DNA of 64,000 nucleotides from an uncultured Verrucomicrobiota bacterium. GTDB lineage: Bacteria; Verrucomicrobiota; Verrucomicrobiia; Limisphaerales; UBA9464. Positions within the stretch are counted from its first letter, which is position 1, and each line of letters begins with the position of its first letter. The notes beneath the pieces are model-generated. The model searched no databases, was not told where the DNA came from, and saw only the letters and a list, made by a program, of their open reading frames with translations. This document shows positions 1 through 64,000 of the stretch, in pieces. The translations under genes were made by a program, and so were the position numbers. Location of the stretch: assembly GCA_903896505.1 (NCBI GenBank), contig CAITXU010000246.1:9657-73656 (forward strand). Reading direction: 5' to 3'.

Positions 1-160
1 GCCGAGTTCGAGGGGGCTTGGACACCTCTATGCTTTCATTCCCGAATGACTCTCCGGTCACTGTTCCGCTACGAAGAAGAAAACTTCCCAACATCAATTT
101 CAGATCGGAGGTGGTGATTGCTTTTGAGACTCAGATGCAACAGCCTCACCTTGCATCTGC

Positions 161-1549
161 ATGATCAACGTTTTTCATCCTGCCGATTTTCGATTTGAGC
201 CCGCAGCCCGATTGCAACGGTTGGGGCTGGTTCACCGGGTGTTCGAAGATGTCGATGTGATTGAGTTGACGACCGCGACGTGCGATCTGGTCTATCTGGT
301 TCCGCTGGAGGTGATGGATGACCCGATTTGGTCGCGATTGCGGGTGCGGTTTGCGCGGGCGAACCGTCCGTACGTGGTCTGGATGGAAAAGGTGGAGACT
401 CGGGAAGTGGCACGCGGAATGCGTGACGGCGCTCTCGATGTTGTTTCGACTTACGATTCTGATGAGCGTTGGAGGGAGGCTGTGAACCGGGTCACCGAAC
501 ACCAGTCGGTCTGGCTGCAATTGTATGGAGGCCGACCCCTCAGCCCGGACGACGTGTTGATTGGAAAGTCAGCAGCCATCCAGCGACTACAGCAAACAAT
601 CGATCGCCTGGGACCGACGGACGTCTGCGTGTTGATCAATGGCGAGTCGGGCGTCGGCAAGGAGCGGGTGGCTTCGGCACTGCACAAGGCGGGAAGGGGC
701 GGAAGTTTCGTCGCCCTGAACTGTGCAGCGATTCCGAAGGACCTTCTGGAAGCGGAGTTATTCGGTGTGGAAAAAGGGGCGTTCACCGGAGCGCACAAAG
801 CCCGTCCAGGGCTGGTGGAGCAGGCGCACGGCGGATCACTATTTTTGGATGAAATTGGCGAAATGGAGATTGGAGTGCAGCCAAAGCTCCTTCGATTTCT
901 GGAGACCCGCAAGGCCCGCCGGGTGGGGGGCGAAAGCGAATACAAGGTCAACGTGCGGGTCGTTTCAGCGACCAACCGGAATCTGGACACTGAGATTGCA
1001 GAAAACCGGTTTCGTGCAGACCTCTATTACCGGTTGGCTGAAATCACTTTGCAGGTGCCACCCTTGAGGGCACGACCCGAGGACATCGCGGAACTGGCCA
1101 TTGCCTTTCTAAAGAAGGCGAATGAACGATTTGGCAAGAATTTTGAGAACATCGAACCGGCGTTGATCACCCGGTTTCACGGGTATAGCTGGCCGGGCAA
1201 TGTCCGGGAGCTGAAGAGCACCATCGATCGCATGGTGTTGTTGTTTGACGGGCCCGTACTTCGAGCTCCCTGGTGGGATCAGCCGGAAGAGCCGACCCGC
1301 CGGGTGCGCGCGGACGGTCCGGTTGGGTCCCATCCGATGGCGCAACCGTTGCCCGAACCTTCGAATTCGTTCAGCGCCCCTTCAGGGCCTTCGAATCCCG
1401 GCACTCTGGTCCCCAACGTCAAACAACGGATTGCGCTGGCACGGAAGCTTCTCGCCGAAAGTGACAACAATTATACCTGGGTGGCCGGTCAGCTGGGCAT
1501 CAACGCCTCGACACTCTGGCGTTGGCGAAAAGCGGGAAAGCTCGACTGA
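161..1549 (+). CDS. sigma54-dependent transcriptional activator (bEBP, AAA+ and HTH) with a degenerate receiver-like N-terminus
   Basis: Walker A GESGVGKE, ELFGVEKGAFTGA (GAFTGA loop), Walker B LFLDEIGEM, WPGNVREL and C-terminal HTH (AGQLGINASTLWRW). Confidence 0.93.
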   Translation: MINVFHPADFRFEPAARLQRLGLVHRVFEDVDVIELTTATCDLVYLVPLEVMDDPIWSRLRVRFARANRPYVVWMEKVETREVARGMRDGALDVVSTYDSDERWREAVNRVTEHQSVWLQLYGGRPLSPDDVLIGKSAAIQRLQQTIDRLGPTDVCVLINGESGVGKERVASALHKAGRGGSFVALNCAAIPKDLLEAELFGVEKGAFTGAHKARPGLVEQAHGGSLFLDEIGEMEIGVQPKLLRFLETRKARRVGGESEYKVNVRVVSATNRNLDTEIAENRFRADLYYRLAEITLQVPPLRARPEDIAELAIAFLKKANERFGKNFENIEPALITRFHGYSWPGNVRELKSTIDRMVLLFDGPVLRAPWWDQPEEPTRRVRADGPVGSHPMAQPLPEPSNSFSAPSGPSNPGTLVPNVKQRIALARKLLAESDNNYTWVAGQLGINASTLWRWRKAGKLD

Positions 1550-1570
1550 GGTCCCCCTAGGATATTCGCC

Positions 1571-2974
1571 ATGATCAAGGAAATCATCAAACTCATCTAT
1601 GTGGTGTTGCTGTATGTGGCAATCGCCCCGGCGTTGGGTTTGTTTTTTTCCAAAAATCGCACTGCGGAGCGAATCGCGCTGGCGATCATGGTTTCCATGC
1701 CCTCGTGGATACCTGGCAAGTTGACTCTGATGATCAATTCGGTCGAATTGTACCGCGGTCACACCAAAGGCTTCGAATTTTCGAATATTGTTGCCTTGGG
1801 TATCGCCCTGACGATGGCGGCCTATTTTCGCAAGGAACCTGGCGTCCGTTTATCCCCGCCCGGCCTTCGATTTTATCTCCTTTATTGCGCGGTCAGCAGC
1901 ATCTCCATCCTGGCGGCCCCCAACAAACTGTATGTCTTGATGGCCATTTGGAAGTTCACCACGGCGGTCATGATCTTTGTCGGTGCCTTCCATGCCTTCA
2001 GGGACTCCACGGACCTGAAATGGGTCATGCGGTCGCTGTCCATCACTCTGATTGTGCAAACCCTGGTCTGCCTCAAGTTGCGCTATTTGGAAGGGCGCTG
2101 GCAGGTTCACGGGTGGTTCGAACACCAGAATCCGATGGCGATTTGGGCCTATTTGTGCGCCCTGCCGATTCTGGCAGCTGCCTTCTGCCGTCAGGTGTCG
2201 CAGGGTGACATGGTCCTTTTTCTCGGAGGAACCGGAGCCACGGCTCTGATGATCCTGCTTTCGGTGTCCCGGGGTGGCCTCGGGGCGCTCTGTATCGGCG
2301 CGGTGGCGGTGACCGGCCTGGCCTATCTCCGGGGCCCATCGCTTCGAAAAATCACGATCACCGGGATGGGAGCGTGCGCGGCGGTTGCGGCGGGGATGCT
2401 GGCACTCGATTCAATCATGGCCCGGGTGGAGGAGGCGGGTTCGCATGAAGGAATGGAAGACCTTCGCCCGGTGCTGAATCGGATGTCGAAGCACATGCTG
2501 CAGGACTCTCCCATCGGCATCGGTTGGAACAATTTCGGGGTTATGAACAGCCTTCCATATGACCGGTATTGTCAGGTGCTGATGGATTGGGACGAGAGCC
2601 GTGGATTTCGCATCATTGATGAACTATACTTTGCCTGTCCACTCACTGAGAGCCTCTATTGGCTCCTCTTGTCCGAAACCGGGTATGGAGGCTTCCTCAC
2701 CTATGCCCTGTTCGAAGCCCTGACGCTGTGGTGGGCGTTCCGGGGTCTTCTCTATTTTTGGAAGGCACCCCTCGGTTATTTTCTTGGGGGCGTCCTGGTG
2801 GCCCTTTGCCTGACATATGCCCACGGATTGGTGGAACGGGTCCTCAGCCAGACCAAGAATCTTTCGGCCTGGCTCATATTCTGCGGCTTCATGGCCCGGG
2901 TGCAATACCTCCGCCAGCGTGGCCTTCCCACCTCGTTCGATCTGCCGCGAACCAAACGCCGCGCTCTGGCCTGA
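1571..2974 (+). CDS. O-antigen ligase / Wzy-like polytopic membrane protein
   Basis: Many hydrophobic segments, G-W-F-E-H-Q-N, LSVSRGG, P-I-G-I-G-W-N-N-F and SLYWLLLSETG motifs typical of Wzy_C; adjacent to a glycosyltransferase. Confidence 0.75.
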   Translation: MIKEIIKLIYVVLLYVAIAPALGLFFSKNRTAERIALAIMVSMPSWIPGKLTLMINSVELYRGHTKGFEFSNIVALGIALTMAAYFRKEPGVRLSPPGLRFYLLYCAVSSISILAAPNKLYVLMAIWKFTTAVMIFVGAFHAFRDSTDLKWVMRSLSITLIVQTLVCLKLRYLEGRWQVHGWFEHQNPMAIWAYLCALPILAAAFCRQVSQGDMVLFLGGTGATALMILLSVSRGGLGALCIGAVAVTGLAYLRGPSLRKITITGMGACAAVAAGMLALDSIMARVEEAGSHEGMEDLRPVLNRMSKHMLQDSPIGIGWNNFGVMNSLPYDRYCQVLMDWDESRGFRIIDELYFACPLTESLYWLLLSETGYGGFLTYALFEALTLWWAFRGLLYFWKAPLGYFLGGVLVALCLTYAHGLVERVLSQTKNLSAWLIFCGFMARVQYLRQRGLPTSFDLPRTKRRALA

Positions 2975-2987
2975 AACCTCCGCCACC

Positions 2988-4337
2988 ATGTCCCAATCCC
3001 CTGATCCGAGTTTGCAACGTCGTGGCTCTTCCAACGGACGCCCGCGCGTCCTGGTCGTGGCTGAGTCGGCGAACCCCGTCCTCACCAGTGTGTCGCTCAT
3101 CGGGTGGAGCTTCAGTCGCGCCTTGTCCGAGGTGGCCGATGTCCACCTGGCGGCAGAAATCCGGAATGAGAAGAATATCCGGGCGGCGGGCCTGGGGAGG
3201 ATGGAATTCACGCCCATCAACAACCGCCGGTGGCAGGGTTTGGCGTGGAATGTGTCCAAGGTGCTGCGAGGCGGCACTGCTCTTGGATGGAGCACGTACT
3301 CCGCCCTGGCCACCCTGGCATACCCGGCTTTTGAGCGCCGGGTGTGGCGTGAATTTGGACCGCGCATCCGCGCAGGTGAATTCGATGTGGTCCACCGCAT
3401 CGTGCCCAACGCACCGGTCACCCCCAGCCTCCTGGCCACCCGATGCGCCCGGGCAGGTGCCCGATTTGTTTTGGGTCCTCTGAATGGAGGAGTTCCCTGG
3501 CCCAAGGAATTCGCCCATTTGCAGCGCGCCGAGCGGGAGTGGTTGGGACGTTTCCGAAACCTCCATCGGGTGCTTCCGGGATTTCATTCCACCCGACGGG
3601 ATTCTGCGGCTTTGCTGATTGGCGCACGCATCGCCTGGAAGGAAATGCCTGCCCAATACCATTCCAAGTGCGTGTTTGTGCCGGAAAACGCCATCGACTC
3701 AGCCAAATTCCCACGTCGCGAAGCCCGCCCTTTCGCCGAGCCGTTGCGGGTGGCTTTTGTTGGACGCCTGGTGCCACTCAAGGGCGTCGACATGCTGATT
3801 GAGGCGTCCGCCGAACTGGCCCGCGCGGGACGGCTTCGTCTGGACATCATCGGCGACGGACCTGAGCTGCCAAAGCTGCGGAAACTGGTGTCCGATTTGG
3901 GCATCGCCGGGGCGGTTGAGTTTCCAGGTTGGGTGAAGCACGATCAACTGGCGGACCGGCTCACCCGCTCCCATCTCTTCGGTTTTCCCAGCGTGCGCGA
4001 ATTTGGCGGGGGCGTGGTGCTGGAAGCCATGGCACTGGGCCTGGTGCCCGTGGTGCTGGACTACGGAGGACCTGCGGAATTGGTTCCGCCGGGTTCCGGA
4101 TGGTGCCTGCCCATGGGTCCAAGAGCGACCATCGTTCAAGATCTGGCGCGGGTATTCTCCGAATGCCTGTCCGATCCAACACGTTTAGTTGCCGCTGCGG
4201 TCCGAGCACAGGAACATGTCTTTAAATATTTCACCTGGGAGGCCAAAGCCCGTCAGGTGGTCGAGGTCTACGATTGGGTCTGCGGACGCCAGACAGATAA
4301 GCCAGACTGGGGAGTCCCCTTTGGCTTTCCCCGCTAA
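2988..4337 (+). CDS. glycosyltransferase family 4 (GT-B)
   Basis: FVGRLVPLKG and FPSVREFGGGVVLEAMALG (E-x7-E motif); start chosen at ATG 2988, after the upstream stop. Confidence 0.9.
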   Translation: MSQSPDPSLQRRGSSNGRPRVLVVAESANPVLTSVSLIGWSFSRALSEVADVHLAAEIRNEKNIRAAGLGRMEFTPINNRRWQGLAWNVSKVLRGGTALGWSTYSALATLAYPAFERRVWREFGPRIRAGEFDVVHRIVPNAPVTPSLLATRCARAGARFVLGPLNGGVPWPKEFAHLQRAEREWLGRFRNLHRVLPGFHSTRRDSAALLIGARIAWKEMPAQYHSKCVFVPENAIDSAKFPRREARPFAEPLRVAFVGRLVPLKGVDMLIEASAELARAGRLRLDIIGDGPELPKLRKLVSDLGIAGAVEFPGWVKHDQLADRLTRSHLFGFPSVREFGGGVVLEAMALGLVPVVLDYGGPAELVPPGSGWCLPMGPRATIVQDLARVFSECLSDPTRLVAAAVRAQEHVFKYFTWEAKARQVVEVYDWVCGRQTDKPDWGVPFGFPR

Positions 4338-4389
4338 ACCGCAGTCATCCCCCTTTACGCATTCATCAGAATTTAGGAATTTCATTTCT

Positions 4390-4950
4390 ATGTATGGAAT
4401 GGTTAATAAGGCAGTGGAAGAGTTGGTGTGTCTTCATCACGGTGAACACACTTGGCAAAAGATCAAGGAACGGTCCGACGTGGATGTCGACGTCTTCATT
4501 TCCAACGAAGCCTATCCGGATGACATCACGTATCGTTTGGTCGGAGCCGCCAGCGAGATTCTGGGGCAGCCTGCAGACGAAATCCTGATCGCCTTTGGAG
4601 AGCATTGGGTTTTGAACACCGCTCAAAAGGGCTACGGCCAAATGATGCAGGCCGGAGGGCGGACGCTTCCAGAGTTCCTCATCAATTTGCCCAATTTCCA
4701 CAGTCGCGTGGCCATGATTTTTCCGAAATTGCAACCACCGCGTTTCGAGTGCCGGGACATCACTCCCCACTCCCTCCGTCTTCATTACTATTCCCACCGC
4801 CCGGGACTTGCCTCTTTTGTCGTCGGCCTGATGCAGGGACTGGGAAAGATGTTCCACACTCCCGTGGTGGTCCGCCTGGCCATTCCGAAAGGGGATGCAT
4901 CCGATCATGATGTCTTTGATGTCACGTGGCAGACGATGTCAGAAACATGA
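4390..4950 (+). CDS. H-NOX (heme-NO binding) protein
   Basis: Starts MYGMVN; proximal His (NFHSRV), P-P-x-F and Y-x-S-x-R (YYSHR) heme motif. Confidence 0.93.
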   Translation: MYGMVNKAVEELVCLHHGEHTWQKIKERSDVDVDVFISNEAYPDDITYRLVGAASEILGQPADEILIAFGEHWVLNTAQKGYGQMMQAGGRTLPEFLINLPNFHSRVAMIFPKLQPPRFECRDITPHSLRLHYYSHRPGLASFVVGLMQGLGKMFHTPVVVRLAIPKGDASDHDVFDVTWQTMSET

Positions 4951-7922
4951 GTCCGGATGATTCCCCACGGCAACCCTTGGGTCTTCCCCCGGAACAGTTT
5001 GCCGCCGCATTCCCATTCCATGTCGCCATTGGATCCAACCTGGAGGTACTTCAGGTCGGTTCGACGCTGGCTAGGCTTTGTCCTGATGTCCACGCCGGAA
5101 CGGATTTTGCAGCGGCGTTTCATTCCCTGCGTCCACATGGGGACCTGAGCTGGACATGGCTGAAAGAGAATCGTCGCTATTTTATTTTATTGGAGCACCG
5201 GTCCACCCGGCTCCAACTCCGGGGGGAATTCATGCCCCTGCCCGACGGCAAGAGTGCCCTGTTCCTTGGTTCACCCTGGATTACCGATTCCCAGGAGTTC
5301 ACGGCCCGCGGACTGAGTTTTGACGATTTTGCTGTCCACGATCCCGTGGTCGATTTGCTTCAAGTACTGCAATCGAGTCAGATAGCTTTGGATGATGCGA
5401 GGCGACTCAATGTCCGGCTCACGGGCCAGCGGGCCGAATTACGGGCGGCCAATGACCGGTTGCGAGCCCAGGAGTCCGAGGCACGGATGCTGGCCCTGGT
5501 GGCTGCCCGGACGGACAACAGTGTGATCCTCACGGATGCCCGCGGATTGACAGTGTGGGTGAACGAAGGGTTTACCCGCATGACGGGCTTCACTCTGGAG
5601 GACATGCACGGAAAGAAGCCGGGTGACCTTGTGCAAGGGTCTGCCACCGATCCCACAACGGTGCGGTGGATGCACCAATGCGTATCCCAGGGGCAGGGCT
5701 TTAGCGCTAATATATTGAACTATTCAAAGACTCTTCGTCCCTACTGGATCAGTCTTGAAGTTCAACCCATTCATGATTCCTCAGGTCAACTGACTCATTT
5801 CATGGCCCTTCAGAGGGACATTACCGCCGAACGGGCGGCACAGCAGCGATTGACGCTCCAGTTTGAAGTCTCGAACGTGTTAACCCGGGCGGGCAATTTT
5901 GCGGTGGCCCTACCCGCGATGTTGAAAGCCGTGGTCGGAGAGATGGGGTTGCAGCTCGGACAAATCTGGCGGGTCCGGGGTGACCGCCTCCGATTTGCCG
6001 AAGCGTGGCACCCCCCGGAGGTGCAGTTGGCCAGTTTTGTAGGTGCCAGCCGGAGACGTCTCTTCGCCCCGGGAGAAGGCCTTCCAGGCAGGGTGTGGGA
6101 AACGGCGCGACCGGAATGGATCCCTGACGTGGCACAGGCTGAACCACACACCCGTGCAAGCGCGGCGCGGGAGAACGGGTTCACCACCGCCTATGCGTTT
6201 CCGGTTTTCGTTCGTGAAAACGTCTGGGGCGTTATGGAGTTCTTTGGGTCGTATTTGGAAAAGCCGGATGCTGCCCTTTCGCAAACCCTGGCGTCGCTTG
6301 CCGACCAATTGGGACAATTCATTGCCCGGCGGGAGGCAGAGGAAGGTCTCCGCCTCGCGAAAGTGGCGGCAGAGGCTGCCAACCAGGCCAAGAGCGATTT
6401 TCTGGCCATGATGAGCCATGAAATCCGCACCCCCTTGAATGCAGTCATCGGAATGACCGAATTGCTTCTCAAGAGTCAACTGAATGCCCGCCAGGCGGAA
6501 TGCGCACGGATTGCCGCCGACGGAGGTGCGGCCTTGCTCGATCTCATCAATGACATCCTGGATTTCTCAAAGATCGAATCCGGAGAACAGTTCGAGCTGG
6601 AGTCCGACCAGTTTGATCTTGAGCGGGTCGTTTGTGGCGTCGCCGATTTACTCAGACCCCGTGCGACGGATAAGGGCCTGACGCTGGACATCCACTATCA
6701 GCCTGAAGTTCCAGTCTGGGCCATTGGTGATGCCGGACGCATTCGACAGGTGCTGATGAATCTCGTCGGTAATGCCATCAAATTCACGGAACAGGGTGGC
6801 ATCCGTCTGCGCGTGATGCTTCAGGAGAGGGAATCTCAGTCTGTGCGGCTCCGGTTTGAGGTCGAGGACACCGGGGTGGGCATTGAAGCGGAGGACTTCC
6901 CACGCCTTTTTCAGGTGTTTTCTCAAGTGGACCGTGACGCACTGCGTCGCCGCGGCGGTACCGGCCTCGGATTGGCGATATCCAAGCGGCTGGTGGAATT
7001 GATGGGGGGCAAGATCGGAGTCACGAGCCTTGTCGGCGAAGGATCCGTATTTTGGTTCGAACTCAAACTGGCCGTTGCCGACTGCGCTGAGTCCGTTGCG
7101 ACCTCCGGGGGAATGTCGATCCTGGACTTCTCCCACCTCGGAATTCGGATTCTGGCAGCCGACGACAACGAAGCGAATCGTCGGTTGATTGAATTCACGT
7201 TGGAAGAGATGGGTTTAAGGTCGGATTTCGTCCAAAATGGAATGGAAGCAGTGGATTACTGGCAACAGCATGATCCCGATGTCATTCTGATGGATTGTCA
7301 GATGCCTCTGCTGGATGGTTTCGAGGCCTCCCGCCTGATTCGGCGCCAGGAGGCGGAACGCGGGCCCTCTGGAAAGCACCGGGTTCGAATCGTTGCCTTG
7401 ACGGCAAATGCATTGAAAGGGGTTGAGGAGCGGTGTATCGAGGCCGGTATGGATGCCTACCTGACCAAGCCGTTCACGGTTCAGCAGTTAAGTGCCGTGC
7501 TGGTTCCAACTTCCGAGTCCGATGTGACACCGATGGTGGCCGACCACCCTCCGGTCGCTATCATCCCTGCATTTGACCCTTCGCTACCCGATCAACTGGC
7601 CACTGACCTCGGTGCGGACAGCGCAATTCCCTTGATGGAGGACTTTCTCGCGGAATTGCCCGGTCAATTGCTGGAACTCCAACGGCTTGCCACAGAAAGC
7701 CGTCGGGAGGAACTCTTCCGCCTGGCACATTCCCTGCAGGGAATCGGTCTTTCCTTTGGCCTTGCGGGCATGGGGTCCAAGCTTCGCGATCTCGAAGCAA
7801 TTGCCAAGACCTGCACCTTGGGCGAGGCAACCACATTGATCTCCCTGATTTCGTCCGAAGCCACACGGAGTGTGACCGGACTCCGCTCCTGGATTGCGGC
7901 TCATACGCCCGCTTCCAACTAA
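4947..7922 (+). CDS. hybrid sensor histidine kinase (HNOBA/PAS-PAS-GAF-HisKA-HATPase-REC-Hpt)
   Basis: ATGA overlap with the H-NOX gene; FPFH...LRGEF...LFLGSP...DFAVHD (HNOBA), MSHEIRTPLN, NAIKFT, DTGVG, GGTGLGL, LMDCQMP and AHSLQG (Hpt). Confidence 0.92.
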   Translation: MSPDDSPRQPLGLPPEQFAAAFPFHVAIGSNLEVLQVGSTLARLCPDVHAGTDFAAAFHSLRPHGDLSWTWLKENRRYFILLEHRSTRLQLRGEFMPLPDGKSALFLGSPWITDSQEFTARGLSFDDFAVHDPVVDLLQVLQSSQIALDDARRLNVRLTGQRAELRAANDRLRAQESEARMLALVAARTDNSVILTDARGLTVWVNEGFTRMTGFTLEDMHGKKPGDLVQGSATDPTTVRWMHQCVSQGQGFSANILNYSKTLRPYWISLEVQPIHDSSGQLTHFMALQRDITAERAAQQRLTLQFEVSNVLTRAGNFAVALPAMLKAVVGEMGLQLGQIWRVRGDRLRFAEAWHPPEVQLASFVGASRRRLFAPGEGLPGRVWETARPEWIPDVAQAEPHTRASAARENGFTTAYAFPVFVRENVWGVMEFFGSYLEKPDAALSQTLASLADQLGQFIARREAEEGLRLAKVAAEAANQAKSDFLAMMSHEIRTPLNAVIGMTELLLKSQLNARQAECARIAADGGAALLDLINDILDFSKIESGEQFELESDQFDLERVVCGVADLLRPRATDKGLTLDIHYQPEVPVWAIGDAGRIRQVLMNLVGNAIKFTEQGGIRLRVMLQERESQSVRLRFEVEDTGVGIEAEDFPRLFQVFSQVDRDALRRRGGTGLGLAISKRLVELMGGKIGVTSLVGEGSVFWFELKLAVADCAESVATSGGMSILDFSHLGIRILAADDNEANRRLIEFTLEEMGLRSDFVQNGMEAVDYWQQHDPDVILMDCQMPLLDGFEASRLIRRQEAERGPSGKHRVRIVALTANALKGVEERCIEAGMDAYLTKPFTVQQLSAVLVPTSESDVTPMVADHPPVAIIPAFDPSLPDQLATDLGADSAIPLMEDFLAELPGQLLELQRLATESRREELFRLAHSLQGIGLSFGLAGMGSKLRDLEAIAKTCTLGEATTLISLISSEATRSVTGLRSWIAAHTPASN

Positions 7923-7976
7923 TACCCCCCCGAGCCCGAGGGCCGCTGCACCCTGCACATTCTCCCGGTAATTGTT

Positions 7977-8000
7977 ACAGATGACCTGTCCCTTAGTTTG
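7977..8000 (+). repeat. dispersed REP-like motif (ACAGA)TGACCTGTCCCTTAGTTTG
   Basis: The same core recurs at 35468, 35666 (inverted), 35701, 48331, 49268 and 49306. Confidence 0.85.
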
Positions 8001-8128
8001 CAAATGCCTTGAATCCATCGATAGCCTAGCCTTACCAATGTAATTGGAGTTCAATCAGTTATACCGACAAATCATAAACGGCCTTCGATTGCACTTGCCT
8101 CCGGTCTGACAACTTGCGCTTCTTGGCC

Positions 8129-8764
8129 ATGGAACAGTTTCAACCGCTACGGGTCGCCGTCCTCGGTTCCGGTCGTGGAACCAATTTTGTCGCACTCTCC
8201 GAGGCCATTCAGCGGGATGGGCTTCCAGTGGATGTCCGGCTGGTGATCAGCGATGTGGAGACCGCCCCCATTCTGGCGCACGCCCGGGAACGAGGCGATA
8301 CCGCGCTTTATCTACCGCCGGGAGCGTTTCGCACCAAGCTGGATGAAGTGGCGGAGGCTGCCTACCTGCAGGCATTGGACGAGGCCGGTGTCGAGTTTCT
8401 TGTCCTGGCCGGATTCATGCGGATTCTGAAGGGTCCATTGCTGCATCGATTTTCCGGTCGCGTCGTGAACATCCACCCGTCGCTGCTTCCGGCTTTTCCA
8501 GGTCTGAATGCCTGGCAACAGGCTCTGGACTATGGAGTCAAAGTGACCGGCTGTACGGTTCATCTCGTGGACGAAGGAGTGGATACCGGACCCATTCTGG
8601 CCCAACGCGCAGTGCCCGTGCTGGATACGGACACTCCCGCCACCTTGCACGAACGCATTCAGGTGGCCGAGCGTGAACTCTATCCGTCCGTGATCGGCGC
8701 ACTCGCCCGGCGGCAAATCCAGGTTCGTGGCCGCTTGACCCGTGGGTTTTCCGACGGAAGATAG
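8129..8764 (+). CDS. purN: phosphoribosylglycinamide formyltransferase
   Basis: SGRGTN, LAGFMRIL, NIHPSLLPAFPG and GCTVHLVDEGVDTGPI. Confidence 0.96.
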   Translation: MEQFQPLRVAVLGSGRGTNFVALSEAIQRDGLPVDVRLVISDVETAPILAHARERGDTALYLPPGAFRTKLDEVAEAAYLQALDEAGVEFLVLAGFMRILKGPLLHRFSGRVVNIHPSLLPAFPGLNAWQQALDYGVKVTGCTVHLVDEGVDTGPILAQRAVPVLDTDTPATLHERIQVAERELYPSVIGALARRQIQVRGRLTRGFSDGR

Positions 8765-8804
8765 AGGCTCGGAGACGATCCTTCGGAGTTCCTCCGCATT
8801 ATTC

Positions 8805-9662
8805 ATGAGTTCCCCCCTGACCTTGACCCTCGGCCATTCTCCCGACCCCGACGACGCCTTCATGTTTTACGGTCTGGCCCGAGGGCTCATCTCCACCCCC
8901 GGTTACGAGTTCGAGCACATTCTTCAGGACATCCAGACGCTGAACGAGCGGGCGACCCGGGGAGAGCTCGACATCAGTGCGATCAGCATTCATGCGTATG
9001 CCCATGTCAGCGAGACCTATGCCTTGCTGCCCAGTGGCGCGAGCATGGGAGACGGGTATGGACCGATGTTGATTGCACGGGAGCGTTGGTCCCGCGACGA
9101 GGTAGCACGACGACGGATCGCAGTTCCTGGAACCATGACCAGCGCTTTTCTGGCACTCCAACTGTGGCTGGGACGGTCCGCCCAGGATTTCGACTACATC
9201 GTGGTTCCCTTCGACCAGATTTTCGCCGCCGTCCAATCGGGCAAAGCGGATGTCGGGCTCATCATCCATGAAGGCCAACTGACCTATGCCCAGGAGGGAT
9301 TTGCGGTTTGCGAGGATTTGGGAGTCTGGTGGGGACGAGAGAATGACGGTTTACCCCTGCCCCTGGGCGGCAACGTGATTCACAAGCGCCATTCGCCTGC
9401 AGTCCGCCGGGAAGTGGCCAACATCCTGGAGGCCAGCATCCGCTTCAGTCTGGAGCACCGGTCCGATGCCGTGGCACACTCCATGCAATGGGCGCGTGAT
9501 TTGGGGGTCGATCTGACCGACCGCTTCGTGGGCATGTACGTGAACCACTGGACGCTCGACTATGGCGAACGTGGACGCGAGAGCATCCGGCGGTTTCTGG
9601 CGCGCGGGCAAAAAATGGGGGTGGTACCTCAGGCACCACCCCTTGAATTCGTCTCGAATTGA
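8805..9662 (+). CDS. mqnD: 1,4-dihydroxy-6-naphthoate synthase (futalosine menaquinone pathway)
   Basis: GHSPDPDDAFMF, DIQTLN, GYGP, IIHEGQLTY, LPLPLGG and FVGMYVN. Confidence 0.9.
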   Translation: MSSPLTLTLGHSPDPDDAFMFYGLARGLISTPGYEFEHILQDIQTLNERATRGELDISAISIHAYAHVSETYALLPSGASMGDGYGPMLIARERWSRDEVARRRIAVPGTMTSAFLALQLWLGRSAQDFDYIVVPFDQIFAAVQSGKADVGLIIHEGQLTYAQEGFAVCEDLGVWWGRENDGLPLPLGGNVIHKRHSPAVRREVANILEASIRFSLEHRSDAVAHSMQWARDLGVDLTDRFVGMYVNHWTLDYGERGRESIRRFLARGQKMGVVPQAPPLEFVSN

Positions 9663-9713
9663 GAGCCGCGTCATGGGTCTGAAGAGCTCTCCGACCCAAT
9701 CCTGGCTGCAGTA

Positions 9714-10985
9714 CTACCGGGGAGGCAGGACCTTGTCGACGGGAACCCGGCTCAGGGTCACGTAGTTGGGAAGGCCATTGAGGATGGGCAGCTTGGGTTC
9801 GCCGACGATCAATGGGGCCACGTACTCGATAAATTTCTCGTTCGGCAGGAATCCAGCGTCATCGATCCAGTCGCGGGGAACAAAGTGCTCCACATTGGCG
9901 ATGTTTTCGAGGTTTTCCAATTCCACCGTCGTCTTGTAGGGCCTGCTGGACAGCCGGACGATTTTGGGCATAAAGCCGGACTTGCCGTTGACCGCTTCCC
10001 GTACCGCGATCACCCCGCATTGGAATGCTTCGTCGATATCGGTCTGACTTGCGAAATGGGCTGCGGCACGTTGCGCATATCCGAGCTTGACGGTGCGTGT
10101 CTTCAGGTTGAGTCGACCTTGGACAATCTGAGCCAGAGCATCGGCCGCACCCGATAGAACCGGATGGCCAAAGGCATCGAGACGGGATTTGTCGGCACCA
10201 ATTTCCTCGCCGGCCTGGTTCTTCACCCCTTCGCCCGCCACCACGATGCAGTACTTGTAGGCGGCAACCGTGGCCTTGACCTGTTCGAGGAACCGAGCTT
10301 CATCCAACGGAATCTCCGGCAACAGGATGATGTGCGGGGCAAGAGCGGGATTTCCCTGCTTGGCCAGAACCGTTCCGGCAGCAATCCAGCCAGCGGCACG
10401 GCCCATCACTTCGATAATGCAGCAAGAGCCGTCGTCCGTAGCCATCGAACCGACATCCAGTCCGACCTCCATCACGGTGGTCGCGTTGTATTTGACCACC
10501 GAACCGTAACCCGGGCAGTGGTCGGTGCAGGGAAGGTCGTTGTCGATGGTCTTGGGGACTCCCATCACGCGCAGTTCGTATCCCCGTTTCAGGGCTTGCA
10601 GGTGAATCTTGTGGGCGGTGTCCTGCGAATCATTGCCCCCCGCATAGAAAAAGTACCGGATGTTGTGGGCTTCGAACACCTGGAACAACCGGTCAATGTC
10701 TTTGGCCGCCTGCTCGGGCTTCTTGTCAAAATTGATTTTGTAGCGACACGTGCCCAAGGCGGCCGCCGGGGTATTCTTCAACCCCTCGATGGTCTTGGCC
10801 CGTTCGTCACCCAAATCGACCAGTTCCTCGTTCAAGATGCCCAGGATGCCGTTGAGACCCCCCAGAATGTTTTCGATGCCATCGTACCGTCCGGCCTCGG
10901 TGATGACCCCCGCGATGCTCGCGTTGATGACCGATGTCGGGCCGCCGGATTGGGCAACCAGCAAATTACCGTTAAGTTCCGCCAT
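9714..10985 (-). CDS. pfp: PPi-dependent 6-phosphofructokinase
   Basis: QSGGPTSVINAS, GGNDS (Asp at the PPi-specificity position), PKTIDNDL and EVMGR. Confidence 0.88.
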   Translation of the reverse strand: MAELNGNLLVAQSGGPTSVINASIAGVITEAGRYDGIENILGGLNGILGILNEELVDLGDERAKTIEGLKNTPAAALGTCRYKINFDKKPEQAAKDIDRLFQVFEAHNIRYFFYAGGNDSQDTAHKIHLQALKRGYELRVMGVPKTIDNDLPCTDHCPGYGSVVKYNATTVMEVGLDVGSMATDDGSCCIIEVMGRAAGWIAAGTVLAKQGNPALAPHIILLPEIPLDEARFLEQVKATVAAYKYCIVVAGEGVKNQAGEEIGADKSRLDAFGHPVLSGAADALAQIVQGRLNLKTRTVKLGYAQRAAAHFASQTDIDEAFQCGVIAVREAVNGKSGFMPKIVRLSSRPYKTTVELENLENIANVEHFVPRDWIDDAGFLPNEKFIEYVAPLIVGEPKLPILNGLPNYVTLSRVPVDKVLPPR

Positions 10986-11131
10986 AGAGATATGCGTTGA
11001 AAAAGCGGAGTACACCTTGCCCGCTCGACGATCAAGTAAGCAAGACGCGAATGCCATTCCCATGGGTCGTGATGCAATCCGGCGCTTGAAATGGACACTC
11101 CAAGTCCACCCGATACATTCCCAACACGTTT

Positions 11132-12652
11132 ATGGCTACCGCTCCTGATTCCCGCATTCCCGTCACCGTCCTGACCGGCTTTCTGGGTGCCGGCAAGACC
11201 ACACTGCTCAATCGCGTGCTGACGGAGAATCACGGCCAACGAATTGCCGTGATCGAAAACGAGTTTGGGGAAATCGGTATCGATAACGAGTTGGTGGTCA
11301 ATGCCGAAGAGGAAATCTTCGAGATGAACAACGGCTGCATTTGCTGCACCGTCCGTGGCGATCTCATCCGCATCCTCGGCCAGTTGCTCAAGCGCCGCGA
11401 CCGCTTCGATTATGTCCTCATCGAAACCACCGGTCTCGCCGACCCGGGGCCTGTCGCCCAAACCTTTTTCAGCGATTCGGAAATGAAGGAACGATTCCGG
11501 CTCGACGGAATTGTCACCGTGGTCGACGCCAAACATCTTCATCTCCACCTCGACGACGCCCCCGAGGCGAAGGAGCAAATCGCTTTTGCCGACCGTATCC
11601 TGCTGAACAAGACCGATTTGGTCAGCAGTGCCGACGTCGACGCCCTCGAAGCCCGGATTCGCGGGATCAACCGGGTGGCCCAGGTCTTCCGCACCACCCA
11701 ATCCAATTTGCCGGTCGATCAAGTCATCAACCTCCACGCCTTCGACCTCGATCATAAACTCTCGCTCGACGGCGACTTCCTCCAACCACAACTCCCCTTC
11801 GAATGGAGCGGGGTCTTCCATCTCGACGCGGGCGACTATCAATTGGTACTCGAGGCAGGCCCCGACCCCGTCATGGGAGTGGTTCTGCTCCAACTGGAAA
11901 CCCACGACGCACACGACCACGACCACGGGCATGAGCACAACCACGAGCATGGCCACGACGGGGAGGAACATACCCACGCTCACGAACACAGCGAAGGGCA
12001 GCACGATAACCATGACCATGACCATGAACATGGACATGGGCATTCCCACGACCATTCCGGGCCGGTCCATGACGCCTTGCTCGAAGCGGAAAACCAGGCC
12101 ACGCATTTATTCCAGCAGATCCCGGTGACCACGCGCTCGAGCGGGCTTCTCGTGCCAGGCCAGCATGTCTACAAGCTGGTGTTGGGCGAGGACACCTCGA
12201 CTTTCCGGGTCCAAATTGCTGCCCATGGTCGGTACGCACTGTTTACCCAGCATGGGCTGGACGAATTCGCCGGGAAATGGAAGCGGTCAGGGGCGGTCAT
12301 CGAACCCGAACACGTGCACGAACATGGGGGGCATGCCCACGATCATCAGCATGACGAAACCGTCACCAGCGTCGGCATTGAGGAAGCCCGGGAACTGGAC
12401 CCCAAACGGCTCAACGCCTGGTTGAGCGACCTCCTTCAGACCAAAGGGCAGGACATTTTCCGGATGAAAGGCATCCTGAATCTCAAGGGAACGACCCAAC
12501 GCTTTGTCTTTCAGGGGGTCCACATGGTGTTCGAAGGCAAGGCGGACCGGCCCTGGAAAACGGGCGAGCTCCGGCGAAGCCAACTGGTCTTCATTGGACG
12601 GAACCTGGACCGCGAAGCCCTCAATGCAGGCTTTCGGCGTTGTCTCGCCTAG
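11132..12652 (+). CDS. COG0523/CobW-family G3E GTPase metallochaperone with His-rich insert
   Basis: [30 protein letters not shown], poly-His/Asp/Glu tract and CobW_C (RMKGIL...FQGVH). Confidence 0.93.
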
Positions 12653-12685
12653 CCGTCGGTTTCAGCCACAGAGCCACCGGAGCAC

Positions 12686-13708
12686 ATGATTCCACAGCGT
12701 CCCCTCGACTGGACGGCCACCCTGGGTGAGCCCGTGGCCGAGCTAAGTTGGTCACCCGATGGGCAGTGGCTGGCGGTCGGAGGCGTGGAAGGGCGGGTGG
12801 TTTTGTATGAAGCCGCCACTGGCAAGCCCGTCCGCGACTGGCAGGCACATGCAGGCGGTCTCTTTCGATGCGCTTTTGCCCCCTCCACAGGGCTCCTGGC
12901 CACTTCCGGTCAGGACGGACATGTCCGGCTCTGGAATACCGTTTCCGGTGAGGCCGAGAAGGCCCTGCCGATGGGCGCAGCGTGGGTGGAACATCTGGCC
13001 TGGTCGTCCGACGGACAGTGGCTTGCGGCTGCTGCGGGACGAAACCTTCGCCTCTGGCAGCCGTCCACTGGGCTGGTGCATGAAGCGCCGCCGGCTAAAA
13101 CCACCTGGTCCGGACTGGCCTGGCATCATTCACGGCCCGAGATTGCTGTTGCCCGATTTGGCGGCGTCGACATTTGGAGTGCCCCGACAGCCCGATTGAC
13201 CACCTCCCTGCCCTGGAAAACGTCGCTGATTTCAGTGGCGTGGTCGCCCGACGGACGTTGGATCGTGGCCGGTACTCAGGAACTCAGCGTCCAAATCTGG
13301 CAACTTCCATTCCGTCCCGAATCCGAGCTCGCCATGTCCGGCTACGCGGCCAAGGTCCGCCAGTTGGCCTGGCATCCCTCCAGCCGTTATCTGGCCACCG
13401 GAGGCGGCATCGAGATCATGGTGTGGGATTGCGCTGGAAAAGGGCCTGAGGGCACTTCGCCGCGCATCCTGACCGGACACCTCGCCAAGGTGACCGCTCT
13501 AACCTACCAAAAGGCCGGGCATTTGCTTGCCAGCGGAGGTGAAGAGGGTCGGGTTTTACTCTGGAATGCTGGAAAATCCTCCGATGCCCTCCGACAGTAT
13601 CAATTGGGAGCCTCCATCACTGCCGTAGCTTGGGACGCCCGGGATACGCGCTTGGCCATTGGCACCCACACCGGTGAAGTGGCCCTGGGCAAATCGGTGA
13701 CGGGGTAG
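12686..13708 (+). CDS. WD40-repeat beta-propeller protein
   Basis: Repeated (L/V)AWSPDG..LA and TSGQDGHVRLW units; 33 bp downstream of the CobW gene. Confidence 0.9.
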   Translation: MIPQRPLDWTATLGEPVAELSWSPDGQWLAVGGVEGRVVLYEAATGKPVRDWQAHAGGLFRCAFAPSTGLLATSGQDGHVRLWNTVSGEAEKALPMGAAWVEHLAWSSDGQWLAAAAGRNLRLWQPSTGLVHEAPPAKTTWSGLAWHHSRPEIAVARFGGVDIWSAPTARLTTSLPWKTSLISVAWSPDGRWIVAGTQELSVQIWQLPFRPESELAMSGYAAKVRQLAWHPSSRYLATGGGIEIMVWDCAGKGPEGTSPRILTGHLAKVTALTYQKAGHLLASGGEEGRVLLWNAGKSSDALRQYQLGASITAVAWDARDTRLAIGTHTGEVALGKSVTG

Positions 13709-13792
13709 AGGCCCGGAGGTGACGGATCAGCTTGAGTCGGGTGGGGTCAACCCATACGGTCTGGTAAAACAACGCCTCTTTAGCCATTAGCC

Positions 13793-14767
13793 ATGAAGGA
13801 GCTGAAACAGTTATGGACCAGCCTGCCATTGAAAGGCCCTTTTGCCGTGCTTTTCGTGGCATGGTGCGCCGTGTTTCACTGGCTGGGTAATTCCGGCCTG
13901 GGCTATATCAAAACCGATTCGCTTTTTGAGTGGCTGAATGAGTGGTATCAAATGAAGTCGCCCGTGGAGACCGGCGACGAGCTTTGTCCGCTGGCTCCAT
14001 TCGTTGTGGCCATGGTGGTTTACCTCAAACGCGAGGAATTCGCTGCCATTGCCAAGCGCCCGTGGCCACCGGCCTTGCTGATCTTGGGCGTTGGCGGAGC
14101 CCTTCACGTGCTCGGCTATCTCGCCCAGCAAACACGCGTTTCGGCTGGTGCATTTCTGGTTGGCGGCTTTGGGCTGATGGGCCTGACCTGGGGCGTGGCC
14201 TGGCTTCGCGCCACCGCATTTCCATGGTTCGTGATGACCTTCGCCATTCCGGTGGGAATCTATATGGATTCCCTAACGTTCAGCCTGCGGCTTTGGTCGA
14301 CCATCCTGTCGACAGCCGTCTGCCGGGGACTTTTGGGGATCGATCTCATCCGCAGCCAGACATCGGTGATGCTGGCAGGCACGGCACGGCATCCTGGTTT
14401 CCATTTTGAGGTAGCCGCGGCCTGCAGCGGGATGCGGAGCGTCACCGCCGTCATCTTCATCAGCGTTATTTACGCCTACCTCAATTACCGGGCGCCATGG
14501 CGCCGGATTGCGATTGTCCTGATCGGCATTCCCCTGGCGCTGTTTGGCAACGTGGTCCGCCTCTGCTCTGTATTCATTGCAGGGGATGCGTTTGGAGAAA
14601 ACGCCGGAAAGTTCATTGAGACCAAGATGGGCTTTCTGACCTGGATCGTCGCCTTGATTGGGCTTTTCCAATTCGGACGCCTGCTGCGCGAAACCAGCCC
14701 CGGCGGGGGGCCACGGACGGAACCCGACGCGCCTTCCCTGAAACCCGCAACCGGTCCGGCTCAATGA
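13793..14767 (+). CDS. exosortase/archaeosortase family transpeptidase (EpsH-like)
   Basis: F-A-I-P, FEVAAACSGMRS (catalytic Cys), GNVVR (Arg) and about 8 TM segments. Confidence 0.88.
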   Translation: MKELKQLWTSLPLKGPFAVLFVAWCAVFHWLGNSGLGYIKTDSLFEWLNEWYQMKSPVETGDELCPLAPFVVAMVVYLKREEFAAIAKRPWPPALLILGVGGALHVLGYLAQQTRVSAGAFLVGGFGLMGLTWGVAWLRATAFPWFVMTFAIPVGIYMDSLTFSLRLWSTILSTAVCRGLLGIDLIRSQTSVMLAGTARHPGFHFEVAAACSGMRSVTAVIFISVIYAYLNYRAPWRRIAIVLIGIPLALFGNVVRLCSVFIAGDAFGENAGKFIETKMGFLTWIVALIGLFQFGRLLRETSPGGGPRTEPDAPSLKPATGPAQ

Positions 14768-15507
14768 CCCGCATTCATCACTATTCCATCGCTACCGCAT
14801 TCGCGATCATCGCCCTCACCGCCCTTGCGGTTGTGCGCTTGCGATTCAGCCAGCGACTCGGTGAACCCGCAGTACGGATGGTTGGGCTTCCTGTAGTGAC
14901 GGAAAGCGGGAACGTGGCGCGGACCAATTCCGTTTTTCTCCCGCAGTCGACCCCGGGCTATGACGTCGCCGTAGCCCCAATGGACGATATCGAAATCTCC
15001 TTCCTGCCTCCAGACACCAGCTTTGGGCGCCGCCGGTTTACCTCCATTGACGGGAATTTATCCGTACAGACGACCGTCGTTCTGATGCGCTCGGATCGCA
15101 CGAGCATGCACCGACCGGAGTTTTGCCTCTCCCGGTCTGGATGGAACATCAAGCGGCAGGTCACCGAGGCGGTGCGCCTCGCCGGGCAGCCGTCGCGCGA
15201 CGTCGCCGTGCGCCGACTCGACGTGACCCAATTCGGCAAAGACGAAACGGGAAGATCGGTCCAGGCGGCAGGGGTGTATGCTTTCTTCTTTGTGGCACCG
15301 GGTTTGACAACAGCCAGCCCCCTCACGCGGACACTATGGATGATGCGCAGTCTCTTCGAATCCAACGTGCTTCAACGCTGGGCTTATGTCTCGTATTTTG
15401 CCCGGTGTGAGCCGGGAGACGAAGAGGCGACGTTTCAAAAAATGGCAAACCTGATTGGGCAGACTGCCCCCGAATTCATTCAATTCGATCAGGGCGCACT
15501 GCCTTGA
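14764..15507 (+). CDS. exosortase-associated EpsI-family protein
   Basis: ATGA-coupled to the exosortase; LPPDT, DRTSMHRPEFCL..SGW motif and one N-terminal TM. Confidence 0.78.
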   Translation: MTRIHHYSIATAFAIIALTALAVVRLRFSQRLGEPAVRMVGLPVVTESGNVARTNSVFLPQSTPGYDVAVAPMDDIEISFLPPDTSFGRRRFTSIDGNLSVQTTVVLMRSDRTSMHRPEFCLSRSGWNIKRQVTEAVRLAGQPSRDVAVRRLDVTQFGKDETGRSVQAAGVYAFFFVAPGLTTASPLTRTLWMMRSLFESNVLQRWAYVSYFARCEPGDEEATFQKMANLIGQTAPEFIQFDQGALP

Positions 15508-15603
15508 GGACCCCGTTCGGTTGGGCGGAGTCGAGTTTCCCACGGTCTTGCAGACGGCCACTTGGTTGGGCCCTTGCGGATGGCATGCTATTGGGACCGC
15601 CGC

Positions 15604-15990
15604 GGCTCCGCCGGACCGCGGCGGTCCGATCGACGCCCCAATCGCAAAGGCGAAGCCCATGGGCCGTCCGCAGGACCGCGGCTCGACAGGAGTCTCGCCG
15701 ATGTGAGTCGGATTCAATAGGCTGGACTGATGATTTAGAAAGCCATGGTAGGGCGAGGCTCCGCCGAGCCGCGGCGGTCCGTTCGACGCCCGATCGCAAA
15801 GGCGAAGCCCATGGGCCGTCCGCAGGACCGCGGCTCGACAGGAGTCTCGCCGATGTGACTCGGATTAAATAGGCTGGACTGATGATTTAGAAAGCCATGG
15901 TAGGGCGAGGCTCCGCCGAGCCGCGGCGGTCCGTTCGACGCCCCGATCGCAAGGGCGAAGCCCATGGGCCGTCCGCAGGACCGTCCGCAG
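15604..15990. repeat. tandem array (~2.5 copies, 152-153 bp period) of a GTAG-type REP/REPIN unit
   Basis: GGCTCCGCC...GCGGCGGTCCG units begin at 15604, 15757 and 15909; GGTAGGGCGAGGCTCCGCCGAGCC pairs with the inverted GGCTCGACAGGAGTCTCGCC. Confidence 0.92.
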
Positions 15991-16078
15991 GATCGATGCT
16001 TCCTCTTGGAGAGAGGCGCTGACGGGTGCCACTTTTTCCTGGGTGGAGTCGGGGAAACTCCAATGTCCACTGTTCGAA

Positions 16079-16106
16079 GCTGTTGGTGCCGACGGAGGGG
16101 GTCGAA
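16079..16106 (-). repeat. att site: duplicated tRNA-Leu 3' end (T-loop to CCA, plus 5 nt)
   Basis: Exact match to 24652-24679. Confidence 0.93.
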
Positions 16107-16289
16107 TTCGGAAGCCTGATTTTGGGGAGATTCGATCAAAGTGCATCAATAGCCTGTAAACAGGGCTCTAAATGCGTCCATTTAAATCACTCTCGGGTGC
16201 CTCGATTTTCGTTTGCCCGAAGGTTTTTACCGATTCCGTTGTCACTAACTGTAATTAAAATCGACCCGGTGCGGGTGCAGACCCCGAAC

Positions 16290-16760
16290 CTAGACCTGGT
16301 AGCGCTTCAGGACCCGGCGAACGAGGTGATCCGGTAAAAAGATATTGGTCTGCTTCAGTCTTTCAATTGCTTCCGACACGTCGAGCAAACCGCGACTGGC
16401 TGCTTCCTCAAGGATGCCAATCAAGCCTTGGACGGGAATCCCCGACGAAACCGCTGCCGTGCGGCCCGCTGCATCATCCATCAGAATCAGCCGGGCACCG
16501 AGTTCGAGTCCCAAAGCGATTGCCTCACGTTCGCCTGGACCCAGCTCCGGGAAACTCAAGGCGAAGCGGGGCGTCGATACCTCCACCCATTCGGGAATGT
16601 TTGCGGCCCAAGACCGGACGATCAAAGGAGCTTTGGGGTGCAGTAGTTCAACATGCACCGCCGTTGGAAGCGTCAACGAGCCGTAGAGCTCGCGAAGGAT
16701 CCCGACCTGTCCGATCAACAGGAGGTAATTCAGCGGGCCTGTATCGGCGATGACGATCAC
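16290..16760 (-). CDS. PIN-domain (DUF3368-type) toxin
   Basis: VIADTGPL, P.AV..EL, LGPGEREAI and ILMDD..GR. Confidence 0.85.
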   Translation of the reverse strand: MIVIADTGPLNYLLLIGQVGILRELYGSLTLPTAVHVELLHPKAPLIVRSWAANIPEWVEVSTPRFALSFPELGPGEREAIALGLELGARLILMDDAAGRTAAVSSGIPVQGLIGILEEAASRGLLDVSEAIERLKQTNIFLPDHLVRRVLKRYQV

Positions 16761-17017
16761 GCCGGGGTCGTGAGCCGGTCGTTGTCGAGGGAGTCGTCGA
16801 TGCTGTCTTTGGCGGGGTATGGCACCCGGCAGGCAGTGAAGAGTTCTTCGGCCTCGTGAAATCCAATTCCGAGAAGTTCAGCCACCTTGCCTCGTGACAG
16901 GCGTCCGCGGGCGCATTCGTCGACCAGCAAGGCCTCAAAGAGCCGCCGTGGCAGGGCCGCTGAACCGTAGCCCAGGGTCCTGGCCAGCGACTCCGGGAAG
17001 TCGAGGGTGATTTCCAT
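16757..17017 (-). CDS. UPF0175-family antitoxin
   Basis: ITLDFP..., GRLSRGKVAELLGI HTH; 4-bp overlap with the PIN gene. Confidence 0.8.
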   Translation of the reverse strand: MEITLDFPESLARTLGYGSAALPRRLFEALLVDECARGRLSRGKVAELLGIGFHEAEELFTACRVPYPAKDSIDDSLDNDRLTTPA

Positions 17018-17065
17018 ACGTTACAAACTGAAGGTCATCCGATGCCCGCATCCTTGCAACTCCGT

Positions 17066-17386
17066 TCACTCTGAAACCAATTGCTCATGAATGGGCACCG
17101 CTTCAGCGCGGATTTTGGCCTCAACAAAGCGATTCAGACGGGAACAGAAGTCGACTTTGCGACCCAGGAGGGCGGACAGTTCTTCGTCGTAAAGGAAGTA
17201 CCGGAAACCGACGTTCTGAAGAGCTACGGGTTCGAACTCGGCGAGGACATCGATGTCGCTCCGAGCAGGGTCGAAGTCGGCCCGGAGAACCGAGCCAAAC
17301 AAGCTGAGCTTCCGGATGCCGCGTTCTTGGCAGAATTGCCCAACTTTGGCCCGGTCGATCTCTATGGGGAGTCGTACCTCGTCCAT
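17066..17386 (-). CDS. minimal nucleotidyltransferase (MntA-type antitoxin) with no HEPN partner
   Basis: LFGSVLR.DF...SDIDVL and LLGRKVD. Confidence 0.85.
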   Translation of the reverse strand: MDEVRLPIEIDRAKVGQFCQERGIRKLSLFGSVLRADFDPARSDIDVLAEFEPVALQNVGFRYFLYDEELSALLGRKVDFCSRLNRFVEAKIRAEAVPIHEQLVSE

Positions 17387-17471
17387 GCCTCAACTATTCA
17401 CCGACTGACGGCAGGCGGCAATGCCTGAGGCTCGGCTTTACAGACTAGTTGGTCCGTTCCAGCCTATTGCG

Positions 17472-17708
17472 GTGAAGCTTTATGAGACAACCGGACGGGT
17501 TGGGCCGGGCGGCGAACTGACGTTGACCGACTTGCCGTTTTCCAGCGGGGACGAGGTCAAGGTCCGGATCGAATCCGTTGCGGATTTGCCCATAGCTCGC
17601 ACCCCGTTCGTCTTTGGACTCCACGCCGGACTGGTGACGGTGCACGAGGACTTTGACGCTCCCCTGCCCGATTCTTTCTGGCTGGGGGAGGGTGAAATTC
17701 GTGCCTAA
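17472..17708 (+). CDS. DUF2281-like antitoxin (copy 1)
   Basis: C-terminal FGLHAG.V.V.EDFDAPLPD.FW signature; start uncertain (GTG 17472 or ATG 17421). Confidence 0.7.
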   Translation: MKLYETTGRVGPGGELTLTDLPFSSGDEVKVRIESVADLPIARTPFVFGLHAGLVTVHEDFDAPLPDSFWLGEGEIRA

Positions 17709-17719
17709 TGCCCGCCGTT

Positions 17720-17852
17720 TTAGCACCAACGGTGCGACCCGGTGACAGCCCAGGGCATCGTCCTGGGTAAGCGGTGTCCAATAGTCCAAGCCCTGAAGGG
17801 GCGGATCAACCCATGCCATTCCCTTTTCCATCCAAGGGGAAGCACCGTTACC
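17720..17852. repeat. palindromic element CCCAGGGCATCG(T/C)CCTGGG...GCCCTGAAGGGGCG (REP-like), copy 1
   Basis: Near-identical copy at 19303-19430; internal hairpins. Confidence 0.8.
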
Positions 17853-17882
17853 CTCCACCGGCTGACAGCGGGCAGCAAAGGC

Positions 17883-18284
17883 TCACTCGATGAGGCGCAC
17901 GTTGGGGAAATACGTCTTAAACCGGGATTTGTCACTGGTGGCGACCGGGAAACCAGTGACTTCAGCGTGTGCACCGATGAAGAAGTCTGGAAGCGGCATT
18001 GCCCGGCGACGCTCACCTTTGACGGAAGACCGTGTCAGAAATCGTTTGAACGCGGTCGCAGCAACCGCACAGGAAGACCAAGGTAGATCGAGCCGGTGAA
18101 CGTCCATCATGGCGAGTGCGGAGTCCAAGGTTTCAGAGGGCTGACCCTGAAGCAGTTCCGCATAAATGATGGGGTTGATGCCCATGGCACCCGCATTCGA
18201 TCTAAGCGTTGAAATCGCCCATTCGTGGGCCGGGGAGTCCGGGTCTTCCGCGTCGAAGAAGACGTTGGAATTAATGATCAGCAC
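17883..18284 (-). CDS. VapC/PIN toxin
   Basis: IINSNV, NPIIYAEL, LPDFFIGAHA and TSD..RF.TYFP; the first PIN Asp appears as Asn. Confidence 0.85.
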   Translation of the reverse strand: MLIINSNVFFDAEDPDSPAHEWAISTLRSNAGAMGINPIIYAELLQGQPSETLDSALAMMDVHRLDLPWSSCAVAATAFKRFLTRSSVKGERRRAMPLPDFFIGAHAEVTGFPVATSDKSRFKTYFPNVRLIE

Positions 18285-18507
18285 GGCGGGATTCCCGAAC
18301 TTTTTTCACCATTGGACGGTCAAACTTCAGCATCCGCAGTCCGCTATCGAACGTGGCGACTGAACTCGCTTTCGCAATGATGAGTGGGGCTTGAGCCCGG
18401 ATACACTGGCGGACAACCTCTGCTTTCGATGACTTGGCGGCTTTGGTTGCCTCATTCAGGAGCGCTAGCGTCTCCTCGTCGATCAACGTGGGCGGCAACT
18501 TCGGCAT
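18271..18507 (-). CDS. putative ribbon-helix-helix (CopG-like) antitoxin
   Basis: TLIDEETLALLNEATKAAKSSKAEVVRQCI; overlaps the PIN start. Confidence 0.65.
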   Translation of the reverse strand: MPKLPPTLIDEETLALLNEATKAAKSSKAEVVRQCIRAQAPLIIAKASSVATFDSGLRMLKFDRPMVKKVRESRRADH

Positions 18508-18773
18508 ATCTAAAGCATATCTCGCTGGGTCACCCTGTAAAGTGTGACGAACAATCGGGCAGAGAACGGGGGCGACGGCACCTGACCAAGTTGGGATTGA
18601 GACCACCTTGAAGGAGCAGCGAGCCGAAGAGTGACAAAGGGAAGGGGGGCGGGGGGGTGCTCTGAAGCGGGGGAGGGCCTCGGGCGACATTGGTTAATGA
18701 GGGGGAGATTTTTGGACAAATTGCCGGTTCTTGATTCCCTTCTAAAAAAGGTCAACATTGACTGGATAGATTT

Positions 18774-19010
18774 ATGACCAACGCCACCCTGACCTTGACC
18801 TTACCCAGCGACGAGGTGGACTCGCTCAAATCCTTCGCCGTCGATCATGGAATCACTGTGGCCGAATTGGTCGGTCGTTTTGCCCAGGGCCTTAAATCGG
18901 TGGGTCCTGTTTCGATTCATCCGGAGGTATTGGCCCTGACCGGTCTGGTTCCATCAAACTGGGATGTCGAGGCTGAACATCGACAGCACCTCGTCACCAA
19001 ACATCGGTGA
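18774..19010 (+). CDS. putative antitoxin (RHH, DUF6364-like) with toxin lost
   Basis: LTLTLPSDEVDSLKSFAVDHGITVAELV...HPEVLALTGLVP...HLVTKHR. Confidence 0.65.
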   Translation: MTNATLTLTLPSDEVDSLKSFAVDHGITVAELVGRFAQGLKSVGPVSIHPEVLALTGLVPSNWDVEAEHRQHLVTKHR

Positions 19011-19051
19011 AGGATCTCTTTACAAACTAGTCGATCGGGTGGAAACTTCTA

Positions 19052-19291
19052 GTGCAAAATCCGTATGAGATAGCTGAACGGGTTGGACCTGACGGCGTGC
19101 TGACGTTGAGCCACCTGCCATTTCCGATCGGACAGGAAGTCAAGGTCTGCATCGGATCCACTCCGGATGCCCCCACAGCTCTCGCCCCGTTCGCCTTTGG
19201 CCTGCACACCGGATTGATTACGGTGTGCGAGGACTTTGATGCTCCGCTGCCTGACCCTTTTTGGCTGGGCGAAGATGAGACTCCTTCCTGA
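19052..19291 (+). CDS. DUF2281-like antitoxin (copy 2)
   Basis: Paralog of 17472-17708 (YE...RVGP.G.LTL..LPF..G.EVKV...FGLH.G...EDFDAPLPD.FWLGE). Confidence 0.7.
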   Translation: MQNPYEIAERVGPDGVLTLSHLPFPIGQEVKVCIGSTPDAPTALAPFAFGLHTGLITVCEDFDAPLPDPFWLGEDETPS

Positions 19292-19302
19292 TGGCCTCCG
19301 TC

Positions 19303-19430
19303 TTAGCACCAACGGTGCGACCCGGTGACAGCCCAGGGCATCGCCCTGGGTAAACGGTATTTAATTTTCCAAGCCCTGAAGGGGCGGACCAACCCATCCC
19401 AGTTTCCATCCAAAGGGATGGACCGTTACC
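19303..19430. repeat. palindromic REP-like element, copy 2
   Basis: TAGCACCAACGGTGCGACCCGGTGACAGCCCAGGGCATCG is identical to 17721 onward. Confidence 0.8.
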
Positions 19431-19712
19431 CCACAAGCGCCAACCGTATCGGAGACGACGATCACGCCGGGCTCTTTATCAACCCAGGGGGGCGGGGGGG
19501 GACCCCGAAGCACGGAGGCCTTGGGCGACATTGGTTGGACGTTGCGCTTGTAGCGGATAGGTCGTTTATGGCGTTGATTTGTCCCTGGATGTCTCTTACT
19601 GTCCAACTACGTCTCTCATTGAAAATCGTGTGGATGGTTCGTTGCTGACCCCTGAGGAAAGGGCCGCATTGCAACCCCTGCTGGACTTGGGAGACGGAAT
19701 CGACTGGCTAAA

Positions 19713-20252
19713 TCAACGAGCGGGCTCCGAATCCTCGATCCGGGGCAGGTAGTGAGATTGGCACCAGTGCGGCAACTTGTAGGATTGGCGCATCGGCATG
19801 TGATGGAGGAATTCCTCTAATGATTCCAGGGTCTCCCAATAATCGTTGTTTGGAATGATATAAAGAGACTGGAGAATGAGTATGACTGCATGATTATCAT
19901 GCAGCACGTAGGGGATGAACTCCCCGTCAAACCATTTCTGCCACGCGAGTGTCGGAGAAATCTTGTCCGCGGGAAAGAGCATCAACTGGTCGGTGTGGAC
20001 TTCGCTGAGGTACCTTTGGCGGACGATTTCGTAGGCATCCAATAGCAAAACGGTATCCAGCGTTCCTCTCTTGGTGACTCTTTGGACGTTGTCATTGTCA
20101 ACTTCCAGCAGCCAGGCGGCTTTGAGGTAGAGATCGCGACAGCGAAAGCCCAAATTGCAAATCAAGTCGACGGGTAACCGCCGGTGGAATGCTGCTTGTT
20201 CTTCTGGCGGCAATAATTCCGGATCGTCAACCCAGAGATTTACGAATGCCAC
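19713..20252 (-). CDS. hypothetical protein
   Basis: 179-aa ORF with natural-looking composition and no recognised motif. Confidence 0.55.
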   Translation of the reverse strand: MAFVNLWVDDPELLPPEEQAAFHRRLPVDLICNLGFRCRDLYLKAAWLLEVDNDNVQRVTKRGTLDTVLLLDAYEIVRQRYLSEVHTDQLMLFPADKISPTLAWQKWFDGEFIPYVLHDNHAVILILQSLYIIPNNDYWETLESLEEFLHHMPMRQSYKLPHWCQSHYLPRIEDSEPAR

Positions 20253-20369
20253 GGCAATAGTGTTGCTAGGGGTTGGAAGGAGGCAGGGGGCCTGTATGCC
20301 GAGACTGGCAATGGCGGAGTACGCCCCTTGCGGAATGAACTGGCTGAGAACTGGCAGCGGTAAACGGCG

Positions 20370-21482
20370 TCATGGCGTTGGAGCGGCCGCGGGTGGTAGG
20401 ATGACCAGCCAAGTCACGAGGTCGAATTCGCTCTGGTGGGCGGTCGGTGTCTCCGCCGTCGTGGGGAGGACAGCACAGCGTGCGGTGGTAAGGTTTTTGG
20501 CCGCCTTGTCGGTAAACTCGACCGCGATGGAGTTCAGGGCAGCGGTGAGCAGGCCACTGTAGTGGGTCATGTCGGCTCCATCGTGGGTGCGCTGGTCGAA
20601 CAGGTCGCACAAGTCACGGTAAGCTGAAGGCTGGCCTGCGGCGAGATTGCGAAGCAGGAGCATGGATTTTTTGGGCTGAGCGAAGCCCAGGCGCACGGTG
20701 CCATCGTCCTGGACCAGAATGAGGTAATAGGGTGCCAGGGGATTGAGCTGGGCGACGGAGGACAGGGGGGCCGGTCCCGCCTGCCCCGGGCTTCGAGCCG
20801 GGTGCTGTGTCGTGCCCCGATGGCGGAGGCAATAGAGGACTCCGGGGCGGGCGTCATCGAAATTGGCCTGGGCGGGAACAACGGCGTAGTGCCCCTCCCC
20901 GGCCTCTTCCAGAGTCTTGCGATTGGCGGCCAGGAACTGGAGGAGATCGAGCCGGAATTCGTCGAGGGAGAAATCGGTCAGCGATACGGAGTCGTCGAGG
21001 TCTTCCAGGTCGAGCACTTCGTCCCGCAGCCGCTTGAGCTGGCGGTCGCGGAAGAGGAGGTCTTCCTTGATCAGGTCGTCCAGCTGGGTGCGGTCGAGCA
21101 AATTATCGGTCTGGGTGGCGGTCAGGTCGACCAGTGCCATGCGGGACTCGACGCGGTGTTTGGCCGGACGCTTACGAACTTTGAGGTGCCCATTCAATTC
21201 GGCGGCATGAACCGCATCGGCAATATTGAGGCGGATTTCTTCGATGTGAACTTTTGCTGACCTCAACTCTGCTTTATCTTGTAACGTGGAACCTCTACGT
21301 CTAGATTTCCTATATAAATGTCGCGTGTTATAGACACTTAACGCGAGGTAGCAATTGATATTTTCAGATGTAGAGGTCCCTCCGAGGATATTGGCGAATA
21401 CATTGTATACAGGCCGCCAAGCATTTCTAACAGCTCCTGCGCCGACTAGTAGAACTACCGGATTACCGAAGAGATTAGACAT
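20370..21482 (-). pseudogene. chimera: low-GC SIR2-like N-terminal fragment fused to the C-terminal part of an SNF2-type helicase
   Basis: VLLVGAGAV in AT-rich DNA (21180-21482), then an abrupt switch to GC-rich RVESRMALVDLTAT...DRQLKRLRDEVLDLED...DFSLDEFRLDL; no helicase core motifs. Confidence 0.65.
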
Positions 21483-21618
21483 AGAAACGACCTATAGATC
21501 ACCCAGACTTCGACTTCTCGTATAGGCTTTTGGTCATGAACTCTATCGCCAGAACAATGTGTTCGTGGTGCATAGGGTACAGCGTTCGAGCTGCATTCCA
21601 AGGAGACGAGTGCCCCAG

Positions 21619-22032
21619 CTAAGTTCTCAAAAGTAAATCGCACTGGCTGGCGATGATCGTGGCCTTCTCCTTTTGCTGTGCCTTGGTGAGCACGGGATCA
21701 TGCTCAAACCGAGGCCACCCACGGATTGCAGCGTGACGATGAGGAGGCTCGGAAACAGCAAGGGTGAGGCCTGCTTCATGCGTTGCACTTGGGCGGAAGA
21801 TGGCGGCTCCGTAAAACGGTCGCCCTACCAACGCCCCTGTCCCTATCGTCCAAAGCTGATCCTCAGGTTTGGCTCCGTGCCGAAACACGGAGGTTTCCAA
21901 ACTAGTAGTGCTCGGGAGAAAGGCGGACGGTTTAACCATCGTTGTGTTAAACTGGTTGCTCTGCGTCAGGAAACGACAGAGTTCCTCGCCATCAGAGATG
22001 ACGTCTTCAAGCCCTGACGGAAGAACTCCCAT
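21619..22032 (-). CDS. hypothetical protein, possible ADP-ribosyltransferase-like toxin
   Basis: LCRF...SAF...TSVFR...EPPHRHAAIRG pattern; overlaps the upstream gene. Confidence 0.55.
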   Translation of the reverse strand: MGVLPSGLEDVISDGEELCRFLTQSNQFNTTMVKPSAFLPSTTSLETSVFRHGAKPEDQLWTIGTGALVGRPFYGAAIFRPSATHEAGLTLAVSEPPHRHAAIRGWPRFEHDPVLTKAQQKEKATIIASQCDLLLRT

Positions 22033-22516
22033 TGAGAAGGACTGATCGGATGCCCTCCAAAACCATGGACGGAACTTCCCTTCCATCGAAAGAAGCCACG
22101 CCGTAACCTTTGTCCGAACCATTTAACCAAGAATATGCAAGGCGGTGAGTCTTGCCGACACTGAGGGAGAAAAGCCGGTTGCGCGATTGAATCCAATCGA
22201 GTGAGATCGACCCGTCGGGTTCTGGAGCAAATTCCGGGAAAGGAGCCCATCCAGGCAGGCAACGTAAAATTTGTTCCGCCGTTACTACTGCTGAAGGTTG
22301 CAGTCCAACAGCATCTTCCCCATCCCAACCGTTGCAGAAACATTCAGCGGCAAGAGCCCGCAATTCGGACTGAGCCTTTCGAAGGGGGCCAAAGCAAGCC
22401 TCCGATTTCTCGACATGAAATGCTACGACGCCCACTGCCTCGCGGCTTCTGGTTGCCACCTCCGAAACGGCGCTACTGTGGCGCACGTAACCACTCAGAA
22501 GAGCGTATGCGGTCAT
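22007..22516 (-). CDS. hypothetical protein (TIGR04255-associated)
   Basis: NGWDGEDA...P.PE..PEPDGSISLDW; ATG 22516 overlaps the TIGR04255 stop (ATGA); alternative start 22543. Confidence 0.65.
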   Translation of the reverse strand: MTAYALLSGYVRHSSAVSEVATRSREAVGVVAFHVEKSEACFGPLRKAQSELRALAAECFCNGWDGEDAVGLQPSAVVTAEQILRCLPGWAPFPEFAPEPDGSISLDWIQSRNRLFSLSVGKTHRLAYSWLNGSDKGYGVASFDGREVPSMVLEGIRSVLLNGSSSVRA

Positions 22517-23274
22517 TCCAAGGGGTGAAACAATTGCAGGCATTTTTCAGTTAGGCTTTTTAAGAATACCCGATTATTCAAACGCCGCAACGATTGAATT
22601 TGGCCCAATATCTGCTCCCACCCGTTAAGCTCTCTGGTGTTCATGGAGACCGAGCTGATGTCCAGAATCACAGGCAAACGATCTCCTTCCAAACCTTGTG
22701 AAGCCATTACCCATTCGACGACCTCCCCAGTTTCCTTTTCCAAAGCTACCCTTTGGTCCAAAAATCGCAAAAAGCTGAGGGTATCTTTATCGGGAAGTAA
22801 GGGACTATGGACGAAGTAGTCGCTCAATTGCATCGGTAGCCCTTGCAAAACCGGCAACTGAAGCAGATTGATATAGCGGAGCCGAATGAGACGGATTTGG
22901 ATCGGCAATGCCAAATCGACAAAAAGCCTCCATGCCCGCTCAATTTCCGGAAGGCAGGCGTCTAATCCACTGTATGGGGCCAACCGATTGAACGAAAAGC
23001 CCTCCCGACGCACTTGAACGATTTGTTTCTCGTCTTCACTCACGTGCTGGTGAGCAGACACACCCAGTTCAGCGGAAGCATGCGTCGGTGTTCCCGCTTT
23101 CATCTCCAGGTGATGCGTGGCGATGATTGGTTTCCGAAGTTTGGGATAACCGGACAGAAAAGCCTTCTTGAAACGATCTTCCGACCTCGCCAGGTCGAAA
23201 TCTGGCGGCAAATCACAGTCGATGTCCAAAACGACCTCAACGACGGGCGAATTCCCAAGCTTCACTGGGTGCAC
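22513..23274 (-). CDS. TIGR04255 family protein
   Basis: L.NSPVVEVVLDI, FSFNRLAPYSG, IRLRYINL, ILDI and F.KSLTEK. Confidence 0.8.
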   Translation of the reverse strand: MHPVKLGNSPVVEVVLDIDCDLPPDFDLARSEDRFKKAFLSGYPKLRKPIIATHHLEMKAGTPTHASAELGVSAHQHVSEDEKQIVQVRREGFSFNRLAPYSGLDACLPEIERAWRLFVDLALPIQIRLIRLRYINLLQLPVLQGLPMQLSDYFVHSPLLPDKDTLSFLRFLDQRVALEKETGEVVEWVMASQGLEGDRLPVILDISSVSMNTRELNGWEQILGQIQSLRRLNNRVFLKSLTEKCLQLFHPLE

Positions 23275-23299
23275 GTGATAGGCTTGCCGGACTTTTGAG

Positions 23300-24351
23300 T
23301 CAAATACGGAACACCTTCATGACTTCGTCGCCGAGGTGGTTGATCACTTTGACGGCGATGCGTCCGGAGTTGGGTTTTGCGAAGGGGCGGGAGGTGTCGT
23401 AGTTGAACGCGCAGGCGATCAGGACATCAAAACCGCCGTCCCCAGCCTCGCGGGCGGCTGAAACCAAGTCGGCGCGCTGGACGGTTCCGAATTCCGGTCC
23501 GATAAAGATGGCGGCGCGTTTCTCGACATCCCCTTCCAGGTACCGGCCCTCGGCACATACCAGGTAGCCAGGCCACGGGACCAGCGGATTGAAGCTAATG
23601 CGCCCGGCCTTGTGCGCCTGCTGGACCCCGGCAGACCGCAGGTTCTCCAGAATCATCTCCGGGAAGGTCTTTCTGGCCCGGTAATCGGGACCCCTTTCGT
23701 CGGCAGTGTCGATCAGTTCATCGTTTTCATCGACGCCCAGGACGCGATGGGGGGAGAGACTTTCCACCGTGAAGGGACCCGCCACGCGGACCTTCCTTTT
23801 GTCCTCATACGGCTTGTCGTAGAGGTATTCGAATTCTGCCTTGGCGGCGATGGAGGCATCGATTTCCCGTTGGCGGGCGATGCTGGCTTCCCACCAGGCC
23901 GCGTGGAGCTTTCGTGCCGCCTCCGACCATTTGGCGTCGGCTTCCCGGGGAATCTCCCACTCCTGCCAACTACTCTTCACGGCGGCGTTGAACTGCTCGC
24001 GCAACGGTTCGAGCGTCTTTTGCCACGTCTCCCAAATGACGTCGATTTCGGCGTTGTTGGAAATCGCCTCAAGCGTGATGTGGGGGACCCGCTCATAGAC
24101 AAAGCCGTGACGCACGTTATACCGGAACGCGGTCCCGTTAGGCGCAAATGAGGAACCGTAGGCCTCGACCTTCTTCTTTGCGCCATCGGGACTGTCGGAA
24201 AGGAGGTAGAACGGGTAGCGAGCGCCCATGATCCGGGCTCGTGCTAAAGCCAGTGCAACCCGGGACGTATCAATGGTGATCCAACGGCGCCCCATTGCTC
24301 GGCAACGTACGCAGATGTACCTGACCCGCATGTTGGGTCGAGCACCAGGTC
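23300..24351 (-). pseudogene. site-specific DNA methyltransferase (type III Mod-like) C-terminal remnant with a frameshift and an apparent internal deletion
   Basis: [20 protein letters not shown] (motif I), then a 1-bp loss in a G run near 24290 shifts into [18 protein letters not shown]...RVAGPFTVESLSPHR...GRIAVKVINHLGDEVMKVF; no DPPY motif. Confidence 0.85.
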
Positions 24352-24594
24352 TTCGGCAAGCTCGGCGAAGCGTTTGTTGCCCTGCTTGCCGGTCACAGGG
24401 TCCGGGTATCGGACAAGGTAGGAGACGTAGTCCTTCCCATCGACGGTGATGGGGTTGGCGTAAATCTTGCCGGTGACTCAACCGACTTTGACCGTGATCG
24501 GAGCGGTGCGGGTCTTGGCGGGAAGTGCGGGAGCGACGGTGCCGGAAGTGGTCGAATTCAGACCGGTCGACGTGGTAGGCGCGGGCTTAGTCAC
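24352..24594 (-). pseudogene. N-terminal remnant of a putative tyrosine integrase
   Basis: Hand translation gives ...PITVKVG*VTGKIY...[12 protein letters not shown]...[11 protein letters not shown], with an in-frame TGA at 24478-24480; lies directly beside the att site. Confidence 0.55.
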
Positions 24595-24656
24595 AGGAAC
24601 ACTGTAACTAATCCGTAATTAAAAGTCAAACCGCCGTCGTAAGTGCTTGATGCTGT

Positions 24657-24742
24657 TGGTGCCGACGGAGGGGGTCGAACCCACACTCCCATAGGGAACC
24701 AGATTTTGAGTCTAGCGCGTCTGCCAATTCCGCCACGTCGGC
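24657..24742 (-). tRNA. tRNA-Leu(CAA)
   Basis: GCCGACG/CGTCGGC acceptor stem, D-loop GGAATTGGCAGAC, anticodon loop CT-CAA-AA, long variable arm, GGTTCGACCC T-arm and encoded CCA. Confidence 0.96.
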
Positions 24743-24919
24743 CCGAGCAGCTTCAAGTCACCTTGCGACAGGTATTCATGCCCGTCCACCCCACCCTTGG
24801 CAATGAAAAGTGTCCTCAAAAACTATTCCCACCGCTGCAAGTCAGTGCAAACCATCGCCGATCTATGTCAACCGACCGTTAGCGGATGATTGACGCAACC
24901 GCTAGAACAGGGGCGTTGC

Positions 24920-25777
24920 ATGAATTCAACCGCTTATCGTCAGGTCTCGATCCTCGCCGCCCTCTTCGCCACCGCCACTCTGCTCGCCCATGAGGAGCCT
25001 TTTGGATACTCCCGTGGTGCTCAAAGTGAAGCTCAAGGGGAATGGGAGCTGACCCAGTGGTCCACCGCCCGAACCGGAAAAGAATCCGGGCGCTATTGGG
25101 GTCTCGATCTCAATACCGAGCTGGAATATGGCGTCACGGACCGGTTTCAAACCGCCCTTTATCTGAACACGGCCTATCATTTACTCGAGAATTCCCACGG
25201 CAGCAGTGAGTCGTTCGAGGACCGCAACCAGTTCGGTATCAACGGGGCTAGCTTCGAATTGAAGTATCAATTGCTCAACCCCATCCATGACCAGTGGGGC
25301 TTTGCCGTTTATTTTGAACCAGGCTATGGCTCCATCGAGGGGGTGGATGGAAGTCGGCACGACGAGTATGAATTGGAAACCAAGCTCATCCTTCAAAAGA
25401 ACTTCTTTGATGACCGGCTGATATCCGTCTTCAACTACACGCTGGAACCGGAATTTGAACGGGGTTCGGATTCCCCCTGGTCGACGCATCTCAAAATGGA
25501 GTGGACGGCGGGCACTTCGTGGAAGTTCAGCTCGCGCTGGCGGGTGGGTGTGGAAGCCCGACTGGCGACGGAATTCGAAGATGCCGATCTTCAGCGGGCC
25601 GAATACCTGGTTCTCTCCGCCGGGCCGACGGTTCATTACACCGGTGATCATTTCTTCGCGACCCTCACCGTCCTTCCGCAGGTGATCGGCTGGCCCGATG
25701 CCCGTGGCGTCGCCGGGCTGCATCTGGATGAAAAGGAAAAGATGGAGGTGCGCCTCAAGGTGGGTACGGAGTTTTAG
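24920..25777 (+). CDS. putative outer-membrane beta-barrel protein (DUF6662-like)
   Basis: Signal peptide, amphipathic beta-strands (ELEYGVTDRFQTALY, ELETKLILQKNF) and C-terminal Phe. Confidence 0.7.
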   Translation: MNSTAYRQVSILAALFATATLLAHEEPFGYSRGAQSEAQGEWELTQWSTARTGKESGRYWGLDLNTELEYGVTDRFQTALYLNTAYHLLENSHGSSESFEDRNQFGINGASFELKYQLLNPIHDQWGFAVYFEPGYGSIEGVDGSRHDEYELETKLILQKNFFDDRLISVFNYTLEPEFERGSDSPWSTHLKMEWTAGTSWKFSSRWRVGVEARLATEFEDADLQRAEYLVLSAGPTVHYTGDHFFATLTVLPQVIGWPDARGVAGLHLDEKEKMEVRLKVGTEF

Positions 25778-25815
25778 GAGGCCTCGGTGGGGGACACGAG
25801 GAAGCTGATTGAAGG

Positions 25816-25840
25816 AAAGCGGCTGGAAGCCGCTCCCACT
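25816..25840 (-). repeat. REP-like palindrome GTGGGAGCGGCTTCCAGCCGCT
   Basis: AGCGGCTGGAAGCCGCT hairpin followed by CCCAC; a related GCAGGTTTGGAGGCCTGC lies at about 27500. Confidence 0.55.
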
Positions 25841-26059
25841 TTTTTGGCGTGCTGCCCTCCGTGAAGCTTTATCGACCAAGGGATAGGTCAATTGTCAGCC
25901 ACCAAACGCGCCGGTTTGCCACCGGCTCGGAAGGTTTGGATATCTGCGGAACGGCAGGTAGAAGAAAAACCGCGCTGTCCATATATTTTTCCTCTTGCCG
26001 ATACATATCTGGATTATGTTTCAACTTGATTCTCGTAAAATTCAGGGGAGCCTTCACAG

Positions 26060-27265
26060 ATGAACGTCATCAGAATAGCTTTGATTATTTGGGCCGCATG
26101 GTCTTTAGGAGCCAGTGGTGGTGATACCGCAACCGCCATCGCGCGTGTCCAAGCCGGATTTGTGTCCGGCATCACCGTGATTTCCGGTGGTTCCGGATAT
26201 GTTTCTGTTCCGACAGTTACACTTTCCGGGGGTGGCGGAAGCGGGGCAACGGCGCAAGCAATCCTCGACGGGGATAAAGTATCCAGTATCATCGTATTGA
26301 CCGCTGGCAATGGATATACCAGCCCTCCAGAAGTATCGGTCGCAGCGCCGCCAAGGGTCTTAAGTATGCAGGTCGATCCTGTGTATAAGATAACAGTCAA
26401 TGGGGAACCGGGAAGTAACGCCTTGATTGAATGGGCAGACCACCCGTCGGGACCTTGGAATCCATGGCATGAAGTCGTCGTTAGAACGAACGGAACGGCG
26501 GAACTCGATAACCTTCCAGGCGCATCCACTAGATTCTATCGTGTTGTTCCCCTGACATCACCGAGGGGAAAATTTGGCTTTGTGTGGATTGCACCGGGGC
26601 TTCTTTGGATGGGTAGCCCTAACAGCGAGGTTGGTAGGGGTACGGACGAAGTTCAACATCTTGTTTTTTTGACTCAGGGATTCTGGCTCTCGGATCATGA
26701 AGTTACTCAGGGTGAGTATTCATCAATCACAGGAGCGAATCCCTCTTTTTTTCAGGGAGACACCAATCTCCCGGTGGAGTCCGTCACCTGGAACGACGCC
26801 GTTTCATTCTGTCAAAAATTGACAGACCGGGAGCGTGGGGCTGGTCGCATTTCCCAAAATCAGACGTATCGCCTACCAACCGAAGCGGAATGGGAGTACG
26901 CCGCCCGCGGAGGTCTGAAGGGAGCGACGTACGGGAATCTCGACACTATCGCATGGTGGTCCGAGAACTCAGGCTCCAAAAGTCACCCGGTGAAGCAGAA
27001 GTTACCGAATCCTCTGGGGTTGTACGACATGCTTGGAAACGTTGCGGAATGGTGCTCTGACTTGTACTACCCTTATGATATTAACGCGTCAGGATATATT
27101 GTTAATCCGTCAGGCGCAGCAGTGGGCGACAGTTTTGCCCACATACTTCGAGGAGGCAGCTTTTCATTGCCGAGAATCCCAGCTCGGTTCGCATGGCGTT
27201 CTTACGGGCTGTTTGATAAAGCGGACGCCTACATCGGTTTCCGGCTGGCTTTGAGTGATGAATAA
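26060..27265 (+). CDS. secreted formylglycine-generating-enzyme (SUMF1/FGE-sulfatase) domain protein
   Basis: Signal peptide, G(S/N)GY..P.V repeats, MGSP.SE, HEVTQ, PVESVTW.DA, RLPTEAEWEYAAR, GLYDMLGNVAEW, RGGS and IGFR. Confidence 0.9.
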   Translation: MNVIRIALIIWAAWSLGASGGDTATAIARVQAGFVSGITVISGGSGYVSVPTVTLSGGGGSGATAQAILDGDKVSSIIVLTAGNGYTSPPEVSVAAPPRVLSMQVDPVYKITVNGEPGSNALIEWADHPSGPWNPWHEVVVRTNGTAELDNLPGASTRFYRVVPLTSPRGKFGFVWIAPGLLWMGSPNSEVGRGTDEVQHLVFLTQGFWLSDHEVTQGEYSSITGANPSFFQGDTNLPVESVTWNDAVSFCQKLTDRERGAGRISQNQTYRLPTEAEWEYAARGGLKGATYGNLDTIAWWSENSGSKSHPVKQKLPNPLGLYDMLGNVAEWCSDLYYPYDINASGYIVNPSGAAVGDSFAHILRGGSFSLPRIPARFAWRSYGLFDKADAYIGFRLALSDE

Positions 27266-27587
27266 ATTCGACTCGACCACTCCGGGCATAGGCATTTTGA
27301 CACCATATAGGGCCATTGTCTTTAAAGCGTAGGGTAAATGCATCGGGACATAGGAGGTCTCAGAAAAAGAACGAGCAGATCGAGTCGATGACACAGAATA
27401 TTTGTTGGTAAGTCAGTTCCCGGTGCATCGTTGGCAGGCAAACGGGCCTGTCAATTGTTGACATTCAACCCGCAAACGCACCGATTTGCCGCCGACTCGG
27501 CAGGTTTGGAGGCCTGCGGAACGGCAGCATCCCACCCGTGGCGCTCCGGGGTCAGGCCGGGGATAACTTGCGGGGCGGGCCTGGCAC

Positions 27588-27640
27588 GGACCGCCGCGGC
27601 TCGGCCGGAGCCTCGCCCTACCGATGTGACTGTGATTCAT
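27588..27640 (-). repeat. GTAG-type REP, same family as 15604-15990
   Basis: GGACCGCCGCGGCTCGGCCGGAGCCTCGCCCTACCGATGTGAC. Confidence 0.8.
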
Positions 27641-27834
27641 TAGGTTGCAGACGAATCAACTGTTGAGGTCAAAAGCTGTTGTTTGGAAGGTAGGAATACC
27701 CGCGCTGCGGGGGGCCGGGAGCCGTCGGTGCAATTCCTGTACCTGGGTGGGAAACGTACGACACACGGTGTCTTTTTCCGGCGGTCATTCATTTCATCCT
27801 TCAACCGGCGTCCATTCCGTTCTCTGATTTGTCC

Positions 27835-28860
27835 ATGCGCGCCCTTCAATTGGTTCAACCCGGGGAATTTCGCTACATTGATGTCGCTGAGCCGGCCCTG
27901 CCCGGTCCGGGTCAGGCCCTCATCCGGGTCCATCGGGTCGGGATTTGCGGGACCGACTACGGTGGCTACCTCGGTAAGATGCCGTTTTACAGCTATCCGC
28001 GGATTCCGGGGCACGAGTTGGGAGTCGAGGTGGTGGCGGTGGGAGAGGGCGTTACCCAGGTTCAGCGCGGCGACCGTTGCTCGGTCGAGCCGTACATCAA
28101 TTGTCAGACGTGTTCCTCCTGCCGACGCGGCTTTACCAATTGCTGCGAGAATCATCAGACCCTGGGCGTTCATTGCGACGGCGGGCTTCAACGGCATTTT
28201 CTTGTTCCGGCCCGAAAGCTTCATCCAGCGCCCGATTTGAGCTTCGATCAGGCGGCGTTGGTGGAAACACTGGCGATCGGGTGCCACGCCGTGCATCGCA
28301 GCGCCCTGAAGGCCGGTGAAACAGCGCTGGTGATAGGGGCCGGTCCCATCGGCCTGTCGGTGATTGAGTTTACGCGCCTGACCGGCGCTCGGACCCTGGT
28401 GATGGATACCAATCCCCAGCGACTAGCCTTTGTCCGGGAAAACCTCGGAGTCGAGGAGACGATCCTAAGCACGGGCGATGGGTCCGAGGGCAAACAATTG
28501 GAAACCCTGACCGACGGTGAACGCGCTCATGTGGTGGTCGATGCCACCGGCTCCAACCAGTCGATGAGCCATGCCCTCAACTACTGCGCTTTTGCCGGTC
28601 GCCTCGTCTATGTTGGGATCACCCAGAAGGAATTGTCGTTCCCCCATGCCCTAATGCACCGCCGCGAAATCTCGATATTGGCGAGCCGCAACGCCTTGTC
28701 AGCGGATTTCCCGCGGATCATCTCGTTGATCGGTTCAGGTCAAATCGACACCCGTCCGTGGCTCACACACCAGGCGGATTTCGAGGAGTTGGCCGCCGTG
28801 TTTCCGACCTGGATGAACCCGGCCACGGGTGTCATCAAGGCGGTCGCCCACCTGCCATAG
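27835..28860 (+). CDS. zinc-binding (MDR) sugar-acid dehydrogenase
   Basis: GICGTD, GHE, C-x2-C-x2-C-x7-C and GAGPIG. Confidence 0.92.
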   Translation: MRALQLVQPGEFRYIDVAEPALPGPGQALIRVHRVGICGTDYGGYLGKMPFYSYPRIPGHELGVEVVAVGEGVTQVQRGDRCSVEPYINCQTCSSCRRGFTNCCENHQTLGVHCDGGLQRHFLVPARKLHPAPDLSFDQAALVETLAIGCHAVHRSALKAGETALVIGAGPIGLSVIEFTRLTGARTLVMDTNPQRLAFVRENLGVEETILSTGDGSEGKQLETLTDGERAHVVVDATGSNQSMSHALNYCAFAGRLVYVGITQKELSFPHALMHRREISILASRNALSADFPRIISLIGSGQIDTRPWLTHQADFEELAAVFPTWMNPATGVIKAVAHLP

Positions 28861-28882
28861 ACGTTTTCAACCCACTCAATCC

Positions 28883-29710
28883 GTGAAACTCGATGCTCAT
28901 CAACATTTCTGGCGTTACTCCGCGGAAGAATACCCGTGGATTCCGGTGGGCAGCGCCCTGCAGCGGGACTGGTTGCCTGCCGACCTCGAGGCTCTGCAGC
29001 GGCCATTGGGTTTCGACGGGTCCATCGCTGTCCAGGCCCGCCAATCCGTTCAAGAATCCGGCTGGCTGCTCCAGCTCGCCGACGCCGATCCTCGCATTCA
29101 CGGTGTTGTGGGTTGGGTCGACCTTCGGGATGAAGCGGTCGATGACGTTTTGGCCGAGTTGGCCAGTCACCGGCGGTTCGTTGGGGTACGGCATGTGGTT
29201 CAGGATGAACCCGATGACCGGTTTCTGGTTCGACCGGAGTTTGTTCGTGGCCTACGGAAACTGGCGGCCCATCGGCTGACCTACGACCTGCTGATTTATC
29301 CGCATCAATTGCCAGCGGCGATTGAATTGGTCCGCCTGCTGCCGGAGCAGCCGTTCGTCCTCGACCATCTTGCCAAACCCCGAATCAAGGCCGGTGAGCT
29401 TTCTCCTTGGCGCGAACAAATCCGGGAGCTGGCTCAATCGCCCCATGTCTGGTGCAAGGTCTCGGGCGTGGTGACCGAGGCGGACTGGCAGGCGTGGAAA
29501 CCATCCGACTTCGCGCCCTATTTTGAAGTGGCTCTCGAGGCATTCGGACCCGGTCGACTGATGTTTGGCTCCGACTGGCCGGTCTGCCAATTGGCGGCTG
29601 ATTATTCGGCGGTGCATGAACTGGCCTCATCGGCATGGAATGGCCTTTCCGCTGACGAATTGGCGGCCGTTTGGGGCGGCAATTGCGCAAGGTTTTACGG
29701 GTTGGCTTAG
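28883..29710 (+). CDS. amidohydrolase (L-fuconolactonase-like)
   Basis: DAHQHFW, VGVRH, LDHLAKP, CKVSG and MFGSDWPV. Confidence 0.88.
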   Translation: MKLDAHQHFWRYSAEEYPWIPVGSALQRDWLPADLEALQRPLGFDGSIAVQARQSVQESGWLLQLADADPRIHGVVGWVDLRDEAVDDVLAELASHRRFVGVRHVVQDEPDDRFLVRPEFVRGLRKLAAHRLTYDLLIYPHQLPAAIELVRLLPEQPFVLDHLAKPRIKAGELSPWREQIRELAQSPHVWCKVSGVVTEADWQAWKPSDFAPYFEVALEAFGPGRLMFGSDWPVCQLAADYSAVHELASSAWNGLSADELAAVWGGNCARFYGLA

Positions 29711-29760
29711 TTTTTAGTCGATGGGAAACCGTGAGCGATGAGTCCTTGGGAACGGAATAT

Positions 29761-29798
29761 GCAGATTATCCGCAGATTCACACAGATTTACGCAGATT
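29761..29798 (+). repeat. short tandem (G/A)CAGATT repeats
   Basis: gcagattatcc-gcagattcac-acagatttac-gcagatt. Confidence 0.7.
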
Positions 29799-29860
29799 TG
29801 GCGTACGTTGTGAAACGAGGAGACCGGTAAGTTGAGCGGAATCGTGCAGCGAGCGTGGTT

Positions 29861-29915
29861 CGGACCGCCGCGGCTCAGCAGGAGCTTCGCCCTACCGATG
29901 TCGTTCTGATTCAAT
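29861..29915 (-). repeat. GTAG-type REP, same family as 15604-15990
   Basis: CGGACCGCCGCGGCTCAGCAGGAGCTTCGCCCTACCGATGT. Confidence 0.8.
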
Positions 29916-30276
29916 TGGTTATATATCAGGTCTGCTAGTCAAGAACGTCCGAGCTCAAGCTCAACAAAATTCCTCCTCCGGTGTGCGGTGGCAGGTTTGT
30001 GGCGACCGAAACGAAACGAAACGGTCACGGTCCTGCATCCGCTCCGAAAAGCCTTGCAGCGAAATGGGCACCGCCTAATCTAACGGTCCGCCTGGTGTCG
30101 CGTGTGCGATTCCGTATGAGGCTGAGAAAAAGTGTTCAACCAACAACCTAACTTCAAACCACTGTCGCTTTTGGGCGGCACATTGGAGTAGGGCACGGAG
30201 CCTTCGCTCAAGGCCGCCTTACCTGCGGACCTTCTTCGATTCCCCCCGTCGCATTCACCCGTTAGTTTTGTTTTGT

Positions 30277-31953
30277 ATGGCAGTGACTACGCAGTCTTTC
30301 GCCGAGATGCTGAGGCAGTACGAGCGCCCGCTTCAGACCGGCCAAATCGTCAAAGGAACCATCATCGAAGTCCGACCCAAGGAAGTCCTTGTGGATATCG
30401 GCGGCAAATCCGAGGGAGTTGTTTCCGCTTCCGAATTTGAGGATTTTGCCAACGTCAAACTCGGCGACCATGTCGATGTGCTGATCGAGCACGCCGAGGA
30501 CAAGGAAGGAAACGTCCATCTTTCCAAGGAAAAAGCTGAATTTCAGCAGAACTGGGACCGTATCCAGACCATCTGCAACGAAGGCGGTACCGTGGTGGGT
30601 AAAGTCAAGGGAGTCGTCAAAGGCGGCTTGCTCATCAATATCGGCGTCGAGGCGTTCTGCCCTTCCAGTCAGGTCGATGTCACCCCGCCGAAGAACCTGC
30701 TGACGTACGTCGGCAATTCTTACGAGTTCAAGGTCGTCAAGCTGAACCCCGACCGTCAAAACGTCGTTCTCAGCCGCCGTGAATTGGTCGAAGCCGAGCG
30801 CACCGCCCGCCGTTCATCGCTCCTCTCGGAAATGGTCCCGGGCGACATCCGCAAGGGCACGGTCAAGAACATCACCGACTTCGGTGCCTTCATCGACCTC
30901 AACGGGCTCGATGGTCTTCTCCATATCACCGATATGTCGTGGGGCCGCCTCAACCACCCGAGCGAACTGCTCAAGGTGGGTCAGGAACTCGACGTCGTCG
31001 TCCTGGATATCAATCGCGAAAAGGAACGGGTTTCCCTGGGCCTCAAGCAGAAGGAATCCAATCCATGGGACAACATCGAGGCCAAGTATCCCCTCGGCAA
31101 CAAGGTTAAGGGCAAGGTCGTCAACCTGGTGCCGTACGGCGCGTTTGTCGAAATCGAGCCGGGTGTCGAGGGCCTCGTCCACGTCACCGAGCTCTCCTGG
31201 ACCAAGCGCATCGCCAAGCCGAGCGACGTCCTCAAGGTGGGTCAGGACCTCGAAGCAGTCGTGTTGGGCATCAACCGTGAGGAACAGAAAATCTCCCTCG
31301 GTATCCGCCAGCTCGAGACCAATCCGTGGGACGTGGCTCACCAGAAGTACCCGCCGGGCACTTCCGTCAAGGGACCGATCCGCAACCTCACCAGCTACGG
31401 TGCCTTCATCGAACTGGAAGAAGGTCTGGATGGCATGATCCACGTGTCCGACATGAGTTGGACCCGCAAGATCAATCATCCGTCTGAAGTGGTGAAGAAA
31501 GGCGACGTCGTCGAAGGGGTCATCCTCGAAGTCGATAAGGCCAATCAGCGCATCTCGGTCGGCATGAAGCAGCTCTCGACCGATCCTTGGGAACAGATCG
31601 AGCGCTTCTTCCGGGTCGGCGATCTGGTCACCGGCAAGGTCACCAAGCTCGCCAGCTTCGGTGCGTTCGTCGGTTTGCCTCACGACATTGACGGTCTGGT
31701 CCACATCTCGCAGGTCAGCGAGGAGCGGATCGACAAGATCAAGAACGTGCTCAAGGTCGGGGACGACGTGAACGCGCGGGTCATCAAGATCGACCGTGGC
31801 GAACGCCGTATCGGTCTGTCGATCAAGGCGGCCAACTACAGCCCTGAGCAGCTCAAGGCCGAGCAGGCCGTGTTGGATTCGCTCAAGCCAGGTGAAGACC
31901 TGGTGGCCCTCGAGCACGCCTTTGCGCAGGCCGAGGAAAAAGCCAGCAAGTAA
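30277..31953 (+). CDS. rpsA: 30S ribosomal protein S1
   Basis: Six S1 domains (GAFIDL.G.DGLLHITDMSW etc.) and highly biased codon usage. Confidence 0.97.
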   Translation: MAVTTQSFAEMLRQYERPLQTGQIVKGTIIEVRPKEVLVDIGGKSEGVVSASEFEDFANVKLGDHVDVLIEHAEDKEGNVHLSKEKAEFQQNWDRIQTICNEGGTVVGKVKGVVKGGLLINIGVEAFCPSSQVDVTPPKNLLTYVGNSYEFKVVKLNPDRQNVVLSRRELVEAERTARRSSLLSEMVPGDIRKGTVKNITDFGAFIDLNGLDGLLHITDMSWGRLNHPSELLKVGQELDVVVLDINREKERVSLGLKQKESNPWDNIEAKYPLGNKVKGKVVNLVPYGAFVEIEPGVEGLVHVTELSWTKRIAKPSDVLKVGQDLEAVVLGINREEQKISLGIRQLETNPWDVAHQKYPPGTSVKGPIRNLTSYGAFIELEEGLDGMIHVSDMSWTRKINHPSEVVKKGDVVEGVILEVDKANQRISVGMKQLSTDPWEQIERFFRVGDLVTGKVTKLASFGAFVGLPHDIDGLVHISQVSEERIDKIKNVLKVGDDVNARVIKIDRGERRIGLSIKAANYSPEQLKAEQAVLDSLKPGEDLVALEHAFAQAEEKASK

Positions 31954-31971
31954 TCTTCGGATTTTGCACCC

Positions 31972-32003
31972 AGGCGCGCCCTTCACCGGGGCGCGCCTTT
32001 TTT
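31972..32003 (+). terminator. Rho-independent terminator of rpsA
   Basis: AGGCGCGCCC-loop-GGGCGCGCCT followed by a T run. Confidence 0.9.
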
Positions 32004-32143
32004 GTTGGAGGTTTGGTCACAGTTCCGTGGCATTGTCCCGGAATCCATTTTGACGCTTTCCTTTGCCCGCGCGCCCCGTAACCCTTTCCCGTTGTGGATC
32101 GGATACCTTTCCGGCCACGACATAGACCCAACCCATTCGCGCC

Positions 32144-34219
32144 ATGGCTGCTGATACGACACCCGTTGCCAAAGTTGAACTCCCACCTCTCCGTCCGCTT
32201 TCGGTTCGCTCGAAGCTGGCCCCTACTCCGCCGGGTCCACCGAAGTATTCGGTGGCATTGAAGGGGGCATCCGGACATCCGGTGATAGCCGCCGACCCCC
32301 GGGCCGTTCGCGCCTTGGTGGCTCTGATGGATGTCCATGCCGTGGTGGGTGGAGCTGCCTGTCACTGGGGTGGACCGGCCGCATTCGCCGAGGTCAGTTC
32401 CGCGGTCCACGCGGTGATGTTCAGCGAGACCGCACGGCCCTGGTACGAGGCCTACAATTTCGTCAATGACGCCGGCCATTGTGAAAACGGTATTTATGCC
32501 ACCCGGGCCCTGTACGGATTCGACGGCACCAACTTCGAGTCTCTCAAGGGATTCCGGAGCATTCATTCCAAGCTGACCGGTCACGGAGAATCGCATCTCA
32601 ATCCCGAGGGCGTCCTCATTTCCAATGGTCCGCTGAGTTCATCGCTGCCGGTGGCTCAGGGGTTGGCCATAGCCGACAAAATTGCCGCCCGGGACCGGGT
32701 GACCATCTGCCTGTTGAGCGACGGAGCCGCGATGGAAGGCGAAGCCCGCGAGTCGTTCGCGGCGATACCGGGTCTTGCGGACAAAGGTCGGGTGAATCCG
32801 TTCCTGCTGGTGCTGTCCGACAACGACACCAAGCTTTCCGGCCGCATCACCAAGGATTCTTTCTCCATGCAACCCACCTTCGAGGCACTGGATGACCTTG
32901 GTTGGAATGTCATCCGGGTGCCGCATGGCAACCATCTTCCGGACGTCTTCGAGGCAGTCGAGGCAGGTCTGACCGCCGCCCGGGCCAACCCCAACAAGCC
33001 CGTCTGCCTCTGGCTCAAGACGGTCAAGGGTTTCGGCATCAAGGCGACCGAGGAAAATTCCGCTGGCGGCCACGGTTTTCCGCTGGCCAATGGCGAAAAA
33101 ATCCTCGATTGGCTGACCGAATTGTACACCGGCGATCAACCGCCGGCCGAGCTTGTCGCCTGGGGACAATCCCTTCGTGCCGAATGGGAGAAGAAGGAAG
33201 CCGATAAAAAGGCCAAGGCGGCCGCTGCTCCGGCGACCACTTTGTCCGCGCCAGCAGTTAAAAAGGACAAGGTCCAGGCTGGCCTGGCCAAGGGAGCGGT
33301 GCGTGCCGCACAGGAAGGGTTGCCCGTCTATTCTGTTTCTTCCGACGTACAGGGCTCAACGGGTATCAGCCCGTTCCAAAAGGCCACCAATCGCTTTATC
33401 GAGGTGGGCATCGCCGAGGCCAACATGGTCAGCGTCGGCGCCGGCCTGAGCAAGGCGGGCTTCATTCCCATCGTCGACACCTTTGGCCAATTCGGCATCA
33501 CCAAGGGAAATCTTCCACTGACCATGGCGGCCCTCTCTCAGGCGCCTGTCATTGCCATTTTCTCCCACGTCGGGTTTCAGGATGCTGCCGACGGTGCTTC
33601 CCACCAGGCCACCACCTACTTCGCGGCGATTAGTTCCATTCCGCACACCATTGTGGTCTCCCCGAGTTGCTCGGACGAGGCGGAAGCCTTCATCCACGCG
33701 GCCATCCATCACATCGCGGACGAACGCACCGCGGGTCGCGACGGTGAGAGCTGCATCTTCTTTGTCGGTCGGGAAAACTACCCGTTGAGTTGGGTGGAAG
33801 GCAGCAAGTACGAGTGGCTGAAGGCTCAGGTGATTCAACAAGGCGAGGACGTGGTCCTGGTCGGTAGCGGCCCGCTCTTCAGCAAGTGTCTGGAGGCCGC
33901 CAAGATTTTGGCGGACCACGGCAAGTCAGCCACCGTGATCAATGCCCCGTTTGTGAATCGCCCCGATCTGGAAACCATCGGTCCCGCGTTGCGTCGTTCG
34001 GGTGGACGCCTCGTGACCATCGAGGACCACCAAATCGTTGGCGGGATGGGGGCGCAATTGAGTCACGCCCTTTCTCAGGCGGGTGAACCGCATCGGGTCT
34101 TGAGCCTCGGTATTCCCGGCGAATTCGGACAATCCGCCTATCTGGCCGAAGAGCTGTACCAGAAGTATGGCCTGACCGGCCCGAAGATGGCTGAAGCTGC
34201 CCTCCGATTGATCGGATAA
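32144..34219 (+). CDS. transketolase-family TPP enzyme (single chain)
   Basis: LTGHGE, NGPLSS, SDGAAMEG...NDT (TPP motif), EVGIAEANM, DGASHQ and IEDH. Confidence 0.85.
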   Translation: MAADTTPVAKVELPPLRPLSVRSKLAPTPPGPPKYSVALKGASGHPVIAADPRAVRALVALMDVHAVVGGAACHWGGPAAFAEVSSAVHAVMFSETARPWYEAYNFVNDAGHCENGIYATRALYGFDGTNFESLKGFRSIHSKLTGHGESHLNPEGVLISNGPLSSSLPVAQGLAIADKIAARDRVTICLLSDGAAMEGEARESFAAIPGLADKGRVNPFLLVLSDNDTKLSGRITKDSFSMQPTFEALDDLGWNVIRVPHGNHLPDVFEAVEAGLTAARANPNKPVCLWLKTVKGFGIKATEENSAGGHGFPLANGEKILDWLTELYTGDQPPAELVAWGQSLRAEWEKKEADKKAKAAAAPATTLSAPAVKKDKVQAGLAKGAVRAAQEGLPVYSVSSDVQGSTGISPFQKATNRFIEVGIAEANMVSVGAGLSKAGFIPIVDTFGQFGITKGNLPLTMAALSQAPVIAIFSHVGFQDAADGASHQATTYFAAISSIPHTIVVSPSCSDEAEAFIHAAIHHIADERTAGRDGESCIFFVGRENYPLSWVEGSKYEWLKAQVIQQGEDVVLVGSGPLFSKCLEAAKILADHGKSATVINAPFVNRPDLETIGPALRRSGGRLVTIEDHQIVGGMGAQLSHALSQAGEPHRVLSLGIPGEFGQSAYLAEELYQKYGLTGPKMAEAALRLIG

Positions 34220-34249
34220 GGGACGGACCAATTTATTATCGTTGAACCA

Positions 34250-34275
34250 CAGTAGGCCGCAGGCACGGCCTACTG
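34250..34275. terminator. hairpin between convergent genes (bidirectional terminator or REP)
   Basis: CAGTAGGCCG-caggca-CGGCCTACTG perfect 10-bp stem. Confidence 0.55.
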
Positions 34276-34318
34276 CCGGTCACGTTTTGAAGGCCGGGTC
34301 TCCCAGTTACGACGGCTT

Positions 34319-34789
34319 TTAAGGGGCCTCGTTGCCGATGTCTGCGCTCAGGCGCCAACCACCGTCGCCGGACCGATGCCAAATAGTCAGGTACCGTCCG
34401 TGAGTGGGTGCCGACATGTCCCCGGGCGCTGGTCTAAATTCAAAGTCGCCCCAAGTCCACCCCAGGTCCCCACTGAGAGCCACATGCGCCTCACGCGGAA
34501 TCCATGCCAGCACCGAGCCGGGTGGCATTTGTTGAAGAGCAATGCGGATTTGTTCGCCGCCCTGGACGAGGGGTCCACTGGCGGTGATGCGGATGGTGGA
34601 GGCATCACTGTACCGGGCAAAGGCCGTAGAAGCACCGGCTTGCTGGGCGAGTTGTGAGAAATCGCGGTCGGTTTGCAGCAGTTGAATCTCGGGGTCGCCC
34701 ATTGTCACGATGGGTCTGCGCTTGGGTTGACTGGTAGCGCAGCCCACGCAGACGACCAGGAGGACAGGAAGCAGCCTTCGCAATTTCAT
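34319..34789 (-). CDS. DUF4440/SnoaL-like (NTF2-fold) lipoprotein
   Basis: Lipobox CVGC; SGDLGWTWG...GRYLTIW....DGGWR...DIG. Confidence 0.8.
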   Translation of the reverse strand: MKLRRLLPVLLVVCVGCATSQPKRRPIVTMGDPEIQLLQTDRDFSQLAQQAGASTAFARYSDASTIRITASGPLVQGGEQIRIALQQMPPGSVLAWIPREAHVALSGDLGWTWGDFEFRPAPGDMSAPTHGRYLTIWHRSGDGGWRLSADIGNEAP

Positions 34790-34935
34790 GGGTTCAAAAT
34801 AGCCGGAGAGCTGACGCTGGCCAGTTTCGAGATCGGCAGGTAGGTCGCTGACTTTGAGCCCGAGACTTCGAGCGGTCGTTCTCGCCCATGGGGCTTCGTA
34901 GAGACCCGTCGGCAGTCTCTTGGACCCACCACCCC

Positions 34936-35415
34936 TCAATTTCCAGTGGGGGGCTGGCTCAATTGCTTGAGCAGGCGCTTGGAAGGCTCGTGGCCCTCAA
35001 CGGACGCTTCCTGCAAGAGTCGCATGGCCCGGGCTTGGTCCTGCGTCACTCCCTGGCCCTGAAGGTGGCGTTCCGCCAAATCATACCGGGCGTCCAGACT
35101 CCCCTGCTCCACACGTTCCTGTAGAAACTTGACCACTCGGGCGTCAACGACCTTTGGGTCTTCCTTGGGCCGTGAATTCTCTGCAGCGACTATTGCTCGA
35201 ATCTGGGCATCACGCCGGGCCTGGGCTTCAGCCTGAAGCCGTCGCGAAGTTTCGAGGTAGGCAGCGAAGGCCTTGGGGTCCACCTGCACGGGCGGAGGAG
35301 GATGCACCACCACAACGGGTGCCGGGACCACATGCCGATGAACCACATGATGCCATCCTGCCCGGGCCGGAAGCACTCCCAGGAAGCCGCAAAGCACCCA
35401 CATGCCTCGTTTCAT
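34936..35415 (-). CDS. secreted Sel1-repeat protein
   Basis: Signal peptide; EQGSLDARYDLAERHLQGQGVTQDQARAMRLLQEAS.EGH. Confidence 0.75.
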   Translation of the reverse strand: MKRGMWVLCGFLGVLPARAGWHHVVHRHVVPAPVVVVHPPPPVQVDPKAFAAYLETSRRLQAEAQARRDAQIRAIVAAENSRPKEDPKVVDARVVKFLQERVEQGSLDARYDLAERHLQGQGVTQDQARAMRLLQEASVEGHEPSKRLLKQLSQPPTGN

Positions 35416-35428
35416 GCCAGTAACTTAG

Positions 35429-35444
35429 TGCAAACCGTATGCCA
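35429..35444 (-). promoter_or_regulatory. sigma54 (-24/-12) promoter
   Basis: The minus strand reads TGGCATACGGTTTGCA, matching TGGCA-N6-TTGCA, 13 bp upstream of ATG 35415. Confidence 0.7.
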
Positions 35445-35467
35445 GGCCAGGAATCTGAAATGTTCAT

Positions 35468-35724
35468 ACAGATGACCTGTCCCTTTGTTGTAGTTCCCGT
35501 TGATTTTCAGGCGTGTAGGGCCGACGAGCGGACTGAAAGGTAACGGAACGTCCTAGAGCACTGCCGACAGGAAAGTCTGCGCTAGGTTGCCGGGGGGCTT
35601 GCAGGTGGAAAGTTGGTGACCATCCCCACTGGTCAGTTGGTTTCATCAGGAAACGGACGGGTCAGACTAAGGGACAGGTCATTTGTTTTTCCTTTGTCTT
35701 ACTAATGACCTGTCCCTTAGTTTG
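35468..35724. repeat. cluster of three TGACCTGTCCCTT REP-like motifs, including an inverted pair enclosing ~175 bp
   Basis: 35468-35490 (+), 35666-35686 (-) and 35701-35724 (+). Confidence 0.85.
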
Positions 35725-35828
35725 AAGTGCGACTCACGGAGTCGGCCCGGGTTATCGCCTCTGAGCTTCTTAGGGCTGGCGATCAGACCGCTCGTTGAGC
35801 GACCAGTCGTAGTCCGTGTACCGCACCT

Positions 35829-36005
35829 TCAGGCCCGGCAGGTCCAAGGCTGCGGCATCTGCCGATGGCCAATAGGGTCGAATGGCGGAAAACGGGCTAG
35901 CAGGCGGGTCCACTGCCCATGCTGGGCATCAAAGTCCGCCGCCCTGACCAAAAAGGATCCAGCCAAGAGGCATGCCATTGCGACCGCCACCCGAAGTGCC
36001 TTCAT
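35829..36005 (-). pseudogene. truncated N-terminus of a secreted DUF547-like protein
   Basis: Signal peptide plus DFDAQHGQWTRLLARF, then the ORF degenerates near the REP cluster. Confidence 0.45.
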
Positions 36006-36079
36006 ACGCAGATGTTCACCATTCCAGAGGTTGGCAGTCGCTCGGCCTACGGCAAGGACCCCCAACGGAGGGGCCGAAA

Positions 36080-36994
36080 CTATTGGGCCACCCGGAACTC
36101 GATGGTCCAGTCCAAACCGGAGGCCACATGGTTTCGGGCGGCAAAATTACCCTGATTGAGGGCGATCGATACGTTCAGAAGGGAATTGAGGAAGACCAGC
36201 GGTTTGCCGGGAGGGACCCGACCGAACGTTTCGGAGTAGGGTGCGGTTCCACTGCAGACGCTCTTTCCCGCGTGAAAAATCCTGTAGGTCAATGCGGTGC
36301 CGGGCTTTAGACCGAGTTGGTCAAACAGGGATTTGGGGATGTCGGACCAGACGTTGCCGTACTGTGGGTCGAGCACGGCAATGGTTCCTGTGAGAGCTCC
36401 GTCCTTAAAAGCGGGGGGCGTATGGTGAAGCCGGATGCAATCGCGTCCAAGGTCGGGCCCGACCTCTTCAAAGTGGATTTGGCCCGCAGCCAATTTGGCA
36501 CCCACAAATGCGAAAATGTCTCGTCCGTGAAAGGTATAGCTTGCCTCGCTTCCCGGACGACGGTGGCGGGTGGTATCGATGACGCGGATGGCTTCGATAC
36601 CCGGCTGTTCGGCCAGGAGAGTGAGAGAGCCATTGTCGGGGGAGACAATGAAATGGCCGTCACGGGTCAGTGCCACCACCCCTTTGCGCTCAGTCCCCAC
36701 ACCGGGATCGACGACATTCACAAAGACGGTGCCCTTTGGCCAATAAGGCACCGATTGCTTTAGACGGTAGGCGGCTTCCCAAATATTGAACGCCGGAATC
36801 TCGTGAGTCAGGTCGAACAGGGGAAGTTCCGGGCTGACCCCGAAGGCGACCCCCTTCATGGCGGAGACGGCACCGTCCTTGACGCCAAAATCGGTTTGAA
36901 AAACCAGCGCTGAGGGAGGGCCCCCCCAAGCGTGAAGAGGACCCGAAGCCGAAGCCAGAAAGAATACGACCCATGCGATAAACGTCCGACGCAT
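36080..36994 (-). CDS. SAM hydrolase / SAM-dependent halogenase family (DUF62)
   Basis: QTDFG.KDGAV..MKGV, DLTHEIP, VVDPGVGT, PDNG, TFHGRDIF and D.QYGN. Confidence 0.92.
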   Translation of the reverse strand: MRRTFIAWVVFFLASASGPLHAWGGPPSALVFQTDFGVKDGAVSAMKGVAFGVSPELPLFDLTHEIPAFNIWEAAYRLKQSVPYWPKGTVFVNVVDPGVGTERKGVVALTRDGHFIVSPDNGSLTLLAEQPGIEAIRVIDTTRHRRPGSEASYTFHGRDIFAFVGAKLAAGQIHFEEVGPDLGRDCIRLHHTPPAFKDGALTGTIAVLDPQYGNVWSDIPKSLFDQLGLKPGTALTYRIFHAGKSVCSGTAPYSETFGRVPPGKPLVFLNSLLNVSIALNQGNFAARNHVASGLDWTIEFRVAQ

Positions 36995-37042
36995 CGGGAA
37001 CAGATAGAAAAGGAATTGCGCCTGGTCCAGTCCGGCTTACTC

Positions 37043-37507
37043 CTATTCGAGCAGGGGACGGAGGTTTTCGTTCCGCAGCGCCATGGATCGAAGGCGGGGT
37101 TCAATTCGAAGTGATTTCCGAATCAACTGTTTTCCCGCCTCCTGATTTCCCAAGAGGATTTCATAGCAGGCCAGGTGATAATTCCAAAGCCCGTGGTCAC
37201 GGGCTGCCGGAGGTGCTGCCAGGAGGGCGGAGCGGCACTCGGCGTAGCGTCCGAGCTCGTAAAGGACGCAGCCCCAACCAATAAAGCGATCGATGGATGC
37301 ATCCGGTGCCTGACAAAGTTCGGCATGAATGGAGGCGGCGTCCTCCCAACGTTCCAACTGTTGGAGAACAACGGCGCGCAATTCCAGGGATGGGGCCTCC
37401 CGCTGTTGGTCTGGGCTGAGGCTGTCCAATTCCTCAAGTGCCTCGCGGGCCATGCCAAGTTCAACGTAGCCGATGGCGGCTTCGAGCGTGCGTTGAAAGG
37501 ACAGCAT
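37043..37507 (-). CDS. TPR-repeat protein
   Basis: AAIGYVELGM..EAL.EL and YHLACYE...GN helical repeats. Confidence 0.75.
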   Translation of the reverse strand: MLSFQRTLEAAIGYVELGMAREALEELDSLSPDQQREAPSLELRAVVLQQLERWEDAASIHAELCQAPDASIDRFIGWGCVLYELGRYAECRSALLAAPPAARDHGLWNYHLACYEILLGNQEAGKQLIRKSLRIEPRLRSMALRNENLRPLLE

Positions 37508-37661
37508 GAGGGAACAGGGTGCCATGCATTCGACCGGGCACCAAATTTTCACTTGGAGGTGTTGAAACTGAGGTTGAACTGGAACGGACCCGTCGGCGTC
37601 CATTCCCGGACCATGCGAAGGCTCACTTGCCGGAAGCGTCGCCAATGGTTACTTAACACCG

Positions 37662-38786
37662 ATGGAAATCCGCCGTTTGCTTCCTCTGGCCTCGATTGCG
37701 CTGGCTTCCCTTGCCTGGCAGGGATGCAAGCGCGAGGAGGTACAGGTCTACCAGGCTCCGAAAGACCTGCCGCCTTCAAACCCTGCGGTGGCAGAGGCCC
37801 CACAACCCTCGAGGGCTCCGGCCTCCGGTCGACCGGCTGAGAGCCAATCGCCACCCTGGGTCACACCGGACGGGTGGATGGCGGTGCCCTCCACGGGAGG
37901 GATGCGGCTGGCCAGCTATGCCATTCAAGGCTCGGACGGACGAACGGCGAGCGTTTCGGTGGTTCCCCTGGGGCCTGAAGCCAGCGGCGAGCTGGATAAC
38001 GTGAATCGCTGGCGGCGCGAACTTCAACTGGCTCCCATCACCGAAGCGGAAGCCGTGGCCCTGCGGCAGCCGGTCAAGATTGGATCGCTGGACGCACGGA
38101 TGTTTGAACTGGTGAGCGACCAGAACATCCTCGACGGAAAATTCAAAAGCCGAACCCTGGTCTCCATGCTGGCCGTCGAGCAGGCGACCATCTTTTTCAA
38201 ACTCATGGGCGAGGATGCCCTGGTGGCGGAGAACAAACCCAAGTTTCTTGCCTGGCTGAAATCGGTCCAGGTGGGTTCCAACGAACGGTCGGATTCACCC
38301 CCACAGGCAGCGGCCGCCGGAGGCCCGTCCATGGCCGGACCCGTCGCTCCACCGCCCTCAACCGACCTTCCGAAATGGACGCCACCAGCCACCTGGAAGG
38401 CAGTGGCGGGTAATGGCATGCGGTTGGCCAGCTTTGTTGTCCCCGGGGAAGGCGGTGCCAACGGAGACCTTTCGGTGGTCGCCCTGGGTGCACAAGCCGG
38501 CGGTGTGGTGGCCAACGTCACCCGATGGCGTCGACAACTCGAACTCCCCCCCATCGACGAAAATGAACTCTCGAGCAGCCTCAAAAGTCTCCCCATCGCC
38601 CAAGGTGAGAAGGCATTGCTTGTCGAACTGGAAGGCACCGCTGGTCATTCCGGCAGCAACCTTCTAGCCGCCATTGTGCAGCGCTCGGACCGCACCTGGT
38701 TTTACAAGCTTACCGGACCCAAGGCCCTGGTTACAGCCGAACGGGATAACTTCCAAAAATTCGTCCAGTCCGTAAATTACCCATGA
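37662..38786 (+). CDS. lipoprotein with two tandem homologous domains; first gene of the cytochrome c biogenesis operon
   Basis: Lipobox-like WQGC; W..P..W...GMRLAS.......SVV.LG..A.G...NV.RWRR.L.L.PI occurs twice; ATGA-coupled to the ResB-like gene. Confidence 0.75.
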   Translation: MEIRRLLPLASIALASLAWQGCKREEVQVYQAPKDLPPSNPAVAEAPQPSRAPASGRPAESQSPPWVTPDGWMAVPSTGGMRLASYAIQGSDGRTASVSVVPLGPEASGELDNVNRWRRELQLAPITEAEAVALRQPVKIGSLDARMFELVSDQNILDGKFKSRTLVSMLAVEQATIFFKLMGEDALVAENKPKFLAWLKSVQVGSNERSDSPPQAAAAGGPSMAGPVAPPPSTDLPKWTPPATWKAVAGNGMRLASFVVPGEGGANGDLSVVALGAQAGGVVANVTRWRRQLELPPIDENELSSSLKSLPIAQGEKALLVELEGTAGHSGSNLLAAIVQRSDRTWFYKLTGPKALVTAERDNFQKFVQSVNYP

Positions 38787-40168
38787 GCACCCCGGTGAGC
38801 CCACCCCCACTGGTCGTCCCCCCTGCTGCAGGGCCTGTCCCGGTCGCCGGGTCTGCGGAGTCACGTCCGCTCTGGAAGCTGATTCTGTCTCCGTTGAGTT
38901 CCCTCCGGCTGACCGTGATCCTGCTGACCTTCAGCGTTCTGGTGGTCTTTTTCGGAACCCTGGCCCAGACCGACGATGGCCTTTATCTCGCGCAGAACCG
39001 TTATTTTCGCTCCTGGTTTTCCACCTGGTCGCCAATAACCGAGGGCTGGCGTTGGATCGTGATTCCACTTCCCGGAGGTTACCTGCTGGGGACTTTGCTC
39101 CTCGTCAATCTCGTGGCCGCCCATGCCACACGGTTCAAGTTCACGTGGAAAAAGAGCGGCATTCTACTTTCCCACTTGGGAGTGGTCCTCCTGTTGGTGG
39201 GTCAATTGTTCACCGACATGCTCGCCCGGGAAAGCCGGATGACCTTCAGCGAGGGCGAGTGGCGCAATTATTCCGAGGATTTTGCCGCCTCGGAGCTGGC
39301 CATCCTTTCAGACGCCCCCGGGGACCAGATGACGGAAGTGGTGGCCATTCCGGAAGGACTCCTGCGCGCCGGCGGGGTGGTTCATCACGACCGACTCCCG
39401 TTTACGGTTAGAATCAGCCAGTGGATGCCCAACTCGGAACCCATCTTCCGCGCCCCCCGGGCCACCAATGGACCACCCCAAGCGTCCAGCCCGGTGAGCA
39501 AACACTTCGATTTTCTATCGGTGGCTGAAACCCACAAGATGGACGAAAAGAATATTCCAACCGTGGTAATCGAACTGACCGACAACGGCGGAAAGAGCCT
39601 CGGAATTTGGGCGCTGTCGGTGTGGTCGGGCGAGCCGGCGATGGCCAAGAGCGCCCGCACCTCCTGGTACAAGCGGTTCAACCGGGGAGACACTTCCGGG
39701 GACGACAGCCAGGCCCGCATGATGGCCGGGCAGCTCTATGCGTTTCTCACCGAGGCGCAAACCGTGACAGTGAACAACCGGGCCTACACGTTGACCCTCC
39801 GCCCCCGCCGGTACGATCAGCCCTTCACCCTCCAACTCCTCAAGACCACCCACGAGATTTATCGGGGAACCGACATTCCCAAGAACTTCCAAAGCCGCGT
39901 TTTGATCGATCACCCGGCCCGTGGAGAACGACGTGAGGTCAACATCTACATGAACAACCCGCTTCGGTATGGAGGATTGACCTATTTCCAATACCAAATG
40001 GGGCGCGACGAATTTTTCTCCACCCCCGTGGCCCACAGCGTCTTGCAGGTGGTCCAAAATCCGTCGTGGCTCACCCCTTACATTGGCTGTGCCCTGGTCG
40101 CCGGCGGGTTGCTGGTCCAGTTCGGAATTCATTTGGTTCTGTTTGTCCGCCGCCGGGTCGCCCCCTAG
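38783..40168 (+). CDS. cytochrome c biogenesis protein, ResB/CcsB-like
   Basis: LSSLRLTV, FFGTLAQ, LSHLG, PKNFQS and MNNPLRYGGLTYFQ. Confidence 0.82.
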   Translation: MSTPVSPPPLVVPPAAGPVPVAGSAESRPLWKLILSPLSSLRLTVILLTFSVLVVFFGTLAQTDDGLYLAQNRYFRSWFSTWSPITEGWRWIVIPLPGGYLLGTLLLVNLVAAHATRFKFTWKKSGILLSHLGVVLLLVGQLFTDMLARESRMTFSEGEWRNYSEDFAASELAILSDAPGDQMTEVVAIPEGLLRAGGVVHHDRLPFTVRISQWMPNSEPIFRAPRATNGPPQASSPVSKHFDFLSVAETHKMDEKNIPTVVIELTDNGGKSLGIWALSVWSGEPAMAKSARTSWYKRFNRGDTSGDDSQARMMAGQLYAFLTEAQTVTVNNRAYTLTLRPRRYDQPFTLQLLKTTHEIYRGTDIPKNFQSRVLIDHPARGERREVNIYMNNPLRYGGLTYFQYQMGRDEFFSTPVAHSVLQVVQNPSWLTPYIGCALVAGGLLVQFGIHLVLFVRRRVAP

Positions 40169-40186
40169 TTTTATCTTCTGAGTTCC

Positions 40187-42160
40187 ATGAAAAAATACCT
40201 TCCGTGGATCCTGTGCGCCGCCTTCGCCGCCTGGTTTTTGAGCACCCTCCCGGCACCCGGTGACAAGGGATTGGCGTGGGGAGGCCTCGCCCAGGTGCCG
40301 GTCGTCAACGGCGGTCGTCATCAGCCGTTTGAATCACTGGCACGCAACGCCCTGGTGCAAATCCGGGACCGCTATTCCCACTATGATCTTGCAGAGGAAC
40401 GCACCGTTCCAGCGGTGGAATGGCTGGCGGAGGTTCTTTTTGACAGCGAACGGGCCAGTCGCCGGAAAGTCTTTCGCGTCGACCATCCAGACCTCATCTC
40501 GCTTTTGAAGCTTCCGCTGAAAAACGATTCCAAGGACCCGGCACTCCGGGAGGATGGCAAGCACTACTCCTGGGGGCAAATTGTCACCGAAGAGAACGTC
40601 GCGTCGCTCCAGCGGGAATCGGAACGGGTGGCGGGAAAGGATGCCTCGCATCAAGACGCCTTTGACCAGGCGGTGCGAAAACTGAGCAGCGCCCTTTCGC
40701 TCTACAATGCCCTTCAAAGCACGGCCCGCCCGAGGGACGTCCGGGATTACGGTCAGTTTCTCTCCCAATTCTCGCGGTCGCTGGACAGTGGAGCTACGCT
40801 GCGGGAAACCCTCCGGGCGAAATACGCTGGTAAGGAAATACCAAAGGACAACAGTGACCCGCTGCTGCGGATTGGCGGACAGGTCCTGGTCGGTGCGGAC
40901 CGGGAATCGGAGACTGGTGAACGGTCGACTCTAAAGATTCCATTGCTGCTCCCACCGGATGGCACCGAGGATTGGAGCCGGATTAACACCCGGCTGGTGG
41001 GCATCCGTGGCGGGGAGCCGCTTCCCCGGTCGTTACTGGCCTGGGCCCACCTGGGGGATGCCTTTGTCGCTCGCGATACCAATCGGTTCAATGCCGAACT
41101 GCGCGATTATCGGGACTGGATGCAGTCCACTTTCCCGTCCGAATTGAGCCATGCCAACCATGAGGTCTTCTTTAACCGCATGGCCCCATTTTATGCGGCG
41201 ATGACCATCTATGTGGTCGCACTGCTGCTGGCACTGGCGTACTGGTTCAGTTTTGATTCCTGGTTGCGGGAATCTTCATTTGCCCTGGTGGGACTGGCCT
41301 TCGCCATCCATACGGTCGGGTTGATTTATCGGATGGTTTTGCAGGGGCGCCCGCCGGTCACCAATTTGTACTCGTCGGCGATTTTCATCGGTTGGGGTGC
41401 CATCGTCCTCGGCATGGTGCTGGAGCGTTTCTGGCGGAATGCCATCGGCCTTGTGGTCGGTAGTTTTCTCGGCTTCGTGACCCTCGTGATCGCCCACAAT
41501 CTGGCACTTGACGGCGATACCATGGAAATGATGCGAGCGGTCCTGGACACCAACTTCTGGCTGGCCACCCACGTCGTGATTGTCACCCTCGGTTACGCCA
41601 GTACCTACGTGGCCGGCTTTCTGGCGATCGTCTACGTGGTTCGCGGCGTCTTCACCAAGGGGTTGGATTTGGCGACCCGGCGGGCGATGGCCCGCATGGT
41701 TTATGGCATCATCTGCTTTGCCACCTTGTTCAGCTTCACCGGCACGGTGTTGGGGGGCATTTGGGCTGATCAATCCTGGGGCCGGTTCTGGGGTTGGGAT
41801 GCCAAGGAAAACGGTGCTCTGATCATTGTTCTCTGGAATGCCCTCATCCTTCATGCGCGCTGGGGAGGGTTGGTGCGCGAGCGGGGCATCATGAATCTGG
41901 CCATCGCCGGTAACATCGTGACCTCGTGGTCGTGGTTTGGCGTCAATATGCTGGGAGTCGGGCTCCACAGCTATGGATTCCTCAATGGTGCCTTCCAAAC
42001 GCTCCTGTACTTTGTCCTCAGCCAATTGGCCTTGATCGCTCTTGGTTGCCTCCCGCTGAAATGGTGGAGAAGCTTTGGAGAGCATTCCACCGACACCATC
42101 GCTCCAAATGCGCCCACTGCCGGTAAACCGCCCCTACGTCCAGTCAGGTCTGTGGCTTGA
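40187..42160 (+). CDS. ccsA: cytochrome c biogenesis protein CcsA/ResC
   Basis: PPVTNLY, WLATHV, WADQSWGRFWGWDAKE (WWD domain) and GLHSYG. Confidence 0.92.
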   Translation: MKKYLPWILCAAFAAWFLSTLPAPGDKGLAWGGLAQVPVVNGGRHQPFESLARNALVQIRDRYSHYDLAEERTVPAVEWLAEVLFDSERASRRKVFRVDHPDLISLLKLPLKNDSKDPALREDGKHYSWGQIVTEENVASLQRESERVAGKDASHQDAFDQAVRKLSSALSLYNALQSTARPRDVRDYGQFLSQFSRSLDSGATLRETLRAKYAGKEIPKDNSDPLLRIGGQVLVGADRESETGERSTLKIPLLLPPDGTEDWSRINTRLVGIRGGEPLPRSLLAWAHLGDAFVARDTNRFNAELRDYRDWMQSTFPSELSHANHEVFFNRMAPFYAAMTIYVVALLLALAYWFSFDSWLRESSFALVGLAFAIHTVGLIYRMVLQGRPPVTNLYSSAIFIGWGAIVLGMVLERFWRNAIGLVVGSFLGFVTLVIAHNLALDGDTMEMMRAVLDTNFWLATHVVIVTLGYASTYVAGFLAIVYVVRGVFTKGLDLATRRAMARMVYGIICFATLFSFTGTVLGGIWADQSWGRFWGWDAKENGALIIVLWNALILHARWGGLVRERGIMNLAIAGNIVTSWSWFGVNMLGVGLHSYGFLNGAFQTLLYFVLSQLALIALGCLPLKWWRSFGEHSTDTIAPNAPTAGKPPLRPVRSVA

Positions 42161-42186
42161 GGCCCAACGCTGACGTTCCGCACGGA

Positions 42187-43476
42187 ATGATCTCCATCGC
42201 CGTCATCGGTCTCGGATACGTCGGTTTGCCGCTCTCGCTGCAATTTGCCCGCTCGGGAGTTCGGGTGATCGGGCTGGACCATGACCCGGTCAAGGTGCAT
42301 TCCCTCAACTCGGGTCGTTCCTACATTCACCACATCCCCGCGGAATCCGTCAGCGAACAGGTGGACTCCGGGCGCCTGACCGCCTCCACCGACCTGTCGC
42401 GGGTTGCCGAAGTGGAGGCCATTCTCATCTGCGTTCCCACGCCCCTCAACGCGCATCGCGAGCCGGACCTCTCGTACATCATCGACACAGCCACCGCGAT
42501 GGCACCGCACCTCCAGAGAGGCGCATTGGTGGTTCTCGAGTCCACCACGTATCCGGGCACCACGGAGGACGAATTGAAGGCTGTTCTCGAGGCCGGCTCC
42601 GGGATGAAGGCCGGCGTTGATTTTCATCTGGCCTATTCCCCGGAACGGGAGGACCCGGGCAATCCCCAGAGCGGCGCGGCCACGATTCCCAAGGTGATCG
42701 GTGGACTCACCCCTGCATGCCTTGCCCGGGCGCAGGCTCTCTATCAGCGGGCGATCCGCACCACGGTTCCCGTCTCTTCCTGCCGCACGGCGGAGGCCAC
42801 CAAACTTCTGGAGAACATCTTTCGAAGCGTCAACATCGCCCTCGTGAATGAGTTAAAGGTGGTTTACGAAGCGATGGGTATCGATATCTGGGAGGTCATC
42901 CGGGCGGCCAAGACAAAACCGTTCGGATTCATGCCCTTTTATCCCGGGCCTGGACTGGGCGGGCACTGCATTCCCATCGATCCTTATTACCTCACCTGGA
43001 AGGCGCGCGAGTTCGGTCAGGCCACACGATTCATTGAGTTGGCCGGTGAAATCAACACGCGGATGCCCGAACGGGTGGTGCAGAGGGTCGGCGACGCCTT
43101 GAATGCCGTTCGCAAGCCGGTCCATGGGTCGCGCATTCTGCTCCTGGGTATCGCCTACAAACCCAATGTGGATGACGACCGCGAATCGCCGAGTTACGTC
43201 CTGATGGAGTTGCTCAAGCTGCGCGGGGCTGAAATCGCCTATCACGATCCATATGTGCCGGTCATCCGTCCCACCCGGGAGCATCCGCAGTGGGCTGGAG
43301 TCTCCTCCATCACCTGGGACCAGAAGACGGTGAGCTCGTTTGATTTGGTCCTGATCAGTACGGCCCACAGTTTGATGAATTGGGAGGAATTGGCCGCCTG
43401 GGCACCGCTGATTGTCGATACGCGGAACGCCATGGAAGGAAAAGCCGTTCGGGAGGGACAGGTATGGAAAGCCTGA
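42187..43476 (+). CDS. UDP-N-acetylhexosamine dehydrogenase (WbpA/WecC family)
   Basis: GLGYVGLPL, ICVPTP, ESTTYPG, SPEREDPG, KLLEN, GGHCIP and AYKPNVDD.RES. Confidence 0.92.
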   Translation: MISIAVIGLGYVGLPLSLQFARSGVRVIGLDHDPVKVHSLNSGRSYIHHIPAESVSEQVDSGRLTASTDLSRVAEVEAILICVPTPLNAHREPDLSYIIDTATAMAPHLQRGALVVLESTTYPGTTEDELKAVLEAGSGMKAGVDFHLAYSPEREDPGNPQSGAATIPKVIGGLTPACLARAQALYQRAIRTTVPVSSCRTAEATKLLENIFRSVNIALVNELKVVYEAMGIDIWEVIRAAKTKPFGFMPFYPGPGLGGHCIPIDPYYLTWKAREFGQATRFIELAGEINTRMPERVVQRVGDALNAVRKPVHGSRILLLGIAYKPNVDDDRESPSYVLMELLKLRGAEIAYHDPYVPVIRPTREHPQWAGVSSITWDQKTVSSFDLVLISTAHSLMNWEELAAWAPLIVDTRNAMEGKAVREGQVWKA

Positions 43477-43534
43477 GACGGTACTGCTTGAGGACAATTT
43501 TGCCGCAGGATCGGGATGGATGGGAGGAACGTCG

Positions 43535-44602
43535 ATGAGACTGTTGGTCACGGGCGGCGCGGGGTTCATTGGTTCGAACCTGATTGAGCTCCTGCTGGAT
43601 CAGCCCGAGGTGGAACAATTGGTCAACCTCGACTGCCTCACCTACGCCGGGCATCTGGCCAATCTAAGAGCCGTCGAGCATCATCCCCACTATCGGTTCC
43701 TTCAGATCGATCTTCGGGATCGGGATGCCGTTCACCAGGCCTTGATTGATTTTAGTATCACCCATGTGCTGCATCTGGCTGCGGAATCTCATGTCGATCG
43801 CTCGATTGCCGCGCCGGCTGACTTCATCACGACCAACATTGTCGGAACCTTTCACCTTCTCGAAGCCTGCCGTGGCGCATGGGCGAATATGCCGGACGGA
43901 CGCCGGTTCCTCCATGTTTCCACCGATGAGGTCTACGGATCGCTGGGTGGAGAAGGGCGCTTTACCGAGTCAACTCCCTACGCCCCGAACTCCCCCTATT
44001 CCGCCAGCAAAGCCTCGAGCGACATGTTGGTGAGGGCCTACCACCAGACCTACGGATTGCCGACGATCATCACCAATTGCTCCAATAATTATGGTCCGCG
44101 GCAATTTCCCGAAAAACTTATCCCGGTTCTTATCCAGCGATCCCTGGCGCGGCAGCCGCTTCCCATTTTTGGGGATGGTTTGCATGTGCGCGACTGGCTC
44201 CATGTCCGGGACCACTGTGATGCCCTCTGGCAGGTCCTGCACCGCGGTCGGTTGGGCGAGACCTACAATATCGGTGCAGAGAACGAATGGGCGAATCTTC
44301 GCCTGGCCGAGTGGGTCTGCGACTTGGTGGACGAACTGGCTCCCCAGTTGGGAGGCAACAGCCGTGAATTGATTTCGCACGTGGAAGACAGGCCAGGCAA
44401 TGACCGTCGGTACGCCATCGATGCGACCAAAGTCCGAACCGAACTCGGCTGGAAACCGGTAAAAGACTTCCGATCAGGACTGCGCGAAACCATCGCCTGG
44501 TACATTGACCATCAGGACTGGGTCCGGGAGGTCAGCCGCGGTCATTTGCAGCCAATTCCGGTCGACGCCGTGCATCCGGTAGCATTGTCGCTACTTGGCT
44601 GA
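43535..44602 (+). CDS. rfbB: dTDP-glucose 4,6-dehydratase
   Basis: TGGAGFIGS, AAESHVDRSI, STDEVYG, YSASK and NNYGP.QFPEK. Confidence 0.95.
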   Translation: MRLLVTGGAGFIGSNLIELLLDQPEVEQLVNLDCLTYAGHLANLRAVEHHPHYRFLQIDLRDRDAVHQALIDFSITHVLHLAAESHVDRSIAAPADFITTNIVGTFHLLEACRGAWANMPDGRRFLHVSTDEVYGSLGGEGRFTESTPYAPNSPYSASKASSDMLVRAYHQTYGLPTIITNCSNNYGPRQFPEKLIPVLIQRSLARQPLPIFGDGLHVRDWLHVRDHCDALWQVLHRGRLGETYNIGAENEWANLRLAEWVCDLVDELAPQLGGNSRELISHVEDRPGNDRRYAIDATKVRTELGWKPVKDFRSGLRETIAWYIDHQDWVREVSRGHLQPIPVDAVHPVALSLLG

Positions 44603-44610
44603 ACCTCGGT

Positions 44611-45561
44611 TTATTTCGGGAGCCATTTCTCCCAATTCTTGGCGTAGGCATCCACGTTGGAGCGATCGACGGGCACCAGGGCACTGACTTCCTTGACCAC
44701 CTTGGGATCACGCTTGAAGTGGACCTTGTCCAAAAGGAGTTCCAACGAACGGTAGCCCCATTGGTAGCACTGCTGGGCCAGCAGCTTCTGGACATGACCC
44801 GAGCGGATGTAGTTGAGCTGGGCAGGCAGGGCATCGACGCTGACGCACTTCACGGTGCCCGGTGCCCATTTCAAGGCACCTTCCGTGAAGAGAGGCCACC
44901 CACCAATCATGGCCCATCCGGTGATGTCGGGGTTGGCTTGCATGACCTGCTCCACCCGGGCGGCCGCGTCCTGTGGCGTCTCGCGGTGGTAATAGGCGTC
45001 GCGAACGGACAATCCGGGAAAAGCCTTGGCCCCGGCGCGAACACCGGCCACGCGTTTCTGGAGGTTGGGTGCATTGGGATTTCCAGCGAGAATGGCAATG
45101 ACCCCTTTTCCATCCATGACCTTCGCCAATTCCTCAAGCACTTGATGGCCGCAGAGGTCGTCATCCACTCCATAGTTGACGAAGCGTTTCGAAGCCGGGG
45201 CATCGCTGTCGAAGGTCGCCACGGGCACGCCAGCAGCCACCGCCCGGTTGATGGCATCGGTCACCTTGTTGGCGTCGCTGCAACTGATGGCGATGCCATC
45301 CGCCCCGGCCAGGACCAATTGTTCAAGGGCTTCAGCCTGCTTTTGGGCGTCCTCTTCATTGGGGGTTCGCCAGTCGAGTTCGATTTTCAGTCCATGACGG
45401 GCGCTCAATTCCCGCACGGCATCCTCCGCCCCAACCCGGGCCACCTGGAAGACGGCATTGCCTTGGGATTTGGCAATCAGCCCAAAGCGGTACGATTTGG
45501 GGGCGGCCGTGGCCACGAAGGGTAGGACAGCGGCTCCGGCAAGGAAGGATCGGCGATTCAT
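44611..45561 (-). CDS. sugar ABC transporter substrate-binding protein (RbsB-like) with Tat-type signal
   Basis: MNRRSFL twin-arginine motif; GADGIAIS and VATFDSD. Confidence 0.85.
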   Translation of the reverse strand: MNRRSFLAGAAVLPFVATAAPKSYRFGLIAKSQGNAVFQVARVGAEDAVRELSARHGLKIELDWRTPNEEDAQKQAEALEQLVLAGADGIAISCSDANKVTDAINRAVAAGVPVATFDSDAPASKRFVNYGVDDDLCGHQVLEELAKVMDGKGVIAILAGNPNAPNLQKRVAGVRAGAKAFPGLSVRDAYYHRETPQDAAARVEQVMQANPDITGWAMIGGWPLFTEGALKWAPGTVKCVSVDALPAQLNYIRSGHVQKLLAQQCYQWGYRSLELLLDKVHFKRDPKVVKEVSALVPVDRSNVDAYAKNWEKWLPK

Positions 45562-45615
45562 AGGGGACTTATGGGAAGGAACCGGAAGAGTGACGCTGAG
45601 TCAAGGCAGGACCCA

Positions 45616-46476
45616 CTACTTCCCCGAGACACCCAAGAGGTACATCAGGATTAACTCCGGCAAATCGAGGGAGTAGCCCCCCTCCAAAATGCTAAAGGTA
45701 GGAATACCCAGGCTCCGAACCTGCTGGCCGATCCAGTGGAAGTCCTCCTGCACGAGGGTTCCGTTGGCGAGCGGGTCTTCTGTATACGCATCAAATCCAG
45801 CGGATACCGCCAGCACCTGAGGCTGTGTGGCCTGCAATCGGTCCAGGGCGCGGCGCAGGATGTCCCGCCACTGTGCCCGGGGAGTCGCCGGAGCCACCGG
45901 GTAGTTGAAGCAATTGGGGCCTACGTCAGCACCTCCAGTGCCAGGATAGGCCGGGTATTGGTGCACCGAGGCAAACGCGACACCGTCGCATCCCGCCACG
46001 ATGTTTTCCGTGCCGTTCCCGTGATGAACATCGAAATCGAAAATGGCCGCTCGAAGGCCGCTAGCCTGGGCTTCCAGCGCGGCGATAGCGACAGACCCGA
46101 GATAACAAAATCCCATTGACCGGTTCCGCTCGGCATGATGCCCGGGCGGGCGCATCAGGCTAAAAGCCGGAGTTCCAGCGAGCGCCAGGTCCATGGCTTT
46201 CAATCCTGCCCCCACACTCCGCCGGGCGTGGGCTCCGATATCCGGATGCCAGGCGGTGTCGGCATCAAAGTCCTCCTCGACCTTCAACCGGGCCAGACAG
46301 GCAGCGGTGTGGGCCCGGAGTAGCTGTGCCTCGGTCGCCACACCCGGCTCGGCCCATTGGAGTGGCAACACCTTCTGGCTGCGCAACAATTCGACAGTGC
46401 GCTCAACCCGACTCGGCTTTTCCGGATGGCCCGGAGTGCGATAGCCCAGACACAAAGGGCTGTTGACGATGGTCAT
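45616..46476 (-). CDS. histone deacetylase family (Zn-dependent) protein
   Basis: GHPEKP.R, RPPGHHA, GFCY, DFDVHHGNGT, SAGFD and LEGGY. Confidence 0.93.
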   Translation of the reverse strand: MTIVNSPLCLGYRTPGHPEKPSRVERTVELLRSQKVLPLQWAEPGVATEAQLLRAHTAACLARLKVEEDFDADTAWHPDIGAHARRSVGAGLKAMDLALAGTPAFSLMRPPGHHAERNRSMGFCYLGSVAIAALEAQASGLRAAIFDFDVHHGNGTENIVAGCDGVAFASVHQYPAYPGTGGADVGPNCFNYPVAPATPRAQWRDILRRALDRLQATQPQVLAVSAGFDAYTEDPLANGTLVQEDFHWIGQQVRSLGIPTFSILEGGYSLDLPELILMYLLGVSGK

Positions 46477-47693
46477 GATGGTTTTGCGGACGGTATCAAT
46501 TCCAGCAGCTGCGCCACACACAAGTCGGCAAAGGCAGGATCGTTGATATTGCCCGGATATTCGATAAAGGGAATTCCCGGTAGCAGTTGGGATCGCCAGC
46601 TATCCCGGAGGGCCGCGTCCGCCGCCGGATCATGGAACGGCTGGCCTGGGGAGCTGATGACGCTGATGCCGCTCATCGGAAACAGAACCGCCACCGGGCC
46701 TTTCGATCGGTTGCATTTCTCGGCCAGAATGCCACCCAGTCGGGCATTTTCCTCCGGGGTGGTCCGCATCAGGGTCACTTGGGGATTGTGATGATAGAAG
46801 CGCCGGTTTCGAAACTTTTCCGGCACCGAGGCGGGTTCCCCGAAATTAACCATGTCCATACAACCGGGTGTCAGGATAGTCGGAACACCGTGAAGGGCAG
46901 CGGCCTCGCACCGGGTGGGACCCGCCGTCAGGACTCCACCGACCAATTCGTCCGCCCATTCGGTGGTGGTGATGTCCAGCACACCGGCGACAAGCCCGCT
47001 CTCAATGATCGACTCCATGGTGCGACCACCCGTGCCGGTGGCGGCAAACACCAGGACCTCATATCCGGCGGCCTCGAGAGCAGAGCGGGCGCGGGTAACG
47101 CAGGGGGTCGTGTTGCCAAACTGAGAGGCCACGATCATCGGTTTGGCGTTTTCAAGGTCAGGTGTCTTCGCCTCGACCATACCGCAAATCGCCCCCGCCG
47201 CCTGGGCCAGCAATAACCGTGAAAGGCGGTTGAGGCCGGCTACATCGACAATGCTGGGCATCAGGGTGATGTCCTTGATTCCCACGTAGGGGGCAGTGTT
47301 ACCACTGGCGAGCGTCGACACCATGAACTTCGGAATTCCAAGGGGAAGCGCCCGCATGGCGGCGGTGCAAATGGCCGTTCCACCACCTCCACCTAATGAC
47401 AGAACCCCATGGATGCGCCCTTCCGCGTGGAGCCGTGCCAGAATAATCGGGGCTCCCTTGGCCATCAGTGCCACGGCCTCGCCCCGGTCGCGGCGGGCCA
47501 CCACCGATGCCAAGTCGATGCCAGCGGCTTGGGCAACCTCTTCACGGGTGATATCCGGGCTCAGACGGGCGGGCTCGAGCGTCCCCACGTCGATACGTAG
47601 GGTTTGATGCCCGCGTGCCCTGACCAATTGATCGACATAGGCATGTTCGTCTCCCTTGGTGTCGAAGGTCCCGAGAATCGCAATGGTGGCCAT
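46473..47693 (-). CDS. UPF0261 / Tm-1-like ATP-binding domain protein
   Basis: GTFDTKG.E, GGGGGT, PKFMVST, DVAGLN, FG.TTPC, ATGTGG, DMVNFG and HNPQVTLMRT. Confidence 0.88.
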   Translation of the reverse strand: MATIAILGTFDTKGDEHAYVDQLVRARGHQTLRIDVGTLEPARLSPDITREEVAQAAGIDLASVVARRDRGEAVALMAKGAPIILARLHAEGRIHGVLSLGGGGGTAICTAAMRALPLGIPKFMVSTLASGNTAPYVGIKDITLMPSIVDVAGLNRLSRLLLAQAAGAICGMVEAKTPDLENAKPMIVASQFGNTTPCVTRARSALEAAGYEVLVFAATGTGGRTMESIIESGLVAGVLDITTTEWADELVGGVLTAGPTRCEAAALHGVPTILTPGCMDMVNFGEPASVPEKFRNRRFYHHNPQVTLMRTTPEENARLGGILAEKCNRSKGPVAVLFPMSGISVISSPGQPFHDPAADAALRDSWRSQLLPGIPFIEYPGNINDPAFADLCVAQLLELIPSAKPS

Positions 47694-47798
47694 GGATGGA
47701 TTGAACGGCCTCAGGATACCAGTGCTTCCCCGAGGTCTGGCAAGCCCGGGTCGCCGGGCTCCGCTAATTTACCGGAACTCCCTGCCACCACCCGATTC

Positions 47799-48257
47799 CT
47801 ACCTTTTCGATGAAGAACGTATCAACTCCTCAACGGCCTCCTTGGCCTCGGCCAATCCCAGGCCGGATTCCTCTTGGAAAAGTCGGATGGCTTCAATCTT
47901 CCGGGACGGATCGGCAGCCACTGTCCGGACTCGATCTGAAACCGAGTATGACCCCGCTGGCGTTGTCCCCTGACCACGCCCTGAACGGGAATGTTTCTTA
48001 AAACGGACGAACCAAATCGCCAGTTGAAGCCCGGCGCAAATACAAATGAGAACCAGTAAAGCGTCGCGGCTCAGGAAGCCCAGTAATTTGCTGGCGGCGA
48101 AGTTGAAGCCCGTCAACAGCAACAGGACAAGAACGAAGAGCAGGAGGTTCAGGGGCAAGTCCTTCCAACCAACGGGCGGATAGAGCCGAAACGACTTGAC
48201 CCGGTTATCGAGCAGAAACGAACGGTCCTCCGTTGAGTCCGAATTGAAACCTTCCAT
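47799..48257 (-). CDS. membrane protein with a C-terminal ribosomal L7/L12-CTD-like domain
   Basis: Two TM helices, then KIEAIRLFQEESGLGLAEAKEAVE. Confidence 0.7.
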   Translation of the reverse strand: MEGFNSDSTEDRSFLLDNRVKSFRLYPPVGWKDLPLNLLLFVLVLLLLTGFNFAASKLLGFLSRDALLVLICICAGLQLAIWFVRFKKHSRSGRGQGTTPAGSYSVSDRVRTVAADPSRKIEAIRLFQEESGLGLAEAKEAVEELIRSSSKR

Positions 48258-48330
48258 TCTGCAATCATGAGCGGGTAGGCGGAACCGAGACGAGTGGAAA
48301 GCGCCGTTCTGATTCCATCGTCGTGATAAC

Positions 48331-48350
48331 TGACCTGTCCCTTAGTTTGA
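48331..48350 (+). repeat. TGACCTGTCCCTTAGTTTGA REP-like motif
   Basis: Matches the copies at 7982 and 35706. Confidence 0.85.
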
Positions 48351-48415
48351 AGGCGACGAACGAACCCAGTCGACGGTGTCTGGCATTCCGTTGAAACTCA
48401 ATCCACTCTCCCGCC

Positions 48416-49192
48416 GTGATTGTTCGCACGCGAAAGCTCCCACTGTTGGTCCAATTGCTGGTCCTCGGGGTCCTTATGCCATGGTCACTTTTCGGCCAAC
48501 CTCGCGTTGCGGCTTCCTCAATACCTCAGCCACTTGTCCAGCCTGGAAAAACGAACGAATTGGCCAGACGTTTCGCCGAGGAATTTCCCGACCTGCGGGC
48601 CAAGGCCGAAAAGGGCGACGCCGCTGCGCAGAATCTAGTCGGGGAAGTCTACGGTGCCGGACGCTGGGTGAAGGCGGACCCGAACGAGGCGCTGCAGTGG
48701 TACCTCCGTTCCGCAAGAAAGGGGCACGCCCCAGGTCAATACAACCTGGCGGTGGCTCTTGAAAATGGGGAGGGAACCCCAGTGAACCTTCCGGAGGCGC
48801 TTCATTGGTACAAAAAAGCGGCTGGGCAGGGATTTGCTCCGGCAGAATACAACCTCGGTTTAATGCTTTTGCGGGGACAAGTCGAAAAGCCCAAACCGAC
48901 CGAGGGCGCGAAATGGATTCAAAAGGCGGCTGAACACAACGACCGACTGGCGCAGGTTGCGTTGGCCTCCCTCTATGCCGAGGGCAACGGAGTCCGTAAG
49001 GACCCGGGAGAAGCCTGGGCGTGGCTGAGTGTGGTCCTTGCCGACGAGAAATTCCACTTCCAGACGGAATCCCTGAAATCCTCCCTGTCTCACCTGCAAA
49101 CGATGCTGACCTCCTCGCAATTGGAAGCCGCCCGATCCAGGGCAAAGGTCTTAACCCGGCAATTGACGAAGGGATCAGAAACCGGAAGGTGA
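48416..49192 (+). CDS. secreted Sel1-repeat protein
   Basis: About four Sel1 repeats (AEKGDAAAQNLVG..Y, GQYNLA..LENGEG, AEYNLG). Confidence 0.9.
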   Translation: MIVRTRKLPLLVQLLVLGVLMPWSLFGQPRVAASSIPQPLVQPGKTNELARRFAEEFPDLRAKAEKGDAAAQNLVGEVYGAGRWVKADPNEALQWYLRSARKGHAPGQYNLAVALENGEGTPVNLPEALHWYKKAAGQGFAPAEYNLGLMLLRGQVEKPKPTEGAKWIQKAAEHNDRLAQVALASLYAEGNGVRKDPGEAWAWLSVVLADEKFHFQTESLKSSLSHLQTMLTSSQLEAARSRAKVLTRQLTKGSETGR

Positions 49193-49267
49193 GTTTCAAC
49201 GACATTCATTTTCGTCCGCAAATCCATCCAATTCCCCACCATTTTCTCATTCGGGAACCGCCAGACG

Positions 49268-49332
49268 ATATAACAGGTGACCTGTCCCTTAGTTATTGTC
49301 CCCCAATATAACAGGTGACCTGTCCCTTAGTT
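49268..49332 (+). repeat. tandem duplication (38-bp period) of ATATAACAGGTGACCTGTCCCTTAGTT
   Basis: Two exact 27-bp copies at 49268 and 49306. Confidence 0.88.
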
Positions 49333-49409
49333 TTCGGTGGGGGTATCTTTTCAGTTAACGCGATACGATTCCGTCTGGAACCGGGCGAGGCACCCAGGCG
49401 CCCGGTCAT

Positions 49410-49994
49410 CTATACCGATGCCAGGATTCGATTCCATTGCGGGCTCTGGAGGTCGGGGTTCCCTTCGTTCCAGACCACAAACTGGGAGAGCAACATCTTC
49501 TGTTCCGCGGGCCACTGGGCCTCGATGCGAGATCCGACTTCCTCCGCGCTCCAGCCACGAGCCGCAAGACGTCGCTTCTGTTCGGCCGCAGTGCAGGCCA
49601 CGCAGACGGTCGCGTCGAAGGCCTTTTGGTAGCCCTTTTCGAACAATAGCGGAATTACAACACAGCCAAACCTGGCGCCCATTTCCTCCCAATTGGCCGC
49701 AGCCTCTTTCCAACCGGCTTCAATGCGGGGATGAAGGATAACTTCGAGGGATTTCCTTGCGATCGGGTCGGAGAAGACCCGTCGGGCCAGAAGTGGGCGG
49801 TTTAACTTTCCGTGGAGATCAAGATAGTCCCCGCCAAACGTCTGGACTATTTCCGCCAATGCGGGAAACCCAGGCTGAACCAGATGACGGGCAAGGTCAT
49901 CCGAATCGATGACCGGGACGGACATCCGTTGTAGGATGTCCGCTGCCGTTGACTTTCCCATCCCAATACCGCCCGTGATCCCCAACAACTTCAC
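49410..49994 (-). CDS. coaE: dephospho-CoA kinase
   Basis: GITGGIGMGKST, IDSD, LE.ILHP.I and IPLLFE. Confidence 0.95.
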   Translation of the reverse strand: MKLLGITGGIGMGKSTAADILQRMSVPVIDSDDLARHLVQPGFPALAEIVQTFGGDYLDLHGKLNRPLLARRVFSDPIARKSLEVILHPRIEAGWKEAAANWEEMGARFGCVVIPLLFEKGYQKAFDATVCVACTAAEQKRRLAARGWSAEEVGSRIEAQWPAEQKMLLSQFVVWNEGNPDLQSPQWNRILASV

Positions 49995-50012
49995 GGTTTG
50001 ACCAAGGAGGAA

Positions 50013-53000
50013 TCAGGGTGCCACGATGGTCCGGTAGGTACGGAAGGTATTTGTTCCGACCGGGGCCTGGATAAGGAAGGATCCGAGGGAATTGACGTTG
50101 GTGCTGAGAGCTCCCCAGTGAACCAAATCGCGGGAATATTGGGTCAAATAGACTTGGTCCAATTGTCCGGTGACATAGATCTGAGCTTTTCCGGCGGCCA
50201 CCTTCAGCAACTCATCGTGAGCCACAGAGCTGGAGTCGACGAGGGGGCGAATGTGAAGTTGGACGTTATCCAGCCAGGCGGTATCGGCACCGGATGAGCC
50301 GTTGGCGTCCTTCGAATAGCGCCACTCGTAGGTGTGAATGCCGCTGGGAACGTTAAAACCGAACGTCGCCCAACCCAGTTGACCCGACCATTGCTGGACC
50401 AGATTTCCATCGATATAGAACCCAAGGAAATCAAATCCAGCCTCAGAACTCACCTTGTAATCAAAGCTGCCATTGCCGCCATTGGAAGCAGTGGTTACCG
50501 AGAGCGACGTCAACTGGCCATCACCGATGGTTCCAGCCTGGGCGGCATGGGAATCGAGGGAAACGACGTTTGTCTGGACAAACCATTTTGTCGAACCGGA
50601 GGTCAACCACGGAAGCTTCTTAAAGTCACCTGTCTCGAAATCATCGGAATAGTGGTCCTGGATAAAGCTGGCGTGGACATTGACCCCTGGAGTGACCGGG
50701 AAAGTCAGCGGGTTATCGAAGGAAATGATGGAACCGGTCCAACCGGCAAATTGATGACGGGCATTCGCCACCGCTTGAACCGTAAAGAGACTATTGCTCG
50801 GGTATAGACCGCTGATTCGGGTGATAACACCACCCTCCCCGGACGACAGCGTCACCGGAAGCAAATTGACCGAATCAATTCGATAACCGAGCGAGAGGGA
50901 GCCAAAGGCACCACCGAACCCGTCGACCGCGATGCGAACCGGAACACCCTGCGTCACGGCTACTTGAACGGAACTGTAACCAGAGCCGGCAATGGCATCA
51001 TCGTTTGAGGCCAGCAACGTCAATGCGTTAACGAAATCTCCAGTATAAACCGCCAGCAAGGTATCGAAGGTCGAGCCCTTCAAATTTACGGTGAGCAGGC
51101 CCGAAAACGGTGGATTGTAGACATACCACACCGAATGTCCCCCGTCGTTACCGGCATGGGCCGGCTCGCCCGGTTCCTTGGTGGAACCCACGTTGCTTCC
51201 GTTGAGGTTCCCGGAATTACCGGTCAAGACAGTTCCCAAGGCGAAGGCATCGTTGCTCTGAGTAGGAACACGATAATAGACGTTGTAGAGGGCCGCCTGT
51301 GAAACGTTACCAGCGTAATCGAAGGCGACGATGCTGATGGTATTGGCCCCAGGAGCGAGGCTCAGAGCGGAAGGCAGGGTCCAGTTGGTGGTGCCGGCAG
51401 CTGTCGCTGAAACGGAATTGTTGAGACTGATTTGGACCGATTTGACACCGCTCGGGGACGGTTGCGGATCGATGGAAGTACCCGACAACGCCAGCTTGTT
51501 GGTTGTCACCAAAAGGCCATCGACCAACCCATTAACGCTGACACGAGGGGGAAGATTGTCGATGCTGCCATTCGGTTGAAGCTCGAGACGAAAACGTCCG
51601 AGATTATCACTATTCACGCTGGCGACCGCAATTTTGTAGGAGACGCCGGCGACGGCTTGAAAGATGAATTGAACACCCGTATTACCGCTGGAGGCCGCTG
51701 CCGAGGCGATTGGCTTCAGAGTTTTGAGCGATGATCCGGTGTAGACGGCGACAACGGTCGGGACGTCACTGCGCAGGGTATCCACTAATACGGGGCCACT
51801 GGCCAAAGGTGAATAGGAGTACCACAGCGACGCAGCCACCGTGGAGACACCCGCGTGCGCGGGTTCGCCGGTCTGAACGGATGCCAACGTATTGGTCCCA
51901 AACAGGACAGCCCCGGTGGAGGCAATCTTCTGCGGTTGTAGGAAATCGTCGTTAGCCGGTGGAGCCACCAAGTTGTAGGTATTCGTGAAGATGACGCCAT
52001 TTTCCTTGGGGGCATTGACCACGAAAAGGAAACTGTAGGTTCCCACATTGGTTCCGGAGAACGTGGCGGAATAAACATCGTCTCCCGACGTCAAGTCGGC
52101 TCCAGTCCCGTCATTGACAAAGACCAATGGCGCTGAGATCCCGGCCGGATCGGTCACCGTGCAATTGACGGTCGCGTTCGTGATTGGGAAGATGTCCGTC
52201 ACCGTGACAAAGAAGGGAATATTGGTATTTCCAACGCGAAGGGTGGTCCCATTGGGAGGATTGACCGACACCTTGAGTGAGCCGCTGGGACCGGATGCCA
52301 CCGCGTTGTAGGCATTGACACGGCCGCCGGTGGTGGTCAGCCCATCCAAGGCGGGAATGGGAACAATTGAATTTAGCACCCGTTGGCGTAATTCGGCCAT
52401 GGAGGCTTTGGGGTGCGCTGCCAGGGTGAGGGCCGCCACACCGGCTACGTGTGGAGATGCCATGCTGGTTCCCTGTTCCACCACGTAGTCGGTATCTCCC
52501 CCCGCAAACGTGGAATATATCTCCACACCAGGAGCACCCAAATTGACTGTCTTCAACCCGAAGCAGGAGAAACTGGCAAGTTGGTCTTTACGGTCCAAGG
52601 CAGCCACCGAAAGCATGCTGGGAAGCCCAAAACTAGCCGGAGCAAAGGGGATGATATCATCGTCCGTACCATTATTCCCAGCGGCTGCGACAAAAAGCAT
52701 CCCTTTGGCTCCGGCTTGGTTGATAGCGTCGATCAGGGGTTGGTCTCCTTCGCCACCGGAAGGACCGCCCCAACTATTGTTGGAGATTCGTGCACCCATC
52801 TTGGAGGCATACTCGATACATTTGATGGCATCGCTACCCTGCCCGGATCCCGATGCAGAGAGGAATTTGCAGGCCATCAACGAAACGTTCCAACAAACGC
52901 CAACGTGGGGATACCCGTTGTTAGCCGCCGCACCCATGGTGCCCGATGTATGAGTTCCGTGGCCGTTGTCGTCAAAAGGGTTTCCGGAACCGGTGATTCC

Positions 53001-53669
53001 GTTAAAGCCATAGACGTCGTCCACAACGCCGTTGTTGTCATCATCGATTCCATTTCCCGGAATCTCATTGGTATTGACCCACATGTTGGCTGCCAGATCC
53101 TTGTGGGTGTATCGGACGCCGGTATCAATGCTTGCGACAATCACCGCGTTTGTTCCGGTGGTCAGCTGCCAAGCCGCAACCGCGTCAATATCGGCGCCAG
53201 GTTTACCACCATTTTGACCGGTATTCCGCAATCCCCAGAGAGTGCCATCGGAGAACTTGAGGTCGTCAGGTATCGCGTTGGCGTATTTCACCGCGTCGGA
53301 AGTCACATATTGGAACAGCCCTGAGGAGCGAAGGTAATCGATTCTATCCTGGAGTGCCTGTGCTTTTGCCTGAGGAGACGTGACCGCCGCGGCCGTCACA
53401 TCGGGATGGTCGGAGTCAATAAGAAGCAATCCGGGAACCAACGTGTATTCATATTGGATGGCCAAACCCGCCGCCGCAAGGACGGCGACCGCCTGAGGAC
53501 GGACTACAGCCAGATCGGATTCCTGACTGATGCGCAGCCTCCCGAGCACATGAGTGGGATGGACCGCGATTCCATTCAACTGGATGGATTCAGCGCCTGC
53601 CCGGCCCGTCAATAGGCCGCTCATTCCCGCCACCAAGGCGGCTAAAACGAAGATTCGCTTCCAAAACAT
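50013..53669 (-). CDS. secreted multidomain S8 (subtilisin-like) serine peptidase
   Basis: Signal peptide; IDTG, HGTH and GTSMAS triad; two (A/S)NDxF...GEPAHAG domains, Ig-like modules and a C-terminal RTYR domain. Confidence 0.92.
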   Translation of the reverse strand: MFWKRIFVLAALVAGMSGLLTGRAGAESIQLNGIAVHPTHVLGRLRISQESDLAVVRPQAVAVLAAAGLAIQYEYTLVPGLLLIDSDHPDVTAAAVTSPQAKAQALQDRIDYLRSSGLFQYVTSDAVKYANAIPDDLKFSDGTLWGLRNTGQNGGKPGADIDAVAAWQLTTGTNAVIVASIDTGVRYTHKDLAANMWVNTNEIPGNGIDDDNNGVVDDVYGFNGITGSGNPFDDNGHGTHTSGTMGAAANNGYPHVGVCWNVSLMACKFLSASGSGQGSDAIKCIEYASKMGARISNNSWGGPSGGEGDQPLIDAINQAGAKGMLFVAAAGNNGTDDDIIPFAPASFGLPSMLSVAALDRKDQLASFSCFGLKTVNLGAPGVEIYSTFAGGDTDYVVEQGTSMASPHVAGVAALTLAAHPKASMAELRQRVLNSIVPIPALDGLTTTGGRVNAYNAVASGPSGSLKVSVNPPNGTTLRVGNTNIPFFVTVTDIFPITNATVNCTVTDPAGISAPLVFVNDGTGADLTSGDDVYSATFSGTNVGTYSFLFVVNAPKENGVIFTNTYNLVAPPANDDFLQPQKIASTGAVLFGTNTLASVQTGEPAHAGVSTVAASLWYSYSPLASGPVLVDTLRSDVPTVVAVYTGSSLKTLKPIASAAASSGNTGVQFIFQAVAGVSYKIAVASVNSDNLGRFRLELQPNGSIDNLPPRVSVNGLVDGLLVTTNKLALSGTSIDPQPSPSGVKSVQISLNNSVSATAAGTTNWTLPSALSLAPGANTISIVAFDYAGNVSQAALYNVYYRVPTQSNDAFALGTVLTGNSGNLNGSNVGSTKEPGEPAHAGNDGGHSVWYVYNPPFSGLLTVNLKGSTFDTLLAVYTGDFVNALTLLASNDDAIAGSGYSSVQVAVTQGVPVRIAVDGFGGAFGSLSLGYRIDSVNLLPVTLSSGEGGVITRISGLYPSNSLFTVQAVANARHQFAGWTGSIISFDNPLTFPVTPGVNVHASFIQDHYSDDFETGDFKKLPWLTSGSTKWFVQTNVVSLDSHAAQAGTIGDGQLTSLSVTTASNGGNGSFDYKVSSEAGFDFLGFYIDGNLVQQWSGQLGWATFGFNVPSGIHTYEWRYSKDANGSSGADTAWLDNVQLHIRPLVDSSSVAHDELLKVAAGKAQIYVTGQLDQVYLTQYSRDLVHWGALSTNVNSLGSFLIQAPVGTNTFRTYRTIVAP

Positions 53670-53695
53670 AAGGTTGGTTGATGAACGGAGCTGAT

Positions 53696-56554
53696 TCAGG
53701 GCTGATAACTCACCCGATAGTAGCGGGTGGCACCACTTGAGCCGGCGGTATCGCGGAAGCTCAACGTCGTGGGAACCGAGAGGGTATTGGTCACGGAGCC
53801 AAGTGAAACCCATTTGACCGGCTTGATAGACTGGGAGTATTCGACCGAATAGACGGCGTGGGCAGCGGCAGCCCAAGAGAGGGTGCTGACGAGCTTGGGC
53901 GACGGTGTGACAGTCACCGAAACCGGCGGTACATCAAACGGTGCCGGGTCGAGCGCATTGACAATTCCATTTCCATTGGAATCGATGTTGGGGCTGTTCA
54001 GAAGGTTACGGTTGACGACGATCACCTGACCCGTTTGCAAAGCCACTTTAACCCCACCGTTGGGTCCGGCGAATTCTCCGACCCAGCGGATATGACCGTT
54101 GGCCAACCCATCCACCTGCTCCACAGGTACGTTGGCATCTGCAAAATAAAGGGTGAAATTGTCATCAAAGAGCAGAGAATCTGCTCCGGACGCCAAGAGA
54201 CCTGGGTCCAGAACCACCTTGTCCACGTAAAGTGCATACGGTCCCGTACCACCTGGACCGCTGAACGTGATGACCCCTCCGTCGCCTACCTGGAGATAGA
54301 GACGACCTATGGCAGCGTTATCGACGTAGCCTTCGACCGTTGCCCCCTTATCCTGGCCAGACCAGATAATTGGATAGGAAGACTGAGGCTCAGCGGTGGC
54401 CTCAATCGTGGTCCCCAGCAAATCTCCGGAGGCCGGTTTTGTAAGAAGGGTGATACCCTGCTTTGAGCTGATTCGGCTTTGAGCAGCACTTCCAGCATCG
54501 GACACCCGTCCCGGGATGCTTAGAGTTGTGACACCATTACCCACCAGTGCCGCATTCCTCAATTTGAGAGTTGCGGTGGTTATGTTGATGTCACCGTCCG
54601 AATTGACCAACCCACCATCCATCTTGGTGTCGTCCGCGGTGAGGTTGATGGCAGATCTATAAGCCGTCGTCAAACTTCCATCCTCCTCCAAATAGGAGCT
54701 GTGAATGGTGATGCCCAAAGACAAGAAACTGCCATAGTTCACCCATGTATCGTAAGGAACGGGAAGGTCGGCTCCGAAATTCACCCCCCCGATGGCAGTA
54801 AAATCTCCATAATTAGTGAAGTTCAACAGATTGGGACCATTCGTACCCACCCAGGAACGGTTCACCCCCGTACCCATGGTCAGGTTGGTGGCCAAGGTCA
54901 GCGACTTCGACAGAACCAAGAACTTGTCCTGAGCCGTTAGTTCATCACCAATCGTAGCACTCGAGCCCCGAACGGTGAGACCGCTCAGGTAGGTTGGTTG
55001 CTGCGCAGTCAGCTGACCTTTGAAGAAAACAACGTGATAATCCGCTTCAAAAACGATGGTGTTGGTGACGTTTTCCGGGGTGTTCGTGTCTCCATTGCGT
55101 GCCGTGTTGGTCGAGACGACGTCCGCGCTGTTATAGTTGGTGAAGAGCACGCTGAGATGATCCACGAATCCATCCGCAAATCGAAGGGTACTCAGACCCG
55201 CCAGATTTGTGACCGTCGTATCTCCGGTTGAGGCACCCAAATCGTAATACAAATATGGGGCTTGAACGACCGTTGACCTGGAGGTGGTCAGATTCTCGGC
55301 GCGGATGTTGACAACATTCTGTCCACGAATCCGTGAGCGGGTTAGATCCAGATTTTTCGCCGAAATCTCAATGCGCCCAGGTAGATTGGTCACTGAGGCA
55401 CCGGGTACGGCGGGGACGCCCGCCCCCGAGGAGCTCATCGCCAAACGGATGGCGGTGAAATAATTGGTCGATACCAAATTAGTGAGCGTCAACCCCTTGG
55501 GGAAATTCGTATCAAAATACTTTGTGAAGATTGTCGGATATAGGTCCGCATTGTCACGCAGCGCACCGGATGCCAGAGGTGTGACGAAGGTTGTCTGAGG
55601 CCGGACAGTTCCAGGAAAGAATGAGGTGCCGCCCGAAGCCCCCAACTCATCGACAATCACCACCTGCTGGAGATCGGGAGCACCCGTGAGGAGGTCGGTA
55701 TCAATGGTGAAGTATTGAGCGAAAACGTCGCTGTAATTGGTCAAGCCCCGGGGACCAGGGACATGAGGATTAAACGTAACACTGATTTGGACATTCGTGT
55801 CGGCCTGGGGTTCGACAAAGACCACCTCAATGATTTGACGGTTGGTATCCACTTGATTGGTACGAACAAACGACAGTGGATTAAATAGCTTTAGTGCCGG
55901 GCGTTGGTAAATGGTTCCGTTGATGTCCTCGAGTGTGTACGTGGGGCTCGTGACCCGAAAGAGACCTGGACCAACCGCTCTGAGCAACGTCAACGGATCG
56001 ACACCGGCAGTGTTGGTGGCTTCACCGTAGTAGATCGCGTCGGTGTACCCGGGAACCCCCGTGTCGGCAGTCGATTGGATCGCGACGAGACCCCCAACCA
56101 GATTGACATTGCCGCCTTCCAGCCGGAGTAATCCCGTACTCGGAACGGTCAACGAGCCGTGGTTAACAATATTTGTTGCTTTGAGAATAAGATAGGGACC
56201 GTCGTAGAATGAGCCTCCCACGGTAATGGAACCCACCCCCTCATTGACAATACTGGATGCCCACCGTCGAATACCCGTTGCACCGTCGAAAAACTCGAAG
56301 TCAAAACCACCCGAGTACCCCACGTCGGAGATCATGGTTCCCCGGTTGGTATAGTTGAGTGTATTCTGGGTGGTGTACGGACTCACCAATCCGCTGACAA
56401 CGAAGGTTCCCCGGTTGACGAAGGCTGTCGCGTCAATTTGAGGAGCGTCGGTCACCAATCGATCATTGATGTAAATGGGAGTTACTGCGACGGCCGTCTT
56501 TGCCGCGATAACCAAGCCCAAGAGTTGAAGAGTTCGGAAAAGAAGCGTTTTCAT
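53696..56554 (-). CDS. large secreted beta-rich protein with a C-terminal RYYR domain
   Basis: Signal peptide MKTLLFRTLQLLGLVIAAKTAVA; T/N/G/S-rich; DSNGNGIVNALD Ca-binding-like loop. Confidence 0.8.
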   Translation of the reverse strand: MKTLLFRTLQLLGLVIAAKTAVAVTPIYINDRLVTDAPQIDATAFVNRGTFVVSGLVSPYTTQNTLNYTNRGTMISDVGYSGGFDFEFFDGATGIRRWASSIVNEGVGSITVGGSFYDGPYLILKATNIVNHGSLTVPSTGLLRLEGGNVNLVGGLVAIQSTADTGVPGYTDAIYYGEATNTAGVDPLTLLRAVGPGLFRVTSPTYTLEDINGTIYQRPALKLFNPLSFVRTNQVDTNRQIIEVVFVEPQADTNVQISVTFNPHVPGPRGLTNYSDVFAQYFTIDTDLLTGAPDLQQVVIVDELGASGGTSFFPGTVRPQTTFVTPLASGALRDNADLYPTIFTKYFDTNFPKGLTLTNLVSTNYFTAIRLAMSSSGAGVPAVPGASVTNLPGRIEISAKNLDLTRSRIRGQNVVNIRAENLTTSRSTVVQAPYLYYDLGASTGDTTVTNLAGLSTLRFADGFVDHLSVLFTNYNSADVVSTNTARNGDTNTPENVTNTIVFEADYHVVFFKGQLTAQQPTYLSGLTVRGSSATIGDELTAQDKFLVLSKSLTLATNLTMGTGVNRSWVGTNGPNLLNFTNYGDFTAIGGVNFGADLPVPYDTWVNYGSFLSLGITIHSSYLEEDGSLTTAYRSAINLTADDTKMDGGLVNSDGDINITTATLKLRNAALVGNGVTTLSIPGRVSDAGSAAQSRISSKQGITLLTKPASGDLLGTTIEATAEPQSSYPIIWSGQDKGATVEGYVDNAAIGRLYLQVGDGGVITFSGPGGTGPYALYVDKVVLDPGLLASGADSLLFDDNFTLYFADANVPVEQVDGLANGHIRWVGEFAGPNGGVKVALQTGQVIVVNRNLLNSPNIDSNGNGIVNALDPAPFDVPPVSVTVTPSPKLVSTLSWAAAAHAVYSVEYSQSIKPVKWVSLGSVTNTLSVPTTLSFRDTAGSSGATRYYRVSYQP

Positions 56555-56561
56555 GGCTAGG

Positions 56562-58016
56562 TTACTTTCCGCCGAGTGCCAGGTTTTCAATTTCCCGGAC
56601 CGAGGATCCGAGAGGGAAAACAATCGGTGCGTTGGTTGTTCCGTCAAAATATCCCCAAGTAAATCCTTCGGTCGCATCCTGCTGGCCAACACCGGTGCCA
56701 AAAGGAGCGAAATTCAAATAGTAGCGGATGAAGTTGGCCAACCCAAGTTCGTGGCGACCTGCGGTGGTACCAGGTCCGTTGTGTTCACCCCCCGCTCCAT
56801 CGGTATTATTGGCACTTTCGTTAATCCAGGCGGCTGTATCCGTGTGGATGGATGGCACGGGGGCACCGGAGGGGGAAACGACTCCATAATCGCCAGAAGA
56901 GATGAGAAGATCGGGTTGGGTAACCAACCGGGATACTGTCTGAGTCTTCGTCGTCTTGTTGGTCACGTAGCGATCCTGCCAGTTGATCGCATAGGGGTTC
57001 AAAGTAGTTCCGACCAGCGAATCAAAGTTCAGACGAACGAACTTGTACTTTCCAACTCCGGGCCGAAGAGCGGTTTGAACAATAGGAAACCCGTTGGTTA
57101 AAAATGATGTTCCGGTGGAGTTGGTGATGCTGGTGACCAAACTCCAGGGGGAAGACGTCGAATCACCACCTCCAACGCTGGTTTGGGTACCACCTACAAC
57201 ATCTGCAAACAGCGTCTCCACGTTCAAGGCAGTGGAGCGCAAATTAAAGCGAACCTGTCCTGCATCATCTCGTGTGAGTCCTCCAAAATAGCCACCCGGT
57301 AGTCTGGCTTTGATAAATCCCCGAATTCCGAAATCGCCACCATTGATACCCGAAAATCCAGAAAGTGAGGTGAGTTCAGGAGCCAGGGAGTCCACAGCAG
57401 AGATCGCAGCCTGCCATGTCGGGGTATTGTTTTCCTTAAAGATGGTGTAGGTATACAGCACGTTATTCACATAAGGTGTCGCGTTCCATGTCAGCGGGTC
57501 GAAGTTCCGCGTGACCACTGAGAAGAACTGGCGGGGGTCACCTGCCGGGGAAACGATCTGGCTTCGGAGAGCAAAGGTGAAGCGCTCGGCGGCAGCGGCG
57601 GCGTAGAATTGCTCAAAAATCCGCCCCATCATCCAGGTTTTGACATCCAGGATACCCAAGGCTCCGGCGGTTGGATGATACCGATATTGTTCCAAAGGAA
57701 ACTCGCTGAGGTCGCTCGACATGTTGGCGGCATCGGGCAGGTCATTGAAGACCTTGATGGCCGCCTCGACCGCATTGACGCCATCCGTGCCATAGTATTT
57801 GAGGAAGGTCGCGTCGTAAGCATAGGTGATGACCGGAACCGGCCAGCGATAACCTTCATTGATGTTCATCGGCCCACCGATGTCACCAGCCCATTGGTAG
57901 CCCAGGGTGACGGTCTGCCAGGAGGCCCAAGGCCCCAGAAGAGAAAACGCTTGAACACGTGCGACGGCCGACGTCAGCAACAACGCGGTCAATAATGGTC
58001 GAAAGTAGCGTTGCAT
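56562..58016 (-). CDS. secreted protein with a degenerate matrixin-like (zincin) domain
   Basis: Signal peptide; RWP..VITYAYD..F and LTRDDAGQVRF resemble M10 peptidases, but HExxH is absent. Confidence 0.75.
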   Translation of the reverse strand: MQRYFRPLLTALLLTSAVARVQAFSLLGPWASWQTVTLGYQWAGDIGGPMNINEGYRWPVPVITYAYDATFLKYYGTDGVNAVEAAIKVFNDLPDAANMSSDLSEFPLEQYRYHPTAGALGILDVKTWMMGRIFEQFYAAAAAERFTFALRSQIVSPAGDPRQFFSVVTRNFDPLTWNATPYVNNVLYTYTIFKENNTPTWQAAISAVDSLAPELTSLSGFSGINGGDFGIRGFIKARLPGGYFGGLTRDDAGQVRFNLRSTALNVETLFADVVGGTQTSVGGGDSTSSPWSLVTSITNSTGTSFLTNGFPIVQTALRPGVGKYKFVRLNFDSLVGTTLNPYAINWQDRYVTNKTTKTQTVSRLVTQPDLLISSGDYGVVSPSGAPVPSIHTDTAAWINESANNTDGAGGEHNGPGTTAGRHELGLANFIRYYLNFAPFGTGVGQQDATEGFTWGYFDGTTNAPIVFPLGSSVREIENLALGGK

Positions 58017-58021
58017 AGGGT

Positions 58022-59572
58022 TTAGCGGGTGCGGATCACACGGAAGAAACGGGCCGTTGAATCCGGAGAGATATCCAGAGAATCGGTTGAACCAACGGCC
58101 ACACGTTCGGCCCCGGAATTAGTCCATACCTTCAAGTTGGTGGAACTGCTGATTTGGTAAGCCCCGCCAGCCGTTGTGGGCCAACTCAGGCGCACTTTAC
58201 CTCCGAACGAAACAGCACTGGCCACCACAGGTTGTGGGAAACCGGATGTTCCACCGGAAGACCGTACGAATCGTCGAAGAAGGACCTCAGTCCCAAGATT
58301 GACGTTTTTGAATCCTGTCCAAGCCGCCACGAATTGGTCGGTACCGACGGGAGCGACTGCGGTCACAGATTCATTGAGCAACGGGACCGCTGAAAGGGAG
58401 AAGGATTCGCCATCCGCGGCACCGTCCACGGTGAGGAACTGACCGTAGGGGCGGACATCCGCAGGAGCCGAGCCCTCGAGCCGCCAGGTCAAGAGGACAT
58501 TGTTCCCCGCCACTGCCAGTTTTGGGCTATTGGCATTGTGGGATGCGTCAGAAACCACACTCAGTGCAGGGGTGGTAGAATTACCCGAGGCATCAAAGGC
58601 GCGAACGGCCACCGTCCAAAGTGCAGTGGAACTGCCTTGGTCTCGTTCCGTCCAGCCGGCCAGAAACCCTCCACCGGGAACGGCAGCCAGATGAGGTGCC
58701 GAACAGATATTGGTTCCGGAGTTCATCCGAAACTCATCGGTCAATGGATTTCCAGACGCCGAAAACGTTCGACCATAAACGTCTGCAGATTTATCAAAAC
58801 GTTGGCTTTCCGAAATCCAGCCGACGGCGTAGGCGGAGCCGGACAGCGGGCAGACGACGGAACCCCGCTGGTTGGAGCGGAACGTTTGAGTTACGATGAA
58901 ATTTGTCCCCAAGAGTTCACCATTACTGCCGATATGTTGGGCAAGAACACCAAATCGGTCTCCATCAGCCTGATCGGATGTCCAGGCCACCACGAATGTC
59001 CCATCTTCGAGAGCCGCCACCGAGGGAGCCGAGGGGAGGTCACCCGCTACGGTACTGACAGGAACGTTGGTTCCAACAAAGGAAGGGGTTGACAGACCAG
59101 GCTTCAGGATTCGCCCAAAGATTGACCATTTTCCTCTGAGGGATTCCCGCCAGACGATGAGAGCATTTCCACCCTTGGCTTGTGCGACCTGAGGGTAGGT
59201 TTGGTCACCGCGAGTCGCCGAAGGAACGGTAAATGGAGCGAAAAGCCCAACCCCGGATGCCGAAAGACGGCGGGCTCGGATGGTCCACGAGTTTCCGACC
59301 GAGTGATCCTGCCAAACAACGACGCCTGAGGAAGTGTCAAATGCCAGGGACGGAGCCAACTGGTCTCCCGCCAACTGACCAAGCCCCGGATATTCACTCC
59401 CCACCGGTGCAAAGGCAGCGCCCAACGCCGGGACAGAGAGAGCCAGCGCGGTGGCGACCAGCGCACCGGCTGCCCGTGGTATCCAACCGCTCCGTAGCCC
59501 GATGAATCGGGACTTTTTGGACATGTTCATAACCGTTGGACTCATCAAGTTAACCGAGACGGAGTGCTCCAA
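58022..59572 (-). CDS. secreted repeat (beta-propeller-like) protein with a C-terminal RFFR domain
   Basis: Repeats of P.VAAL.DG.FVVAW...G...G.(E/N)F; start may be 59545 or 59530. Confidence 0.8.
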   Translation of the reverse strand: MEHSVSVNLMSPTVMNMSKKSRFIGLRSGWIPRAAGALVATALALSVPALGAAFAPVGSEYPGLGQLAGDQLAPSLAFDTSSGVVVWQDHSVGNSWTIRARRLSASGVGLFAPFTVPSATRGDQTYPQVAQAKGGNALIVWRESLRGKWSIFGRILKPGLSTPSFVGTNVPVSTVAGDLPSAPSVAALEDGTFVVAWTSDQADGDRFGVLAQHIGSNGELLGTNFIVTQTFRSNQRGSVVCPLSGSAYAVGWISESQRFDKSADVYGRTFSASGNPLTDEFRMNSGTNICSAPHLAAVPGGGFLAGWTERDQGSSTALWTVAVRAFDASGNSTTPALSVVSDASHNANSPKLAVAGNNVLLTWRLEGSAPADVRPYGQFLTVDGAADGESFSLSAVPLLNESVTAVAPVGTDQFVAAWTGFKNVNLGTEVLLRRFVRSSGGTSGFPQPVVASAVSFGGKVRLSWPTTAGGAYQISSSTNLKVWTNSGAERVAVGSTDSLDISPDSTARFFRVIRTR

Positions 59573-59599
59573 TTTGAATGATTACCGTTCTTAATACTA

Positions 59600-59614
59600 A
59601 CATGTTTCGTGCCA
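59600..59614 (-). promoter_or_regulatory. possible sigma54 promoter for the secreted-protein operon
   Basis: The minus strand reads TGGCACGAAACATGT (perfect -24 box, imperfect -12 box). Confidence 0.45.
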
Positions 59615-59625
59615 GAATTTGACAC

Positions 59626-62421
59626 TTAACGGGCAGACGCCTGGCTGGGCACCGCATCCGGGTCGTAGGGCAGATTGTTCGGATCATTCACCCGCTTGCC
59701 GGCAGGATCGATGATGGTTGGGGTCACAAAGATCATCAGGTTACGCTTGGCCGTCAGAGAGCTTTCGCTACGGAACAGGCGTCCGACCAACGGGAGATCA
59801 CCCAATCCAGGGACCTTGTCCTTTTGCTTTTTGACATCTTCCGAAATCAGACCTCCGAGGACCACCGTCTGACCATCCCAGACTGTTGCGCTGGTGACGA
59901 CCTGGCGAACGCGGATTCGAGGCAGAGGCAATTGAGCACGTTGAGAGAGTCCGATGTTGTTACCGGCCACCGATTGGAAGGTGGGAACGAACGCACCGGG
60001 ATCATCATAGCCGACGAACTCGATCAAGCTCGGGATGATGGTCATCTGGATGGAATAACCATCTGCCGAGACGTATGGAATCACGTCCAAGCTCGGACCG
60101 AATGGGAAGGATTGGGTTCCATATTGTGGCGTAGTGACAATGGCACCGCCGCCCGTGGAGTTACCGGCAGCATTTACACCCCCGTTGCTCGAAGCATTGT
60201 TGAGGTCCAAGCTGGTTACAATGGTTCGAACGTCGGAGATTTCGATGTGGGCCTGACGTCCGCTGACCGTCACCAATTTCGGAGCCGTGATCAGGTCTGA
60301 ACCGTCCCGTTGTTCGATGGCGTTGATAGCGACCCGGAATTGGGGATCGGTCAGGATGCCAGTGACTGTAGCCACTGTGGGAAGAGTGGTTTGATTGGCG
60401 TCTGTGTTGCGCAGACCTGCGGTGATGTTCTGGTCGGTCGCGCTCGGGGAAACTGCGCCATAGAGCGGGAAGGCACCGAGCGGGTTTGCCTGGCTGGGCT
60501 GACCGGCGAAGGAGGGAGCAGTACCACCAGAGACACCGACCTTTCCGCCACCCATCAGGAAGTTGCCCAATTGCCAATTGAAGCCGAGAGCCTTGTTGTC
60601 CGTTTGGGTAATTTCCGCAAACTTGGCCTCGAGGTCGATCAGAGGAGGCGACTGATTCAGGGCGTGAATGGCGTTCTCGATGATGTCGAGGTCGGACGCC
60701 GTTGCCCGAACCAAAAGGATACCGGTACGGTCATTGAAGAACAGGGCCTTTTGATCAGCATTGGGATCAGTGAATCCGCCGGCACCGCCAGGAGCTCCCG
60801 GGAAACCACCGCCACCGCCAAATCCGCCACCGCCACCACCAAATCCACCGCCGCCGGCTCCGCCAAGGGCAACAGTCTGTGGGAAATAAACACCCGCAGC
60901 GAGGAAGAATTGCCGGACCAGAACATTGACGAAAGCCATGTTATTGGTCCGCGTGACAAAGGAGATACCGGCTCCGGTCTGACCACCGCCACCGCCACCA
61001 GCACCGCCGCCACCGCCGCCACCGCCGGTTGTGCCTCCGGAAACCTGGACGCGGGGAATCGCAAAGACACCGCCGCCTTGACCACCTCCGCCGCCGCTAC
61101 CGCCACCACCGCCGCCGCCGCCGCCGCCCCGACCGCCGCCGCCGCTGGAGCTACCGCCGATTTCATCGACGATGGAGATTCCCGCCACGCTTTCAAGACC
61201 TTGGAGGAACGTGTTGGGGTCGACCTTGTATTCGCGGGAGAAGAGTTGGGTCGGTTCGGGAAGCTTCTGGGTGAAGACCACAGCGTAGTCTTCGATGGAA
61301 TACTTCAAGGGACGCTCTGCGGCCTTGGAGATGGCATCGATAACGTCAATCAATCGGACATCACGCAGACCCGGCGTCAGTCGAATGATCACAGAGTTCA
61401 GGTCGAGCGGTTCGGCCGGTGCAGCTGCAACCGGCTGACCCGTGGTGGGGTCTACCGAGAATCCCTGCTGAGGAGGAGCGTTATCGACGCTGGAATAGAC
61501 GGCAAAATTGACGCCGCGCTTTTCCGTATCGCGTGCACGGGCCTGTTCATCGAGGTACTTGATGACTTCGGAGAGCGGCAACGCATCAAACTTGACCTCG
61601 TTCAGCCGAATATGGTCGAGCTTGCTGCGGATGGCCTGACGACTCGGGCTGGTGTTGATGAGGTTGGTGCGGGCGAACGGATTGACATTCGACAACTTGG
61701 AAACCGGGGTGGCCCATTTCTGTTCCACTTCGACCAAGCGGTCCTTGTTGGTGATCATTCGCATTTTGTCAGCGCGAACGAACCGGCGTTCCTTGATCAG
61801 GTTGAGGTAGTAGAACGGGACGGTTTGATCGGGGTTCTCCTTGAGGGCCTTCTTGAAGACGGCCTCTGCCTCATCCAGCTTGCCCATCTGATAGAGAACG
61901 ACACCGTCATTCACATCGGTGGCAATTCGGGCGATGTTGGTCCGATTTTGTTCCAACTTGGCCAGGGCGTCTTCGCTGGGAAGGCGATTCGCCACGTCGG
62001 CCAATCGTTGGTCATTGTCGGCCTTGAAAGCACGGGCCCGGGCATTGCCGGGGTTGGCGCGCAGGGACCGATTGATCTGAAGGTTGGCCTCGCGGTAATC
62101 ACCGGCCCTCTGAGCGGCAATCGCGAGGGCAAGGCGGGATTCGGAGAGTCCATTGGCGGCATCATTCCGTTCCGCCTCGACGTCGACGGCATTGCCCAAC
62201 TCATCGGAAAGTTGCCAGGCCTCCTCGTAAAGCTTGGCCGCGGAATTCAGATCGCGCTGGTCCGTGGCGGCGTGAGCCGACCTCAGGGTGTTGCGGAGTA
62301 CCACTGCCTTCTCCTGGCGGCGAACCTGCTCCTCGGCGAGCGGATTGGACGTCTGGCCAAGGACAACCTGGATGGAGCCGCAAACCAGGAGTACGCGGAT
62401 GAAGTTGGACGCTTTGGTCAT
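59626..62421 (-). CDS. secretin (GspD/PilQ family, Amuc_1098-like) with TPR and Gly-rich loops
   Basis: IDLEAKFAEI, APKLVTVSG, V.DGQTVVLGGLI, KVPGLGDLPLVGRLFRS and NLMIFVTPTII. Confidence 0.93.
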   Translation of the reverse strand: MTKASNFIRVLLVCGSIQVVLGQTSNPLAEEQVRRQEKAVVLRNTLRSAHAATDQRDLNSAAKLYEEAWQLSDELGNAVDVEAERNDAANGLSESRLALAIAAQRAGDYREANLQINRSLRANPGNARARAFKADNDQRLADVANRLPSEDALAKLEQNRTNIARIATDVNDGVVLYQMGKLDEAEAVFKKALKENPDQTVPFYYLNLIKERRFVRADKMRMITNKDRLVEVEQKWATPVSKLSNVNPFARTNLINTSPSRQAIRSKLDHIRLNEVKFDALPLSEVIKYLDEQARARDTEKRGVNFAVYSSVDNAPPQQGFSVDPTTGQPVAAAPAEPLDLNSVIIRLTPGLRDVRLIDVIDAISKAAERPLKYSIEDYAVVFTQKLPEPTQLFSREYKVDPNTFLQGLESVAGISIVDEIGGSSSGGGGRGGGGGGGGGGSGGGGGQGGGVFAIPRVQVSGGTTGGGGGGGGAGGGGGGQTGAGISFVTRTNNMAFVNVLVRQFFLAAGVYFPQTVALGGAGGGGFGGGGGGFGGGGGFPGAPGGAGGFTDPNADQKALFFNDRTGILLVRATASDLDIIENAIHALNQSPPLIDLEAKFAEITQTDNKALGFNWQLGNFLMGGGKVGVSGGTAPSFAGQPSQANPLGAFPLYGAVSPSATDQNITAGLRNTDANQTTLPTVATVTGILTDPQFRVAINAIEQRDGSDLITAPKLVTVSGRQAHIEISDVRTIVTSLDLNNASSNGGVNAAGNSTGGGAIVTTPQYGTQSFPFGPSLDVIPYVSADGYSIQMTIIPSLIEFVGYDDPGAFVPTFQSVAGNNIGLSQRAQLPLPRIRVRQVVTSATVWDGQTVVLGGLISEDVKKQKDKVPGLGDLPLVGRLFRSESSLTAKRNLMIFVTPTIIDPAGKRVNDPNNLPYDPDAVPSQASAR

Positions 62422-62457
62422 GGGAAATCAAATCGGTTGAATCTGGGACAGCTCAGG

Positions 62458-63246
62458 TCAAGGCGCAGGGTTTAGCTTAATGACAGAACGCAAGGAGTTG
62501 GGGGCCGAGACTACGACCTCATCTTTATCAATGGCAACAATCTTGTATGTCACATTGCCAAGATTCAGCGTATCGCCGGTCCGTTTGCCGACAAAGGACT
62601 TCTTGTCCCATCGATAATCGAGGTCGGCGGCCCACGCCAAAGTCTTGGAATACGGCTTGTTGGTCGATAAAGTAATGGTTCCCTCGCCATCGCTCAGGGC
62701 GATGACCACTTCCGGTGCGGATTCCTTCGGACCTTTGATGTCGCGGAGCAGGAACAGATCGTTCTTGCTGCCCACGTTGAGGGATACGGTGGTGGGCCGC
62801 CGTTTGGAGGGTTGCTTTTCGTAAGCGCGCGTCACCTCGAATTGGTAACGAAATTGGCCGTCCACTCCGACGGCTCCGAGGTAATTGATCTCCAGCGGCA
62901 GGGGCGTGGCTTTGGTATACACCAAGCCCACTGCTCCAGTAGAGTCTGTCACTGGATTGAGATTACCACCCTTGTCTTTCATCCAGGTCACCGGATTGAA
63001 GGTGTTATGGACCCCGGATAGCTCAATGGAATCGGGCTTGCCGAGACGGGCCAATGCGGCGGCTCCGACAGACAAATCGACCGGTTTCAGAGGCTTCTTT
63101 TTGCCGGAAACTTTTTTCTCCAACTGTTCGTCCAAAGCCTGCCGGACTTCCTGTACGTGGAAAGCCATCAGAAGGGAGCCGATGGCGACAATGAGCAGAA
63201 CTGCCCCCAGGACGAGTTTCTCGTAATGTTTGGTAAGAAATTTCAT
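62458..63246 (-). CDS. Amuc_1099-like pilus/secretion-system protein
   Basis: MKFLTKHYEKLVLG plus a TM anchor, HNTFNP..W; lies between the Amuc_1100-like gene and the secretin. Confidence 0.7.
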   Translation of the reverse strand: MKFLTKHYEKLVLGAVLLIVAIGSLLMAFHVQEVRQALDEQLEKKVSGKKKPLKPVDLSVGAAALARLGKPDSIELSGVHNTFNPVTWMKDKGGNLNPVTDSTGAVGLVYTKATPLPLEINYLGAVGVDGQFRYQFEVTRAYEKQPSKRRPTTVSLNVGSKNDLFLLRDIKGPKESAPEVVIALSDGEGTITLSTNKPYSKTLAWAADLDYRWDKKSFVGKRTGDTLNLGNVTYKIVAIDKDEVVVSAPNSLRSVIKLNPAP

Positions 63247-63258
63247 TCCGAACCGTGA

Positions 63259-64000
63259 TTACTGGCGGGTGTTTTTGACGGGTGCAGCAGAAGGTGAGTT
63301 TGTTCCCGACGCAGACGCGGGAGCAGTCAACTTAACAATATCCAGGCCGATCGTGACGCGGAGCAATTTCGGCTCCAGAACCGGCTCATTGGGTCGGGTG
63401 GGTGCGGCAGCCGCCACGGGTTGCTGCATGCGGGCGTATGGACCCACCCCGTAACGGGCCATAGATGGGTTGAAGCCGTTGGGAAGCCCAATGGCTGCCA
63501 TCGGGACTGAGGAGGCACTTGAATCCGAGGCGACGCCCCGTTCGACGTTTAACGTCTTGATGTTGTAGGAGGCCGGGGCATCCCTCAAGCCAGCCAATAC
63601 CGACGCCAACTCGGAGCTGAAACCCTGGAAGGCGATTTCATAAGGGTAGATGGCAGCCCCCGTGACGGTGTTTGTGGTCACTTTTTTGGCGAGTAGGAAA
63701 TCGGTCGATGAATTGGAATCGTTGGTCCCGACGGTGGTTCGCTTGATGGATACCAAGGAATGAACGCGAGCGGCGTACAAGATGCGGCAAAGGTCGGTGA
63801 CGTCGTCCAAGTGCAGAACCAACGGCACCAGAGCCTTGTCGGGGATTTGGAGGACTTTTCGTTGCTCACCAAAGGTGAAGTCATATTTGTCGGGCAACTT
63901 GACACCGGTTTTTTCGGCATCGCGGACCAACCCTGCGAGTCGGCTTTCCAGTAGCCCCTTGAAGGCGGCGTTATCAAGGCCATCGGGCTTTATCTGGACT
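63259..64000 (-). CDS. Amuc_1100-like (PilO/PilN-fold) protein, 5'-truncated by the window edge
   Basis: The frame stays open to the window end; V.LP..YDFTF, YPYEIAFQGFSSELASVLAGL; synteny with the secretin. Confidence 0.72.
   Translation of the reverse strand, partial: VQIKPDGLDNAAFKGLLESRLAGLVRDAEKTGVKLPDKYDFTFGEQRKVLQIPDKALVPLVLHLDDVTDLCRILYAARVHSLVSIKRTTVGTNDSNSSTDFLLAKKVTTNTVTGAAIYPYEIAFQGFSSELASVLAGLRDAPASYNIKTLNVERGVASDSSASSVPMAAIGLPNGFNPSMARYGVGPYARMQQPVAAAAPTRPNEPVLEPKLLRVTIGLDIVKLTAPASASGTNSPSAAPVKNTRQ

What the first reader, a model, noticed from the sequence alone, without database searches (positions are those of the whole stretch)
21619..23274. Intact TIGR04255 / unknown / ART-like triad inside a wrecked island: candidate toxin-antitoxin-chaperone or anti-phage module
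Seen: three tightly coupled minus-strand ORFs (ATGA overlap at 22513-22516; overlap at 22007-22032) remain intact while the flanking methylase and SIR2-like/helicase genes are broken. The last ORF shows an R...S-V-F...H pattern (LCRF, TSVFR, EPPHRHAAIRG) reminiscent of ADP-ribosyltransferase folds. Known: CmdTAC is an anti-phage triad of an ART toxin, an antitoxin and a SecB-like chaperone, and defence genes cluster next to RM systems. Inference: TIGR04255 is the chaperone or sensor, the middle ORF the antitoxin and the last ORF the toxin. Retention amid decay would fit addiction.
Basis: partly seen in the sequence, partly recalled or inferred. Interest (0 to 1): 0.75.

Follow-up and report, generated by a model that had tools for sequence, protein, structure and literature searches.

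The report
Conserved three-gene TIGR04255 defence-like cassette
Three overlapping genes that have stayed intact inside a decayed genomic island form a cassette found almost unchanged in many bacterial phyla, often among anti-phage genes, and it looks like an uncharacterised toxin-type or defence module whose claimed ADP-ribosyltransferase toxin is not established.

Summary
The three minus-strand ORFs are real genes. A (22513-23274) is a TIGR04255 protein. B (22007-22543) and C (21619-22032) belong to unnamed families. Of 80 loci from other genomes that encode a B relative, 74 also encode A and C. In 72 of those the order is A-B-C on one strand, usually with 20-35 nt overlaps. The three proteins co-diverge, and dN/dS against the nearest relative is 0.14-0.20.

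The cassette lies in an 8.5 kb island at tRNA-Leu, bounded by a 36-nt direct repeat. The methylase next to it is a remnant. In about a quarter of evaluable loci the cassette sits between a type III-like methylase and a UvrD-like helicase; in 34 of 54 it has neither. Twenty-two of 216 other neighbouring genes hit anti-phage models.

On six plasmids, distant TIGR04255 genes head similar small operons with unrelated partners, one of them a zeta toxin. This fits a constant first component with swappable effectors.

The ART idea for C is only a lead. The model is confident, and the only geometrically coherent PDB matches are one KptA protein, all below significance. Every sequence and profile test was negative. 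The cassette is not CmdTAC. It is a candidate new tripartite toxin/defence module with unproven roles.

The parts
22513..23274 (-). Gene A: TIGR04255-family protein, 253 aa, GTG start. It is the first gene of the cassette.
   Evidence: NCBIfam TIGR04255 E 4.3e-25, 89 bits, cut-off 30. Found next to B in 76 of 80 loci. Alignment A3 has 27 invariant columns, including the QVRxxGFSFNRLxPY and RLRYIN motifs. No Pfam, PADLOC or PHROG hit.
22007..22543 (-). Gene B: unnamed family, 178 aa. It overlaps A by 31 nt if it starts at the ATG at 22543. The alternative ATG at 22516 gives the ATGA overlap.
   Evidence: 400 relatives of 550 candidates, mostly 179-182 aa. The alignment supports the upstream start. 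AF2 model pLDDT 80: the N-terminal helices are low-confidence and the beta-rich domain at residues about 100-170 scores above 90. No significant fold or sequence match in the PDB.
21619..22032 (-). Gene C: unnamed family of stand-alone proteins of about 135-140 aa. Its start overlaps B by 26 nt. It is the candidate effector enzyme.
   Evidence: 64 relatives of 86 candidates. 2437 representative clusters at E<=0.001. AF2 pLDDT 93. In 111 diverse members P40 and H100 are invariant, and E16, R20, S48, R51, E95, W106 and D112 are at least 90% conserved. The best coherent fold match is KptA, below significance.
23300..24351 (-). Remnant of a type III-like DNA methyltransferase (the 'U' gene of related loci). 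It lacks the N-terminal 454 residues and about 125 internal residues, and has a frame change near 24290.
   Evidence: PADLOC MTase_III PDLC03632 E 1.8e-154 over profile positions 507-804 of 983. tblastn with intact relatives from L001, L002 and L018. The Pfam N6_N4_Mtase domain lies at residues 158-472 of the intact L018 protein.
24657..24742 (-). tRNA-Leu (CAA), the integration site of the island.
   Evidence: ARAGORN.
24644..24679 (.). Direct repeat that includes the 3' end of tRNA-Leu. It marks one island boundary.
   Evidence: 36-nt repeat family D5, 92% identical to 16071-16106.
16071..16106 (.). Second copy of the 36-nt direct repeat. It marks the other island boundary, giving an island of about 8.5 kb.
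   Evidence: the repeat finder family D5.
20370..21482 (-). Downstream ORF inside the island. It looks like a fragment, is unrelated to the UvrD-like 'D' gene of related loci, and is not part of the cassette.
   Evidence: PADLOC HKD+Snf2 model, positions 752-922 of 948 only. phrog_26785, positions 854-1046 of 1087. No homologue among the ORFs of the 80 loci.

Best explanation
Genes A, B and C form one horizontally mobile, translationally coupled operon. It is a self-contained conflict module of the toxin-antitoxin or abortive-infection type, built from three uncharacterised families.

Most likely division of labour (inferred, not shown):
- C is a small enzyme that acts as the effector or toxin. 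It may be a divergent NAD+-using, ART-like enzyme.
- B holds C in check. Its poorly conserved, low-confidence N-terminal helices would be the labile or neutralising part, and its conserved C-terminal beta domain the binding part.
- A (TIGR04255) is the constant component that senses a trigger or controls the B/C pair.

The cassette works on its own in most genomes. It is also a frequent insert between the methylase and the UvrD-like helicase of a type III-like restriction system. The window's copy came from that form and has outlived it.

Shown: gene reality, conserved linkage and order, co-divergence, purifying selection, island and defence context, and variable partners of TIGR04255. Inferred: toxicity, neutralisation, who does what, and any NAD+ chemistry.
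For: Linkage:
- Of 80 loci with B, 76 have A and 75 have C.
- 74 have all three and 72 have them in the same order and strand. The A/B overlap is 20-35 nt in 54 of 74 and the B/C overlap in 47 of 74.
- The loci that lack a gene are decayed copies.

Co-inheritance and selection:
- Mantel r is 0.72 (A-B), 0.56 (B-C) and 0.58 (A-C), each p=0.001, over 68 loci.
- dN/dS is 0.14, 0.17 and 0.20 against L001.

Spread and autonomy:
- Record titles name at least a dozen phylum-level groups.
- Of 54 loci that can be judged on both sides, 34 have neither the methylase nor the helicase, and 14 have both.

Conflict context:
- The window's copy lies in a tRNA-Leu island with PIN/RHH, nucleotidyltransferase/UPF0175 and DUF6364 genes.
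- In related loci the flanks are a type III methylase (PADLOC E=0), a protein with RE_endonuc, and a UvrD/GajB-like helicase.
- 22 of 216 other neighbours within two genes hit PADLOC at E<=1e-8: type I methylase, mad3/mad8, TIR, HEC-01, AbiP2, SoFic and others.

Survival beyond the flanks: the methylase is a remnant in the window, and the helicase is broken in the nearest relative L001 while its triad is whole.

Role of C:
- On a Vibrio plasmid a distant TIGR04255 gene is followed by a 179-aa gene and then a zeta toxin (Pfam Zeta_toxin E 3.1e-12).
- Five further plasmid TIGR04255 genes head 2-3 gene operons whose partners are unrelated to each other and to B and C.
- C has a compact, confident fold (pLDDT 93) and near-invariant polar residues.
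- R20 sits on strand 1 and S48 on strand 2. E95 lies in the loop just before strand 5, which starts at the invariant H100.
- The fold has six strands with helices after them. This fits the ART core as described in PMC9503650 (passages).
- Chains of one KptA, an ART-superfamily enzyme, are the only matches among the 45 rows listed with both rmsd 4.1-5.5 A and at least 90 aligned columns.
Against: - No experiment and no characterised homologue exists for A, B or C.
- PADLOC, Pfam and PHROGs give nothing for B and C, and only the uninformative TIGR04255 name for A.
- Most neighbours (194 of 216) hit no defence model. No background rate was computed here.
- The ART lead is weak. Foldseek gave E 0.17 and TM 0.46/0.37, all five KptA chains are the same protein, and no other ART appears among the rows listed.
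- BFVD gave nothing significant. The PDB profile searches were negative.
- No Pfam family recurred over 111 members.
- hhalign of the C profile against KptA gave probability 0.2% with one sequence and 0.16% with a 13-sequence profile, no better than the A and B controls.
- The residue in the catalytic-Glu position at the start of strand 5 is His, not the Glu of the R-S-E clade.
- No fusion of C to a delivery or other domain was found.
- A, B and C are about equally conserved (mean pairwise distances 0.49, 0.49, 0.46), so conservation does not single out a labile antitoxin.
- On two plasmids TIGR04255 is followed by an HTH protein, which would also fit A being the toxin.
- The plasmid sample is only six operons.
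Confidence: 0.5

Rival explanations
1. The roles are reversed. TIGR04255 (A) is the toxin or effector, and B and C are its neutraliser and regulator.
For: A is the only component shared by all TIGR04255 operons seen. On the Rhodococcus and Acinetobacter plasmids the next, overlapping gene carries an Xre/CI-type HTH, as in toxin-first type II pairs. A has many invariant polar residues: E13, Q87, R89, S94, N96, R97, R133, N136, D205, R230, N234.
Against: In the Vibrio operon the third gene is a bona fide toxin family, so A need not be the effector. In polymorphic conflict systems the variable genes are usually the toxin/immunity pair (general knowledge, recalled). A has no hit to any toxin model.
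Confidence: 0.2
2. The triad is not autonomous. It is an accessory sub-module of a larger type III-like restriction/helicase system (Res, Mod, A-B-C, UvrD-like helicase), for example one that couples the helicase or methylase state to an effector. On this reading the window's copy is a functionless leftover.
For: The helicase lies immediately downstream on the same strand in 21 of 71 loci with at least 1 kb of downstream sequence, often overlapping C. Methylase and helicase both flank the triad in 14 of 54 loci. The window and L001 derive from that form. In L059 and L076 a C-terminal fragment of B directly precedes the helicase without A or C.
Against: 34 of 54 evaluable loci have neither flank. 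The same slot carries other cargo: an AbiP2 reverse transcriptase, an AAA_15 ATPase, and a DUF4062/HATPase_c_4 protein. This points to an insertion hotspot and not a fixed partnership. The triad stays under purifying selection where the flanks are broken.
Confidence: 0.15
3. The triad is a three-subunit module with a function outside conflict (metabolic, regulatory or repair), and its place in islands is incidental.
For: 194 of 216 neighbours hit no defence model. No relatives were found in the phage or plasmid collections for B and C. All three proteins are well conserved. KptA, the only fold lead, is an RNA-repair enzyme (passages in PMC9503650).
Against: The distribution over many phyla is patchy, with decayed copies. 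The window's copy lies in a tRNA-flanked island beside TA genes. The cassette recurs inside an RM/helicase operon and next to known defence genes. One TIGR04255 operon carries a zeta toxin.
Confidence: 0.1
4. The triad is a homologue of the CmdTAC toxin-antitoxin-chaperone system.
For: Only the gene count and the weak ART-like lead for one component.
Against: No PADLOC hit for A, B or C at E<=1. No SecB or other Pfam domain in A at E<=1. CmdT has an HY-[EDQ] triad, CmdA is two helices plus a long disordered tail, and CmdC is a SecB homologue (passages in PMC11618068). None of these fits: C keeps R/S/E/H, and B has a folded C-terminal beta domain.
Confidence: 0.02

Closest known systems
CmdTAC (ART toxin, antitoxin, SecB-like chaperone; PMC11618068, passages read)
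   Same: Three small co-transcribed genes. The proposed logic is similar: an effector held by a neutraliser that depends on a third protein. One component has a possible ART-like fold.
   Different: No sequence or model match. A is TIGR04255, not SecB. C lacks the HY-[EDQ] triad. B has a folded, conserved C-terminal domain where CmdA has a disordered chaperone-addiction tail. If C is the toxin, it is the last gene here; my recollection that cmdT is the first gene comes from no call.
Epsilon/zeta and omega-epsilon-zeta toxin-antitoxin modules (family knowledge recalled; the zeta domain was identified by Pfam)
   Same: A distant TIGR04255 operon on a Vibrio plasmid ends in a zeta-toxin kinase preceded by a small unknown gene. 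The third position of TIGR04255 operons can therefore hold a classical TA toxin.
   Different: The window's C is unrelated to zeta toxin. TIGR04255 (about 250 aa) is unlike the small omega repressor (recalled).
KptA/Tpt1 RNA 2'-phosphotransferase, H-H-h clade of the ART superfamily (PMC9503650, passages read)
   Same: It gives the only geometrically coherent structural matches to the C model: 9ldi probability 0.82, TM 0.46, rmsd 4.3 A over 126 columns. Both have a six-strand, helix-after-strand layout.
   Different: The match is below significance (E 0.17). Profile-profile comparison is null (probability 0.16%). C is 137 aa against about 180 aa in two lobes. The conserved residues are R/S/E/H, not H-H-h.
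DarTG and RES-Xre (ART-superfamily toxins in two-gene TA or defence modules; recalled, DarTG seen only in the search listing)
   Same: Small NAD+-using toxins in mobile TA-type modules. This is the sort of chemistry C could have.
   Different: No match of C to any Pfam model at E<=1 for the window protein and E<=5 for 111 family members, so none to an ART-type family. The partners of those systems (a macrodomain for DarG, an Xre HTH for RES; recalled) are absent here.
PrrC anticodon nuclease embedded in the EcoprrI type I restriction operon (recalled; not checked in any call)
   Same: A latent toxin gene sits inside a restriction-modification operon. About a quarter of the triads likewise sit between Mod and a helicase.
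   Different: The families are different and the restriction system is type III-like. Most triads have no restriction flank.

Membership tests
TIGR04255 family (gene A) | Full-length match to the NCBIfam model above its curated cut-off | tested here: met
   E 4.3e-25, 89 bits against a cut-off of 30; residues 7-249 on profile positions 3-251 of 252. The ESM Atlas neighbours are all TIGR04255 clusters.
CmdTAC | SecB-like chaperone component | tested here: not met
   No Pfam family in A, B or C above noise at E<=1. No PADLOC model hit at E<=1.
CmdTAC | ART toxin with the HY-[EDQ] triad of the diphtheria-toxin clade | tested here: not met
   In C the invariant or near-invariant polar residues are E16, R20, S48, R51, E95, H100 and D112. 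No conserved Tyr is among them. The feature is defined from passages in PMC11618068.
CmdTAC | Antitoxin with N-terminal helices and a long disordered C-terminal chaperone-addiction region | tested here: not met
   B is the reverse: low-confidence N-terminal helices and a confident, conserved C-terminal beta domain (pLDDT above 90 over residues about 60-170).
ADP-ribosyltransferase (ART) superfamily (gene C) | [quoted passage not shown] | tested here: inconclusive
   The model has six strands and four helices in a compatible order. Foldseek PDB has no hit at E<=0.001. One KptA protein reaches probability 0.82, TM 0.46. BFVD gave nothing. Model coordinates could not be inspected.
ADP-ribosyltransferase (ART) superfamily (gene C) | One of the three active-site signatures (H-H-h, H-Y-[EDQ], R-S-E) on strands 1, 2 and 5 | tested here: inconclusive
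   R20 (strand 1) and S48 (strand 2) fit R-S-E. The third position is E95 in the loop before strand 5, and the invariant H100 is at the start of strand 5. There is no E-x-E.
ADP-ribosyltransferase (ART) superfamily (gene C) | Detectable sequence or profile relationship to a known ART family | tested here: not met
   Pfam on 111 members: no recurrent family, and Pertussis_S1 hit once at E 0.079. PDB profile searches were negative. hhalign against KptA gave probability 0.2% and 0.16%.
ADP-ribosyltransferase (ART) superfamily (gene C) | NAD+ binding and ADP-ribose transfer or NAD+ cleavage | not testable with these tools
   This needs biochemistry.
Type II-like toxin-antitoxin or abortive-infection module | One product is toxic and a co-encoded product neutralises it | not testable with these tools
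   Only context is available: coupled small genes, an island, decayed flanks, and a zeta toxin in a sister operon.
Anti-phage defence system | Genomic association with known defence genes | tested here: inconclusive
   22 of 216 non-methylase, non-helicase neighbours hit PADLOC at E<=1e-8. Methylase and/or helicase flanks occur in 20 of 54 evaluable loci. No background rate was computed.
Type III restriction-modification system (the flanking genes) | Intact Mod methyltransferase and Res subunit | tested here: not met
   The window keeps only a C-terminal methylase remnant without the catalytic domain. It has no match to the Res-like protein or to the UvrD-like helicase of related loci.

The most novel reading that the evidence does not exclude
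TIGR04255 proteins are the common sensor or adaptor subunit of a large, unrecognised class of modular three-gene abortive-infection systems. One constant subunit is combined with interchangeable neutraliser-plus-effector pairs: a zeta kinase in one lineage and, here, a new minimal NAD+-using ART-like enzyme family with more than 2000 sequence clusters. The cassette is repeatedly plugged into a type III-like restriction/helicase operon, where it could fire when that first line of defence is disabled.
Probability: 0.2. Interest if true: 0.85.

Novelty: new variant of a known kind. Interest (0 to 1): 0.6.

Why it matters
All three families are uncharacterised. A full-text search for 'TIGR04255' and one for its recalled InterPro number each returned no paper. 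B and C match no Pfam, PADLOC or PHROG model. Yet the C family alone has 2437 representative clusters at E<=0.001, and the cassette is found in at least a dozen phylum-level groups.

If it is a toxin or defence module, it would add a new tripartite architecture and possibly a new effector chemistry. It would also give TIGR04255 a function for the first time. The recurrent position between a methylase and a UvrD-like helicase points to a cargo slot, or a guard relationship, inside a restriction system.

The claim is directly testable with standard cloning in laboratory E. coli.

Tried and rejected
- Complex prediction of A+B+C with C as the partner. The job was accepted after queue-full answers and collected. 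The tool's verdict was 'no answer (no support, and no evidence against)', because one control scored as high as the complex. It is not used as evidence either way.
- Foldseek of the B model against the PDB: nothing coherent.
- Foldseek of C against BFVD: best hit E 0.016, unnamed, rmsd 10 A.
- Profile searches of A, B and C against PDB sequences: only chance-level hits to subtilisin, DFF45, 2ewc and 7ctq.
- ESM Atlas. C has only unnamed clusters, plus DUF6098 at 0.93 as an unfollowed lead. A has only TIGR04255 clusters. No structure search was possible for either.
- Search for longer or fused forms of C: none among 8000 candidates, which is weak evidence. The top 150 representative hits are all stand-alone proteins. 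The other 2287 were not seen.
- Protein comparison of A4 against KptA failed internally. The comparison was done with hhalign in a script instead: null.
- Internal duplication in A, and any relationship among A, B and C: none.
- Transmembrane helix at the N-terminus of B: rejected. The maximum Kyte-Doolittle 19-residue mean is 1.07.
- Promoter and terminator scan of 21300-24700: no more sites than in shuffles.
- tblastn of A, B and C against phage and plasmid collections. B and C have no match in plasmids, and A and C have none in phages. B was not run against phages. A gives one distant plasmid hit.
- Literature: no paper on this triad came up in searches for KptA/anti-phage/ART/toxin or for type III RM/UvrD/defence island/embedded.
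- No AlphaFold-DB-wide fold search was on hand, and A could not be modelled.
Full report
**1. The observation**

The region holds three minus-strand ORFs:
- A, 22513-23274, 253 aa, GTG start.
- B, 22007-22543, 178 aa.
- C, 21619-22032, 137 aa from the ATG at 22032. The longest ORF would start at 22122.

The ATGA at 22516-22513 and the 26-nt B/C overlap are present, and so are the strings LCRF, TSVFR and EPPHRHAAIRG in C. A is a TIGR04255 protein (E 4.3e-25, 89 bits, cut-off 30).

Two details need correction.
- Relatives of B are about 179-182 aa and align from the upstream ATG at 22543. A and B therefore most likely overlap by 31 nt, not by ATGA.
- Relatives of C are about 135-140 aa and start at 'M..LPSGL', which supports the ATG at 22032.

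**2. The genes are real and the cassette is conserved**

- C has 64 relatives among 86 word-sharing candidates. A profile of C finds 2437 representative clusters at E<=0.001 and 1177 at E<=1e-10. The 150 listed are all short stand-alone proteins.
- B has 400 relatives among 550 candidates.
- A scan of one genome per species with the B alignment found 126 relatives, of which 80 loci were kept. Their record titles name at least a dozen phylum-level groups: Verrucomicrobiota, Nitrospirota, alpha-, beta-, gamma- and 'delta'-proteobacteria, Myxococcales, Acidobacteriota, Planctomycetota, Chloroflexota and others.
- In those 80 loci, 76 have a relative of A and 75 a relative of C. Seventy-four have all three, and 72 have them in the order A-B-C on one strand. 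The A/B overlap is 20-35 nt in 54 and the B/C overlap in 47. Most of the rest show larger apparent overlaps, because I took the longest ORF.
- The loci that lack a gene are decayed copies: truncated, split, or reduced to remnants.
- Pairwise distances of A, B and C are correlated over the 68 loci that passed my length filters, out of the 74 (Mantel r 0.72, 0.56, 0.58; p=0.001).
- Against the nearest relative, L001 (75-78% protein identity), dN/dS is 0.14, 0.17 and 0.20.

**3. The surroundings in the window**

A tRNA-Leu(CAA) gene lies at 24657-24742. A 36-nt direct repeat that includes its 3' end recurs at 16071-16106 (92% identity). The triad therefore sits in an island of about 8.5 kb. I saw no integrase among the ORFs I scanned.

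The island also holds:
- a nucleotidyltransferase next to a UPF0175 gene;
- a PIN gene next to a ribbon-helix-helix gene;
- a DUF6364 gene.

The gene upstream of A is a methylase remnant. It encodes residues about 455-773 and 899-935 of a 935-aa type III-like methylase. It has a frame change near 24290 and lacks the N-terminal 454 residues that carry the catalytic domain. Its remaining part still shows dN/dS 0.06 against L001, so the breakage is recent relative to that divergence.

The downstream ORF 20370-21482 matches only the C-terminal end of an HKD+Snf2 model and of a phage family. It has no relative in the 80 loci. 'SIR2-like' found no support.

**4. The surroundings elsewhere**

Two gene clusters recur on the same strand as the triad.
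- Upstream there is a methylase of about 935-1069 aa (PADLOC MTase_III PDLC03632, E=0). It is often preceded by a protein of about 800 aa with an RE_endonuc domain and weak type III Res matches.
- Downstream there is a UvrD-like helicase of about 700 aa, which hits the NERD+UvrD and GajB models.

Of 54 loci with at least 1 kb on both sides, 14 have both clusters, 5 only the upstream one, 1 only the downstream one, and 34 neither. The helicase follows C directly in 21 of 71 loci, sometimes overlapping it.

The same slot can hold other cargo:
- an AbiP2 reverse transcriptase (L062);
- an AAA_15 ATPase (L076);
- a DUF4062/HATPase_c_4 protein (L004, L039).

Of the 216 other neighbours within two genes, 22 hit a PADLOC model at E<=1e-8: 16 of 150 and 6 of 66. 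I did not compute a background rate. My recollection that defence genes make up a few per cent of a genome comes from no call.

In L001 the helicase is itself broken: it is in pieces, and residues about 300-550 are missing. Its methylase and triad are whole. In two related genomes, then, the triad has outlived a flank.

**5. What the proteins are**

- *A* has no Pfam, PADLOC or PHROG match, no PDB relative and no internal repeat.
- *B* (model pLDDT 80) has low-confidence, poorly conserved N-terminal helices and a confident, strongly conserved C-terminal beta domain. Nothing in the PDB resembles it. It has no transmembrane segment.
- *C* folds confidently (pLDDT 93, pTM 0.86) into six strands and four helices. 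Over 111 diverse members P40 and H100 are invariant. E16, R20, S48, R51, E95, W106 and D112 are at least 90% conserved.

**6. The ART question**

Points in favour:
- R20 lies on strand 1 and S48 on strand 2. E95 is in the loop before strand 5, which begins with H100.
- The strand-then-helix layout fits the ART core as described in PMC9503650 (passages read).
- Among the Foldseek PDB matches listed, only chains of Thermococcus KptA align at least 90 columns at rmsd 4.1-5.5 A. KptA is an ART-superfamily enzyme. The best is 9ldi: probability 0.82, TM 0.46 and 0.37.

Points against:
- No match reaches E<=0.001, the five chains are one protein, and no other ART appears among the rows listed.
- BFVD gives nothing.
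- PDB sequence profiles give nothing.
- No Pfam family recurs over 111 members.
- The C profile aligned to KptA scores probability 0.2% with one sequence. It scores 0.16% with a profile of 13 KptA sequences from E. coli K-12 and 12 plasmids. That is no better than A or B used as controls.
- The third signature position is not the E-x-E of the R-S-E clade.

I put an ART-superfamily fold at roughly one chance in three. The CmdTAC paper notes that even CmdT aligned to exotoxin A only at rmsd 6.9 A. Weak matches are therefore not unusual for this fold, but that is no positive evidence.

**7. TIGR04255 in annotated records**

tblastn found distant TIGR04255 genes on six plasmids. Each is the first gene of a tight same-strand group:

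| Plasmid host | Genes after TIGR04255 |
|---|---|
| Vibrio | a 179-aa gene, then a zeta toxin (Pfam Zeta_toxin E 3.1e-12) |
| Crinalium | 182-aa and 171-aa genes |
| Methylocystis | 70-aa and 192-aa genes, beside an AbiJ/Abi_C gene |
| Acinetobacter | an Xre/CI-type HTH gene, then a 273-aa gene |
| Rhodococcus | an HTH gene, then insertion sequences |
| Thermus | a 147-aa gene, near VapBC, a methylase and cas6 |

The TIGR04255 proteins are related to one another. The partners are unrelated to each other and to B and C. With only six cases this is a pattern, not a statistic. It does fit a constant first subunit with swappable partners, and it shows that the last position can hold a classical toxin.

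**8. Reading**

The best-supported account is an autonomous, mobile, three-gene conflict module of the toxin-antitoxin or abortive-infection type. C would be the enzymatic effector, B its neutraliser or adaptor, and A the constant sensor or controller. This module often rides in a cargo slot of a type III-like restriction/helicase operon.

Shown here:
- gene reality, linkage and co-divergence;
- purifying selection;
- island and defence context;
- survival beyond broken flanks;
- variable partners of TIGR04255.

Inferred: toxicity, neutralisation, role assignment and chemistry.

Rivals:
- A is the toxin, as the HTH genes after it on two plasmids might suggest.
- The triad is a dependent accessory of the restriction/helicase system.
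- The triad has a function outside conflict.

CmdTAC membership is rejected, because its defining features were tested and not met.

**9. Novelty**

No paper in the searched library mentions TIGR04255 or its recalled InterPro number. Two topical searches brought up nothing on this triad. PADLOC-DB 2.0 (2023) has no model for any of the three proteins. Newer defence catalogues, preprint supplements and the closed metagenome and viral collections were not checked. An existing description under another name therefore cannot be excluded.

The kind of system, a small tripartite toxin or defence operon, is known. The parts are new.

Noticed in passing
window 16071-16106 and 24644-24679; tRNA-Leu at 24657-24742: A 36-nt direct repeat (92% identical) that includes the 3' end of tRNA-Leu(CAA) brackets an island of about 8.5 kb holding the triad. 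I saw no integrase among the island ORFs I scanned.
   Followed up: partly
window 15601-16000: Tandem copies of a 152-nt unit (98% identical pair at 15637-15940, plus partial copies) lie just outside the island's far repeat. Their nature is unknown.
   Followed up: no
window 17481-17780 and 19064-19363: A 300-nt segment is duplicated at 79% identity. It covers two paralogous small plus-strand ORFs (17421-17708 and 19052-19291) that have no Pfam match.
   Followed up: no
window 16757-19010: A run of toxin-antitoxin-like genes: UPF0175 (16757-17017) beside a nucleotidyltransferase (17066-17386); PIN (17883-18284) beside a ribbon-helix-helix ORF (18271-18690); and DUF6364 (18774-19010).
   Followed up: partly
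L062:2483-4024, L076:4156-5853, L039:764-2233, L004:254-1735: The space around the type III-like methylase and the UvrD-like helicase carries other defence cargo in related loci: an AbiP2 reverse transcriptase, an AAA_15/OLD-like ATPase, and DUF4062+HATPase_c_4 proteins that hit SIR2/pAgo-associated models. It looks like a cargo hotspot.
   Followed up: partly
L059:315-719 and L076:5965-6381: A fragment equal to the C-terminal domain of B (residues about 54-177) sits directly upstream of the UvrD-like helicase, with no A and no C. It may be a deletion scar or a separate two-gene form.
   Followed up: partly
L001:6464-7743: In the nearest relative the UvrD-like helicase is in pieces and lacks residues about 300-550, while the methylase and the triad are intact.
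   Followed up: yes
L002:6911-9016 (residues 37-81 of the protein): The unexplained N-terminal region of about 240 aa in the UvrD-like helicase gives a weak HigB-like toxin match (E 6.8e-4, below the Pfam cut-off).
   Followed up: no
L083:158-2105 (Vibrio parahaemolyticus plasmid CP063527.1): A TIGR04255 gene is followed by a 179-aa unknown gene and then a zeta-toxin-family kinase that overlaps it by 4 nt. This looks like a sister architecture to the window's triad.
   Followed up: partly
window 20370-21482: This ORF matches only the last 170-190 positions of an HKD+Snf2 defence model and of phrog_26785. Its first 100 or so residues match nothing. It may be a chimeric or truncated gene.
   Followed up: partly
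L014:5034-9716 and L079:6900-8880: Large mad3/mad8-like ATPase genes (MADS system models) lie just downstream of the triad in two unrelated loci.
   Followed up: no
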